DNA of 64,000 nucleotides from contig NC_043003.1 of NCBI RefSeq assembly GCF_006345805.1, positions 44,330,001 to 44,394,000 of the forward strand. The letters are read 5' to 3'. This DNA comes from Octopus sinensis. Taxonomy: Eukaryota. Under the pieces are notes generated by a model, which searched no databases, had not been told where the DNA came from, and saw only the letters and a list, made by a program, of their open reading frames with translations. The position numbers and the translations under genes are program-made. Below, piece after piece: positions 1-64,000 of the stretch. Numbering within the stretch: position 1 is the first letter of the stretch; each line of letters begins with the position of its first letter.

Positions 1-264
1 TTACATTTTTAACGCTTTCTTCTCTTATCGGATTTATCAACAAATGGTTCAAATTTAAAATTCTTGGCTTTTTATGAAGAATTATGTGGGGTAGGCCAAG
101 CGAGGGGGAAGAAGGGTGAGGTAAAAAGACGTGGCTAAGAGAAAGGAAGTATTTGAACCATTTTTTGATAAATCTGATAACGGAAAAAAGCGCTGGAAAT
201 GTAAATAAGATAAAATAAAATATATACATATATATAATGAGCTTCTGACTGCGCCTTTATTCTA

Positions 265-542
<278 letters not shown>

Positions 543-543
<1 letters not shown>

Positions 544-786
544 ATAATGTGTCTTGAATGGCACAATAATGGACTATAATAACCGTTATAATTCGATCAT
601 CCATAGTCTAATGCAATATTTCGGAGTACAAAATAATCCTTCTTCAGATAATTCTAGGGATAACTGAAGAAGGAACTTTTGTATTCCGAAATATTATATC
701 AGAATATTGATAATTAAATTATAACAGTTAGTATAGTCTATTGTTGGATATATTGTGCCTTGTCGTGCCATTCAAGATACATTATA
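543..786. mobile_element. Palindromic (foldback) element, probably an inverted pair of PLE pseudo-LTR segments with hammerhead-like cores
   Basis: Arms 544-564 and 765-785 are reverse complements (1 mismatch); the inner arms also pair; CTGAAGA-A-GGA..TCC-GAAA occurs on both strands. Confidence 0.7.
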
Positions 787-830
787 TTTTACAAACAATA
801 CACAATGCTTCAAGCGAACTGCAATACTCA

Positions 831-870
<40 letters not shown>

Positions 871-896
871 AGTTATGATAAAATAAGATATGATAA

Positions 897-930
<34 letters not shown>

Positions 931-1284
931 ACGTGTGTATCATATTCATTACTGAAGTTTATTGACCACAATATCTGTCAGGAATATATTCCTATAGAAT
1001 ATCGTATAGAATAATTTTATATAAAATTATCATAATACAGTTCCATACTTAAGAGATGCGGAATTATCGACATTATTTACACTTTCCACCTTATTTCATC
1101 TCCATAAGCTTTCGGTATCTTTATGGCTATCTCTTCAATAGGGGCTGTTATGTCCAAGTATGGAATACGCTTGATGGTTATCGCAAAGTTGCGACCTTTG
1201 TTCAGTACTGCTTTTCAGAGCTTTCTAGACGTCGGCTACTTACATTAATTACTGCTTTCACAGTTGGGTGACGGCAGGTACTAA

Positions 1285-2090
1285 AAAAAGCAAAACCTCG
1301 TAAACCAAACACTACTAAGGGAAAAAAGTTCGATATATAAAAAACAGAGAGTGATAACTCCATCATAATACTCCCGGCAGACAAGGGAAATGGTACAGTG
1401 GTGATGAACAAGTCTGACTAACCGGAAAAGAATGGCAAGTCTTATAAATGATGGTAGCTACAGCAAAGAAAAGAAAGACCCAACACTTAAAACACAGTGG
1501 AAGTTGTCACAGATCTTGATGGAGAAAAAGGTTCACTTTACATCAATGAAGTACAGACAACTGCCTCAAAACTATAGTAAACTACCACACATGTACGGTC
1601 TCCCTAAGATTCGCAAAGATGGTATTGAACTTGCAGAAACGTTAGCACGCCGGGCGAAATGCGCAGCCGTATCTCGTCTGCCGTTACGCTCTGAGTTCAA
1701 ATTCTGCCGAGGTTGACTTTGCCTTTCATCCTTTCGGAGTCGATTAAATAAGTACCAGTTACACACTGGGGTCGATATAATCGACTTAATCCGTATGCCT
1801 GTCCTTGTTTGTTCTCTATGTGTTTAGCCCCTTGTGGGTAGTAAAGAAATAGGTATTCCATAATGACCTATAGTGGGCTGTAGAGGTTCATTTGTCATCC
1901 ACTGAGCTGCTTTCTTGTGGATATAATGAGTCCATTAGGAGGGAAGTCAACATCGTACGTAAGGGCATTGAATCCAACTAGATGTTGAGTCTAGATGTGA
2001 TAAGTCTGTTCCCCAAATTCCCAACTGTGAAGCATTATCGGTGACACATGAAAAACCCGTGACAGACACCCATCTAAAAGTCACTTTTAT
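1285..2090 (+). mobile_element. Penelope-like element (Penelope/Poseidon type) RT N-terminal relic, split by a SINE
   Basis: SIIILPADKGNGTVVMNK..DPT..PHMYGLPKIRKDGI, then after the SINE P**PIVGCRGS..HPLS..DVISLFP; these are typical PLE RT motifs, with stops and frameshifts. Confidence 0.85.
1627..1851 (+). mobile_element. tRNA-derived SINE, family A (octopus OK-like)
   Basis: gcagaaacgttagcacgccgggcgaaatgc..ctgagttcaaattc (A/B-box-like head); tail gtagtaaagaaata; GGTATT on both sides; many similar copies in the window. Confidence 0.88.
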
Positions 2091-2582
2091 TTCATTTTAC
2101 TGAAGTCCATTGAGCTTGGGAAAATGAGTTGTACTTGTATTGCAAGGGCTAGACTTGTCATATTTTGTGTCTCGACGTTAAATTCATACGTATCTCTGTG
2201 TTCCTCACGTTAATTTTACGAGCAGCTTTTTCCGTTGATTGGAAAGTAATTCTTTTAGTGTAGTAACAATTCGTCCCATTCATGTAATATACCCACCTCG
2301 AAGCAGCAGTATTCAAAAGTGATTCTGTCCATTAAGTATTCATCTCTTTTACACGCAATTCTTCATCTGGCACGCAAACTGCATTGATAGGGGGTATATA
2401 ACATATACAATGCTATAAACTGTATTGTGAAGGGGTTGCTGTATAGGGACGATATATACTCAACATGAAAAGATATTGAATATCGTTTTATATTTACTGG
2501 GTTGCGCACAATTTTGATAAGAATTTCACCGACAACTCAATTTAGAAACAATCAATTTAGAAACAATCCCAACAAACAGAGT

Positions 2583-2809
2583 CAAGTTCATGGGCCCAGT
2601 TTCCCGGTTTCAATGGCGTATGTGTTCCCCAGCTGGACAGGACGCCAATCCATCGCAGCGTTACTCATTTTCGCCAGCTGAGTGGACTGGAGCAACGTGA
2701 AAGGAAGTGTTTTGCTCAAGAACACAGCACGTCGTCCGTTCCAGGAATCGAGACCACAATCTTACGATCATGATGCTGATACCCTAACCACTAAGCAACG
2801 TGCCTCCAC
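2583..2809 (-). mobile_element. tRNA-derived SINE, family C
   Basis: Minus strand gtggaggcacgttgcttagtggttagggt..tcgattcc head, then tgtgttcttgagcaaaacact and ctgcgatggattggcgtcctgtccag core-like blocks. Confidence 0.75.
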
Positions 2810-2835
2810 CAAGTAACGAAAACTGATGTAAAATG

Positions 2836-3037
2836 CTGGCAAGAAGGCCAGAAATTTCGAGCAACGGGTAGGTCGACTACATTGACCCCAGTGCTCAGCT
2901 AGTACTTATTTTATCGATCCCAAAATGGATGAAATGCTAAATTTGCTTCAGCGAATTTTGAACCAACGATGTGTAGACGGACGAAATGTCTTGAAGCATT
3001 TTGCTCTATGTTAACGATTCTGCCAGATCTCCGCCTT
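2836..3037 (-). mobile_element. SINE family A, diverged
   Basis: Reverse-complement similarity to 1627-1851. Confidence 0.7.
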
Positions 3038-3599
3038 AATTTACAAATATCAAAAATATATGAAAAAAATATCCAGATGTGGTTTGGTATGGGCAGCAAA
3101 TACCTTTTATATATTATGCCCTAAACACTAGGGTTTTCAGTTATACCAAACGTACTAATACGTTATAATACATAAATTAAGACTATCAAGAGTGCAATCA
3201 ATGAATCACCGATCGATTATGCAGTGAATCAGTTCAATGATAATAGTAAAAAACACAAAGAAAATACGAAAAAAATACTAACAAACAGGGGAAGCAATAA
3301 AGTAACTAATCAAACATGTTCGAACTATAAGGGCTAATGATAATGATCATGATCATGATCACAACGACCACGAAGAAAATTTCGGGTGAGGAGAATAATT
3401 GATCACACCGATTCAGATAAATAATTGCACTTTCATTTCTCTCCTGTTTCGAAAGGTAAGAATGAAGTTATCATCTGCAAAATCCATGTTGTGATTCAAA
3501 CATATACTAAGAAGTGATTAAGAAAATTTCAAAAACAATCTTGATCAATGCTTTGTAAACTAAGCATCAGATTCTAAAAGCAGATTGTGAGTAGAAAAT

Positions 3600-3910
3600 C
3601 TCGTATAATATCATTACCTTACATTACCTTAGAACAGAAGAATGTCAAAACACTTACAGGATTGGCTGTATACACAACACTAGAAAAGTATTCAAATGTG
3701 TTTAACTTGTGGATATCTTGATATATGACCTCGATCAGAACAGATCTTGACTAAGATGTATGTGTATAAACTCTTCTCTAATTTTGACAGCGAATATAAA
3801 CGTCATATCGGTCGCCACCTAAAAGTAAATCTAGAAAAACTATATACAGGCGTATTCTGTAGTCAGTAGAGAAAGTTTGGGAATATTTCTCAATGATAAC
3901 CACCTATCAT
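3600..3910 (+). mobile_element. Decayed PLE linker + GIY-YIG endonuclease relic
   Basis: IISLPYIT linker; VYKLFSNFDSEYKRHIGRHLKVNLEK aligns by eye with VYSIPCSCGRLYKDETCSPLTIRV at 27060-27170. Confidence 0.45.
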
Positions 3911-4190
3911 ATTCGAAATCAGACAAGTGGAAAAAAATCTAAAAATTTAAAATTAAATTGGCCTTACTGGGATTGAACACTGAACGTTAAGAACCGTGAC
4001 TAAATAAAACCAAGTTGCGTATCCAATGAATCAGGTAATCCAACACTTTTACAAAAACATAAGTATTTCCTAATTATCACCAACAGGTCCTCATTAAATA
4101 ACTATTTTAATAAAGAAATGCTCTCTCTTATAATTATGAATGTATCTAATGTCATCATAAATAGACAGCTAAGAATGATCAAACCTACAA

Positions 4191-4310
4191 GGGGAGGGGT
4201 AAGTCGATTACATCGACTCCAGTGTGTGACTAGTAGTCATTTCATCGAACACAAAATGATGAAAGGCTAAGTTGACCTCAGAGGAAATTGGATTCAGAAC
4301 GTAAAGATGA
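4191..4310 (-). mobile_element. SINE family A fragment
   Basis: aagtcgattacatcgactccagtg..gatgaaaggctaagttgacc matches the other copies. Confidence 0.7.
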
Positions 4311-7300
4311 TTGAAGGGACGCTATGCCCTCTGCCCGGCCGGCTCACACTTCTCCAGCCTTGTCACTTTAAAACCTAAGAGTAATATTACTACACAGATT
4401 CCTAATTAATTGTTTTATGACTTCAATATTAGTATTAGACAGAATATTTTTTGCAATAAACCTAACCATACTGTTTGAAAAAATCATGTTTTACAAACAC
4501 ATGTTGGAGTAAATGCTATGAATCAGACGCAGTATGTACGAAAAGTTTAAGTTCCAGTAAAAAGCTAATCCACCTCCACTTTCGCTCTGGTCATATCCAG
4601 TAAAATAATGAAACGGCACGAGGAATTGTCGAAAAAGAGAATTACAATTTGGTGTTATAGAAGCGTACTTATATCCATACATATACATAAATTAAATATG
4701 AGCAACATAAAAGATACTGACAAAAGAAAACTAACAGGGAAGAAATAGAGAAAAAGTAAATGTAAACCTTGTGAATGGCCAATGAATGAAAATGCCGGAG
4801 AAATACTAACAAAACCAAGAATAAAGATATAGACTGAATGAAAAAACGAAAGCAATATATACATATTAAAAATAAAACGAATAAAAACAAAGCTAGCTTT
4901 GTCAAAGTAACGGAAAACATCACAAGAAAATCGACAAAACTGAAGAGTAATAAAATAGCACAACAGAAACGCCCTCATATGCAATAAGTGAGACATGAAC
5001 GTACAATAAAAGCACATTATATTTTGTCGTTCAGGGACGAAAGAAGGCACTGTAAGGGAAATAACAGTGCGAGGAAAAAAGAAGAAAACCTAATGCGCCC
5101 TATTGGACATATGAGTTCGTATGAAAACAATCCTTCAAGTTTACACCCGCAACTGAAATACACCTATACACGTAGCGCTTAACATAATACATATTACAAC
5201 AGAAAAACCATTATGAAATAGAGAGGAAAGAGTCGATGAAGAAATACCTAATGTATCAATAAAATATAGAAAAGAAATCACTGCCTAAAACTACAAAGTC
5301 AAATATGTTCCATGAGAGACACAGGTGTAAAGATGTTACTTTTACATGAGTACTAACATTTTAACTTATCTGATATATTCACTTATCTAATATATGCACA
5401 ATCTCAGAAGACTTGAGATCTGTTCACTGTCAAGAATTGTAAGTGTGAAACCAGGAGAATTTACTGAATGACAAAAACATTTGGTTTACATAAGGAATGG
5501 AGTGGCTGACATTTTATGCTATTGCATTTCCATATATACAGATGTCATGGAAGTATTGGAATTAGGTTTGATCCAAATAGAGTAGGATGTCAATCTGCTG
5601 GCCCTAAGAAAAGTACAGGAAAATAATATAAATATACTACTGACAAAATATCGTTGTTACGTAAAATAGGAAATGGATGGCTCTATATTTTAAAGGAAAT
5701 GATCAGAAAAGTAGAATATACAACATTAAAAATTAGTAGGAAAATATCTAGGAATTCACAGAAATGATATTAGCCATGACATGCTTGTTTGAAATACTTC
5801 AGTACGTCCTTGAGGGAAGCAATGCAGTTGAAACACATAAAAAATTCCCCCAATCCCCAAAAAAGCATTAAATCAGGAAAACAGAGGAAAGTATAGAAAA
5901 TACATAATACTTTGTGACACACAGAAACTTAATCAAATTTTACAATACCTGTAGAGAATATAGAACACGTCTATTGCCAGAATAAGAAGTGCACATAGGA
6001 CAGGAAGAAAATTAAATAAGTATATAGTTTAGCAGCAGACTAAGGACAGCACGACACTTGAAATTTCCATAGATTGACTAAGTACATACTTATTGGTTGA
6101 ATACCAGGGCATTATTCATGAAAGTAGCAGCAACGTACAGTTAATTACTAAACAAACGAGAATTATCATGTCACTGTTTACAGCATCTGAAAACAATAAT
6201 GAATCTTCTAAAATACTTATTGAGACACAGTAATTTGCGTACTATAAAATACAGAACCCTTGTATCTCCTACAAAATAACTACTCATCTGTAAGATAACA
6301 TCTTACAAGAGGAACAGAATCGTGGAAGAAATGAGATATATAATTGAAAAGGGCAAGTGACTGGTTTATTTGGAAATTGTTGAAGATATCAAGAACATGA
6401 TAAAACATGGATAGAGATTGTTTACAGAAAAGTATTTCATTGATACTGTACGAAACGACTGTGTAATTGAAAACACTGTATATAAATAAAACATCACCTA
6501 TATTAAGACAATAGCAATATAGCCTTACGGAATGTCGAAATGGAAAACACCAGATTCACTAAAAGCCAAAATGAATTTGATAAAACAGCCATGTATTCGT
6601 AAGAAGAGGATAATTCTCAGAAACTTTGTTTCCTTTTTACTATTCCAGCTAGATCTGGTTTCTCTAAAACATTTGCTTAATAAAGCCATCTATGTTTTAA
6701 AATGCTTTGATCAAATAACATGCCATCCTTTATACATGGAAGATTTAGATTGTAAACCATTGACAAGGGATAACTGCAAACTGGAGAAATTTCTAAACGC
6801 TGTGCACGAATGTACGCAGAATGCAAATCTGAGAACAGTGTTACTCAAAAGTATCAAGCCTACTGTAATGAAAGGAAACATAAACTTGTCCACATTAAAT
6901 TAGAGGTGCACAACGTAATCAAACATTTAGAACAAAATACATTAACAGTAACAATTGTTACAGCATCTCGCCGAGTACAATTATGCTATCTTCATTAACG
7001 GTTAAAAACAATAACTACATTGCTATTACTAATAACTGGCGTGTCAACGAATCAGCCAACAGTACTTCTCACTGCACCTGCAAAGGAGCAGTAGCAACAA
7101 TCTCACCGTCAGTAATGTCAAAATCATAAGCACCATACTCATAATTTCCATCACTGCTGAAGCTAACATAGTCGGCAACATGATCACCAGCAATAACAAG
7201 AATATATATAAAAAATAATGTTTTTTTTGGTATTTAACAGAGCAATAATCAGTTAAAGAATTAATATCCCTTGGAGAAAATGTAAGAGAAGCTATAAAGA

Positions 7301-8299
7301 ATAGCAACACATCTTGCAAGAAAATCATCGTATTCACTTCGGCAGAAATCGTTCATAATACTCAAAAATATATAACGATATATTGGTTTGTAGAATGCCA
7401 AATATGGCTGCGGAATAATTTCAGAATAGCTAGAATTGATATTTGGTTAAACAGTAAAGTGGGAAATGTAGAATACGTTAGCACAATGAATTACAGTGTA
7501 TGAATAAAACATGTGATGCATAATATAAGATCATGGATACAAATTTACTCTCAAAGACATAGCCTGGGGTAGCGATAGACGTCGATTATTGTAGTGGTTG
7601 TGTTTACGTGAATACTAGTTCTTGTGGTGATCGCAGGTTTAGTAGTATAAATGTGGAGCAATACAATAACGTACTACATCAAGGTAAATTGCTCATATTT
7701 GGAGATGAACTCTAGCCTCCGGGTACACAGCATGTTTTTCAAATCTACGACATGATTTTAGACGCACATTCTGCAGCAGATGGGTGAAACGAATACAGAA
7801 CTTTTGGAAACTCGCAAAGCGCTCTGAATTAAAGAAATACGAATTTGCCATCACGTATTTAGATAAATCATATTGTCTCACACCGGTTATATCTAGACTA
7901 AAGTTAAACTAAAAGAGTAAGGGCTGATACAAGAAAAAGCTATTGTAAGTTGTTCAGTTAACGGCATATATTACATAAGAGCATAACTCAGTTTTAGGCA
8001 GAGTAAGAGAGCTGACCCAAAGATAGGATTCAACGAAAAATAATTAATACAAGTAATCAATAAACACAGATACAGTATCATGTATGCGTATATATACAAG
8101 TATAGCTAAATTACATACAGACATACAAACACTTATAAAAGTTTGCGCCCGGCATTTGATGGGTATTTTCTTAGCGGGAACAAGGTTGACCTTCGTTTGG
8201 AAATCTGATTGTTGAGGAAAAATGTATGAAAGGATGACGAGTATGCTCAAAGAAGGAGATCCAACTGTAGCATACTGGTTACCCCAGGTAACCGCTATA

Positions 8300-8375
<76 letters not shown>
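8300..8375. repeat. (CTAT)n microsatellite
   Basis: Read directly. Confidence 0.97.
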
Positions 8376-8417
8376 ATACACACACACGCGCGCACACACA
8401 CACATATATATATATAT

Positions 8418-8770
8418 AGTCGAAAGCCACCTCTTGTAAATTTCCTGTTCTTTGCATTTGTATTTATGTAACATTTCTCCGTTTTTTCTCGTCCTTGTTT
8501 TCGTATACATTAGCTGCTATCTTCCAAGGAGGAACCTAGTGCTCTTAGTTTAGCTTTTCCTTGGGGCTAGCCGGATTGGAGCAGTCTCAAGTATAAAAAG
8601 CCGAAGCTGCTAATACGATCTAGAACTCGATTGAGTAAAGAAACTCCGAATGACCCGTCTTTTATTCTTTTGTCCCTTTGTGTATCATCTATCTGGATGT
8701 TTTGTTGTCAACTGTTGCGCTCTTGTCCCATTTTAGTCGAATGGATATGTCTGAAACACACTGGGAAACG
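8418..8770 (+). repeat. Dispersed repeat (LTR-like, class unverified), copy 1
   Basis: Colinear similarity to 17716-18056 (gtcgaaag..tttgcatttg..gctcttag..gattggagca..gagtataa..ctcgattgag..aaactccgaatga). Confidence 0.7.
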
Positions 8771-9149
8771 ATCCCTGAATATAATAAAGGGATCATTATT
8801 CATTTCTTTAAAAAAATGGAAAAGTAGACAACAGGCTGAAGGCAAATAATATAACTTCTTACAAACCATAAATGTAACACAAAGAAGTTCATTATACACA
8901 AATAACATAAAACTAATAAATAAAATGAAAATATATATAACAAGACGGACGCTCACTCATACAAACAAACATATATAGTTGTATGTATGTATATATTTTC
9001 CATACATACATGCATACATACATACAAACATACAAACACACACACACACACACACATACACACACATATATATAGATATATATATATCCATATATCCATA
9101 TAAGAGAGGGAGAGAGAGAGAAAGATAGACTCAGCACTGAAAACACAAT

Positions 9150-9680
9150 GAAAATAATTGATAGAACCACATAAGATGAAAATATGCCAGCGAAATAAAG
9201 AGAATATAACAATGGACATGAAGGATAAGATGAACTATTGATACCCAACGTGAAAAATATATTTGAATACCCTAACGAAGTAAAATATGCTCCAAGATCC
9301 ACACGTTTCGATAAACCGGATAATAGTACGGACTGTAACAAAAAAAGTGCGTTACTAATTAGGAAAATCTAGCATTGCTAATAATCAAGATAGAGAAAAT
9401 AACAAAATCAATGAAATAGGATCAAGGAAAAAAAAAAGCTATTATGAATAAAGAAAATATCTCTGTGAGATAATAACCAAACACATCCTGCTTTACAGAA
9501 AATATATTCTATTGAGTGAAACGCAGACATCATTACGCAAATAATCTAATTGGTTTCAACATCTATAGAACTATTGACAGAAACCTGTTTCTATTCAAAT
9601 ATGCACAATATCCTGCCTCGAAAGAAGCCAAACCACACTTTTAAGAAAATATTGATTGCAAAATCAATGGAAAATAAAAT
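9150..9680 (+). mobile_element. Possible highly decayed CR1/L2-like RT relic
   Basis: Faint spacing similarity to the K.A.I.P..K / E.II..I..HL....L...Q..FR motifs; heavily disrupted. Confidence 0.25.
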
Positions 9681-10564
9681 AACATAAATGCTTACTCAGG
9701 GTAATCCCAGAAAGAGATGATATATAAAAAAATGAAAACAATATCAATAGAATAGAATATAATATATATAATAGGTGACAATATATTGGACATAAACCTG
9801 TATACATCCTACTTTAGACTGTTTCATGCAGCAAGGTTGGGGTATTTTAATTCATATCTGATATTTAATGAAATATTGTATACTTCTTAAGACACACACG
9901 AATCCACGAAACAAATCGAGAGCACAACACGAACCCACGATCCCACGAACCATATCGAGAACGAAGTAATCTTGTCGGAAACAGAACAATCTGGCACTAA
10001 CACTTCTAGATTCTTTAGTAAAGCACTAATATATATAGAAGATTACCATTAGTTCTATGACAACGTCAAGCATCGGTCTTTGTCAGCAGTTAGAGGAAAG
10101 AAACTACAAGTGTTGAAGTAAATCACTAACACTGCATGCAAATATTTCGTATCCATTTTTTAATGCTATATCCACAATATGACAACAAACGAAATTTTTA
10201 TTTGGAGATGTATTTAAAATACGCAGAATGTATTTGAGCCACTTCTTCAAGTTCATAGGAGTCGATGACTCATATGTAAAATGCTAGTAAATAAAGTATG
10301 ATATAAAACAAGAATTTCTAGGAGTCAAAATTTTATTACAAACGAAATTGCTTGCTGAAATGTGAAGATTCCATCAAATACATTCTCTTACGTATGTTAA
10401 GAGTAAAGCAGGGCGGAGATCCAACGGAACCACTCAGACAAGTTCATTTCTTCGGAATTATTAAACAAAAAGCTGGGTGTAAAAGTTATAATGGGATGGA
10501 TATCATTGAATTCGAGATGTCAGGTGTAACCTTTGACAAGAGAGTAAATCGCTCCACTGATGAC

Positions 10565-10644
<80 letters not shown>
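10565..10644. repeat. (GATA)n microsatellite
   Basis: Read directly. Confidence 0.97.
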
Positions 10645-11789
10645 TGCCATAGGGGATAGTGAAGATAATTATTGAAAGCTAACGTGTGTGATGTCCAATA
10701 TACTTGACTTAGTGCAGAGGATGAAGTTAATTGAATATTCCACTGTGATAACTGACCAGCACTTTATAGACAGTAATTCTGAACAAAACAAACTGGAATA
10801 TTCGAGGTCGAAAATGAAACGTATGCAATGATTTTAACTGTAAGGCACAGTTGAGAGTGCACTCAAATGAGCATGGATACATATAAACATAGGAGCACAC
10901 TGACTCCCATATATAAGTGTGTGTGTATGCGCATGGGTGTATGTGCACATGTGTGTGTATGTGAATGAGTGTGTGTGTGAGTGTGTGTGTGTGTGTGTAT
11001 GTGTGTGTGTGTGTGTGTGCACGTCTATGAAATATCTGTCTATGAATATAACTCATAAGTCATTGGTCTTTGCGATAATGGCTAGCCTTTGGGGTAACAA
11101 CCTGGTATTGACTCCAAACTTACATGTTTGCGAATAGAACTATTTACCTTTCAGCCATGTCAGCGTGTAATTTTTCTATTCTGCTCTTTCTCTGGTTATA
11201 CATTGATATTCTTGTGACATCCGGTCTTCAATTTCTGTTTCTAACTCTCATTCACTCTTACTATTACTGTTTATTTCTTCTTGAAAGTAACACAATTAGC
11301 ACAATCTTAATGGGAAACTGCTGCTGACTAAGCTGATACCCAGTCAAACCAAAAAGTTGTTACATATGCTTGTTTCGATTAATATGGACTAAAAATCTGC
11401 ATTGTGGATTCAAAATAAAAATACATTCAACAATTATAATCTTCCTTTTATGCTGCAAATCCTGTTTTCTTCACAAATCAGTGAAAAGGGATTGGAAATA
11501 TATTATATATTCATGTGGGTAACAAATAGGATTTGCTAGAATGAAATGGATTCCATCATATCAGAATTTTGAGACATAGGCAACGGATAGAAAGTTTCTA
11601 AATTCTATACTTTTGGTATTTATTGCTTCTTTTGAAAAGATTAATTTTAAAGCCTAGTTTTATAAAATTGATTTAATAGCAAATATTTCCCACATTTTTC
11701 CTCATATTTATGAATAATAGTTTGGCAGTTTTGCAGTTTAGAGAAATAGTCTATAAATTTATCAATATTCTTATCATCTATCGGGGACT

Positions 11790-12335
11790 TCAGCATGCTG
11801 GGGCACAGGCTTGAAGAATTTTAGTCGAACTTATTGACACCAGGATATTTTGGTCTCTGTTCTTGTAAATCCTGTTACTTATTCTAACGGTATGTTTTGT
11901 CGAACCGCTATTGTTACAGGGAATTTAAATATAGCGGTTCAAAAACACCAGTTGTCAGGCAGTAGTGGGGGAAAAAACACATACACAGGGACATAGATGC
12001 ATGAACACACACACACACACATACACACATACATACACACACACACATATGTGATAAGCAGCATATATATCCTTTTATTCGATGTTATTATTTTCATGTG
12101 CTAATATAAAACTAATAGAAGCACATAAAAAAAAACAGGATTGTGTTAATTGAATAAAATTTATCTCGCACCACATGAAGTACGTAAGTACGTTTTCTTG
12201 ATCTTACCATCCATCTCGGAGGCTTCTTTCAGCTTCTGTATACAAACTCCACTCATAAGGCTTTCGACAGCCTGGGGCAGTAGTAGAAAACCCTTGCCCA
12301 AGGCACCATATGGAAAAACTGAAGCAGCTACTTTT
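11790..12335 (-). mobile_element. SINE family B (OR-like), diverged, with internal microsatellite
   Basis: Blocks match 43656-44044 (cttctttcag..ccactcataaggcttt..ttgcccaaggcacca; catgctgg tail). Confidence 0.65.
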
Positions 12336-12789
12336 TAATGCTTCCGTTTCAATTTCTTCTAGAACAAAGTAGAGTCTTCAGAAAGTTATTACTTTCGAGA
12401 TATTCTTTATGATTATCTGCTTATCTCGTTTCCGCAAACTGAATATATTGTAAGACTCTCAACATATACTTGTAACTATGGATGGCAATAAAGGAACTTC
12501 AGCAACACTATTTTTGCAAGAGAAACCTGTGAACTTCCGGAGCTGACATCAGGAATGATTAATTTAATTTATTTCAAATTAGATTTTCTCTGTCACTTAA
12601 CCAAATTTCTAAATCCTCTTTTCAAGCAATTGAAACCGGAAACATATATTGATAAACATATAAATATTTCCTTTCTCTTATCCTTATCCGTGATGAATTT
12701 CTCAAAGCATTTTTTTATTCGCTTCCTAAATATTATCTCGCTAAATATTATCTACACATGTATGTGGAAATAAACGTATACTTACTCAT

Positions 12790-12825
<36 letters not shown>

Positions 12826-12994
12826 GGTTGTGTGTGTATGTGAGTATATGTCTGTGCTTGTGTGTGTGCGCGCGTACCCGTGCGTAAGTATGTTTGTTGT
12901 TCAAGCATATATATTTGTATTTATATATGCATATAAGCATAACGTACACATAACCTTGCATACACAAACACACCACACATATCCCATACACACA

Positions 12995-13315
<321 letters not shown>

Positions 13316-14645
13316 TACTCACATACACTCATGCTCAAGGTCACACACATTCACGCATATAAATATATTCATACACTGTTATATGTATACATATATATGA
13401 GTGTAGGATTGTGTGTGTATACTTACCTTAGTTTAGCTGTGTGTTTGATTGCATTACATGTTTATTCGTGTATTTGTATAATTAGTGTAAAAAGTGTCGC
13501 AATAAAATCATTGTCAAAGCATTACACTAGAGTTAATAGCTTCAACAGGAAAAGTCATTTCCGCTCTTTGAAGAGTAGTAATTATTAGATTTTATCCACG
13601 TTGCAGACATCAAGACCATTACCGTGTATTATACCTAGTTGTTGGCTAACAATGAGTATAAATTATGGGAGAGCAATGTTTTAGTTGGAGACAGAAAATA
13701 AGCTTTGTCTGAATTGCTCTTGTAATTCTTGTTGGTGAGTTTAATGTTGCTCCTATTATTTAGACCCAATAATTTCCTGATGGAAGAAAACTTACAAGGT
13801 GCTGCATGTTCGGTTTTTCTGTCGTTTATATATTACATTGAAAATCTCCCCCTTTCTCTCTTCATGTGTGTACGTCCGTCCGTCCGTCTCTCTCAATCTT
13901 TCTCACTGTTTCTTTTCCTCTCACTCTTTCTCTCTCCCTTCTTTCTCTATATCTCCCTCTCTGTCTACGTGTTAGTATATTTTCTACGTTGCGTTCAGTG
14001 CAACGTATTTGTGGACAACATATTGTGGGACTTTTAGTTGTTACATCAAACAGGTTGAGCGACGAATTATAGTTTTCTTCGTATGCGTAATTATGAACAA
14101 AGAGAGATAAGAAGAGAGAAGATGTAAAGGGAGAAAAGAGAGTGTAGTATAAGAAAGAGAGAACGGGAGAAAAGAGAGAAAGAATGTAACAGAGAATATG
14201 ATGGAGAAGTAATACTTTTGAAGTAAATGTTAGAGGAGATATGTAGAAAAAATTCCTTTGTGCGGATGAGCATGTAAAGCAGAAAAGAGAAAATTTGCAA
14301 ATGTGATAGCACGGAGAAAAGAGATTAAAGGTGCCAACAGAGTGAATAAAGGAGGTGAGAAAAGACAGGAATTGAGAAAAGATAACTAATACATAAGAAA
14401 CCAAGATAATATGACTGTACGAAACACGGAGACAAATAGATCTTATATGGGGAGAGATTAAAGGGTATAAGTCTGGAATGCTAAAGTATGAGATGTAAGG
14501 AAGATTAAAGAAAGGAGGTAGAGGAAGTGAAGGAAAAGAACAGAAAATAGTGGAAGAGTTTGGGAAGAACGTAGAAGAGATGCTGACACTAAATAGCGGC
14601 TTTACATTTTGGCACAACACCAGCAGCTTCGGAGGAGGATGCTAG

Positions 14646-15018
14646 GCAATTACATGGACCCCAGCGTTCACGAATACTTATATTATCGACCCTCAAAGGT
14701 TGAAAATCAAAGTCGACCACCGTTGGATTTGAACTCAGAGACTGAAGGCGGACGAAATGCTGCGAAGCGTGCTAAGGAATTTGCCGACTCAGCGCCTTGC
14801 GGACACTGAGTATTGTTTTCTTCTCTAGGCACAAGGCCCGAAATTATGGAGGAGGGGGTGCAGTGGATTAGATCAAACCAGTATGCAACTGGTACTTAAT
14901 TTATCAACTCCTTAAGGCAAAGTCTACCACAGTGGAATTCGAACTCAGAACGTAAAAACAGACGAAATACTGCTAAGCATTACGCCCGGTATGCTAACGT
15001 TTCTGCCAGCTCGCCACC
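14646..15018 (-). mobile_element. Two adjacent SINE family A copies (about 14646-14800 and 14820-15018)
   Basis: gctaacgtttctgccagctcgcc head and gaactcagaacgtaa core on the reverse strand, present twice. Confidence 0.8.
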
Positions 15019-16209
15019 GTATTGCTGACGTTGAATATTGAATAGAAATAAAATGGAGAGAAACAGACAGAGGCCGAGTGTTAGGTGATATAGTGATTTA
15101 GAAATGGAGATATTGCTAATAAGCATGTGTGCATGTGCGCATGAATATACATGTGCGCATATGAAGTTAAACAGATAGTCACACACACACACACGCACAT
15201 GCACAGGCACTTGCATACTCACACATATATAATCCTGCACATACAAAGATACACATACGCACACATATATGTAAGGCAATATTGAAATATATGATAAAGA
15301 ATAAATCGAAGAGAAAGACAGTTAAGAAATTATAAATCAAATATAATTTCTAAAATTTGCTGAATATTATAGAGAGGGTGATTAAGCATACACGTCTCAA
15401 AAAGAGATAAAAAGTAACTAACTCTTTTGAGTGATATAACATCATAAATCCCAAACATGTGATTTGTCTCGGCACAGATAGGTTAATAGATTTTGTGCAA
15501 CAATTTAATATCATCTACATTTCTTTCGAAGAAAACTCTATGGCGAGTATCATATATATTTACGTTGCTTTTTGTTAATTTTTCGGTAGATTCCAATGGA
15601 AAATACTACGGGGTCAGAAAGAAGTATTTAAAGTGTGAATACATCCAAAGCCATTGCAGTGGATTAAACGCTCTCCGGCAAAGAGAAATCAACACTATCT
15701 AAATATTGTAGTGTTAACTTATATTTCATATTGAAATGAATGACTTTATAAATTTTATATTTACACTAAAATTACCGACAGAATTCAAAAACACTAATTT
15801 TACGAAGAATTTGGGAAGGGATTTGTAATCGTTCATAAAGAAAATGTTGATGAAGTGATAACATCAAAATTCCAGCGTTTTACGAACTCCAGAATTTATC
15901 GTTGCTAGTTAGTTCTGAAAGATCTATCATTATATAACTCACTTAGCAGCAGCTTGGAATCTAATCCTCCTCAGTAGCATACTACGTTATCAAACAAACT
16001 GCAAAATCTACAAGGGGTAGGTGCATGTAGATTCAAAATACTTCAGCATAGTTTATTATCTTCGATTCCTGATGGACCATTGATGCAACTATTTAAAGCC
16101 ATATGCAAATTCCTCGTTCACTAAATGCTCACAGTGCGCGGATACTTTTAGATATAATTTCTCCTACGCCTCCGACCAGAACGGTTAATTTACATGCATA
16201 TATGCATAA

Positions 16210-16299
<90 letters not shown>

Positions 16300-16389
16300 T
16301 AAGAATACACAATTTAATGCTTATTCTCTACAATGTGTGTGTGTGTACAGGTACACGTGTATATATATATATATATATATATACTTATA

Positions 16390-16995
16390 CGCGCATTGAT
16401 CAATAAGTATCCGGATTAATGCCATAGTAACCAAGTTAAAATACACAGAGTAAACCCGCTTGTCACAGATTGACCTTCAACTCTGCTGTGGATGCGCACT
16501 AAGTTTTAACGTTCTAGCCCACTTCCACTATTTAGAGCAGTGTTTGGAATTAACGGGTGTAGAGTGCGTTCATCGCATTGAACATTACAGAGAAAGTTGA
16601 GGAGAAAAGGTGCAACAAAATTTGCTAAATGGTTTGCGAAACCTTCTCAGAGGCCTCCCCAAAGTTTGTCACAACGTTTTCATTGATCTCGACACAGTCA
16701 AAGAGATTTTGTGCAACTGAAATATGAATGTCTTTTTGGCCAGCTGAAAGCAGTCTTGGCGCAAACTCGGCAGACTCAGGTCTCAAACCCAAATGTCCTG
16801 TAATAAGGGGCTGAACTGAGCCGCAACAAAACTGCATCCTCTAATAATTCACGGATGGTGATTCGACGATTTGCCCTCACAGCTGAACGCACATCTGCGA
16901 GGCTTTTCTTAATTCTGCTGGTTGCAGGCTTTCCAGAACGTTCGTCACTGTCGACATCATTTCGGCCATCTTGGCAACGTATGAACCACTCGTAC
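16390..16995 (-). mobile_element. Non-autonomous mariner derivative, minus-strand copy lacking its own 5' terminus
   Basis: TA + TIR-like cgcgcattgatcaataagtatccgg at 16390; minus strand encodes VYEWF..GRNDVDSDERSGKP..NRRITIREL (mariner HTH); same architecture as 54729-55550. Confidence 0.8.
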
Positions 16996-17715
16996 ACTTG
17001 TACGTGTATGCACGGATATGCATGTACACGTGGATGCATATATGTGTTTGGGCATATACATGTGTCTCTGTGTATATATGTGTGAGTACGAATGCATATG
17101 TGTATACGTATATATATACGTGCCTACATGCATATATTTAAATTTTCATAACTTTATTCATAGTTTATAAACGAATATTCCATTCCCATTTATATTTAAC
17201 ACTCCTCCATTTCCTCTATTTAATTTATTCATATATTGTCCTAATTCTATTTATCTACTTTTTTTATCCCTAATCAAGCGGCAAATCCCTCTCCTGAGCA
17301 TATAACAATACCAATCGTAACATTCAGTCTGCTATCAGGAATCTATAAAAACACTTATACACCGTTCAAGGATACATCGCTTTTCTCTGAATAAGCCATA
17401 TAGATATAAATTTGATATTTACATAGTATTAATTAAAACAGCTCTAAGTAAAGATGATTAATTTGTTGTTAATAATAAATGAATATGAACTATGTTTTTA
17501 TAGTTACACCCATTATATTTCTCGCCCCTCCTTATTTCTTCTGTCCCTCTGCCTCCAACACTCTCTCTTCTCTTCTCACGTGACCGGTGTTCGGCCAAGC
17601 CTGACAGTTCGTTTTTCGTTCGGCCGTTGTCCGTGCCACATCTATATTCTTCCCAGTTCTTGTGAAATTTTGTATCCTTGCCGAAAAGGCTTAACTTCCA
17701 CACACGCCAGCTTAA

Positions 17716-18056
17716 TGTAATTCGTCCTTAGTCGAAAGAAACCTCTTGTTATGTCATGTTATTTGCATTTGCGTAACTTTCTCTGTTTCTTCCTTCCCTG
17801 TTTTCGTGAACATTCGCTATTTTCTTCCAGGAAATCTAATGCTCTTAGATTAGTTTTTCCTTGAAGCTGGCCAGATTGGAGCAATCTCGAGTATAACCAG
17901 CTGAAGGTGCAAAAAAAATCTAGACCTCGATTGAGGAAAGAAAACTCCGAACGACTCGAATGACCCGAAAACTCCGAATGAACCTATCTGGTTGATTTGT
18001 TGCCCGTCTCTTGTATCACCTAATGTGTGGATGTTTTACTTTCTTTTCCCATTTTG
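17716..18056 (+). repeat. Dispersed repeat (LTR-like, class unverified), copy 2
   Basis: Starts TGTAAT; similar to 8418-8770; TATA-like gagtataa. Confidence 0.7.
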
Positions 18057-18090
<34 letters not shown>

Positions 18091-18848
18091 GATTATACTG
18101 AGACATGAATGTTAACCTTATTTGTAGAATATTATTATGGAGCTCTATTGTGAATAATGGTATTCCAGTTTTTAAAATCCTCAAAGATTCAACAAGGGCA
18201 ACTAGGTGTACGTGAAATTTCATCAGGAAATGCTGTCCGTAAAAGAGTAAACATGTGAAGAAAGATACATGACTCTCTTATTCTAATTCTAGAAGTTCTT
18301 ATTCTAGTATTATAATTACATATTTTCGCTGTTCTGATTCAATATAAAGAAACTCCTTTAAAAAAGTTGCTCTTTCCCCTTCGTATGATTATTAAAGTTA
18401 AATATAATTTTATATCACAAGAAAATTTTGATCAGGATAAGCAGTTTTGGACTGGAAAAACCAATGCGTATGCAGATAGAGATATTGCCGCATATGTTAC
18501 ATACAAGAATAAATGACACAAACCTAAACTGCCGTGAAAGTGATAATTCTCACTTCAAAATCTTCAGCTATCAATATTATAGTAAATAGCATGATATAAA
18601 TCCGGAGTATTTGAAGTACATTACATAATCTTACCTAGAGGTAGACAATACAGTTTTAACCGAATCATTAAAAGATTAGAAGCATGTCAAAATTTCACCT
18701 CTACATAGTTACCAGGCGATGTGACATGCAAATCATAAAATTTTATGATTTGAAAGCAAGAGGGTTAAAGGAAACTTATTATCGATGTTTATTAAATTTC
18801 CAGGAAATACGTTTGTCTTCTATGTAGATTTCAGTCTTTGTAGAGAAG

Positions 18849-18923
<75 letters not shown>
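18849..18923. repeat. (TAA)n microsatellite
   Basis: Read directly. Confidence 0.97.
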
Positions 18924-18924
<1 letters not shown>

Positions 18925-21039
18925 TTGATGATAATAATGATAACAACAACAATAACAATATTGATGAGAATCACGATGATGAAGAAGACGAGGATGATGA
19001 TTATTATTATGATGGTGAGAAGACAATAACATGAAAACAGAGACAGTAATATTTATATATGTATGAGTGAATATACTGTGTTACACTTGCACAGATGCAT
19101 ATATTTATACGCATTAACGCATATACATACACCTATAGATGCATATAATTTATATATGTGTGTGTATATAACTTACAAAAGCGGATACAAATTGAGGAAG
19201 AGCTATATCTGAACACATATGTGGCATGGAAGAAACATCATTTCATTTTTTCCAAATAAAAGACGAATTTTACGATATTATTTTATTTGGCATTATAGTT
19301 TTGTGTTTTTCGTTATATATATAATTTTAATTTCGTGTATTCAGATTTTATTCTATAATACAGGACATTCTCACAGGAAGACATGTGCTGTCCTGTTCTA
19401 CAATATATTCCATTATTCATTCATTCGCTTCTAGTAACATCTATGAACCACTTTGAACGAATAGAGATAAAACCGTTAAATTAGTAACAAAAAAAAAAGA
19501 AAAATTACAAAAGTATCTCAAGAACAACAATGGCACCAACAATCATAAAAAAATATTTAAGAAAATATAACGAAAGGAAAAAAAATTATTCGATTCTTTA
19601 GCGAAATAACGTTTAAAGCTAACTAGAAACATATAACTATATAAATTTGTATAAAATGGTAAAGAAATTATACAAAAGAGTGAAATCCTTGAAATACAAG
19701 AATGCCTATAGCGACATGATAATAAAGACTGGAATACGGAGATCTGAATTACGACTGAGATTTTAGGAAAAAAGGTAGACAATGTAAATCCAGTACTAAT
19801 TTCTACCAGTATTGGTCAAAAACTAAGTATTATATAACTGTTCACCAACTATTAAAAAGAATAAAACAAAATTATTCATCGCACTTTTGTATAGCAATAA
19901 TATTTTCCGACAATACTTGAAAGCCAGAAATTCTGGAAGTAGTTTGTGAATTACATCTAGCCCACTGCTTGATTGGTACATCATTTTCTCGTCGTCAGAT
20001 GCATGAAAGGCAGGGATGAACTAGAAAATTAAAGGTTCCCAGCTAAATTAGACAATGCAATTTGTGCAATTGTCAAAAGAGTGGGCCACTCCACATTCTT
20101 CGGCATTGAGCCATCTTTCATAATCATAAATAACCCATTTTATATGAAAATTAAGAACGATTACATTCAAAATATAAGATGCTATTTTCTCTTTACAAAT
20201 AATTTCAAATAGGATTTCTTATGAGTGAACCATGTTAGACACTTTAAGAAAAAGAAATAAGATTTTGATCATGACTAAATTGCTTCCTAAAACATATGCT
20301 GGGACAACGCACCTGGCTCATGTTAGCTTTTGCTTGCAAAATATGCCTTTATATGACTTATATGAGGGGGTACAATATGCACCTTGCTACCGGTGGAAAT
20401 TCTGCCTAGCGTTTTAACATAGACTGAAGACTTAACATAGAAAGACGAGGATTGGTAAAAGCGTGTGAGTCCGGATATAAAAACTATAATGACAGAATGC
20501 TGTGATGTGATGTAGTTTCGCCCAATAGCTATTCCTCCTTCCTACTCAGCTGTATATAACAATGTATTTTAACATTATGGTTATCTAACGCTTTAAATCA
20601 TAACTATACGGCATAAACGAAGGAAAAAATGGTTTAACACAATCTTAAAATTAAGTGACAAAAAAGCAACATAAAGATACAAGTAACTGATGTTTAACAA
20701 AATCAAAAACCAAGGATTCGGAATATGTCGTATATAATAATTTTGAAGAAAATTAATATTTACAATGATGACGAATGTTTAAACAATTAAACAAGTGTAA
20801 ATTAGTAAGGTTACTGAACACTGTGGCAGATGAGAAACAACACGGAAACACCCGAACTCGAACCTGCAAGCATTGGGAAAATTTATTAAAGTTTGTAGCG
20901 TGCGTTATTTCTACATCTGTTTAATTATTGTAAAATATCTCGCCCTGTTTTAAAATGTTAGTGTTGTTCTGAAAGTGAATTCAGCGTTTGACACGGTAAA
21001 CTATCCTTCACATTTGACATCAAATCCCAGTAACACATC

Positions 21040-22280
21040 AACGTGTGTGCTTCATAGGATAAGATTAATCTTCAGCTCTATCTATGATCTCCGGCCTCCG
21101 AACAAGAACCTAGTGAAATGTGGCAAATCAGATAATACTGATTACCCAATCTACCGACGTACGCCGTCAATGGAACACGTTCTGGGTTTTTGCAATGTAA
21201 CACTAGCACAAAGTAGATCCATGTTCAGGTGCAATCAAGTGCTCAAAGAGATCGTACATGTGATAAGTATGGGAAGAGTAAAATCAATAATACGATAATC
21301 TGCAGCAATATTTTACACAGGAAGAGGTAGCAAATCATGGCCAGGAATAGCCATACGGAGCACGTGAAGCGAGTTTTAGAGAGCGCAATTGGTGTTAGGG
21401 CATTCCAAGATCGTTCCGATTTCTCTATGTATGTAGCTTCACACTAATTTATTGCGATTGGATAAAATATCCACCACATGACTATTGATCCAGCTGTTGA
21501 GCCCTGTGATGCGCGGGAATTAGACTGAAAATCGAATCATGTTTCGCGTAATATATTTAACCAACAATTTCTGCATGTGTTTTGGAGCTCGTCTTATTTC
21601 CATAAATTGGTCGAACAAAACATTTCACAGGTATGGAGGTGAGAGTTGTCATTGAGGCGAGTTTTAGGAACCACGTCCTGAAAAGTATCGACACACAACG
21701 TAGTCATATAACCAATGGTGAGCTAAACTTAATTATCAGGATGATGGCGAAACAACAACCCTATAACACTTGTTAATATTTCCATCGTGTCTGAACTGTT
21801 GCGCAAATTTTACGAAAGAATAAATCTCAATGTTTTCTATTTAAGATTGTCGTTCTTATTCATTCACACTTATTCATTTCCCTTCGTACAAACTGGTGGT
21901 CACAGGCCTGTAAAACAGTCTTCTTGACGGTGAAGGTGACTAGGAGTGCTTCGTAGACCTTCCGGAATCAGCGAGAGGACAAGAAATCATAAGAAAGAGT
22001 GGTTTGATAATGGATGTCATTCTCAATTCCAGTTATTTGAAGCAACTGGTTTTGACTGAACTCACCGTGTCGTTTGAATCGAAGCAACATATGCCCACAA
22101 GATTGGAACAAAAGTCACTCGGGCCAGTCCCTGGGAACAGAGTAAGGAAGGCCAACTGCCAGGTCAAGATTCTTGCCATAGAGCTTGGGGCCTACATACA
22201 GTCTCTAGGAAGAACGGGGCTAACTCTCTAAATCCCAAAGCAGTGACAGTAAAGATATGTTCCTTCTAAATCTGGTCGAG
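21040..22280 (+). mobile_element. HERO/R2-group (RLE) non-LTR retrotransposon C-terminal relic, interrupted
   Basis: IFSSIYDLRPPNKNL..SMEHVLGFC..QSRSMFRCNQVL (CCHC knuckle / RHNQVL-like), then VDL..MDVIL..KQLVLTELTVSFE (RLE PD..ELTVPWE-like). Confidence 0.65.
21330..21700 (-). mobile_element. Decayed mariner transposase fragment nested in the HERO relic
   Basis: Faint correspondence to the WVPHEL / LLSRH..LDQIVTGDEKW / KPSLH regions on the minus strand. Confidence 0.35.
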
Positions 22281-23119
22281 GCGGAAGAAATGCGATCTCC
22301 ATACCTTTTGAAGGCAATATTTTTCTATTTTAACCACGAGTTAGTCATTGGGGTAGTTTTGACGTTTCATCGCTATCATGATGATCAATATTAATTTTTA
22401 TCTATATATAAGTTGATATCTGAGAAGACGTAGGGGTGTTGGAACCTAATGAAAATTCAAAGCAGTTTAAATGTGCATGTCTCCGATACCCAAGTGACGA
22501 AAATGTGTCTGCAGAAGGGATGGTTGCCTTAGAGTGTAATAAGTCAGGGGCCGAAATACATGCCTCAGGAGTGTGTTTTCTCTGAAGACCTGATTTTCAT
22601 TTGACAACAGACTTTCATACTACTGCAGTCTGCCGAGTCATTGTATAAAACTGTTTTACGAGACTCGACTCTTCTCATTATGGATCGTAATCTACTGCCA
22701 AAGTTATGAACAGTATGCCATTATAACAGATAATAGGCTGTGGTATTCAAACCGAAAGAGATTCGAATAAGAAGGGCTTAACGTATATAGGTACTATTGC
22801 GCCAATATTAAGATATACGACGAATATGGGAATTGATGAAACTCAAGTCTGGTTGTGCCTTTAATACATTTTAAATGCAAAGCTATCTTTTGTTTAGATA
22901 CACAAGGACTGCCATACACATTTTGGCAACAATAAACAATGATAATGGAACTGATACCTACAAGCACTTACGGATTTAAGAGTCATTTGATATTAAGGTT
23001 TAAATTTATATTACACAAAAGGAAGATGGGATCAATATTGGGAGTAATATGATAGTGAATTACTAAAAGGTAATCGCTGCAGTTTCCAATGTTAATACCT
23101 AACCAAGTATTTATACATG

Positions 23120-23950
23120 TTATATATGCATACGTCTTTATGTGGGTATTCAAGTGACTAAGTATCCATTTCCTGAGAGATGTATATGAATGAAGCTCAT
23201 GGAGAGGTAGAAAAGGAAAGGTTGTGTACTTGGAAAGCGATTTCAGATAAATGGTTAGGGTGTTAAATGTGTTTCCCAACAAACTGAAGGCAGAGAAAAT
23301 TGAACGCGGTCAGACTGAATATGACAAAAATATCTGTGTAAATTTCAAGACGAAACCGGCGGTTCTAGTGGTTTGATGGAATAATCATTTCTTAAAATGC
23401 AAAACTGTGTTGCTCTGTAAATTGCTACCAAGAACTGTGTTGCAGCTGATTCTATATTACGTAGCAATTACAAGGTTAGAGAAGAAACAAATGTTTTTTT
23501 TTACTTCTGACTAGTGGTGCAAAGCTATGCCTCAAATTAATACTCGACTTTATTATAGGGCAGAAGAAGCACAGGTAATGCCGTTACACATGCAGATCAT
23601 GAGGTTCTGAATATAGCAGATACTTGCAGAAATTGCGGCCTACGATGCCAGTGTTCCGAAATTTAGGGAAGGGTAGGGAAGATGATTTTTTTAAAACAGG
23701 TCTGTATGCATGGGCAAATTGTGAGAAAGTAGTATAATTGTAAGGCTGGACGTGAATAGAGACTTGTGTGTGAAGCATTTGTGAATCATTAGAATATGGT
23801 CCTTTTTGGGCAGTGATGAGCTTGGAAAGCGGTGGAGTGGAAATATTGTGTAGGGCTTTACATCGTAATCCTGGGCAGGCAGACAAATGTGTACTGACCG
23901 AAGTACCTTTGAAACCTGATATTTTAATAACGATTTCCGTTAAAGGCAAT
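23120..23950 (-). mobile_element. Possible very old PLE C-terminal (linker/GIY-YIG) relic
   Basis: Weak motif echoes: AYR, KFRN, GNTFN (A.HFN-like), RKWILSHLNT (RE..WI..L.T-like). Confidence 0.25.
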
Positions 23951-26379
23951 GAAGAATTACATTAGTTTATTTTTACTGGTCAAACAAATGCAGTGAGATA
24001 ATGAATATAAATGTAATTGTTATGAGTCTTCTCTACGAGCTTCATTATTACAATACACTCTTCTAGAAATGGTCATGAATAATTCTGAAAGTCATGAACG
24101 CAGTTCTGTTTCCAATAACTTATAGTACACGACCATTATCAAAATGCGAACAAACAACCAACCGATATGGTAAAAATATTTGATACATTTTACAACATAG
24201 CATATTACTGTCAACGAAAAGAGAATGACAAGCCCAACAAAACAGTCATCGATTCGATAGCTTTGAAATCGAGATGGTTTTTTTTTTTAATATTTGAAAT
24301 CCTTTCATTACAGATAAGCTCAATTTGGACTGACCTTGGATTCAACAACATATTTTAAAATAAAATAGAAAGAATTGCATATTACATTGCCAGCTATGAT
24401 GTGAACTGATTCAGAACAGGTTTCCAATAATTTAATCACAGCGCAATAAACTGTTTTATTATTCTCATCGATTACAAAATGGCGAGCATATTTCATATTT
24501 GTTCAACTAATAATCTTTCAAGAAAAAAAAATCTGAATGACTCTGGATTCTGTCATCAAATAGTTTTAGTGTGTATGAGTGTGTTATTAATAAATTTTAA
24601 GGGAAAAATATTGAATTACCCGTTGAAAATGTCATTGTTGCTGCACTCGCCAATGTAACTAGCTATAGCTATCTCTGTTATGTTTACTGTTGTTAAATGT
24701 AATGATGATGATGTGATGATGATGATGATGTGTGTGTGTGTGTGTTATTAATAAACTTTAAGGGAGAAAAATTACCAGTTTAGAGTGTTACCGCTGCTGT
24801 TTTCGTCACTGCAACCAGTTATCACTGTTATGGTTACGCTGCTGTTAATCGCAATGACGATGATGATGATGATGAGGTTAGTTGGGGGTGGTTATTATTA
24901 TTATTATTATTATTATGGAGGCGATGGTGGTGAGCTGACGTTGGTGGTGGCGGTGCAGCTGGCGGCGGTCTAAGCGATGTGCGAAGATGCTTAACCGATA
25001 AAAACATGTCCTCCATATTCAAAGCTCATTCTTGAATTCAAATATCATTTAATAGTTATTAGATCCACATATTATGACCAAATTATTGATATATTGACAG
25101 AAACTGTTACTGATAGCCGTTATATATAATAAAAATTCTGATGTTCTGCATATACAACTTTGGAGTTTCTAAATATACTTAGTTTGAGTTCTACGCATTT
25201 AATTTATTGCTTGCGTTGTAGCCGTAACTATTTTTGTGGTTTGCTGTCGTCATAAATCAAGTCGTTTTAGTTTTTTACTTTAAAAAAAAATACTGCTAGG
25301 ATAAATATAAAACCTTTAATGGTATTATCATAAAAAACACAAAAAACTTGTGTTTATCGGACAATTAAGTAAATAAACAATAAATCAATTTCAACGTCTA
25401 AGCTTATTTAAATTATGATACTCATTACCAGCCATTTTATTACTTTTATTAGCTATCTGTTAATATTTCAACCTTGTGTAGCCCGTTACCGGACATGGCG
25501 TAATAAGTGACATCGCAAATAACAAACCAGCTTCTATAGTCCTTTGAAATGCTGAAATTTACAATCCCATCCCGCTATGATTTTCATCTAGAGAAAAAAA
25601 AACGATACTATCGATTTTTCTTTAAAACGATTTTGTTTTCACTATCAGTTAATATTTTTGGAAAGTAACGAGCGTTGTAGCTCAAATATATTTTTACGTA
25701 AAGTCTGAATGCTTCGTCTATATCTGAGATAAATTATTTCTTCATCACTGGTTGCTGGTTGTTCAGACATCAAAATTAAGGTAAAAATTTAAACAAAAGA
25801 GTAACTTACGTAGGTGACAAATTTCTTAAGGCCTCGTAAAAATAAAACCCATTTCACACAAATTTAGAGATATTGGTTTAAATATTTAGCATAATACATT
25901 TGTAATAGATGAAAATTTCCTCATATTTATTACGTTTATATATTTGTTTTGCAAGATCCTTAATGTGAGATCGTGTGTTGAAAAAGATGTTGTTGTATTT
26001 AGGAATGGACATTTTGCCAGTTCAGCTAACAAAAACACACGCACTATATATTTGGTGTTACTTTCTTTCAGCTTTATTTATTTTTTACGTTAATCTTAAT
26101 CTTATTTCGGCCAGAGTTCTTTCGTCACACTTGTATGACCTCATCAGTAGTCCATTGCTTTCTTCTTTCTTTTTTGTGTGTCTCTCCTTACTAACGGTCA
26201 GCCATTTTGTATTTTGTATTCGTATTGTATGTGCCTTTATTTGCGCATGCATATACCTCTATGTGTGTCTATGTTTAGTTAGTGTGTGGTGAGATTGACT
26301 GTAATATTTGTATCTCCTGTTTATACACGTTCGTGTAATTTGTTTTGTTTATTTTGTTCATGTTTTTACACCTACTAAT

Positions 26380-27060
26380 TATTATTAATTTTTTTTGTAT
26401 ACTCTGATCATTTCTTTATGGCTGTAACCTCAGAACTGCATGCAGTGAACGAAATGTTGTATGTGTCTCTTTAACTCTGTAGGCTCGCACATGCGGGACA
26501 TATTTTGCATTATTCTGATGAGGTCTGCCGTCAAAATATTGAATTTGGCATTGTCCGCGATAGCTGAGCTCCGGTGAATCAAGTGTTTCGAGGCCATAGG
26601 TTTGGCATAGTATGAATGAAAGATTCGGGTTTTGTTATTCTCAGTTTCCAGCCAGATTTCGGTGTCTAGTACTGGTAGTTTATGGTTCGGGTGTTTAGTA
26701 GGGTAGTCTATCGTGACCTTAATACTCTGGTGGATGGAGTTAGCTATTTGCTGGATGCCCTCCATTGTATTAGTTTCTATTTCTATTTCAAGAGTACTCT
26801 CTTATGGGGGTGCCTTTACCATTACGTTGATATCATCAACATAGCGAGAGTACATGTTCACGAGTATGGAGTTCTGCGTCAGGCGTTCATTATGCCTTCT
26901 CTCCCACCATACCATGAAAAGGTTGGTGACATCACCGGTGATACTAACGCTGATGGCTGCCCCCTCGTCTTGGGCATATATTTTGTTGTTAAACTTAAAC
27001 GTGTGGCCTTTTAGGGTAACTCTTATATTAGCTCCTAGTGTATATGCGATCATTGTCTTT
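26380..27060 (-). mobile_element. PLE RT fragment, Naiad-like
   Basis: GAAISVSITGDVTNLFMVWWE, YSRYVDDINV (YxDD), KLPVLDTEIW, YYAKPMAS, ILTADLIR, MQF*GYS. Confidence 0.75.
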
Positions 27061-27405
27061 ACCTCATGTCACAGCTTTGCGATTTTCGCCTACCCTTATT
27101 GTGAGGGGGCTGCATGTTTCGTCTTTGTATAACCTACCACAGCTGCATGGGATGGAGTACACGCAGTTCTTAGTCATATTCACTTCTATTGGTGGTTTTA
27201 CTTGGAGATATTTGCGAAGTAATGTATTACTTTTGAATAATATCCTGATGTCATATGGGACGCATATCTTTTGTATCTTTTCCGGAGGCCTTTCAAATAT
27301 CGTACACAGACTGTGGACAGTTTATCGGTTCATGCTCTCATTTCTCCATAATTGGAGTGGAGAGTATACCTTTGGGGTAGTTGTTATTTAATAGATTGTT
27401 ACAGA
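27061..27405 (-). mobile_element. Canonical Penelope/Poseidon-type linker + GIY-YIG endonuclease fragment
   Basis: NNYPKG..KIQKICVPYDIRILFKSNTLLRKYLQVKPPIEVNMTKNCVYSIPCSCGRLYKDETCSPLTIRVGENRKAV (frameshifted near the start). Confidence 0.8.
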
Positions 27406-27580
27406 GCTTGATCATTTATTTGTGGTTGTTATCATGATAGCTACTTATATTCATTGCTCGACGTTTTAGGCACAGAGCAACACCTCTCTTTACACCATCA
27501 GTCAAGTACTTGAGTGAATAGAGATGACTGCACCCTTCCTCTAACACTACAGGTTTTGTGCCAAAATTGGAATCAGCAAA

Positions 27581-27603
27581 TACTACTACTACTACTACTA
27601 TTT

Positions 27604-27643
<40 letters not shown>

Positions 27644-27710
27644 GACTATTACGACTACGACTACTACTACTACTACTATTGTTATTATTACTATTATCAT
27701 CATTATTATT
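27581..27710. repeat. (CTA)n/(TTA)n microsatellite
   Basis: Read directly. Confidence 0.95.
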
Positions 27711-27723
27711 TCGGTATCTGTAG

Positions 27724-27870
27724 GGCGGCGAGCTGGGTGAATCGTTAGCTCGCCGGGCAAAATGCTTAGCGTCATTTCGACTGTCTTTATGTTCTGAGTT
27801 CAAATTCCGCCAAGATCGATTTTGACTTTCCTCCTTCAAAATATGATAAAAATGTAGTAGTTGAATTCTA
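27724..27870 (+). mobile_element. SINE family A, 5' part
   Basis: ggcggcgagctgg..gttagctcgccgggcaaaatgcttagc..ctgagttcaaattccgcc. Confidence 0.85.
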
Positions 27871-28229
27871 AGATCACTGTAATCAACTGTTTTCATCACC
27901 GGAAATTGCTTCCCTTCTTCCAAATTTGAAACCAGTGTTATTTTAGTCAAATACTGGAATTTATGTACTGGTCTAGCCCCTTTCCACGCGAAATTTTGAC
28001 TTTGTGCCAATAGTACAATTAATTATTATTTCGTCGTCGATCTCGCAAAATCGTTATCGAACAGACCCAAATGTTTAGCAGCATTTCGTCCGACTTAACC
28101 ATCTGATTTCAAATTCCGTCGATAAAATAATTTGCAGTGAAATATGAACTTGATGTAAATGACTCGCCTCCACCCCAAAATTTGAGACCTAGTGCCTATA
28201 GCAAAAATGAATTATTAGTTCAGTTTATA

Positions 28230-28295
<66 letters not shown>

Positions 28296-29225
28296 ATCGA
28301 TTCGGCGTGTATCCCTGGATCAATAAAATATCATCAGCTAAGTATTAAAGATCGATACCATCGATAGTCATCTGCGTGGAAATGTGGAGCAGCGTGTCAA
28401 TACAGGAAATGTCAAAATCTCAATTATCATTATCAGTGTAGTTGTTGTTGACGATGATGGTTTTGTTGTATTGTTGTTGACTTTGCCTTTTTCTTGTATG
28501 TTTGCTCTGTCTCTTTCCTCATCTCATGCCTTGATTGCAGGATAAGAAGAATCGCTAGTGATCCCAAAAAATATCTTGAACTGCTTAAATGCTCTTTACA
28601 TTCGAAATTCAAATCTCATCTGTGCTACCATTGCCTTTCTTTTCTTTCAGGTTCCATAAGATATATAGTAATGAAAATCTTAGGACGATATAATGGTGTG
28701 CTATATGGATCAAAAGCTTACCAAAAAAAATGTTTAGAATTTATATATATATACATATGTATTTTTCAGAACCGTATAAAATTAAGGCATTGCGCACCAA
28801 ATGGCTTTTCTCATATACAAGCGGGATTAAAGAAACGCTTAGAAGAGTGAAGGGAATAGCTGACGTCATTTATTTATTACTGCTTTGTGTCTACTTGCAT
28901 AAAGAAGTAACTGGTACCATTGCAGCATATATCTTTTCGCTCGTTGAAGCATTGACACAGCCACCTGTTAAAATGTCAATCTGCTGCAAACGCCATCAAA
29001 ATCAGTATTGCTTTCAGAATGTTATGTTTGATTAAGAATAACTGACAGGAGCTATTTTCTCGATATTTTTATAACAAAGAATGTGCTAGGCAGTGAGGAA
29101 ATATGTAGACACATGTAGCCTCGGACTCATTGCACGGTCTACATTTGATTTCAATTATTTTCTTTAATACGTATTTCTTTTATTTTTGAATTCCTGAAAC
29201 TCGACATTGTGCAAATATAAATCTG

Positions 29226-29261
<36 letters not shown>

Positions 29262-30629
29262 AACGACGACGAGATACATTAACTCTACACTTCGATTCAC
29301 TAATTTTTCTTGATTATTATGTTGCAAGTGTGACTAATTTATAATTTCCTTTCTTTGAGTGCAGAAGTGGCATTGACCATGGCGCTTGCATTCCTGCCAA
29401 ATCCGCTGTACCTGATGCTATTAATGTTACATTTAAATAATTAGGATGTTTTTTTTTCTGTTTGATTGCCACTTTTCAATTTCTTCAATTGTTCTTCCAA
29501 TTAATTTCGTATTTGGTGTGTCGATGTAGTCTTCTATGTTAATCATTGGCATTAAATTCATTCCCACCATAAATCAATGAATAAAGAGTAAACAGACTTT
29601 AAAATTTTGGATAATTTTAACCAAAAGAAAGCCACAGACATATAGGCGTCTGTTTCCATAGTAACAACCAAAACTTTTACCAAGCTACTTACCAACGTGA
29701 TCATATTCACTTATTAAATGCTTAAATTGCATGAGGTATGAGGTGGTTTATTTAGCTAATAAATAATAAATAATTCCTAAATATGCCTTAAATCACGCAC
29801 CACTTTTTTTTCTCTTTTTCGTTCTTTTTGCGTTTGCTTTTGCTTTTTGCATAATCTTATAAAATTTCGTGTTTAGAATACAAATTTGCAAAAATTTTCT
29901 GAAAAATTCCCCCCAAACTAAAAGGTTTATGATGGGTTCTAAGGTGTGCGTAAAGCAGATTTTTGACAATATTTCATTTGTTTACACTGAGATTCAATGT
30001 ATAAAATTACACCAATATACCAAATTTTGAAATTTTACTAAACTTTAAAATTTCCACAGATGCAGCCCAACAGAAAAGATCCGATTATTATATAGGTCAT
30101 CACTTGTAGGATAGACACGAATAGGGAAAAGAGTCAAGAGCTTTGACGTTGTAAGGAAGAAAGTTTAAGCAATAATGTTGGTTAATGCAGTGTCGAAGAG
30201 TTTGAAGCAACCCAGAGTAATGAGAACAGGAAAGAAATTCGGTGAGGCGTACAAAGTAGAGGAGTCACGAGCACAGTTCATTATAACAGCAACGTAATGG
30301 ATACAGACACAAGACAGCACGACTGTAACCCAGAATGATTATATAATTTCAATTAGTCGAAAAACCGATCTTTAGGTACAGTACACCAGCAGTGACCCAG
30401 TTTTAGGAACGGTACTACGTTTTGTACACACCAAGGTTTTCAGGAGGTGAAATATGTTCTTCTCCTGGATAGAAAAGCTAGTCTTGAGGACGCTGTCCTA
30501 GCTACGCTGAGGATATTTACGCCACGACAGATCAGTTTCCGTGAGGGCCAAATGTAGATGCCGTGTATGTTTAGAGAGTTTATTCTGCGGGTTTTATTAC
30601 CAGTATACCAGTAATACCAATAGTAGCTT

Positions 30630-30680
30630 AGTAGTAGTAATAGTAGTAGTAGTAGTAGTAGTAGTTGTAGTAGTAGTAGT

Positions 30681-30762
<82 letters not shown>

Positions 30763-30862
30763 CAGCAGCAATAGTGGCAGAAACGTTAGTAGAAGCGTAG
30801 CAATAACAGTATTAGTAGCTGTAGTAGCAGCAACGGCTACAACACTAGTTGTACAGTAGCAA

Positions 30863-30949
<87 letters not shown>

Positions 30950-30965
30950 CAGCAGCAGCAGCAGC
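30630..30965. repeat. Compound (AGT)n/(AGC)n/(ATT)n triplet microsatellite
   Basis: Read directly. Confidence 0.95.
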
Positions 30966-31379
30966 AGTCACCAAGATGAAACCTGTTGGAGAATGAATAG
31001 AGAGCTGTCAACAATGGATAAATTTCAGTGTGTAATGTCTGCATTTCTGGTTCTTTGGTATTTGTGATGCTCCCAAAATGGTCGTTACTACTTTCCCTGT
31101 CACAGTTGTTACTGTGTATGTCTTTTTATATATTTAAATGACAATATTGTTTTTTCCTCCTTTTTTTGTTGATTGTTTACATTATTACGTTACTGTGGTT
31201 TTAGTTGAAACCGATATGTATGTTGTTCTTAATAGAGCAGCTGTTTTTGAGGTTCATTTAGAATGAATATTGTTGAAATTCTTGTTATATTCGACCGAAA
31301 CTACTATTGCTGCTGCCGCCAACACAAATGTTTGCTTCCTTGTTTCTACTTTCTCGAATTGATATCTCAAGTGTTGCTG

Positions 31380-32580
31380 GTTAAGAAAGGGTCCGTGAGT
31401 GATATTGCACAAAACGTTCTCTATTTTGCATTTGTGTTCACTCGCTAGGTTGCTTAGTGTGAAATCAGATTGATATATATATTTGTTTATTTTGTTATCT
31501 ACTAAGGCATTTCAACAGAAATCATTTCATATGATGCATACATTATTTAGTCACATCGTCATTGACGTATCCAGGATTTTATGGGGGATTTGGCTCCAAA
31601 AATATACGCCCTCATTGAAATTGTCTGACCTCGGTTAATCAAGCCTGTATTTGCCTCCACCATAAAGCGCTTCTTTTCAGCCAGAGCCATCTAGATGCTT
31701 TCTCAGCCACCTCTAGGTTTTTTTATTGATAACTTTACTTTGTTCATTTCTTCATGCTCCATGTTCCATAGGTCTTATTCTGGGTATGTCCAGTGAACCC
31801 TTGATTGCCAAATCCACTGGCAAAAATGCCATTCTCCATCTGTTCTTTTGATTGTCTGTAGCTGATACTCTTGAGCTCACTTTCTCTCTGGCAACTCCTC
31901 CATCCTCTCCTACCAGGGCACAGTTATCTCTGATATGATTAGTGGTATTATTGTCTAACAACACCAAGATGACATTTGGTCACAACATAGTTTGTGTTTA
32001 ATGTAATGGAAATATTAGCTGTTTCCCAAGATCACCTGACATCACCCAGTATTGTGCTGTGGAAATTAAACAATCGGAGACGTCCACGGATATCTTCCTT
32101 TGATTGCTCTCTACCGTTACAAAGGTTATCATTCTGGCCGTAGTTTCTTTCCTTTCTGATGTCATTGATCCTCTTGCAGATTACATTAGTGATACTCCTG
32201 ACAAATTTTGCGGTCTCCAGCAATAGCGTATGTTTCTCACTACCTCGTAGCAACTGCTTTGAAGGCAACTCGATAATTTCAGTCTGAGTAAACAAGTTTT
32301 ATGCGGGAGTATTCATTAACCCACATATACACTAGTTGGAGTGTGGTGAGGGCCTCATAGAACAACTGCTACAAGTACTGTATCAGCTTTTGGTCATTTG
32401 ATTATTAGATTCTTACCAGGACACATATTCCAACATCTCCTCTCGTACTTCATTCAAACTCCCTAAATATGCATCACTAACATTCTGATGCTGTGCGCTT
32501 TCTTCAATGATGTTTTCAGAAATTTCGCAAGCATTTCTGCCACTCCTTCAGCTGTCCATAACCTAGTGTGTACTTGTAGC
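31380..32580 (-). mobile_element. Decayed R4/Dong-like (RLE) LINE RT and downstream region
   Basis: Minus strand: IKLFTQTE (DDIKL-like), WLWLKRSAL..EANTGLINRGQTISMRAY (WL..G.L..ETE..I.AAQ.Q-like); many stops. Confidence 0.45.
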
Positions 32581-33348
32581 TCTTTCCAATCCAGCAGTAC
32601 ATGTGACAAAGAATGGCGTTGTGCTTTAGCGGTTCTACTGGATATCGGATTAACTTAGTTCGCAAAATGACATGTTAGATACAGATTTTGACATTAGGAT
32701 CGTAGTTTGGAAATGGGATCACTAAGAATTATTGTTGCAGTTGTTCTTGCAGTTGCTGTTGCTATAAACACTGATATTGCAGTGGTTGTTGCCGATAGAG
32801 AATTTATTGCTCTAGTTGATGTTTGTTTTAACTGTTGTTGTCGTCATATAGAATGATTCATAGACGAGACATAAACAAAAATTAAGCTGTTTTCTTTGAT
32901 ACTCCTTATGAATCCCATGTCATTTGTTATGACAGCTGCACCCAATTCATCCTCATAGCCTACACATGAATTTCAGTCACTTTTGAAGCATAGATCATTT
33001 TAGTCTAGAATATATATTTATAAATTTGTAAACAAACCCGACGGCTGTAATATACGGAGAAGAGCGACATATATAGGTACTTTTAATAATGGGTGGGCTA
33101 TGCATGTGGGGTATACGACTGAACACAGTGCGAGCGGAGCCGTTTAAGCATAGACTACGTGTTCAATTACCAGGGGTACAGCCCTTCTGTTTAAGTCATT
33201 TGTTGACGTTTAGTCGCTTTAAATGAAGCATATATTATTACTAATAATATATAATTATGGTTATAATTAAAAGGGCATGTGTGTGTGTTCTCCGTAATTT
33301 ACAGCCTTCAGGTTTCTTTGTAAATTTATATGCGTATGTATATATGCG

Positions 33349-33380
<32 letters not shown>

Positions 33381-33841
33381 TTTATATACATATATATGCA
33401 TTTATATATATGTGTGTGTATATATATGTACATATATATATACGTGTGTGCGTGTGTGTGTGTGTGTGTTATTTCAGGTACAGAGTAATTGAAATGAGAA
33501 ATAATGTTTGTTTCTTTTCATAGAGACACACGTGCCCTGTGACGCCATAAAATTTTCATACCCGGTGAACATGGGTAGTTACAAAACAAACAAGGAATTT
33601 GATATATTATAATGCACAAGCAAAAGGTGGATGCAAAAACTGGAATGAGAATATAAGAGGTGAATAAAAACGGAGACAGATAAAAGAAAAAGGAAAGGAA
33701 ATTAAGTTGCTCTTCTTTGATCGTAGAAATCACAAATAATTAAGCTGTGTGGAACAATTCAAAAGCGAGGATTTCAAAAGCCAGTGAGACAACTGCGTAA
33801 TCTGGAGTGCGTGGTGTTCTGCAGTTCAATAAAAGAAATTT

Positions 33842-33955
33842 GAGACCGATAGAATAAGCGCTAGGCTTACAAAGAATTAGTCCTGGGGTCAACTTGCTCG
33901 ACTAAAAAAGGCAGTGCTCCAGCATGACCACAGTCAAATGACTGAAACAAGTAAA
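33842..33955 (+). mobile_element. SINE family B 3' tail
   Basis: gagaccgatagaataag..gtgctccagcatgaccacagtcaaatgactgaaacaagtaaa. Confidence 0.85.
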
Positions 33956-35591
33956 TGTGTGTGCTTGCATTTGCTGAAAATTTCGCATGTTGAAGTAAAT
34001 AGTGTGGTGGAATCCTTGGATGTTAAAGAATGAACGATTTATGGAGATTCTAAGAAAAGTGCGTCTATTTATTTCACCTATCGACCAACATAAATAATAG
34101 ACTAAGGGTATTTCTACTTGTTATATCTATGGCACTGATTTCACTTTCGGAAGCGAAAGCAAATTTTCTGAAGCAGCCATTTCTGCTGCAATCAATTAAG
34201 TTTGTGAGCTATATATTATCCATTTTTCAACGTCTATGCACTTTCAGTACATTTATTATATTATTTTTTTTCGACTTAAAGTAAATTGCGTGCTTTTAAT
34301 AGTAACTTAGGCATATGTTTTTGACCCTATGGTCACTAACATAGTCTGGCTGAATCCATAAAAAATAGTTTTTGCGTTATCAAGCCGAATGTCGTCTCTA
34401 GTAAATTACTTTGTGTCTTTCATATAGACGACATGTCTTATAATATATATCCATAACATTTTTGACCATACGTGATAAAATACAGCAGATGTCGAATATC
34501 TTTTTTGTTAAGTCAGTGCTTTACAGGCATTTCCTGCAAAAACAGCACTCATTATAATCCCCTTCTATTTGTGCTGCGATGTTATGGCTGTTTTCCTTTT
34601 TATACATCATTGATCACATACTTGATTATTTTATATATGTGATAAGTTTCCAGAGGTGTATATGACATTTCTCAAACGCATTTCATTAATGAAACAACGC
34701 CACGACCGTTTTTCTGGCTTCGATAACTGCCTTATTTCCCATTAGCTGCTATTTAAAACCACCTATACGGCCACCGACAAATGTGAATGTTTAGAATGAT
34801 GTACGCAAACAATATATAATTCTCTGAATGGTTTTTGAATAATACTATAGCTTTACCCAGTTGTAACGCAATGTCTTAATCCTGGACTACGAAGTAATCT
34901 ACAAATTGGTTTTTCATCACAGATTTGTACGTGAAATATATCTCATTTAGAAACAGAGATATTTATTAAGAATATGTTTGCTATACACTTATTCAATGTT
35001 TGATTCTTCTCTTGTTTCAATGTATCGGATCCTCAGCATTATGAAAACATTTCCTTACGCACGATTCCTAGAATCTTTGGTGTTAGATGCTGCTTCTTTA
35101 CTGACCGAAGCTTATGCAATTGGTGGAACGACATCAAATATTGCATGAATCAATACTGGGAAGGAAAGGTGGGAGCATGGAAGGACAAACTGCTCTCGGA
35201 GACAATTTTATAACGTAATACATATATATGAAGTTTATATATATATGTATGTATGTATATATATGTATATATATATATTTTGCATGACTGTACCCGAAAA
35301 TTTCTTCATACAACTTGATCAAATATTCAATATGAGCTATATGTAGACATGCATAAATTCTATAGGTTTAAAACCTTTCATCGGATCTCCATGAATCGAA
35401 CTTTCTTCAATGCAGTTAATCTTACAACCTCTTTTGTATCTACCCCTTTTGATGTTTGGGAATTCTCTGATATTTTTTCGGCTGACGAGTACGAGCCATC
35501 TGTATTCACTGCATTTTTTGTAGCTTATTAAAGATGTCCTCGTACGAAACGATCGTACCGAGATTTTAATCCATTCTTGTTGCTTTTTTCC

Positions 35592-35674
<83 letters not shown>

Positions 35675-35697
35675 GTGTGTGTGTGTATGTATATATA

Positions 35698-35909
35698 GGT
35701 TGTCAAGCGATGTTGAGGAGACAAACACAGGTATACAAGCATATATGCACACATACATATATACATATATACGACGGGCTTCTTTCAGTTTCCGTCAACA
35801 AAATCCACTCACAAGGCTTTGTTCGGCCCGAGGCTATAGTAGAAGACACTTGCCCAAGGTACCACGCATTGGGACTGAACTCGTAACCATGTGGTTGGTA
35901 AGCAAGCTA
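35698..35909 (-). mobile_element. SINE family B, 5' two-thirds
   Basis: Matches 43800-44040. Confidence 0.85.
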
Positions 35910-36918
35910 AGCTTAAATACCTCATTAAGAGATAATAATATCCAATGAAGTCATTGGTTTATTACCTATTATTTATTTGGAATCTTAGTTTAGTTTAGAA
36001 TAATAAAGTAATTAAATAAACCGAGATTAGTATTTAAGAAAAATAAGAAAATAGAGATAAATCAATTAATAGTTATATTTGTTAATTACAAAAATAGACA
36101 TAATCTCTGACAGCTGTTTCGGTTCAAACTTTAGAAATTAATTAAAATAAATAAATCATTATAAAATTGAATTTCGTCGAAGGTAGAAAAATGATATGTC
36201 ATTACCTTTTTATATTTTTGTGCTTTAAGTGTACGGAGCATACCAGTTAACTGAGTATTATTTTATAGGAAAATATGGTATAAACCTTATAAAGTAGAGA
36301 AAGGCAGTATGTTTAGAAAGTATAAACATAATATAAAATGCATTGGGAAAACATTGCAAGTATAAAAAAGAAAACATATAGCAATAAACTGTATAGTTAA
36401 ACCATATATTTAAGTATCAAATAAATGGATAGGTAAATGAATTCATAAGAATTTAAGCAATATAATATATTCTGGGTAGTCATTAAAATTATAGAAATAT
36501 ATATGTAGCAATTAAAATTTTAATTGACCTTTTAATTATTATATATTCATTATTAGGGGAAAGATATTTATAATAATTTATAAAAATTTAAGTAATACGG
36601 GTGTATATATATGTAAATGAAATAAATATAAAATGAGTAATTATAATAGGTAAACATATATGTATATTTTTGAATGTAAGTATACTATAAATACTATTTA
36701 TAATATACGTAATAATACGACAAAAATGCAATATAAGTTATATAAAAAAAATATATAGAATCAAAATAAACGGCCATGCTAATAAGCACCTATTGAGCGA
36801 ATATATACATATAATTACACGCTGATATGAAATAATAAATGTAATTATCTATGGGTAAACAGATGCTAAAAATTATGTAAAATTATATATAAAGATTTAC
36901 AAGGACATAAATGAATAT

Positions 36919-36995
<77 letters not shown>

Positions 36996-37294
36996 AAAGA
37001 GAAAGAGAGAAGAACTTATATGTATATAATGAGTACATGATAAAATATTATATTAGAAGCTTTATAGATTTTAAAGTTAGATAGAAACACATGTTCATTC
37101 AATGAATATTTTTGAAGTTGGAAATATTTCTGACAGACCTGGTCACGTTGAAAAATAGGAAACAGGTCTTAATCTGGCTTGCAGAAAAAACGAAAGAAAT
37201 ATGATCTGGATAACATCATTATGGCAGGGAGAATACTACTTTTCACTTTCGGCCAATGGCCATCAACGTATACGAGTAGTACTTGGAGGGAAAG

Positions 37295-37339
<45 letters not shown>

Positions 37340-38774
37340 CGTCTGTGCGTGTGTATGATATGTATGTGTGTGTATATACATGTATATATATAGACATACA
37401 TACAAAATCACACACGCACACACACGAACATGCATTGATATGTATATGTGTGCGCGGGTGTGTCCCTATGTGCGTCTGCCTTAGTATTTGTGCCCACTTC
37501 ACATATAGTTATGTTCTGCATCATTTTGATACATCCTTCATAAAAGATTTGAAACAGCATCAGTGTCTAATTCTCTCTCTCTCTCTCTTCTGTCACCCTT
37601 TGTAGAAGCTAAAGCAATGATTTAACAACCGCAACAACAATAAGCAACAATGATGATGATGATGATCATCATCATGATAGGCTCCATTTATTTACCACAG
37701 TGATATCAAAAGATGTGGTCATTACAAGGACTGCATACGTATGTGTGTCTGTGTGTAAGGGGCGAATATCCAAAGTAAAATGTAAGATGAACATTATTAG
37801 TGGTAGTATTAATAACATAAACAAGTAGTAGTAGTAGTGGTAGTAGTTGTAGTAGTAGTAGCAGCAGCAGTAGTGCTGGTAACTTTCTTTTGTCATTCTG
37901 GAAGTGTGTATAGGTGGTGGTGGTGGTAGTGTTGGTGGTGGTCGTGGTGCTGGTATTGTGTCTATTCGTTTACTGATAATGTTAGAAATGATACCAGCGA
38001 ATGTGGTACGCTTTTTAAACAACGCACCATACTGCTTTTGTGATTGTTATTTTTGTTGGTGGTGGTGGTGGGCGATGTTTTGGTGGTGATGGTGCTGTCC
38101 TTACTTGTGTTAGTCTTAGTGGTGACGGTGATGGTCATGTTTTTAGAAGTGTATGTAGTCTTGGAGTTGGAAATATTGGCTTTTTATTTTGTTTTATTTT
38201 ATACATCTTTTATTTTATTTTGTAGTCTAAGTATTCACAGTCGTCTTGATAGCAAACGAAATAATATAATTCTTTGTCTCTGAAATTATTTGATATAATC
38301 AAAGTCGGTTGAAAACTATTGTTCTCTTATCTAGATTTGGGTTTAATGGTGAACACAGATAAAGTCGGATACTCCACGCTTCAGACGAGGTGTATTCAGA
38401 CAATATTTCGGGGTTACTTGGCTGATATTGTTTAAAGGAATCTCAAGCTGAGGGGTCAAATTTTCAATACCAATAACTCATCTCTATAGGTAAGTAACGT
38501 GTTGTGCATATGTATGGCCCATCTCTGCGTGTATATGTGTGTTGTATGTATAACTGTATACATAAATTTATGTATTTACCGATGTAATAATGTATTTGTG
38601 CGTGTATGTGTGTATCTATGCTTGTATGTATGTGCTTGTATATATATATATATATATATATATACAAGCACATACATACAAGCATATATACACATATATA
38701 TATCTTACTCTCTCTCTCTCTCTATGTGTGTGTGTGTGTGAGTTTATGCGTGTCTGCATATATATCAGAATAGA

Positions 38775-38845
<71 letters not shown>

Positions 38846-39389
38846 CTCACAAATCAATTCACACCGACCCACATACACACCGAAATGAACATAGCATTCT
38901 GAAATGTACTTTTGAAATAACTTATGATAGAGACACCTCATTGAAAAGAAGAAAAATAAACGGAAGCATGAACATAAAAAAACATGAATATGTCGATATC
39001 GACGTCTATCATTATACAATTGAAATCGCATTTACATTTTTGATTAAATGCTGTATATGTTTAAAAGTAAATGACAACTCAGCCTGTCGATGAAAGTCTG
39101 AAACTAAACACAATTGTGATCGTAAAACATAAATAGGATCTTATTGTCAACAAGCAGGAAATCTTTTCTTTGCAATGTATGAATATACGTCCCAAATAAA
39201 CATAATCGTTCTAGACACAATGATCACATTCGCAAGCTTACATCCACATATATGTTTTACAAGACTGAGTATATTGTCTATTTCAACAGTGTATATGTAT
39301 AACACTCTGGACATGGACATGCACACACAGATATTTTTTCCGAAGTAACTATGATCCAGCATTCATTATTTTGTTTATCTCTCTATCTA

Positions 39390-39432
<43 letters not shown>

Positions 39433-39433
39433 A

Positions 39434-39481
<48 letters not shown>

Positions 39482-39483
<2 letters not shown>

Positions 39484-41303
39484 CGGTAATTCGCGTAAAT
39501 GGACATCTATCGAGACCTTTCGACATTGCACGTTCGGTCCGTCAGGGATGCCCCCTCTCGGCGCTTCTATACGTATTGACTCTTGAGCCACTACTGCGGA
39601 AGCTGGTGACTCTAAGGGGCATCCCGCGAGAATTGGGATGCGGGACGAGCGTGTCTGCATACGCGGACGACGTCACCGTCATAGTGTCTAGCCACGAGCA
39701 CATCGAGCTGGTCGGCGAGACACTGAAAAACTACGAAGCGGTGACAGGAGCGAAAATCAACCGGGAAAAGTCAGTGGGCTTGCGACTAGGCACCTGGAGA
39801 AGCAAGCCCATGCCGTCCACCAGCGCCTCCGTCGTGGGACGCTGGACCGACGGCCCGGTTGAGTTGCTCGGGGTCTGGTTTGGTCCGGACCTCCAAGTGG
39901 AGAAGAACTGGAACGAGATAACGAGTAGGGTGATCACTCTCGCCCGGCAATGGGCCGAGAGGAAACTGTCCCTAAAAGGTCGAGCGGAGGTGGCGAACAC
40001 GTACATCGCGTCCGTCATCTACTACCGCCTGACCGTCGTACCTTGTCCCGACCCTACCATCACCAAACTACAACGCATCCTCTTTCGCTTTTTGTGGAAA
40101 GGATGCGTCCCGATGGTCAGGCGATCCATTTGCTGTCAACACCCGTTAAAAGGAGGGCTGGGCATGCCGTGGTTGATGATGCGCAGACACGCGCTGAGAC
40201 TGCGACATCTCTGGCTCTATGTAGACGACGGTGAACAGGTGTGGTCGCCGTTTGTGAGGCACGCTTTCCCGCAGCTCGTCTCCATGACCGAACTGCAGTC
40301 GTAGATCAAAAAGAGGCCGAGGAAGGGCGAATGGCACCGCGAGTGTCGCGTTGCTCTCAAGCAACTCTGCCGTCCTGGGTCGACCTTAAGTGACTTCAAC
40401 ACAACCAAAGCATTCTATAGGGGTTTAGTGGAGGGGAGGTACGACGACGAGCTCGGGGCGAACCTGGACGTCGACGATGAATACCTGACCCGCCTGTTCA
40501 GGACGACTTTCGGGCCAGGGCCCATGGACAACTTCCAGAGATCCCTGGCCTGGCAGTGCTACCGAGAAGCGCTACCCGTTCGGGATAAGCTCTACAGACA
40601 CGGCTCGAGAAACACGGGGCCGACCTGCCCGAGATGCGGTCAGAGCGACGAAACCGTTCTGCACGCACTCGTTCAGTGTCCAACAATTTCCGACCTGTGG
40701 GCTTATGTCGAACAACTGCTGTCACGTGTGGGACGAGTCGGTTTATCAGCTGAGTCTATCGTCAATATTGTCACGCCTCCTTCCTTCAAACGGGGGAAGA
40801 AACTATTTTCATCATCCTTGTGGCTATGGCGAAAGAATGTATCTGGTGGACGCGCTGAAAGGATTGGAGACAAACACTTTCCTCTCTGGTCAATCTCTCA
40901 TCAACTTCTTCAAGTACCACTTGAAAAGGAAAGTGAGAGAGTAGAGAGGCAAGTTTTGTCTAGCGAATGTTTTAAAAAAAGAAGGGTGAATGTAGGAAGA
41001 ATGGCACGTATGAATGATGAAGCCACCTTGAGCATAGTCCTATGAACCCAGAAATCGAAAACAGAGAGTTGCTTATTTATTGACCGAGGTTACCGTGGTC
41101 TTTTCTGTAGGCTTTTCTTTCCACGGGAAAACCTCACCTGTCATCCCCTTTACACTTCATATTGACATTTCTGTGATAACGATCCCTATTGATCAATTTT
41201 CTTTTCCGCTCCCCCTTTTTTTTAACCCCCCCTTTTTTGTCCTCTTTCTCTCCTTTTACGATCCCTTTTGATCGAAACTCCCCCCTTCCTTTTTTTTTTA
41301 ACC
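39482..41303 (+). mobile_element. Tx1/L1-clade LINE, 5'-truncated, flanked by (CTAT)n on both sides
   Basis: RQGCPLS, YADDVT, RGHL-type thumb region, CPRCGQSDETVLHALVQC zinc knuckle; TAG at 40302-40304 and 3' frameshifts; GC-rich relative to the flanks. Confidence 0.93.
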
Positions 41304-41354
41304 CTATCTATTATCTATCTATCATCTATCTATCTATCTATCTATCTATCTATA

Positions 41355-41385
<31 letters not shown>

Positions 41386-41420
41386 ATTTTTATCTATCTA
41401 TTTATCTGTCTGTATGTCTG

Positions 41421-41467
<47 letters not shown>

Positions 41468-41495
41468 GTCTGATGTCTGTCTGTCTATCTGCCTA

Positions 41496-41532
<37 letters not shown>

Positions 41533-41709
41533 CTATATGTCTCCGTCTGTCTATCTATCTATCTATCTATCTATCTATATATATATATATATATTATATT
41601 ATATATATATATATTATATATATATATATAATATATGTATCTATCTATCTATCTATCTCTCTATCTATCTCTCTATCTTCTATCTATATTTATCTATTCG
41701 TCTGTCTAT

Positions 41710-41780
41710 GTACCGGTGATTCGGTGTTAGAATGCTCGCCTGCCACAAGGGCGACTCATGTTCGATTCCCGGCTGATGCA
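41710..41780 (+). tRNA. tRNA-Gly(GCC) pseudogene
   Basis: 71 nt; anticodon GCC at 41742-41744; T-loop GTTCGATTCC; about 12 differences from my recalled invertebrate tRNA-Gly(GCC) sequence; acceptor and T stems damaged. Confidence 0.85.
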
Positions 41781-41789
41781 TGTAGAAAT

Positions 41790-42696
41790 TCTAAGCATGT
41801 TATAAGAGATTACTGGAGGGGAAGTACGACGATGATCTTGGGCCAACCTGGGCCGCGACGATGAATACCTGACCCGCTGGTTCAAGACGACTTTCGGGAC
41901 GGGACCTATGGACAACTTCCAGAGATCCCTGGCCTGGCAGTGCTACCGAGAAGCTCTACCCGTTCGGGATAAGCTCTACAGACACGGCTCGAGAAACACG
42001 GGGCCGACCTGCCCGAGATGCGGTCAGAGCGACGAAACCGTTCTGCACGCACTCGTTCAGTGTCCAACAATTTCCGACCTGTGCCCTTATGTCGAACAAC
42101 TGCTGTCACGTGTGGGACAAGTCGGTTTATCAGCCGAGTCTATCGTCAATATCGTCACGCCTGCTTCCTTCAAACGGGAAGGAAGAGCTATTTTCATCAT
42201 ACTTGTGGCTATGGCGAAAGAATGTATCTGGTGGACGCGTCTGAAAGGATTAGAGACAAACACTTTCCTCTCTGGTCAATCTCTCATGAACTTCTTTAAG
42301 TATCACTTGAAAGGAAAAGTTAGAGTAGAGAGGCAAGTTTAGTCTAGCGAATGTTTCAAAAAACGATGGGTGAATGTAGCAAGGATGGCACGTATGAATT
42401 CTATGAAGCCGGAAAAATTTAAAACAGAGAGTAACTAACTTGCAAATGAATGTGTTAATATGTGCCATTATTGACAGAGGTTACCGTGGTCTTTTCCGTA
42501 AGCTTGTCTTTGTACCCCCTTCATACTTTACATCATGACATGTCTGTGATACACGATCCCTATTGATCGTTTTTTTACGATCCCTTTTGATCGAAAACCT
42601 GCCCTTTTTTTTTCTCCTCAAAAAGAAAAGGAAAAGCTCTACTTTGTAATTTGTGCTCTCTGTGTTCAGCCCAGTGTGGCTAATAAAGAAACATAC
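41790..42696 (+). mobile_element. Tx1/L1-clade LINE 3' fragment (second copy) with intact 3' end
   Basis: Highly similar to 40405-41290; CCHC knuckle; ends AATAAAGAAACATAC then (CTAT)n. Confidence 0.92.
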
Positions 42697-42718
42697 CTAT
42701 CTATCTATCTATCTATCC

Positions 42719-42789
<71 letters not shown>

Positions 42790-43569
42790 AATCTATCTAT
42801 CTGTCTATCTGTTAGTTAATCTGTCACTGTACATTGCTGCAAGCAAACTAGGACACGTGCAAAAAATTTTCACGTGCATTAAGGCGTCGAAAATTTCAAT
42901 AGGCAAACCTAAAATTAGATTACGCTATGGTAATTAAACAAAAGTGTAACCACAGACAATAATGAGCTACAAACGTCAAAATTATCAAAAACACGTGAGC
43001 TAACTTACCCAAACACACTAAGCCTAGCAAAATAAAGAAATAAGCAAAACAGCAATTATATAGATTAAGCGAAAAACGAAACTAAATTGAAATTGCCATA
43101 GAGTTGATCATGCAACAAATATACAGTTCAATACGACAAATAAAAAAAAACAGAAATAAAGAGACAAAACCAAAATATAAAGACAGAACTCATGGAAATT
43201 GAAAAAGGCGAGTACAAAAAAAAATGTAAACTTAGCACCATATCTTACAATAAATTGAATAAAAGCAGACGCAAAGACATATCCACTAAAATTATTACTG
43301 CAGCTGATTTTACTTAATCAACAAAAATAAGAGAGAACATCTAAAGATCAATAAACAACTTTCAGAAAATATCATTAAACCAGTTCTCATTCGGTATGCA
43401 GCCTTCTCATTTTCATTCCTTACTCTTTGAATAAACCGCATTTTCATTATTTCTACTCGGGTCTATCTTCCTCTTTTGAAATTGACTCCTTTACTATTGG
43501 CGTGAGTCCTCATTATTTTGCTGCTATTTACATAATATATTCCTCTTATAGCTATTCACATTCACCAAC

Positions 43570-43644
<75 letters not shown>

Positions 43645-43655
43645 ATATATTACAC

Positions 43656-43872
43656 TTTACTCTTTTACTTAACTGTGTCCATGCTGGAACACCGCCTTTA
43701 ATCGAGCAAATCGACCCCAGGACTCATTCTTTGTAAGCCTAGTACTTATTCTATCCCTCTCTTTTGCTGAATTGCTAGGTTACGAGGACGTAAATACATC
43801 AGCATTGGTTATCAAGCGATGTTAGGGGGACAAACACAGACACACACACACACACACACACCACATACACAT

Positions 43873-43925
<53 letters not shown>

Positions 43926-44044
43926 CAAGTTTTTGGTCGGCCCGAAGCTAAAGTAGAAGACACATGCCGTAGGTGCCACGTAGTGGGACTGAACCCGGAA
44001 CCATATGGTTCGAAAGCAAGCTACTTACCACACAGCCGCTCCTT
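43656..44044 (-). mobile_element. SINE family B, near full length
   Basis: Head ggagcggctgtgtggtaagtagc..gggttcagtccc; internal (TA)/(TG); tail ggcggtgttccagcatgg..agtaaaagagtaaa. Confidence 0.9.
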
Positions 44045-44294
44045 ATATATATAAAGTTAATCCAAACATGAAAACGCAAAGAGAAAACAACGCGAGAACG
44101 CGGAACAAGTGTAGTGTTATTGGCTGCTTAGGGAAGGAAAGAAAGAAGGAGTGTTTAATGAGAAAAACGAAAGGTCCAAGGAAGGGAAGACGGAGAAAGA
44201 AAATCGCCAACGATACACATATTGAATGACTGGAAGTGAATGGGTGAAGAAAAAGTTCTTTCAAAGACTGGAGAGTGCAAGAGAAGTAGGTATG

Positions 44295-44384
44295 TGTGTG
44301 TATGTGTAGGTATGTGCGTTCACGCAGGCTGTGTGTGTGTATGTGTAGGTATGTGCGTTCGCGCAGGCTGTGTGTGTGTATGTG
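44295..44384. repeat. 39-bp tandem repeat, about 2.3 copies
   Basis: tatgtgtagg recurs at 44301 and 44340; 13-aa repeat in ORF 44043-44402. Confidence 0.85.
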
Positions 44385-44760
44385 AGTGTGTAACGATAGC
44401 ATGCGTGTATGTGTGTGTTCGTGGATGAGGCTGCTTATCTATGTGTGTGGTTGGGCTTAGTATCGTTTAAGGCCATAGGAAGAATTTTTAGTAGGAGTCG
44501 CTCCTGTTGTCTACCTACACATGTGCGTCGGAGAATGGTCAGTGGAAGGTAGTGGTGTGTGTAGGTGTATGTATATGCAGTGTGTGTGTTTTGTTTGCAG
44601 TGTGTGCGTGTGTGGGGAGTGACTATACTTTTCATTGCGTATGTGTGCGCGTGTGCTTGTATGTGCGTATGTGTTTATACATGTATGTATTATTGTGTGC
44701 GTGTATGCATATCTATCTATCTATCTATATATATATATACATATATATACATATATATAT

Positions 44761-44844
<84 letters not shown>

Positions 44845-44845
44845 T

Positions 44846-44880
<35 letters not shown>

Positions 44881-45478
44881 TTTTAATATATGTATGTGTA
44901 TGAATTTCAGTGTTTACAAATACCACGGAAAAATAAATAAATAGTTACCAGGGTAACAAAAATTCACACAAGTTCCAAGGATGTAACAGCCTACTTATAA
45001 AGGCAGAAAGTCCTGGTTTAGGTGAGTTGTTTTTGAATTATATAGATAACTAAATAAATGGAGTTAGAACCAGGTGTTATTTACAACTTTTTACTTCGGA
45101 CATATATTTCATAGAAAACATTGGTATTTTTCCAGAAGGAATAAAATGGTGTAAAGCAATGCAATCCTCTATTCAGAGAAAGAAAGAAACACATCAATAA
45201 GACATTTTAACACAATGTGATGACTGCGTATGATGAAGGGAACGCTAGCAATTTAAAAACGAAAAAAAAAAAACGTTAGTAGATACAAAGCCAAGGTAGT
45301 TTATAGAAAGAAGAGTGGAAAGAAAGAAACTAGCAGAATACTAATAGTGGAGAGAGATATAGAGCAATAGGTGAATTAGTATAAAGCTTAACGTCATGGA
45401 AGTATATATATATATATATTTAGTGGAAGTGAAATGTAAGAAGACAGTCAAAGGTCGAATTTTATAGAATGGTAGAAA

Positions 45479-45840
45479 TCACTTATAGGAACCAAAGGTA
45501 TGTTTATGCCAATGCTTGCAACGATAAATGCGCTCTATAAACGTGTGTACAAGGGAATTCTCTGAGAACAGAATAAAGTACATGTCACTGTTACAAAACG
45601 GACAAAAATTTTACCTTTATCATATGGAAAAGACACAGAAAGTACATTCCATTCCAAATTTTTTGTTTATTATGATCCTTTAGATACCAGATTAAGTTAC
45701 TCTGCCCAATATTGCCACGTTTATAGATATGTCTAAATATAGAGTAATGATTAGATATTCTTTTTGACAACAGATATGAAGGACTGCCTATATAAAAAAA
45801 AGACGTCCGATCCGAAGTAATTTTATATTTGATGAATAAA
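45479..45840 (-). mobile_element. PLE GIY-YIG endonuclease C-terminus, Neptune-like
   Basis: KYKI..FYIG..LSKRISNH..SNLIWYLKDHN, then CPFCNSDMYFI..RCKHWHK*, matching the YIG / R..NH / LS..IW.LK / C.LC..EK / CRH pattern. Confidence 0.7.
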
Positions 45841-46293
45841 GATTCGAGCCTTAGAATTACTGCTAACAAAACGAATGCGACTGGAGTCAACTTCAGAAAC
45901 AATAACCATCTGTTATTATTATTTAAAGAATGGATAGTATTAACAAGATCAATGTTAGTATTTTCAATATTAGTATTTCCAGAAATCAACCGTTCGAAAT
46001 CAAACGGGCTAAAACAATCTCTCAGCAACATTCAAGTATTTGGTCTGACGTGCTCCGGTTTCGGAACTGGCATAATAGCTCTACATTCCTCAGGAGGCGT
46101 TACCATAATAGACAGCCACACGTCGTGTTGAAGTCTGTAAGTGATTCGTTTTCCGCCGGACTGTTGATTTCTGTAGTTATTATAAGTATATTTTGGCGAT
46201 TTAAATAACAAGAGTTTTGACTGTAATTTCCAGCAGGTAGACATACTTGGTATGTCCTTTGATCAATTTTATACATATATATCTATATATATA

Positions 46294-46356
<63 letters not shown>

Positions 46357-47399
46357 ATACACACATGCATCCAAACATACATATGTACTTGCATACATGC
46401 ATGTGTGTGTATGTGTGCGTGTGTTTGTATATGTGTGTGTCAGTCTGTTTTTCTGTATCTGTGTGGTGTGTATATGTATATATATTTTTCTTAGCTCAGC
46501 CCAGATATTCAACAGAAAAACTTTTGAAATTCACGATTTTGAAATAATCAGGCGATCAAGTTCATTCACTGTAAATTTAGATAAGCCTCTATGCCGATTT
46601 GAGAAATTAGTACGTATTTGCAATATTTGCAAATACGTAAAGATTAATTTTAATTCTCTGAGGAAGTGCAGTTTTATTGAGAACTCTCATGTTACCTTCG
46701 TTACAGACCCTTAGACGCACTTTAAATTTCTCCTACTTTTTATAGGTATACTGATCTCACAGACTTATACGTTTAAACATATTCACCCAAATACATTAAC
46801 GCATTTTCCCTCCATATCTATATATCAACCTCATACGCCCACACGGACTCATGACTTCACAATACGTCTACAGTAAGCTGAGATTATCAAAAAATTAAAT
46901 TAACATTCTAATATGTACAGGGTGTTGTCTTTCCCAAGCTGTTAACGTATATGCTTCATGTTTGAACTATATTGTCAAAAGAACAGTTAAACTTGAACAA
47001 CCGCTCGGAGAAACAAATACAGAACAAATTCATATTAAAGTCTCTTTTAAATTAATCCACAGACGTTTCGAGAAACGTATATAAAACAGCAACAACGAAA
47101 ACGACAACAACAACAACAATAGCTACAGCAGTAAACAAAAAGAGAACAGAAACAACAATACCAGCAGGCGCAGTACTCCTCAATACTAGCACAATTGATG
47201 ATCTATTAAACCCCACAATTAACAGCCCTTTGTTGTCCAGCTGTCCGCTTTCTACATTTCTTCAGCATACCACTACTGACAAATCATCATTGTCATTATG
47301 TGCTACTGCTACTACTATTACCACTTCGAAGCAACAACAACATTATCAGTAACCATCCCTAAATTCCGACGCATATAGAAATTAATGATATGACAGAAC

Positions 47400-48870
47400 G
47401 TGCAGTTTATAATCAGCCAGATTCCAACTACTCAGCATCTGAACCAGAGCGTCTCCCAGCGACATTGTTAAGAAACATGCAAAAACAACCTCTCCAAACC
47501 ATTCAAAGATTCTATTTAAAAAGTCGCTAGATATCGGCATATTCCCAGAACAACAGAAAGACGCAGTAGTACCAGCTATATATAAAGGATGTGACAGGAT
47601 TGAAAGTAAAAATTATACATCTAAAATTGTCAAACGCATTGTCTCAAAGAAGAACTAAGAAATATAAAAAGAAGCTCTACTGGAATATTGACATTAACGT
47701 TGCATAAAATCCTAACTTTGATACCCGACCAGCCAACCGATGAAGGTTAAATGCAGGGAAGATCTGCTGCTACAAACTCAGCAATATACCCAGATCCAGC
47801 TATAAAGCGACAACAAAACAGTAACATCTTGGATAATACATAGTATGATTTTCAGACAGGAGAAAGTTACCTGTCACAATTTATACTTTACCACTATCCT
47901 CAATAATATTTTGGAACAAATGAACGTTGTCTCCATATAATTTTATTTTGCTAAAGCGTTTGAAGAGATTGATCATACAATCATCTGTCATAGGCTAAGG
48001 GAACTTAGTATCACAGGAAAACTCAGAGAATCCTTCGCGGTTGGAATCAGTCTGCTGCTGCAAACATTTTCCCATTACAAATCTTCTGTTATTAGTGGTT
48101 ACCTCAATGCACGATTCTAGAGCCATCATTATTTATCATCCTCCGGTAGTGTATAAGCTCACCAGTGCACTCGGACAACCTGATAAACCATGCCGACGAT
48201 ACCTGAATATCGATGACTATCCATACTCCAGAAACGACCATCATACTCCAAAATAAATGAAACCCTATTTTATCAGTTGGAAGATAAAAACAGTATGAGA
48301 TATAAGATATCAAAATACGGGACTTCGGTGAAATGATGCCAAAAGGTGCATGTTTCATCTACCACATCATCAAACGGACCTCTAAATGCAGACATCTCAT
48401 AGGATGGATCCTACGAATATTCGTAACCAGAGAAACGGTAGTTATGTTGACTCTAAGGTAATCTTTATTTGTGAACACAGATTACTGCTCATAGCTTTGG
48501 CCTCAAAACTCATCCGGTCACGTACAAGAAATTGAAATAGTTAAACAGAGCGTTTACCAGAAAAAAAGTAGTTTGGAAATCACAATCAGTCTGATATTTA
48601 GAGGTCCCCATTAATTCAACTGCTTACCTGAAGAACTAAGAAATATAAAAAGAAGCTCTACTGGAATATTGACATTAACGTTGCATAAAATCCTAACTTT
48701 GATACCCGACCAGCCAACCGGTGAAGGTTAAATGCAGGGAAGATCTGCTGCTACAAACTCAGCCATAGACCCAGATCCAGCTATAAAGCGACAACAAAAC
48801 TGTAATTAAATAAATTAATGCGGTGCTCCAGCACGGCCACTGTCCTGTGTGTGAATTGATTAAAAGGACT
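47400..48870 (+). mobile_element. Decayed CR1-clade LINE (RT to 3' end) with internal duplication of its 3' segment
   Basis: LFKKSLDIGIFP..KDAVVP.YKG..NY, YFAKAFEEIDH..RLRELSITGKL, LPEELRNI..IPDQP; tail gcggtgctccagcacggccac. Confidence 0.8.
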
Positions 48871-49500
48871 AAAAGAAAGAATGTGTATATATATACGAGG
48901 CTCTACGTTGCTAAGTGTTGTTTTCTTTTTCCATGATATTGAATATACCTTTCACATTTCTTTTAGTTATTACAAGACTTAAACAACCTTTATCCTTCCA
49001 ACATTTGCATATATTTCTAAAATCATTTATTTTACTTGATTATTTGATATATTCAATGAGTCTCCATTTATCTATTTCGCATCCGTTAATTATTTCCATT
49101 CAATTGAGTCCACATACGTAATTCAAACAGCGCAGGTGAATCGATTGAGGCAGGTGAGAGATCTAGATTAAATATATCTCCTATATAGTCTAATAATAAA
49201 ATTATCTGAAAGAAGTTCAACGAGTGAACTATACTTCCCCGTGGTTAAAATCTGTAGATGCTAATTTCAACCCATTATTGGACCCAACAGCCATTTAATT
49301 GGTAAGGTTACCGAGGATTAAACTAGAACTAATGAGATTTAAGAAAAAAATACTGATTATATTACATTTAAATTAAAATATTCATTAAACATACCCGAAC
49401 AAGCATATGGCAGAATATCATTACTGCAGTTCATTTACCATACAACACATATATACATATATACGTAATGTATGTGCGTGTGCGTATGCATCTACGTATG

Positions 49501-49534
<34 letters not shown>

Positions 49535-49892
49535 ATATATAATATATATATAATATATATATATATACGTGTTTGTGTTTATAATTACATTTATGTGCAT
49601 GTGCGTGCTTGAGTGTGTATGTGTGTGTTTGTGAATGCATGTATGTATCTTTAAAATTCGTTTATGGCAAGGTTAGGGATATGCAAATACAGCTCCCATT
49701 TCATTAGGCCGGTTACCGTCTGATACAAGTGAGTCAGTTTTACTGAGTTTCATCGTAGTTATACCGGTATAAAATAGGATAAATATAATAATAATAATAA
49801 TGCTATGATGGAATTTATAAATACTTAATACACCGCTACTCGCGTTTTATGTTTATTCATTTATGCATGTATGTGCGTCTATGAATGTAGGC

Positions 49893-49923
<31 letters not shown>

Positions 49924-50315
49924 GAGGGCATTATACATACATGCCAGGAGGCATTGTATATACATGCCAAACGCTAAGAGGGACAATCAGTCATTTCTAC
50001 CAAAAATATTACTAATCCCACCGAATGCAATTTTCAAAGTAAGACATTTAAAAATATAGGCCTGTATCACAGTGATTTCATACTTACGTAATCATCAGCA
50101 GGCCTGAATGTATTATAAATAAACAACGACCCTGCCTCGCTTAAGCCGATCAGCTAACTGATCAACATCAACGAAGCACATGGGTGAGTTTATATATATT
50201 ACATCCGGGTAAATGGTAAACTTTACGAATTGCATTTCGGGAGAGGAAAAGTTTTTTCGGAATAAAAATTTAGCAATTAAGGACAAGTAGTTATTAAGTA
50301 GTTGTCCTTAATTGC

Positions 50316-50346
<31 letters not shown>

Positions 50347-50523
50347 TATATATATAAATAAATAATTAGGGTATTAGCAACAAGTTGCTTCACCACATAC
50401 AGAACATTAGAAATAGCATGTATATGTGTCTGTGCGTGTGCGTCTGTGCGTCTGTGTGTGTGTGTGTATATATACATACATATATATATTATATATATAT
50501 ATGTATATCTATCTATCTGTCTA

Positions 50524-50589
<66 letters not shown>

Positions 50590-52989
50590 TATACATATAC
50601 ATATACATTTATATCGTGAAGTATATTTGCCAGTTGAATGTGGCTAACCCCAAAGGGTCGATGCTAATGTAGCTTGTAGCCTCAGGAGGACACCTCCTCC
50701 AGCTGGTTATTGGCATTCAGTGACAACTTTAACTATGTGAATGGTGCATTATTATCGTGAAAGATTGTGTTTCCCTCCGAAAATAGTTTCGCAAACATTG
50801 GATTAATTAGATAAGATAAAATGTTTATATAGACTTAACTATTAATTCTACCATGAACGGAATCCACGGGGCCGGCGGATTTCCAAGTTACAGCGCCCCA
50901 GATAATCACAGATCCTCCTACATGTTTAAAAGTTGGAAGACAATCTGGCTCAAATGTTCCTTTTGGCTATCTCCACGCGTATACTCGACCGCTGGTGGTA
51001 AAATAATGTAAAGTATGACTCGTCCGAGAAAATAACATTCATAATATGTGTATGTGCATTATTATATATACCAACATGCACATGTACCTATACACGTAAG
51101 CATACATATATATGCTCACACACATATATATGTTTATCTATGTATCATGAAACAACTAAAAATCAAAATTAAAAACTGAAATGTTAAAAAATTAAGACAC
51201 TGGAAAGTCAAATAAGTTTGTTATAAATTACCTAAGGGGTATTCCGTATATGTACTGTGTGGTGATTTCGGTTGCATTTCGATCTGTGTTAAAATGGAAA
51301 GTTCCGAAAAAAGTGGCAGTTGCATGTACCTTGAGCCTCACTACACTTATTTAGTAGTATTAAAGAGTGGTGTTTTAATATGTGGAATAACTCTTTTAGG
51401 CACAACTTACAGGCTGAGGACGGTACATGTCTAAATAACGTATCACTTACATAGCCTTATCTGCAAGTTTGGGTATTCTGGATACGAAAACCTCTATCTC
51501 TCACTCACACACATGCACATACACACTTATATATATATATATATATATATATGTAGGAGAAACTAAAGTTACGATGAAAGACAAATAAGAAATTACATCA
51601 TTAAGGTCTTAGCTTTCACCTGTCTCTGTTAATATTCTGCTGTATGACAGCTGACATATCACATATGCCTGATATATGTATCAACTGGCAACAAAATGAT
51701 AGGGAAACATAGTAATTTGTTTAATTTGACCAGTTGTCACTTCACAAGATCCTGTGCTTGATTGCTTGAATTACTATAATTATCATCTCCCTATTCCTCA
51801 ACCGAAAATATCTACTGGAAATAATATCTACTTGCATTAAGAAAACTAGTTAATCAAGAAAATCTCTATACCAGATGAAAGCTATATTATAGTCTATAGC
51901 GTTGGGTCTATAGTATTACATTTCACTTCCTATTGCAAAACAGAATTTAAGTGAATTATTTAGTCAAGAAAATCACTATTAAAGATGAAAGCACTATGCA
52001 TTCTAAAAGTACTGTTTAACGCCACCCAAATATGAGGAACTGATGATAGCCCTAGGAGGAATCCTCCTCCAATTTCTTATGCAGTGCGCACTGCTTTCGA
52101 TATATATAGCAAGCGAGGAGGGATCCCTTCTATTTTAAACCCGAGACCATCAGGCCATGCCGTTTCGAACTTCTAATGCTCATCACCGGTGATGGATACA
52201 TGGCAATCGTTCGCTCCAGCTCGCAATATATAGAGAATTAAGTGACACACACTCACTGACCTTGCAATAAGAAAACTAGTTAATTAAGAAAATCTCTATA
52301 CGAGATGAAAGTAATATTCATACTGACAACTAGTTTTTAACGGCTGTTCGCCAGAACCTGCCTAGCCAGCGTTTCAGAGAATATAAAACTTTCCTCTTTA
52401 CTTCCAAGGAAATATTGTGATGTATGTGCGGGTTGACGGTAGAGAGGTTATGTATAATCATGTGTGTGTGGAGGAAATAAATAATCACAAGAGGAAATGG
52501 TAAAAAGAAGCTTAGACCAATCACCTTATCATAAGTTTCTTGCAGAAATTGACAAGCATATTATGTATTCGAATATCATGTAGTACAAAATAAGAAACAA
52601 ACGATACTTAACTGCAAAGCGAATTAAAGTGAATTAATGTCAAGACATATGACGGAGGAGTTGAAATCAAATTTTGGAATATAAAAATGATATACTTAAA
52701 AAAAACTGTTTGTGAGGCGTATTAACATTTCGGCCTATTTGTTTAATCTCACTCAATATTGAAATAAAATGCTGAAATTATAAATCGATGTGCATTCAAT
52801 TTTCTCGAACAACTCTCCCTAAAAGATAAATATGATATTATCAAAATGACACTAAAGTGAAAGTGCAGCTTGTTAACATGCATTAAATTACCACAGTGTT
52901 TGATAGAAACTACTTGTTCGTCTTCTTGCAATATTTCTATCTTTCTCTTAAGCATAATTTGTGAATATATATATATATATCTTTGTATG

Positions 52990-53021
<32 letters not shown>

Positions 53022-53036
53022 ATATATATGTATAGA

Positions 53037-53067
<31 letters not shown>

Positions 53068-53084
53068 ATATATATATATATATA

Positions 53085-53149
<65 letters not shown>

Positions 53150-53724
53150 TCAAATATGCATATAGGTGTGGGTGTGGGTGTGTATGTATATAAGAATATT
53201 TGCTTGTCTGTGTGTGTGTCATTTGTGATTGAATGTAATTAGTAACATCCAGGAACAAAAGGATATACAGACACACGTTTTCTCATAACATTTGAAAATT
53301 CATGTCTGTGTCAATAAATTCGTAAAGAAATAAGGTTAATAGATGTAAATATACAAAAATAAGTCCATGCTTAATAACTCATATTCATATATGCGACAGA
53401 AAATCTATCTACGCTACATTCCGACGATTTGTTCCTGAAATATTTCAGAAGCATGCAGCAATATATTCCTCCACATACTGATATAACTATCAAGGTATGT
53501 ACATTCAAATCGAATTTGATATTATAGACACAATGACATTCATAAATATCTAATCTGTTCGCTCTGTCAAGTAGGAGTAACATTAAATATAAGCAACAAC
53601 GCAGAATCTTACAGAGATAAACAAAGGAAAAGAAAAAGGAAAAAGGCGGTCACTATGATTTTCAGTTAAAAAATTTGGGTGTATATTTTCTTTTAATAGT
53701 TACATGCACAATAAGGGTGTGGGG

Positions 53725-54420
53725 AGATGGCAGAATCGCTAGCAAGCTAGGCAAAATAGCGTCGTTTTATCCGTCCCGACGTTCTGGGTTCAAATTACAC
53801 CAAGGTTAAATTTTCCTTTCGTCATTTCGGTTTTGATAAAATAAGTACTTGTTGAACAAGTGCTAATACTTGAATTCAACATTGAAATTTGTTAGGGTGG
53901 CGATTCTGCTAGCTGAATCTCTAACACGCCGTCCTTACGTTCTGAGTTCACATTCCGCCGAGGGTGATTTCGCCCTTTATTTTCCGGGGTCGATAAGATA
54001 AATACCTATTTCGTTACTACCCACAAGGGTCTAAACACAGAGCGGACAAACAAGGACAGAGAAACGGATTAAGTCGATTATATCATATCGACCCCAGTCG
54101 TTACTGGTACTTACTTAATCAACCCCGAAAGGATGAAAGGCAAAGTCGACCTTGGCGGAATTTGAACTCAGAATGTAACGGCAGACGAAATACCTATTTG
54201 TTTACTACTCACAAGAAGCTTTACCGACCCTGAAAGGATGAAAGGCAAAGTCGACCTCGGCGGAATTTGAACTCAGAACGTAACGGCGGACGAAATACCA
54301 CAAAGCATTTCACCTGGCGTGCTAACGCTTCTTCCAGCTCGCCGCATTTCGATAAGATAAATACCAGTTGACCACTGGAACCTCTCTTTAACTTACGGTC
54401 CTTGTAGCAAAATTTGAATA
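53725..54420. mobile_element. Cluster of family A SINEs: plus-strand copies with a minus-strand dimeric copy (54007-54348) nested in one of them
   Basis: 17-bp direct repeat tcgataagataaatacc at 53990-54006 and 54349-54365. Confidence 0.85.
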
Positions 54421-54728
54421 AATTTATCTATGTGCGTGTGTGATGACTGGTACATATCAACGTGTGCTCAACAGTTTGTTATAGTGCTGATTCTGTGTGT
54501 GATATCGAATATGTGTATGCGACGCGTTCGTTGGTGAGTTGGCGAGATTTACAGACATTTAAATCATTGTTGCTTGATAGAAATGTGGACAAGTATTTAC
54601 CAAATCATAGATAATTGATACTCCTCAAATTTAATTCTGATATCCCAAAGAAATAATGTATTCACCTCTCCATGACATATAGTCCACACAAGGAATACAA
54701 TTCTATGAGCAAAAAAATCACTGATGTA

Positions 54729-55550
54729 CGAGTTCTGCTCAAACTGTGTCCGGATGGATGATATAGTAACAAAGTTTAGGCACGCACAGTGAAGCCACAA
54801 GCAAAAATTGACCTTAAACACTGTTATGCATGTGCACTAAGTTTTAACGTTCCAGCTCACCCCTGCTGTTTACAGCAGCGCTTGGAATGAAGGTATGCAG
54901 TGTGTGATCGTCGTATTGATAATGACAAAGAGAGTTGTCATAGCGATACCTGCTCAGAGGCCTGCGCAAAGTTACAGGAAATGTATGGAGAACTGTGTAT
55001 GGGCAAATGTCGATATTGTTGAACGTTCTAGGAGAAGAGCAACCAGCAGAATTGAGAAAAACGTCGCAGATGTGCGTGCAGCTGTGAGAGATATAGTCAA
55101 ATCGCAATCCGTGAGTTAACAGAGTATTTGCAAGTAAGTTACGGTACAGGACAGTACATTAACACTGAAGGTATGGGACGCGTGTCTGCCAAGTTTGTGC
55201 TTTCGGGTGACCAAGAACATATTCGGGTTTTAATTGAACACGATCTACTTGATTGTGTCGAAAACAATGAAACAATTGTGAAAACTTAACATAGTTATCT
55301 GAGCAGAAAAACGCCAAGCTTTTGACAAAATTTGATGCAGATTCTCTACTCAATTTTATGTATCAGGGTGAATGCGACGATTACACGCTACACACTTTCC
55401 TTCCAAGAACTGCTGTAAAGAAGGAAAGTGAGCATGAACGTTAAAACTTAGTGCGTATCCACACTAGAGATAAATGTGTGTGAAGCGGCTTTACTTTGTT
55501 TGCTACATTTTTGTTACTTTAGAAAGAGTCCGGATACTTATTAATCGCAC
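54729..55550 (+). mobile_element. Non-autonomous mariner derivative with long inverted 5' ends
   Basis: TA on both sides; internal transposase remnant (DTCSEACAKLQEMYG..VADVRAAV); 55283-55550 is an inverted copy of the 5' end including RICIKFCQKLG. Confidence 0.8.
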
Positions 55551-55956
55551 TACTTATTTTTATTAAGACACCAACGTACGTTTACTAATGTATCTGTCAT
55601 TGTCACAATGATTGCCACGAGATGCAGTGATTCACACACACACACACTCACACACACACTCACACACACACTCACACACACACACACACACATATGTAGA
55701 GAAGCACTAACATATATGGTTTAAGGTTGTTTATGAGTATGTGTAGCATACATAAGCCCCGTGTGTAGTATATCGGCTACGGCCTAGTGATTCCATTCAA
55801 CAATAGCAAATTTATGGGATCGTAAGGAGCTGCGCTGATATGACGTAAAATTATCATAATTATAATTATAATAACAGTAATTTATGACTGGGATCTATAA
55901 ATATTTGAATATATCGCTACGCGCGTAACCACAAAATGAGATTTTGCTGATCTTAG

Positions 55957-56350
55957 AGTGGCTGAGTAGAAAGAAGTTTGCTTCTCAACGACAAGATCCC
56001 GGAGTCAGTCCCATCGCGTGGCAACTTGGTAGAACGGTTTCTATTATAGTTTCTGGCCGCGCCGAACCATGTGAGTGAATTTCATAGACGGAAACTGAAA
56101 GAATTCTGTGGCATGTGTGTTTGTGTGTTTGTGTTTATGAGTGTGTGTGAATGTATGTTATTGTTCCCCACCATTGCATGGCAACTGCTGTTGGTGTGCT
56201 TGCGCCCTCGTAAACTAGAGGTCCGGCAAAAGAGCCAGATAGAATAAGTACCATTCTTTAAAAAGTAAAAAAAATTAAAATTAAAAAAAAACGTAACGTG
56301 GTCCAGTGATTTGTCTAAACATTTTTCAAAGCGGTGCCCCGGTAACTGAA
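55957..56350 (+). mobile_element. SINE family B, diverged
   Basis: gagtggctgagtag..agtcccatcgcgtggca..gacggaaactgaaagaa..gatagaataagtac. Confidence 0.75.
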
Positions 56351-57243
56351 AGATGTATATATATAATTCTGTGCCACAACATGGCCATAGTGTTGCGAAT
56401 GAAACCATTAAAATTATTACAGGATATAATTTTAAAAAGCAGAGGAACATCTCTATCCGTGTGTATGTGTGTGTGCGCGTAAGTGCGTGTTTCTTGTGTG
56501 TGTGTGTGTGTGTGTATGTGTGTCTGTGTGTGTGTATTACTGTATTTCGGGTGAATCATTCTAGAAATTGTTTTGAAACCTAATAAAATCTGTCATGTAT
56601 AATTGCAATGAAACATATAGAAAATTTGAATATTTTCATTTTCTATTACAATGAAATTTATTGAATTTGATTTTTGAGCATGTTTTTGCCGCACTTTTTT
56701 CCTGTATATTCACTTTCTTTTCAAATTTTACCTTGCTTTTTGTTTACCATTGAAAAATGTATTGTTGTCATTGGCATTTTATTTCAATAGATTTATAGAA
56801 GATTTTAATATCTGCAATTCGTTTAGATAACCAGGTGCATTTTCAACACGGACTTAATTCTCGCATATTCTTAGTTGCGCGAAATTAACCCCACCTCTTT
56901 CACCCTTTCCCGCTCCCTCTTTCTTTAACAATCTCTCACTCTTTTTAACTCTCTCTGTCTCTCTCAAACACACAGACATACACACACGCACACACATACA
57001 TGCATACACACATAAACACGCACACACACACACACACCCACACACAGAAAGTGTTTGAGCCTTTGAATCGTGACCATTAGTAGGCACCGTTTTCAAGTTC
57101 TAGTATTAATATGATTTTTTTTTTATACTGAAACGGTAAGTTACATGGCCGTGAACAAACTAACGCTGGTTATCTGGTCGTGGTGGGAGAGGAACAAGCA
57201 CAAATATGTACACATGCATATATGCATAAAAACAAAAGGCAGC

Positions 57244-57386
57244 TTTCACTTTTTCTCTAGAAAATCCACTCAACAGCCATTGGGCGGCCCAGACCCACCC
57301 GACGAAGTTGTTGGCTCGAAGTGCAGCGCAGTGCGACCCGACCCGGGACCTTGTGATCGGGAAGCAAAACTCTAATCACACAGGCT
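57244..57386 (-). mobile_element. SINE family B head, diverged
   Basis: aaaatccactcaac..ccgggaccttgtgatcgggaagcaaaactctaatcacacagg resembles the other heads. Confidence 0.55.
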
Positions 57387-57944
57387 GGTATGTATCTATA
57401 TACAAATGCATGCACACACATAAGCACACGCACGCACAAACACACATATACACACAAAAAAAACATACACACATACACAGTCATACGCACACACGTTATG
57501 GACCTATGCAGTACCTATGCAAACAAATATAATAACATTTTTATAGATTAGGGTAAGTTATGAAGTTTAATCATTTTCATCTCTTATTGAGAATATATAC
57601 GATGTTTCTACATGATATAACCAATCCTAGAAAAATATACAGCCAATCCGTATATATACACAGATGCTGAATCGTCGGAGGACTGGAAATACTACTTATT
57701 TAATTATAGAGATTTAATATTTTATTTAATATCAGCTTTCTCAGAATAGGGGAATTCAGTTGACATGGTATCAAGGTATGGCATGTTATATGTAAACGTC
57801 CGTAACGGACAAAATGCTAAATTTAACTATTTCTCCGCACACTGAGTAAATTATGGAACAAATAAATACATGCATATATACTTACATATTATAAGTGTGT
57901 GCGTGTGTGCGTGTGTATATACACACACATACATTCATATGTAT

Positions 57945-57996
<52 letters not shown>

Positions 57997-58589
57997 GTAT
58001 ATATATATATGCATGTATGTATATGAACTGAAGTTATAAACATATACTCACAAACATGAATAAATATTTACTAATTGTGATACTCATAAACAAATTCAGA
58101 AAAAAACTTATAAACTAGCAATATATTACGATTTCACAAAAAATTATTATTTACTCAAAAAAAAAACATCATTTGTTATATGATTTTTATAGCCTAAAAC
58201 TATTTATTTACACATACTGGCCTAGACTTACTTTATAGCATTCGAATATATTTTCAGACAGCAAATTACATATGCACATATTATGTAGAAAAAAAATTGA
58301 AAGAAACATTTGATTTGAAAGAAATAAATATTTAAGAAAACGATCAGCAGCAGCCGGTAAATTGCCTCACTTGTCAAAATTTATGCATATTCACCACTAT
58401 ATACATATAAATATATGCATAAATACACACGCACACCCACACACAAAAAAATCACAACACATACACGCACGCGCATCTACAATCTTATATGTGTGTATGT
58501 GAGTCTGCATATACTCATATAAGAATATATGTATATAGTATATATATACGAATATATATGTAAAAATATGGATGTCTGTATATATATAT

Positions 58590-58639
<50 letters not shown>

Positions 58640-58699
58640 TTAATCCAAACGGGAAACAAAAAAACAACAACAATGGAACAATTACAGTAATTATTAATA

Positions 58700-58830
58700 G
58701 GCGCTCAGGAAATGGAAGCAGGGAGGTATGACGTTTCGAGCGGAGCTCTTCGTCGGAAACATAGAGAAGGAAGAGAGAGGAAAGAAAGATCCCAGAGCGG
58801 GCAACAGGGAAAGAGAAAAAAGACGACTGG
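58700..58830 (-). mobile_element. PLE pseudo-LTR fragment with minimal hammerhead-like motif
   Basis: Minus strand CCGACGA-A-GAGC-TCC-GCTC-GAAACGTC at 58756-58730. Confidence 0.6.
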
Positions 58831-58843
58831 TGTTTACGAGTTG

Positions 58844-58891
<48 letters not shown>

Positions 58892-59442
58892 ATATTATAT
58901 ATATATATACAAGCATACGTACACACATACATAAAAAACATACATACATACGTACATACATCCTTCATACATACACACATATATACTTGTCAGTATCCAG
59001 AGTGAACCAGAGACAGAGATCTAACTGTATAGCTGTCTCTTTTTTCTATTTTGAGTCATTTTTTTTTATATATTTGTCAAATTCATAGTAGCCTAGGTAT
59101 ATACTCGTCTAAAAATAAATTTCATTTTACATAGCCACTCAAAATGCAGATGAATTTAGGAAATATGGAGAAAGACTCAATTATAGGAAATAACTGAACG
59201 TTCGACAATATCTGCACTAAGCGTTTGATATACACATATATTCACATATATACACACACATACACACACACACGCACACACACGCACACACACACATATA
59301 TATATGTGTGTGTATGTATATATATATATAGATAGATAGAGTATATATATGTATATATATATATGTTATATATATATATATATATAGATATGTATATATT
59401 ATATGTATATATATATATATATGTATATATATAATATATATA

Positions 59443-59474
<32 letters not shown>

Positions 59475-59801
59475 CATATATATGTATATATATTATATTC
59501 ATATAATATACATATAGATACATACATGGATATATAAACACGCATATATATATATATATATATTCATATATATGTGTGTGTGTATGTGTGTTTTTGTGGT
59601 TACTATATGATTTGCATATTGTCTTCAATTCAGGTGAATTACAAAATAGTTTTCATCAATTTTATAATTGATCCTTAGAAGTATTAGTGTAGTAGAAATC
59701 TCTGCATATTATAGTGATATGTATGTAATTGTTTGCCGATTAAATTACGCCACAAACTACAATCCCACATAACCATGATGGTGCATAAACGATACAATAT
59801 A

Positions 59802-61107
59802 CGAGGGGCGTTCAATAAGTAATGCCCCTTACCCGCTTGCAGTTGTTTGATCTAGCTAAAATTTTGCCTGTACAATTATTTATATATCTACCGATTAAGT
59901 GGTAAATTACAGCTCTGAAATAATTGTGGTTTCTGATTTACAGGTATTTGAACTGAGTCAAGTGGGAAATGGAGCCTGTTGAGTATCGAGCAGTGATCCG
60001 GTTTTTGTATTTGAAAGGACGCACACCACGGGGGACTTTTGATGAAATGAAAGTAACTTATGGTGATGATGCCCCATCATATGAACTTGTAAAACGCTGG
60101 CATCGTGAATTCAAACATGGTCCGAACTCTATGGAAACAGCTCCCAGATCTGGTCGCCCCCTTCTGCCATTGATAAGGCATCTGTCCGTCAAGTTGAGGC
60201 TGTCATTTTGGAAGATCGACGCATAACTATTCGCCAAATAGCGCATGAGGTCAAGATTAGCACTGGGTCTGTGGAAACTATCATTCATGACCATTTGCAT
60301 ATGCAATAGGTGTCTGCCAGACGGATTCTCAGGTTGCTCACACCTTTCCAGAAGCAAGAACGCGTCGATTGCTCGAGGATGAATTTAGAGATGTGCCAAG
60401 AAGATGAGTCAAAATTTTTCAAAAGACTGATTACACAGGATGAAACCTGGGTCCATCACTATGATCCAGAGACCAAAGCCCAGTCAATGCAGTGGAAGCA
60501 CCGTGACTCACCTCCTCCAAAGAAGGCAAGGGTACAGCCCTCCGCTGGCAAGTTCATGCTCACAGTCTTCTGGGACCAGGACGGAGTAATGATGACAGAT
60601 TTCCTGGCCAAGGGTACCACAATTACAGGGGTCTATTATGCTTCACTTTTGAGGAAATTAAGAGAAGCTATCAAAATCAAGAGGCGGGGCAAGATGAGCA
60701 AAGTCATCCTCCTCCTGCAGGACAACGCTCCGATCCACAACTCGCGTGTCGCCAGATCAGAAGCACAGGCGTGCGGCTATGAACTCGTCCCCCATTCCCT
60801 TTACTCTCCTGACCTTGCACCCTCTCATTTTCACCTCTTCCCAGCCATGAAGTTGTTTTTGAAAGGAAAGCGTTTCCCAGATGATGCAGCTTTGATTTCT
60901 GAAGTCACATCGTGGCTGGAGGACCAAGCTGGGGTCTTCTACAAAAACGGTCTTCAGAGTTGCATCAAACAATGGGTAAATCTGGGTGGTAACTCTGCGT
61001 AACTCTGGGTGGGTCCTATGTAGAAAAAGACTAATAACTGTGCCAAGTTTCGTTGCTCTACTGCTATGGGAAGTGGGTCAGGGGCATTACTTATTGAACG
61101 CCCCTCG
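59802..61107 (+). mobile_element. Full-length mariner (Tc1/mariner) transposon, 1306 bp
   Basis: Perfect 28-bp TIRs cgaggggcgttcaataagtaatgcccct (59802-59829, 61080-61107); TA on both sides. Confidence 0.97.
59969..61034 (+). pseudogene. Mariner D,D34D-type transposase pseudogene
   Basis: TQDETW, QDNA, YSPDLAPS motifs; frameshift near 60160; TAG at 60307-60309; third catalytic Asp replaced by His; small duplication before VEKD*. Confidence 0.95.
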
Positions 61108-62448
61108 TAATATGGCGCACATATGCTTCAGTTGGACGTCGGCTATATTACGAGACATCGAATACATTTGAATGCGTTCGCTCAGCCGAATTTCAATACC
61201 GGTGATTGTTAATGTCTACCATTTTATTTTGTTTTAAAATAACCGAAGCAGTTATTAAATATTGTCGTTGAAGATATCCTTTAGAAGACTGCATATTCTG
61301 CTTAATTGCTTAGTATAACTTGAGGCTGTATGGTAACGACACTAGTACAATTTCGTTGACCGCAGAATGGAAATGCAATAATGGAGACTCATAAAATTCA
61401 AACAAAAGCACTATGAGGATATGTTTTAATTAATTATATGATGAAGTCGATTAACTTAAAATACGTGCAGCGGAGCGATGGTTTCCAAATAAAAATAGGA
61501 AGTACGGTATTTTCATTTGCATTGCTAATATAAAATGAATGTCTACGCCGTTACCAAAGAGTGGGTTGTCCATAATCATCAATAAAACAACCTCGATGTA
61601 TCAAGTGTAAGAGTATTGAAGCATCTTTTAGATTATCGTGGTGACATCATGTCCAACAAGTACATGTAGTACATACAGTTCATAATGGTTTAGTGTGTGC
61701 ATTTCGGCAATACAAGACAATTCCTAAGGGTATACATCGTAATGGTCATCACTACAAAGATTTCTTTTTCCTAAAGTTTGGATCTGATAGGTATTATGAT
61801 AGTGATGTTATTTCGTATGGCTAACTGCTGAAGGAAAGGTAAATTTAAATAGAGAAACTCCATTAAGAGGGAAAATATCTTAAAACTATAGTTCCTATAA
61901 TTTAATTGTAGCTCAGGTTTTGAATACGGGTTATTTTGCATAAATTTAATCAGCTTTATTCGCATGTTGCAGCGAAAGCTGTATTACGCACATTCAAGTA
62001 GCTATTTCAGATTAAATTTGTATTGCCTTTCATTCAAATAAGGAATTGCAATAAGCACTCGGTTATATGAGAGCATTCTAGTACTCAGGTGAATTCTTAA
62101 CGAAGCTTGAAGCATGACAGGAAATTATTTGTTTTCTTGCATTACAATAATAAAAAATTTCACTTATAGCAGTTTAAATTTCCACGTAGGGTATGTAATT
62201 AATAAGACTATTGAAATATATAATCAAAGACTACACTCTGTACATGGAATGCCTGATGTGATTTTGTCATTTGTTATGTCATTTTGTTGTTTCATTATGA
62301 AATTGTGTAATCCTATTTGCCACCTCTTCCTATATATTTTCATGTCTGTGTGCCCGGTTTATGTATCTGTGCTTACATCATTGCCTGTTACGCACAGTTG
62401 TATACATATATGTGCCTATTCGTATACTCTTATATAGATGTGAAAGTA

Positions 62449-62513
<65 letters not shown>

Positions 62514-64000
62514 TGCTTAAATGTAAGTGTAAGGGTGAGTGTATAAATCCAAGAAGATACGACTATAGACGTATCTTAACGTGACTAATCTGTACACATA
62601 TATATATATATATATGCAGGACTGTGTAAATGTGTGACTCTCTTAATATGTCTGTGTGAGTACGTAAAGGATGTATATCGATAGTGATGACCGTATTTAT
62701 GAGTGTACAAGTACCATTAAAACACGCCCACTAGACCCAGGCAAAGTGCAGTGCAAAATGCGTGACTACTCACACGGCGGTATCGTATCACTGGTCATTA
62801 ATGGGCACCGACGTTATTAATGCATACCTAAATATGTGTACGAGTGCGTGTAAGTGTGCCAGACCACGCGTACGTGTGTGTTTGTATATGCATGTGCATT
62901 TGTACGAGCACGTATACGTCCGCCAGGCCACGTGTGTGCGGACGTTTGTACATCCATATCTACAGCGAATTTTACTAAATCACTGTTATATACTACTTCA
63001 ATTTCAACAAGTCTTTCCTTCTGTATTTGGAATTTAAGACGTCTTTAATGAATTCTGCAGCCCGTATTGGTTTAGTATACTACACTGTAGCCTTTAAATA
63101 TTCAAATTTTGGGGTTCCCAAAATCTTAGAATGCGTCATCAAATCCATAACTATTTAATAAATAGATAAGCATTGCAAAGTAATTTTTTAAAAAATGAAT
63201 CATTTACAAGTATATGTAGCCTTCTTCAATAGTGCCTTTCCTTCTCTGAATATTCATAAATAATAGCAGGGAAGTTCAAAACCCTCATATTCTATCTTTA
63301 ATCAATTCATTTCATATTATTGTCCATATATTTAAACACTGGATCAGATAAAACCTGCCCCATAATTATGTATGATATAAAAGTACGTAATGACTAGATG
63401 TTGTACAACTAAATGAGAAATCAAATTGCGAAATTATCACAAAAGAGCTTTGAAATATATTCGAACAACATTTAAATAATTCAAACATTTCTGAAAGGAA
63501 GTTTACAGTCTAATATTTGACTATAAGTGGATTTTTATTCTGCTATAAACTAATAATAACCTCTCATGCCAGAATTGACGGGACTGGTCATTTCGTTTTC
63601 TCTGTGCAGTCCATTAAGCAGTGGATCAATATCCTACAGTCATTAGATAAGGCTGAGAAAATTAGCTTTAAACTTCACAGATTTAGACGCAAAAAACGTA
63701 GATGTGTGATGGAATTTTTGCTTCGTTAAATATATTTCTTTTTTATGATGTACAAAGACTGAAGTGACTTCACAAGTTAGGAAAAAATTTTGCTTTTCTC
63801 AAAGGTAATCTATAATAGGTAATGACTGAAATCAATTACCTAGTTTCTTAAATCTATGAATTATTTGAAACGGAGATGAGCTTGTGTTCTTTCCAAAAAT
63901 GACTCTTTCTATACACACACTAACTGTTATCGGGATAATAAAAATAATGGAACACCGCTCCCACGTGGAGAGCGGTATGGTGGTATGTGATGGTTGTTAC

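What the first reader, a model, noticed from the sequence alone, without database searches (positions are those of the whole stretch)
41710..42696. tRNA-Gly(GCC) fused to a Tx1 3' end inside a GATA repeat: candidate nascent SINE or template-switch chimera
Seen: a complete 71-nt tRNA-Gly-like sequence is followed after only about 10 nt (tgtagaaatt) by sequence aligning to the Tx1 (ctaagcatgttataagagattactggagggg versus caaagcattctataggggtttagtggagggg in copy 1). The LINE part runs ~900 bp to an intact 3' end, and the whole unit is bracketed by CTAT repeats. Known: SINEs consist of a Pol III head plus a LINE-derived 3' tail, and L1-clade RTs make U6/tRNA chimeras by template switching. Inference: one retrotransposition event produced tRNA head + LINE tail. 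If multicopy, this is a long SINE-like family mobilised by Tx1. Alternative: the LINE inserted just 3' of a tRNA gene in a GATA-spaced tRNA array. T-rich runs in the body might stop Pol III early.
Basis: partly seen in the sequence, partly recalled or inferred. Interest (0 to 1): 0.75.

Follow-up and report, generated by a model that had tools for sequence, protein, structure and literature searches.

The report
Pre-tRNA-Gly fused to truncated LINE
A decayed copy of an unprocessed glycine pre-tRNA sits head-to-tail on a 5'-truncated jumping gene (LINE) inside a CTAT microsatellite of an octopus-type genome. It is most likely a one-off by-product of the LINE's reverse transcriptase changing templates, a process already known, and not a new SINE.

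Summary
Window 41710-41780 is a 71-nt tRNA-Gly(GCC) copy, but decayed: 59/71 identical to the host's genes, missed by ARAGORN and Rfam, and no cloverleaf fold. The "linker" is a tRNA-Gly 3' trailer of about 13 nt (41781-41793). It ends where related intact genes start their Pol III T-run terminator. About 905 bp of LINE follow (41791/41794-42696), running to the family's normal 3' end.

The LINE is an L1/Tx1-type element (APE, RT, zf-RVT). Its copies lie in (CTAT)n arrays far more often than chance allows, so the CTAT brackets are its usual target and tail.

The junction occurs once in the 2.7-Gb genome, and the body holds T4-T9 runs. It is not a multicopy or nascent SINE. No other tRNA lies in the 64 kb, and no intact tRNA-Gly gene adjoins a CTAT array, so the "GATA-spaced tRNA array" alternative fails.

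Best reading (about 0.7): one retrotransposition event in which the LINE RT switched from LINE RNA to a 5'-matured, 3'-unprocessed pre-tRNA-Gly, or the two RNAs were ligated first.

Weak point: the tRNA part is about 2.2 times more diverged than the LINE part (P about 0.01).

Read and orthologue checks could not be run. Earlier notes of this scan, not checked here, report similar pre-tRNA chimeras and the same CTAT-targeting LINE elsewhere in this genome.

The parts
39376..39482 (+). (CTAT)n array directly 5' of LINE copy 1; target microsatellite
   Evidence: TRF, period 4, 27 copies
39484..41299 (+). LINE copy 1. It is a 5'-truncated member of the young subfamily, carrying the RT C-terminal half and zf-RVT. 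It has an in-frame TAG at 40302-40304 and lacks the last ~85 bp of the family's 3' end. It is a later, separate insertion into the same microsatellite.
   Evidence: 98.4-98.9% identical over 1,595 bp to 29 other copies. RVT_1 hit. 3' end compared with 27 copies. ML end branch 0.022.
41304..41709 (+). Degenerate CTAT/CTGT/CT/TA microsatellite that runs up to tRNA position 1. It is an old target array, possibly with copy 1's tail added.
   Evidence: TRF 41304-41687, 82% matches; sequence read
41710..41780 (+). Decayed tRNA-Gly(GCC) copy of 71 nt including the discriminator A, with no CCA
   Evidence: 59/71 identical to the canonical host gene (L003:1497-1567). 12 changes, 9 of them transitions and 10 G/C to A/T. 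Not called by ARAGORN or Rfam. No cloverleaf.
41781..41793 (+). tRNA-Gly 3' trailer (TGTAGAAATTCTA). The last 3 nt (CTA) also fit the LINE 2/3, so they are possible microhomology at the junction.
   Evidence: Shares an in-register 9-mer, GAAATTCTA, with the trailer of a tRNA-Gly-derived locus at C4:129745607. P about 0.002 against random genomic 14-mers, with some selection bias. Only these two loci carry it. Intact genes with related trailers begin their T-run at this position.
41791..42342 (+). LINE copy 2, C-terminal remnant of ORF2 with the CCHC zinc knuckle. It has a frameshift near 41840-41850 and the stop at 42340-42342.
   Evidence: Aligns with ORF2 of near-intact copies from position 2419 of the 3,464-nt reference piece, L082:1-3464. 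zf-RVT E 2.4e-07. ORFs in two frames.
42343..42696 (+). LINE copy 2, 3' UTR up to the family's normal 3' end
   Evidence: Matches 40 other copies to the last or second-last base
42697..42810 (+). (CTAT)n tail or target array 3' of the unit
   Evidence: TRF, 28.5 copies, 94% matches. The same repeat follows 45 of 53 family 3' ends.

Best explanation
One retrotransposition event made the whole unit 41710-42696. An older subfamily of an L1/Tx1-type LINE that inserts into (CTAT)n microsatellites began target-primed reverse transcription in a CTAT array. It copied about 905 nt of its own RNA from the 3' end. The cDNA then continued on a nuclear pre-tRNA-Gly(GCC) that still had its 3' trailer but a mature 5' end. 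This happened either because the reverse transcriptase switched templates or because the two RNAs had been ligated beforehand. The cDNA ran to tRNA position 1 and was joined to the upstream part of the array.

Shown: the anatomy, the single-copy status, the target preference of the family and the identity of the trailer. Inferred: the single event and the template switch. The insert never multiplied and is now a dead tRNA pseudogene on a dead LINE fragment. Much later a young copy of the same LINE family (copy 1) landed in the upstream part of the same array.
For: (a) The boundaries are those of an RNA. The tRNA-derived piece starts at tRNA position 1, directly after microsatellite sequence. 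It ends 13 nt into a trailer that matches a tRNA-Gly trailer type. That is the position where intact genes with related trailers (L003, L009) begin their T-run terminator. There is no CCA and no native 5' or 3' gene flank.

(b) The tRNA has the same orientation as the LINE, and the LINE is 5'-truncated but complete at its 3' end.

(c) The unit occupies the place a plain 5'-truncated copy of this family normally occupies. (CTAT)3 lies within 100 nt upstream of 13/24 truncated copies and within 40 nt downstream of 45/53 3' ends, against 40/5000 background windows.

(d) Chance adjacency is very unlikely. Only 40 canonical tRNA-Gly 3' ends exist in 2.7 Gb, none next to CTAT arrays, and the window has no other tRNA.

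(e) The mechanism has precedent. U6/L1 chimeras are full-length, sense and at the 5' end of truncated L1, and 21 human tRNA/L1 chimeras are known (PMC13174262). Template switching has been invoked for Tx1-era SINEU 5' additions (PMC4494074).

(f) A second locus (C4:129745607) joins a 5'-aberrant tRNA-Gly with the same trailer to SINE-like sequence at almost the same trailer position.
Against: The two halves do not look equally old. The ML end branch of the LINE part is 0.079 overall (0.051 in the ORF part next to the tRNA, 0.124 in the UTR). The tRNA part differs from the canonical gene at 12/71 sites. Applying the LINE part's own rates for CpG, other G/C and A/T sites predicts 5.4 changes (P about 0.01).

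Possible reasons, none tested: a variant source gene that no longer exists (no surviving relative shares the private changes); transcription-associated mutagenesis of a promoter-bearing tRNA copy (known for tRNA genes, PMC6130373); RT errors; or chance.

Target-site duplications cannot be read inside a microsatellite. No read-level or orthologue evidence could be obtained.
Confidence: 0.7

Rival explanations
1. Two separate events. A tRNA-Gly gene, or an older tRNA-Gly retrocopy, already lay at this place. Later the LINE inserted 13 nt downstream of it, and microsatellite sequence came to abut its 5' end.
For: The tRNA part is about 2.2 times more diverged than the LINE part, as expected if it is older. 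The family inserts repeatedly into the same arrays: copy 1 here, and tandem copies in L032, L037, L044 and L047.
Against: It needs three coincidences. The microsatellite must end exactly at tRNA position 1. The LINE 5' end must fall exactly where the Pol III transcript would end. The orientation must match. There is no T-run terminator on either side of the LINE and no native gene flank. Intact tRNA-Gly genes are never next to CTAT arrays. A sense-oriented L1-type insertion is not expected to place its 5' end at a top-strand T-run (established L1 endonuclease preference, from general knowledge).
Confidence: 0.15
2. The joint was made at the DNA level. A tRNA-gene fragment or tRNA cDNA was captured as filler during repair of the 5' junction, or two loci recombined.
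For: Not excluded by sequence alone. The possible 1-3 nt microhomology (CTA) at the junction fits end joining as well as template switching.
Against: A captured genomic fragment would not be expected to begin at tRNA position 1 and end at the transcript's 3' end. No donor locus with this trailer and an intact gene exists now.
Confidence: 0.08
3. A nascent or multicopy SINE: a tRNA head with a LINE tail that has been, or is being, amplified by the partner LINE.
For: At birth it had the three formal parts: a tRNA with A and B boxes, the LINE 3' end and a (CTAT)n tail. The partner LINE family is still active, with at least 40 copies about 99% identical.
Against: The junction 32-mer, the 161-nt junction query and the 40-nt stretch with the private variants each occur once in the genome. 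T4, T4, T7, T4 and T9 runs lie at +481 to +895, before the 3' end that the LINE RT would need. Three A-box positions are mutated and the cloverleaf is lost. At 987 bp it is long for a Pol III unit.
Confidence: 0.02
4. Assembly artefact: a false join of a tRNA locus and a LINE copy.
For: No read evidence could be obtained. The region is flanked by long microsatellites, which are hard to assemble.
Against: The joint itself lies in non-repetitive sequence. Both halves carry many private substitutions found nowhere else. A misjoin of real loci would carry those loci's sequences.
Confidence: 0.03

Closest known systems
U6/LINE-1 chimeric retrocopies of mammals (template switch or RtcB ligation before TPRT; PMC13174262, PMC4476161)
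   Same: A Pol III small RNA, complete at both ends and in sense orientation, sits on the 5' end of a 5'-truncated LINE that is complete at its 3' end. The unit is inserted at the LINE's usual kind of target, and each chimera is single-copy.
   Different: The acceptor is a pre-tRNA with a 3' trailer, not U6. The LINE is a microsatellite-targeting L1/Tx1-type element of a mollusc with a (CTAT)n tail instead of poly(A). TSDs cannot be read.
Human tRNA/LINE-1 chimeras (n = 21; PMC13174262)
   Same: tRNA-derived sequence joined to LINE in what is taken to be one retrotransposition event.
   Different: The human cases are mostly half-length tRNAs in antisense orientation, attributed to twin priming. 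This one is full length, sense and carries an unprocessed trailer, so it follows the U6 pattern instead.
Microsatellite-specific Tx1-clade LINEs: Kibi (TC)n, Koshi (TTC)n, crocodilian (TTCC)n/(TTTC)n families (Kojima & Fujiwara 2004, as cited in PMC4494074)
   Same: An APE-type LINE whose copies lie in one kind of microsatellite far above the 20% criterion used in PMC4494074.
   Different: The repeat unit here is CTAT/GATA. I found no paper on it in the held library. Clade membership by RT phylogeny was not tested.
tRNA-derived SINEs with LINE-derived tails (SINE2), and the idea that they arise by template switching (PMC4494074)
   Same: The same formal architecture: tRNA head plus partner-LINE 3' end.
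   Different: Single copy, about 990 bp, with internal Pol III terminators and a decayed promoter. It never became a family.

Membership tests
LINE/small-RNA chimeric retrocopy (U6/L1 type) | Small RNA at the 5' end of a 5'-truncated LINE, in the same orientation, with the LINE 3' end complete | tested here: met
LINE/small-RNA chimeric retrocopy (U6/L1 type) | The small-RNA part has the ends of the RNA, not of a genomic fragment | tested here: met
   It starts at tRNA position 1. It ends at trailer nt 13, where related genes start their T-run. A short 5' leader hidden in the CTGT/CTAT sequence cannot be excluded.
LINE/small-RNA chimeric retrocopy (U6/L1 type) | The whole unit is flanked by target-site duplications at the LINE's target motif | tested here: inconclusive
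   Both flanks are the family's preferred (CTAT)n target, but TSDs cannot be recognised inside a microsatellite.
LINE/small-RNA chimeric retrocopy (U6/L1 type) | Both halves are of the same age | tested here: not met
   12 changes in the tRNA part against 5.4 expected from the LINE part's rates, P about 0.01. The numbers are small and tRNA-specific mutagenesis may explain it.
LINE/small-RNA chimeric retrocopy (U6/L1 type) | Present or absent as one block at orthologous loci | not testable with these tools
   The genome has no relatives in the genome search.
tRNA-derived SINE (SINE2) | Multicopy family sharing the head-body junction | tested here: not met
   The junction is unique.
tRNA-derived SINE (SINE2) | Functional internal Pol III promoter and no terminator before the 3' end | tested here: not met
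   The A-box region is changed at tRNA positions 10, 14 and 18. The B box keeps 10/11. There are five T>=4 runs from +481.
tRNA-derived SINE (SINE2) | 3' tail shared with a partner LINE | tested here: met
Tx1 clade of the L1 group of LINEs | APE endonuclease + RT + C-terminal CCHC (zf-RVT) in ORF2, and closest solved relative is L1 ORF2p | tested here: met
   Pfam on L069:6-3056 gives RVT_1 at 9e-31 and zf-RVT at 1.6e-07. Exo_endo_phos scores 22.5 bits, just under the cutoff, on a cut N-terminus. Human L1 ORF2p scores E 1e-45 against R2 at 1e-20.
Tx1 clade of the L1 group of LINEs | RT phylogeny groups it with Tx1 reference elements rather than L1 proper | not tested
   No reference Tx1 sequences were on hand. 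The only hints are one automatically named 'Transposon TX1' homologue at 32% identity and the report of 13 recently active L1-Tx1 families in Octopus vulgaris (PMC13282606).
Tx1 clade of the L1 group of LINEs | Target-specific insertion (more than 20% of flanks of one sequence type, the criterion of PMC4494074) | tested here: met
   54% of 5' flanks and 85% of 3' flanks against 0.8% background
Functional tRNA-Gly gene | Cloverleaf and detection by tRNA models | tested here: not met

The most novel reading that the evidence does not exclude
This is one of several chimeras in which LINE/SINE reverse transcription in this octopod captured nascent, still unprocessed Pol III pre-tRNAs, full length and in sense orientation. 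Human tRNA/L1 chimeras differ: half tRNAs, antisense. If such captures are frequent here, with an active microsatellite-targeting LINE as partner, they could be the standing source of new tRNA heads behind the very large number of SINE families reported in Octopus. Leads only: the second tRNA-Gly-plus-trailer junction at C4:129745607 and the earlier scan notes s1-307562, s1-108830 and s1-108806, which I did not verify.
Probability: 0.15. Interest if true: 0.6.

Novelty: new member of a known kind. Interest (0 to 1): 0.3.

Why it matters
In itself it is a dead, single-copy by-product and has no function.

Its value is as a clean natural record of what the reverse transcriptase of a mollusc L1/Tx1-type LINE can do. 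The acceptor RNA can be identified as a 5'-matured, 3'-unprocessed pre-tRNA. That places the event in the nucleus, at the stage of La-bound Pol III transcripts (pre-tRNA processing order is from general knowledge).

It shows the raw material of SINE birth (tRNA head plus partner-LINE tail) and why this instance failed: length and internal terminators.

The by-product finding may be of more practical use for annotating cephalopod genomes: an abundant, recently active LINE family that targets CTAT/GATA microsatellites.

Tried and rejected
I did not resend the stretch.
The element is therefore known only over its last ~3.46 kb.
- ARAGORN on 60 loci with LINE copies found no other intact tRNA beside a LINE 5' end. 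With 24 informative junctions this says little.
- A variant source gene or SINE head: no other locus shares 3 or more of the six private changes in the central 40 nt.
- Base composition or CpG decay as the cause of the extra tRNA divergence: all three site classes are about twofold higher than in the LINE part.
- The upstream CTGTC resembles the 5' flank (..CTGTCA) of some tRNA-Gly genes. I rejected it as a leader because CTGT units are common throughout the degenerate array and the match is out of register.
- The first 10 nt of the spacer alone were only weakly similar to known trailers: 3 of 40 genes within 3 mismatches, and P 0.01-0.04 in a simulation against the 17 trailers held. The 13-14-nt comparison was clearer.

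Full report
WHAT IS THERE

The window is G000:C7:44330001-44394000 of a 2.72-Gb animal genome. The nearest named relative of its LINE protein is from the octopod Argonauta hians.

- a long degenerate CTAT/CTGT array (TRF 41304-41687, continuing in degraded form to 41709);
- a 71-nt tRNA-like stretch (41710-41780);
- a short spacer;
- about 905 bp of LINE sequence ending at 42696;
- a clean (CTAT)28 array (42697-42810).

THE tRNA PART

ARAGORN finds no tRNA in the whole window. Rfam finds none at E<=10 in 41500-43000 or at gathering score in 64 kb. A search of the genome with 41700-41860 nevertheless hits many real tRNA-Gly(GCC) genes at 82-85% identity over the tRNA stretch, and ARAGORN calls those genes.

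Position by position, 59 of 71 bases agree with the canonical gene (L003:1497-1567) and the GCC anticodon is kept. Of the 12 changes, 9 are transitions, 10 go from G/C to A/T, and 4 lie in CpG. The copy no longer folds as a cloverleaf, while the real gene does. It is a decayed, full-length tRNA-Gly copy without CCA.

THE SPACER IS A tRNA TRAILER

The 10 nt after the tRNA do not align with the LINE. Together with the next 3 nt (41781-41793, TGTAGAAATTCTA) they share an in-register 9-mer, GAAATTCTA, with the trailer of a tRNA-Gly-derived locus at C4:129745607. Against random genomic 14-mers and the 17 trailers I held, such a run has P about 0.002. That locus was found with a pattern containing the first 10 nt, so only the extra 3 nt are fully independent.

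Only these two loci in the genome carry this trailer. Intact genes with related trailers (L003 TATGAAAGTCTA|TTTTT, L009 TTATGAAATAC|TTTT...) start their Pol III terminator at exactly the position where the window's trailer gives way to LINE sequence.

The tRNA-derived piece therefore runs from tRNA position 1 to the last trailer base before the terminator. That is the extent of a pre-tRNA whose 5' leader has been removed but whose 3' trailer has not. From general knowledge, this is the normal La-bound processing intermediate. The last three bases, CTA, also fit the LINE at 2 of 3 positions, so there may be 1-3 nt of microhomology at the joint.

THE LINE

Near-intact copies carry an open frame of at least 1,016 codons with APE, RVT_1 and zf-RVT (L069:6-3056). 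The closest solved protein is human L1 ORF2p (E 1e-45, against 1e-20 for R2). One automatically named 'Transposon TX1' protein is a 32% homologue. Octopus vulgaris is reported to hold 13 recently active L1-Tx1 families (PMC13282606). I could not run an RT phylogeny, so 'Tx1' stays plausible but unproven.

The family is abundant, with more than 2,000 first-look candidates. It has a young subfamily: at least 40 copies are about 99-100% identical over 811 bp.

Copy 1 of the window (39484-41299) belongs to that subfamily (ML end branch 0.022). It lacks the last ~85 bp of the element.

Copy 2, the one fused to the tRNA, belongs to an older, star-like burst. It corresponds to the last ~1,046 nt of the element, reaches the normal 3' end and contains the zinc-knuckle remnant.

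WHY THE CTAT BRACKETS

All 27 young copies whose 3' ends I read, and most old ones, end ...AATAAAGAAACATAT followed by (CTAT)n. Counted formally:
- 45 of 53 3' ends are followed by (CTAT)3 within 40 nt;
- 13 of 24 5'-truncated copies have it within 100 nt upstream, in the same orientation;
- the background is 40 of 5,000 windows.

Tandem copies occur in 4 of 29 loci. This is a LINE with a (CTAT)n tail that preferentially inserts into CTAT/GATA arrays. It passes the 20% criterion used for target-specific Tx1 families, where (TC)n, (TTC)n and (TTCC)n/(TTTC)n targets are known (PMC4494074). I found no paper on a CTAT/GATA-targeting LINE in the held library.

The brackets are therefore the ordinary target and tail. 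The tRNA-LINE unit sits exactly where a plain truncated copy would.

NOT A SINE, NOT A tRNA ARRAY

The 161-nt junction query, a 32-nt junction pattern with 3 mismatches, and a 40-nt stretch holding six private variants each occur once in the genome. The body holds T4, T4, T7, T4 and T9 runs from +481 to +895. A Pol III transcript from the tRNA promoter would stop long before the 3' end that the LINE RT must recognise.

No other tRNA or Rfam family lies in the window. None of the 40 loci with a canonical tRNA-Gly 3' end has (CTAT)3 within 12 nt upstream or 30 nt downstream.

MECHANISM

The best-supported reading is one TPRT event in a CTAT array whose cDNA passed from LINE RNA to the 3' end region of a pre-tRNA-Gly. 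This is the pattern of mammalian U6/L1 chimeras: small RNA complete, sense, on the 5' end of a truncated L1. Two routes are proposed for those chimeras, template switching and RtcB ligation before reverse transcription (PMC13174262, PMC4476161). I cannot tell the two apart here.

It differs from the 21 human tRNA/L1 chimeras, which are mostly half tRNAs in antisense orientation (PMC13174262).

THE WEAK POINT

The two halves should be equally old. The ML end branch of the LINE part is 0.079 (0.051 for the ORF part next to the tRNA, 0.124 for the UTR). Its private changes amount to 8.2% of CpG sites, 9.7% of other G/C sites and 4.3% of A/T sites. Applied to the tRNA's composition this predicts 5.4 changes, and 12 are seen (P about 0.01).

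So either the tRNA copy is older (two events), or its source was a variant gene now lost, or it mutated faster. tRNA genes are known to suffer strongly elevated transcription-associated mutation (PMC6130373), and a freshly inserted copy with an intact promoter and no selection would feel that. This is an inference, not a test.

I keep the two-event model at about 0.15. It needs the microsatellite to end exactly at tRNA position 1, the LINE to begin exactly at the end of the Pol III transcript, and the terminator and all native flanks to have vanished.

DATING

With the rough calibration quoted for Octopus (Jukes-Cantor distance 0.12 about 33 My; PMC13282606), 0.07-0.08 corresponds to roughly 20 My. 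This is an order-of-magnitude inference only.

WHAT COULD NOT BE DONE

I did not resend it and did not use read laying.
- The genome has no relatives in the genome search.

EARLIER NOTES OF THIS SCAN

These are unverified by me except where stated. Two notes describe the same CTAT-targeting LINE in other windows (s1-105961, s1-116797). My counts on independent copies agree with them. Three notes describe other small-RNA chimeras in this genome: pre-tRNA-Lys on a LINE (s1-307562), pre-tRNA-Ile on a SINE tail (s1-108830) and 5S rRNA on a SINE (s1-108806).

The scan has thus found this kind of thing before on other DNA of this genome. That makes a recurrent process plausible, but it is not evidence for this locus.

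VERDICT

Noticed in passing
L057-L085 (e.g. L069:6-3056); window 39484-41299: The LINE family has a very young subfamily. At least 40 copies are about 99-100% identical over 811 bp, and at least one has an open ORF2 of 1,016 or more codons. This suggests recent or ongoing activity of a CTAT/GATA-targeting L1/Tx1-type LINE.
   Followed up: partly
window 41290-41310 and 40302-40304: Copy 1 lacks the last ~85 bp that all 27 other young copies read at their 3' ends carry. Its T-run passes straight into AACC + CTAT repeats. It also has a private in-frame TAG. This could be an internal deletion or reverse transcription started inside the 3' UTR.
   Followed up: no
L053 / L086 (G000:C4:129745607-129745641, minus strand): A tRNA-Gly copy with an aberrant first ~12 nt carries the same rare trailer (TTATGAAATTCTAT). 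It runs straight into sequence that looks like the 5' start of the common octopus SINE, partly as a snap-back. It may be a second pre-tRNA-Gly chimera from the same lost source gene. The SINE identity rests on my memory and on the fragment in this window.
   Followed up: partly
G000:C7:40.00-40.23 Mb and C5:47.19-47.24 Mb: The 40 loci with a canonical tRNA-Gly(GCC) 3' end are strongly clustered. About 11 lie 4 Mb from this window on the same chromosome-scale contig and about 10 lie on C5. Paralogues share trailers and 5' flanks.
   Followed up: no
L032, L037, L044, L047: Two LINE copies of this family lie in tandem within 3 kb, separated by CTAT repeats. This fits repeated insertion into the tail of an earlier copy.
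   Followed up: partly
window 35740-35915 (minus strand): A fragment of the abundant tRNA-derived octopus SINE, next to (TA)n and (TG)n arrays. It was recognised from memory and not tested.
   Followed up: no
window 42343-42696 versus 41791-42342: In copy 2 the 3' UTR has an end branch of 0.124. That is twice the ORF part (0.051) and twice the median UTR end branch of the other old copies (0.059). The cause may be alignment noise in T-rich tracts or real local hypermutation.
   Followed up: no
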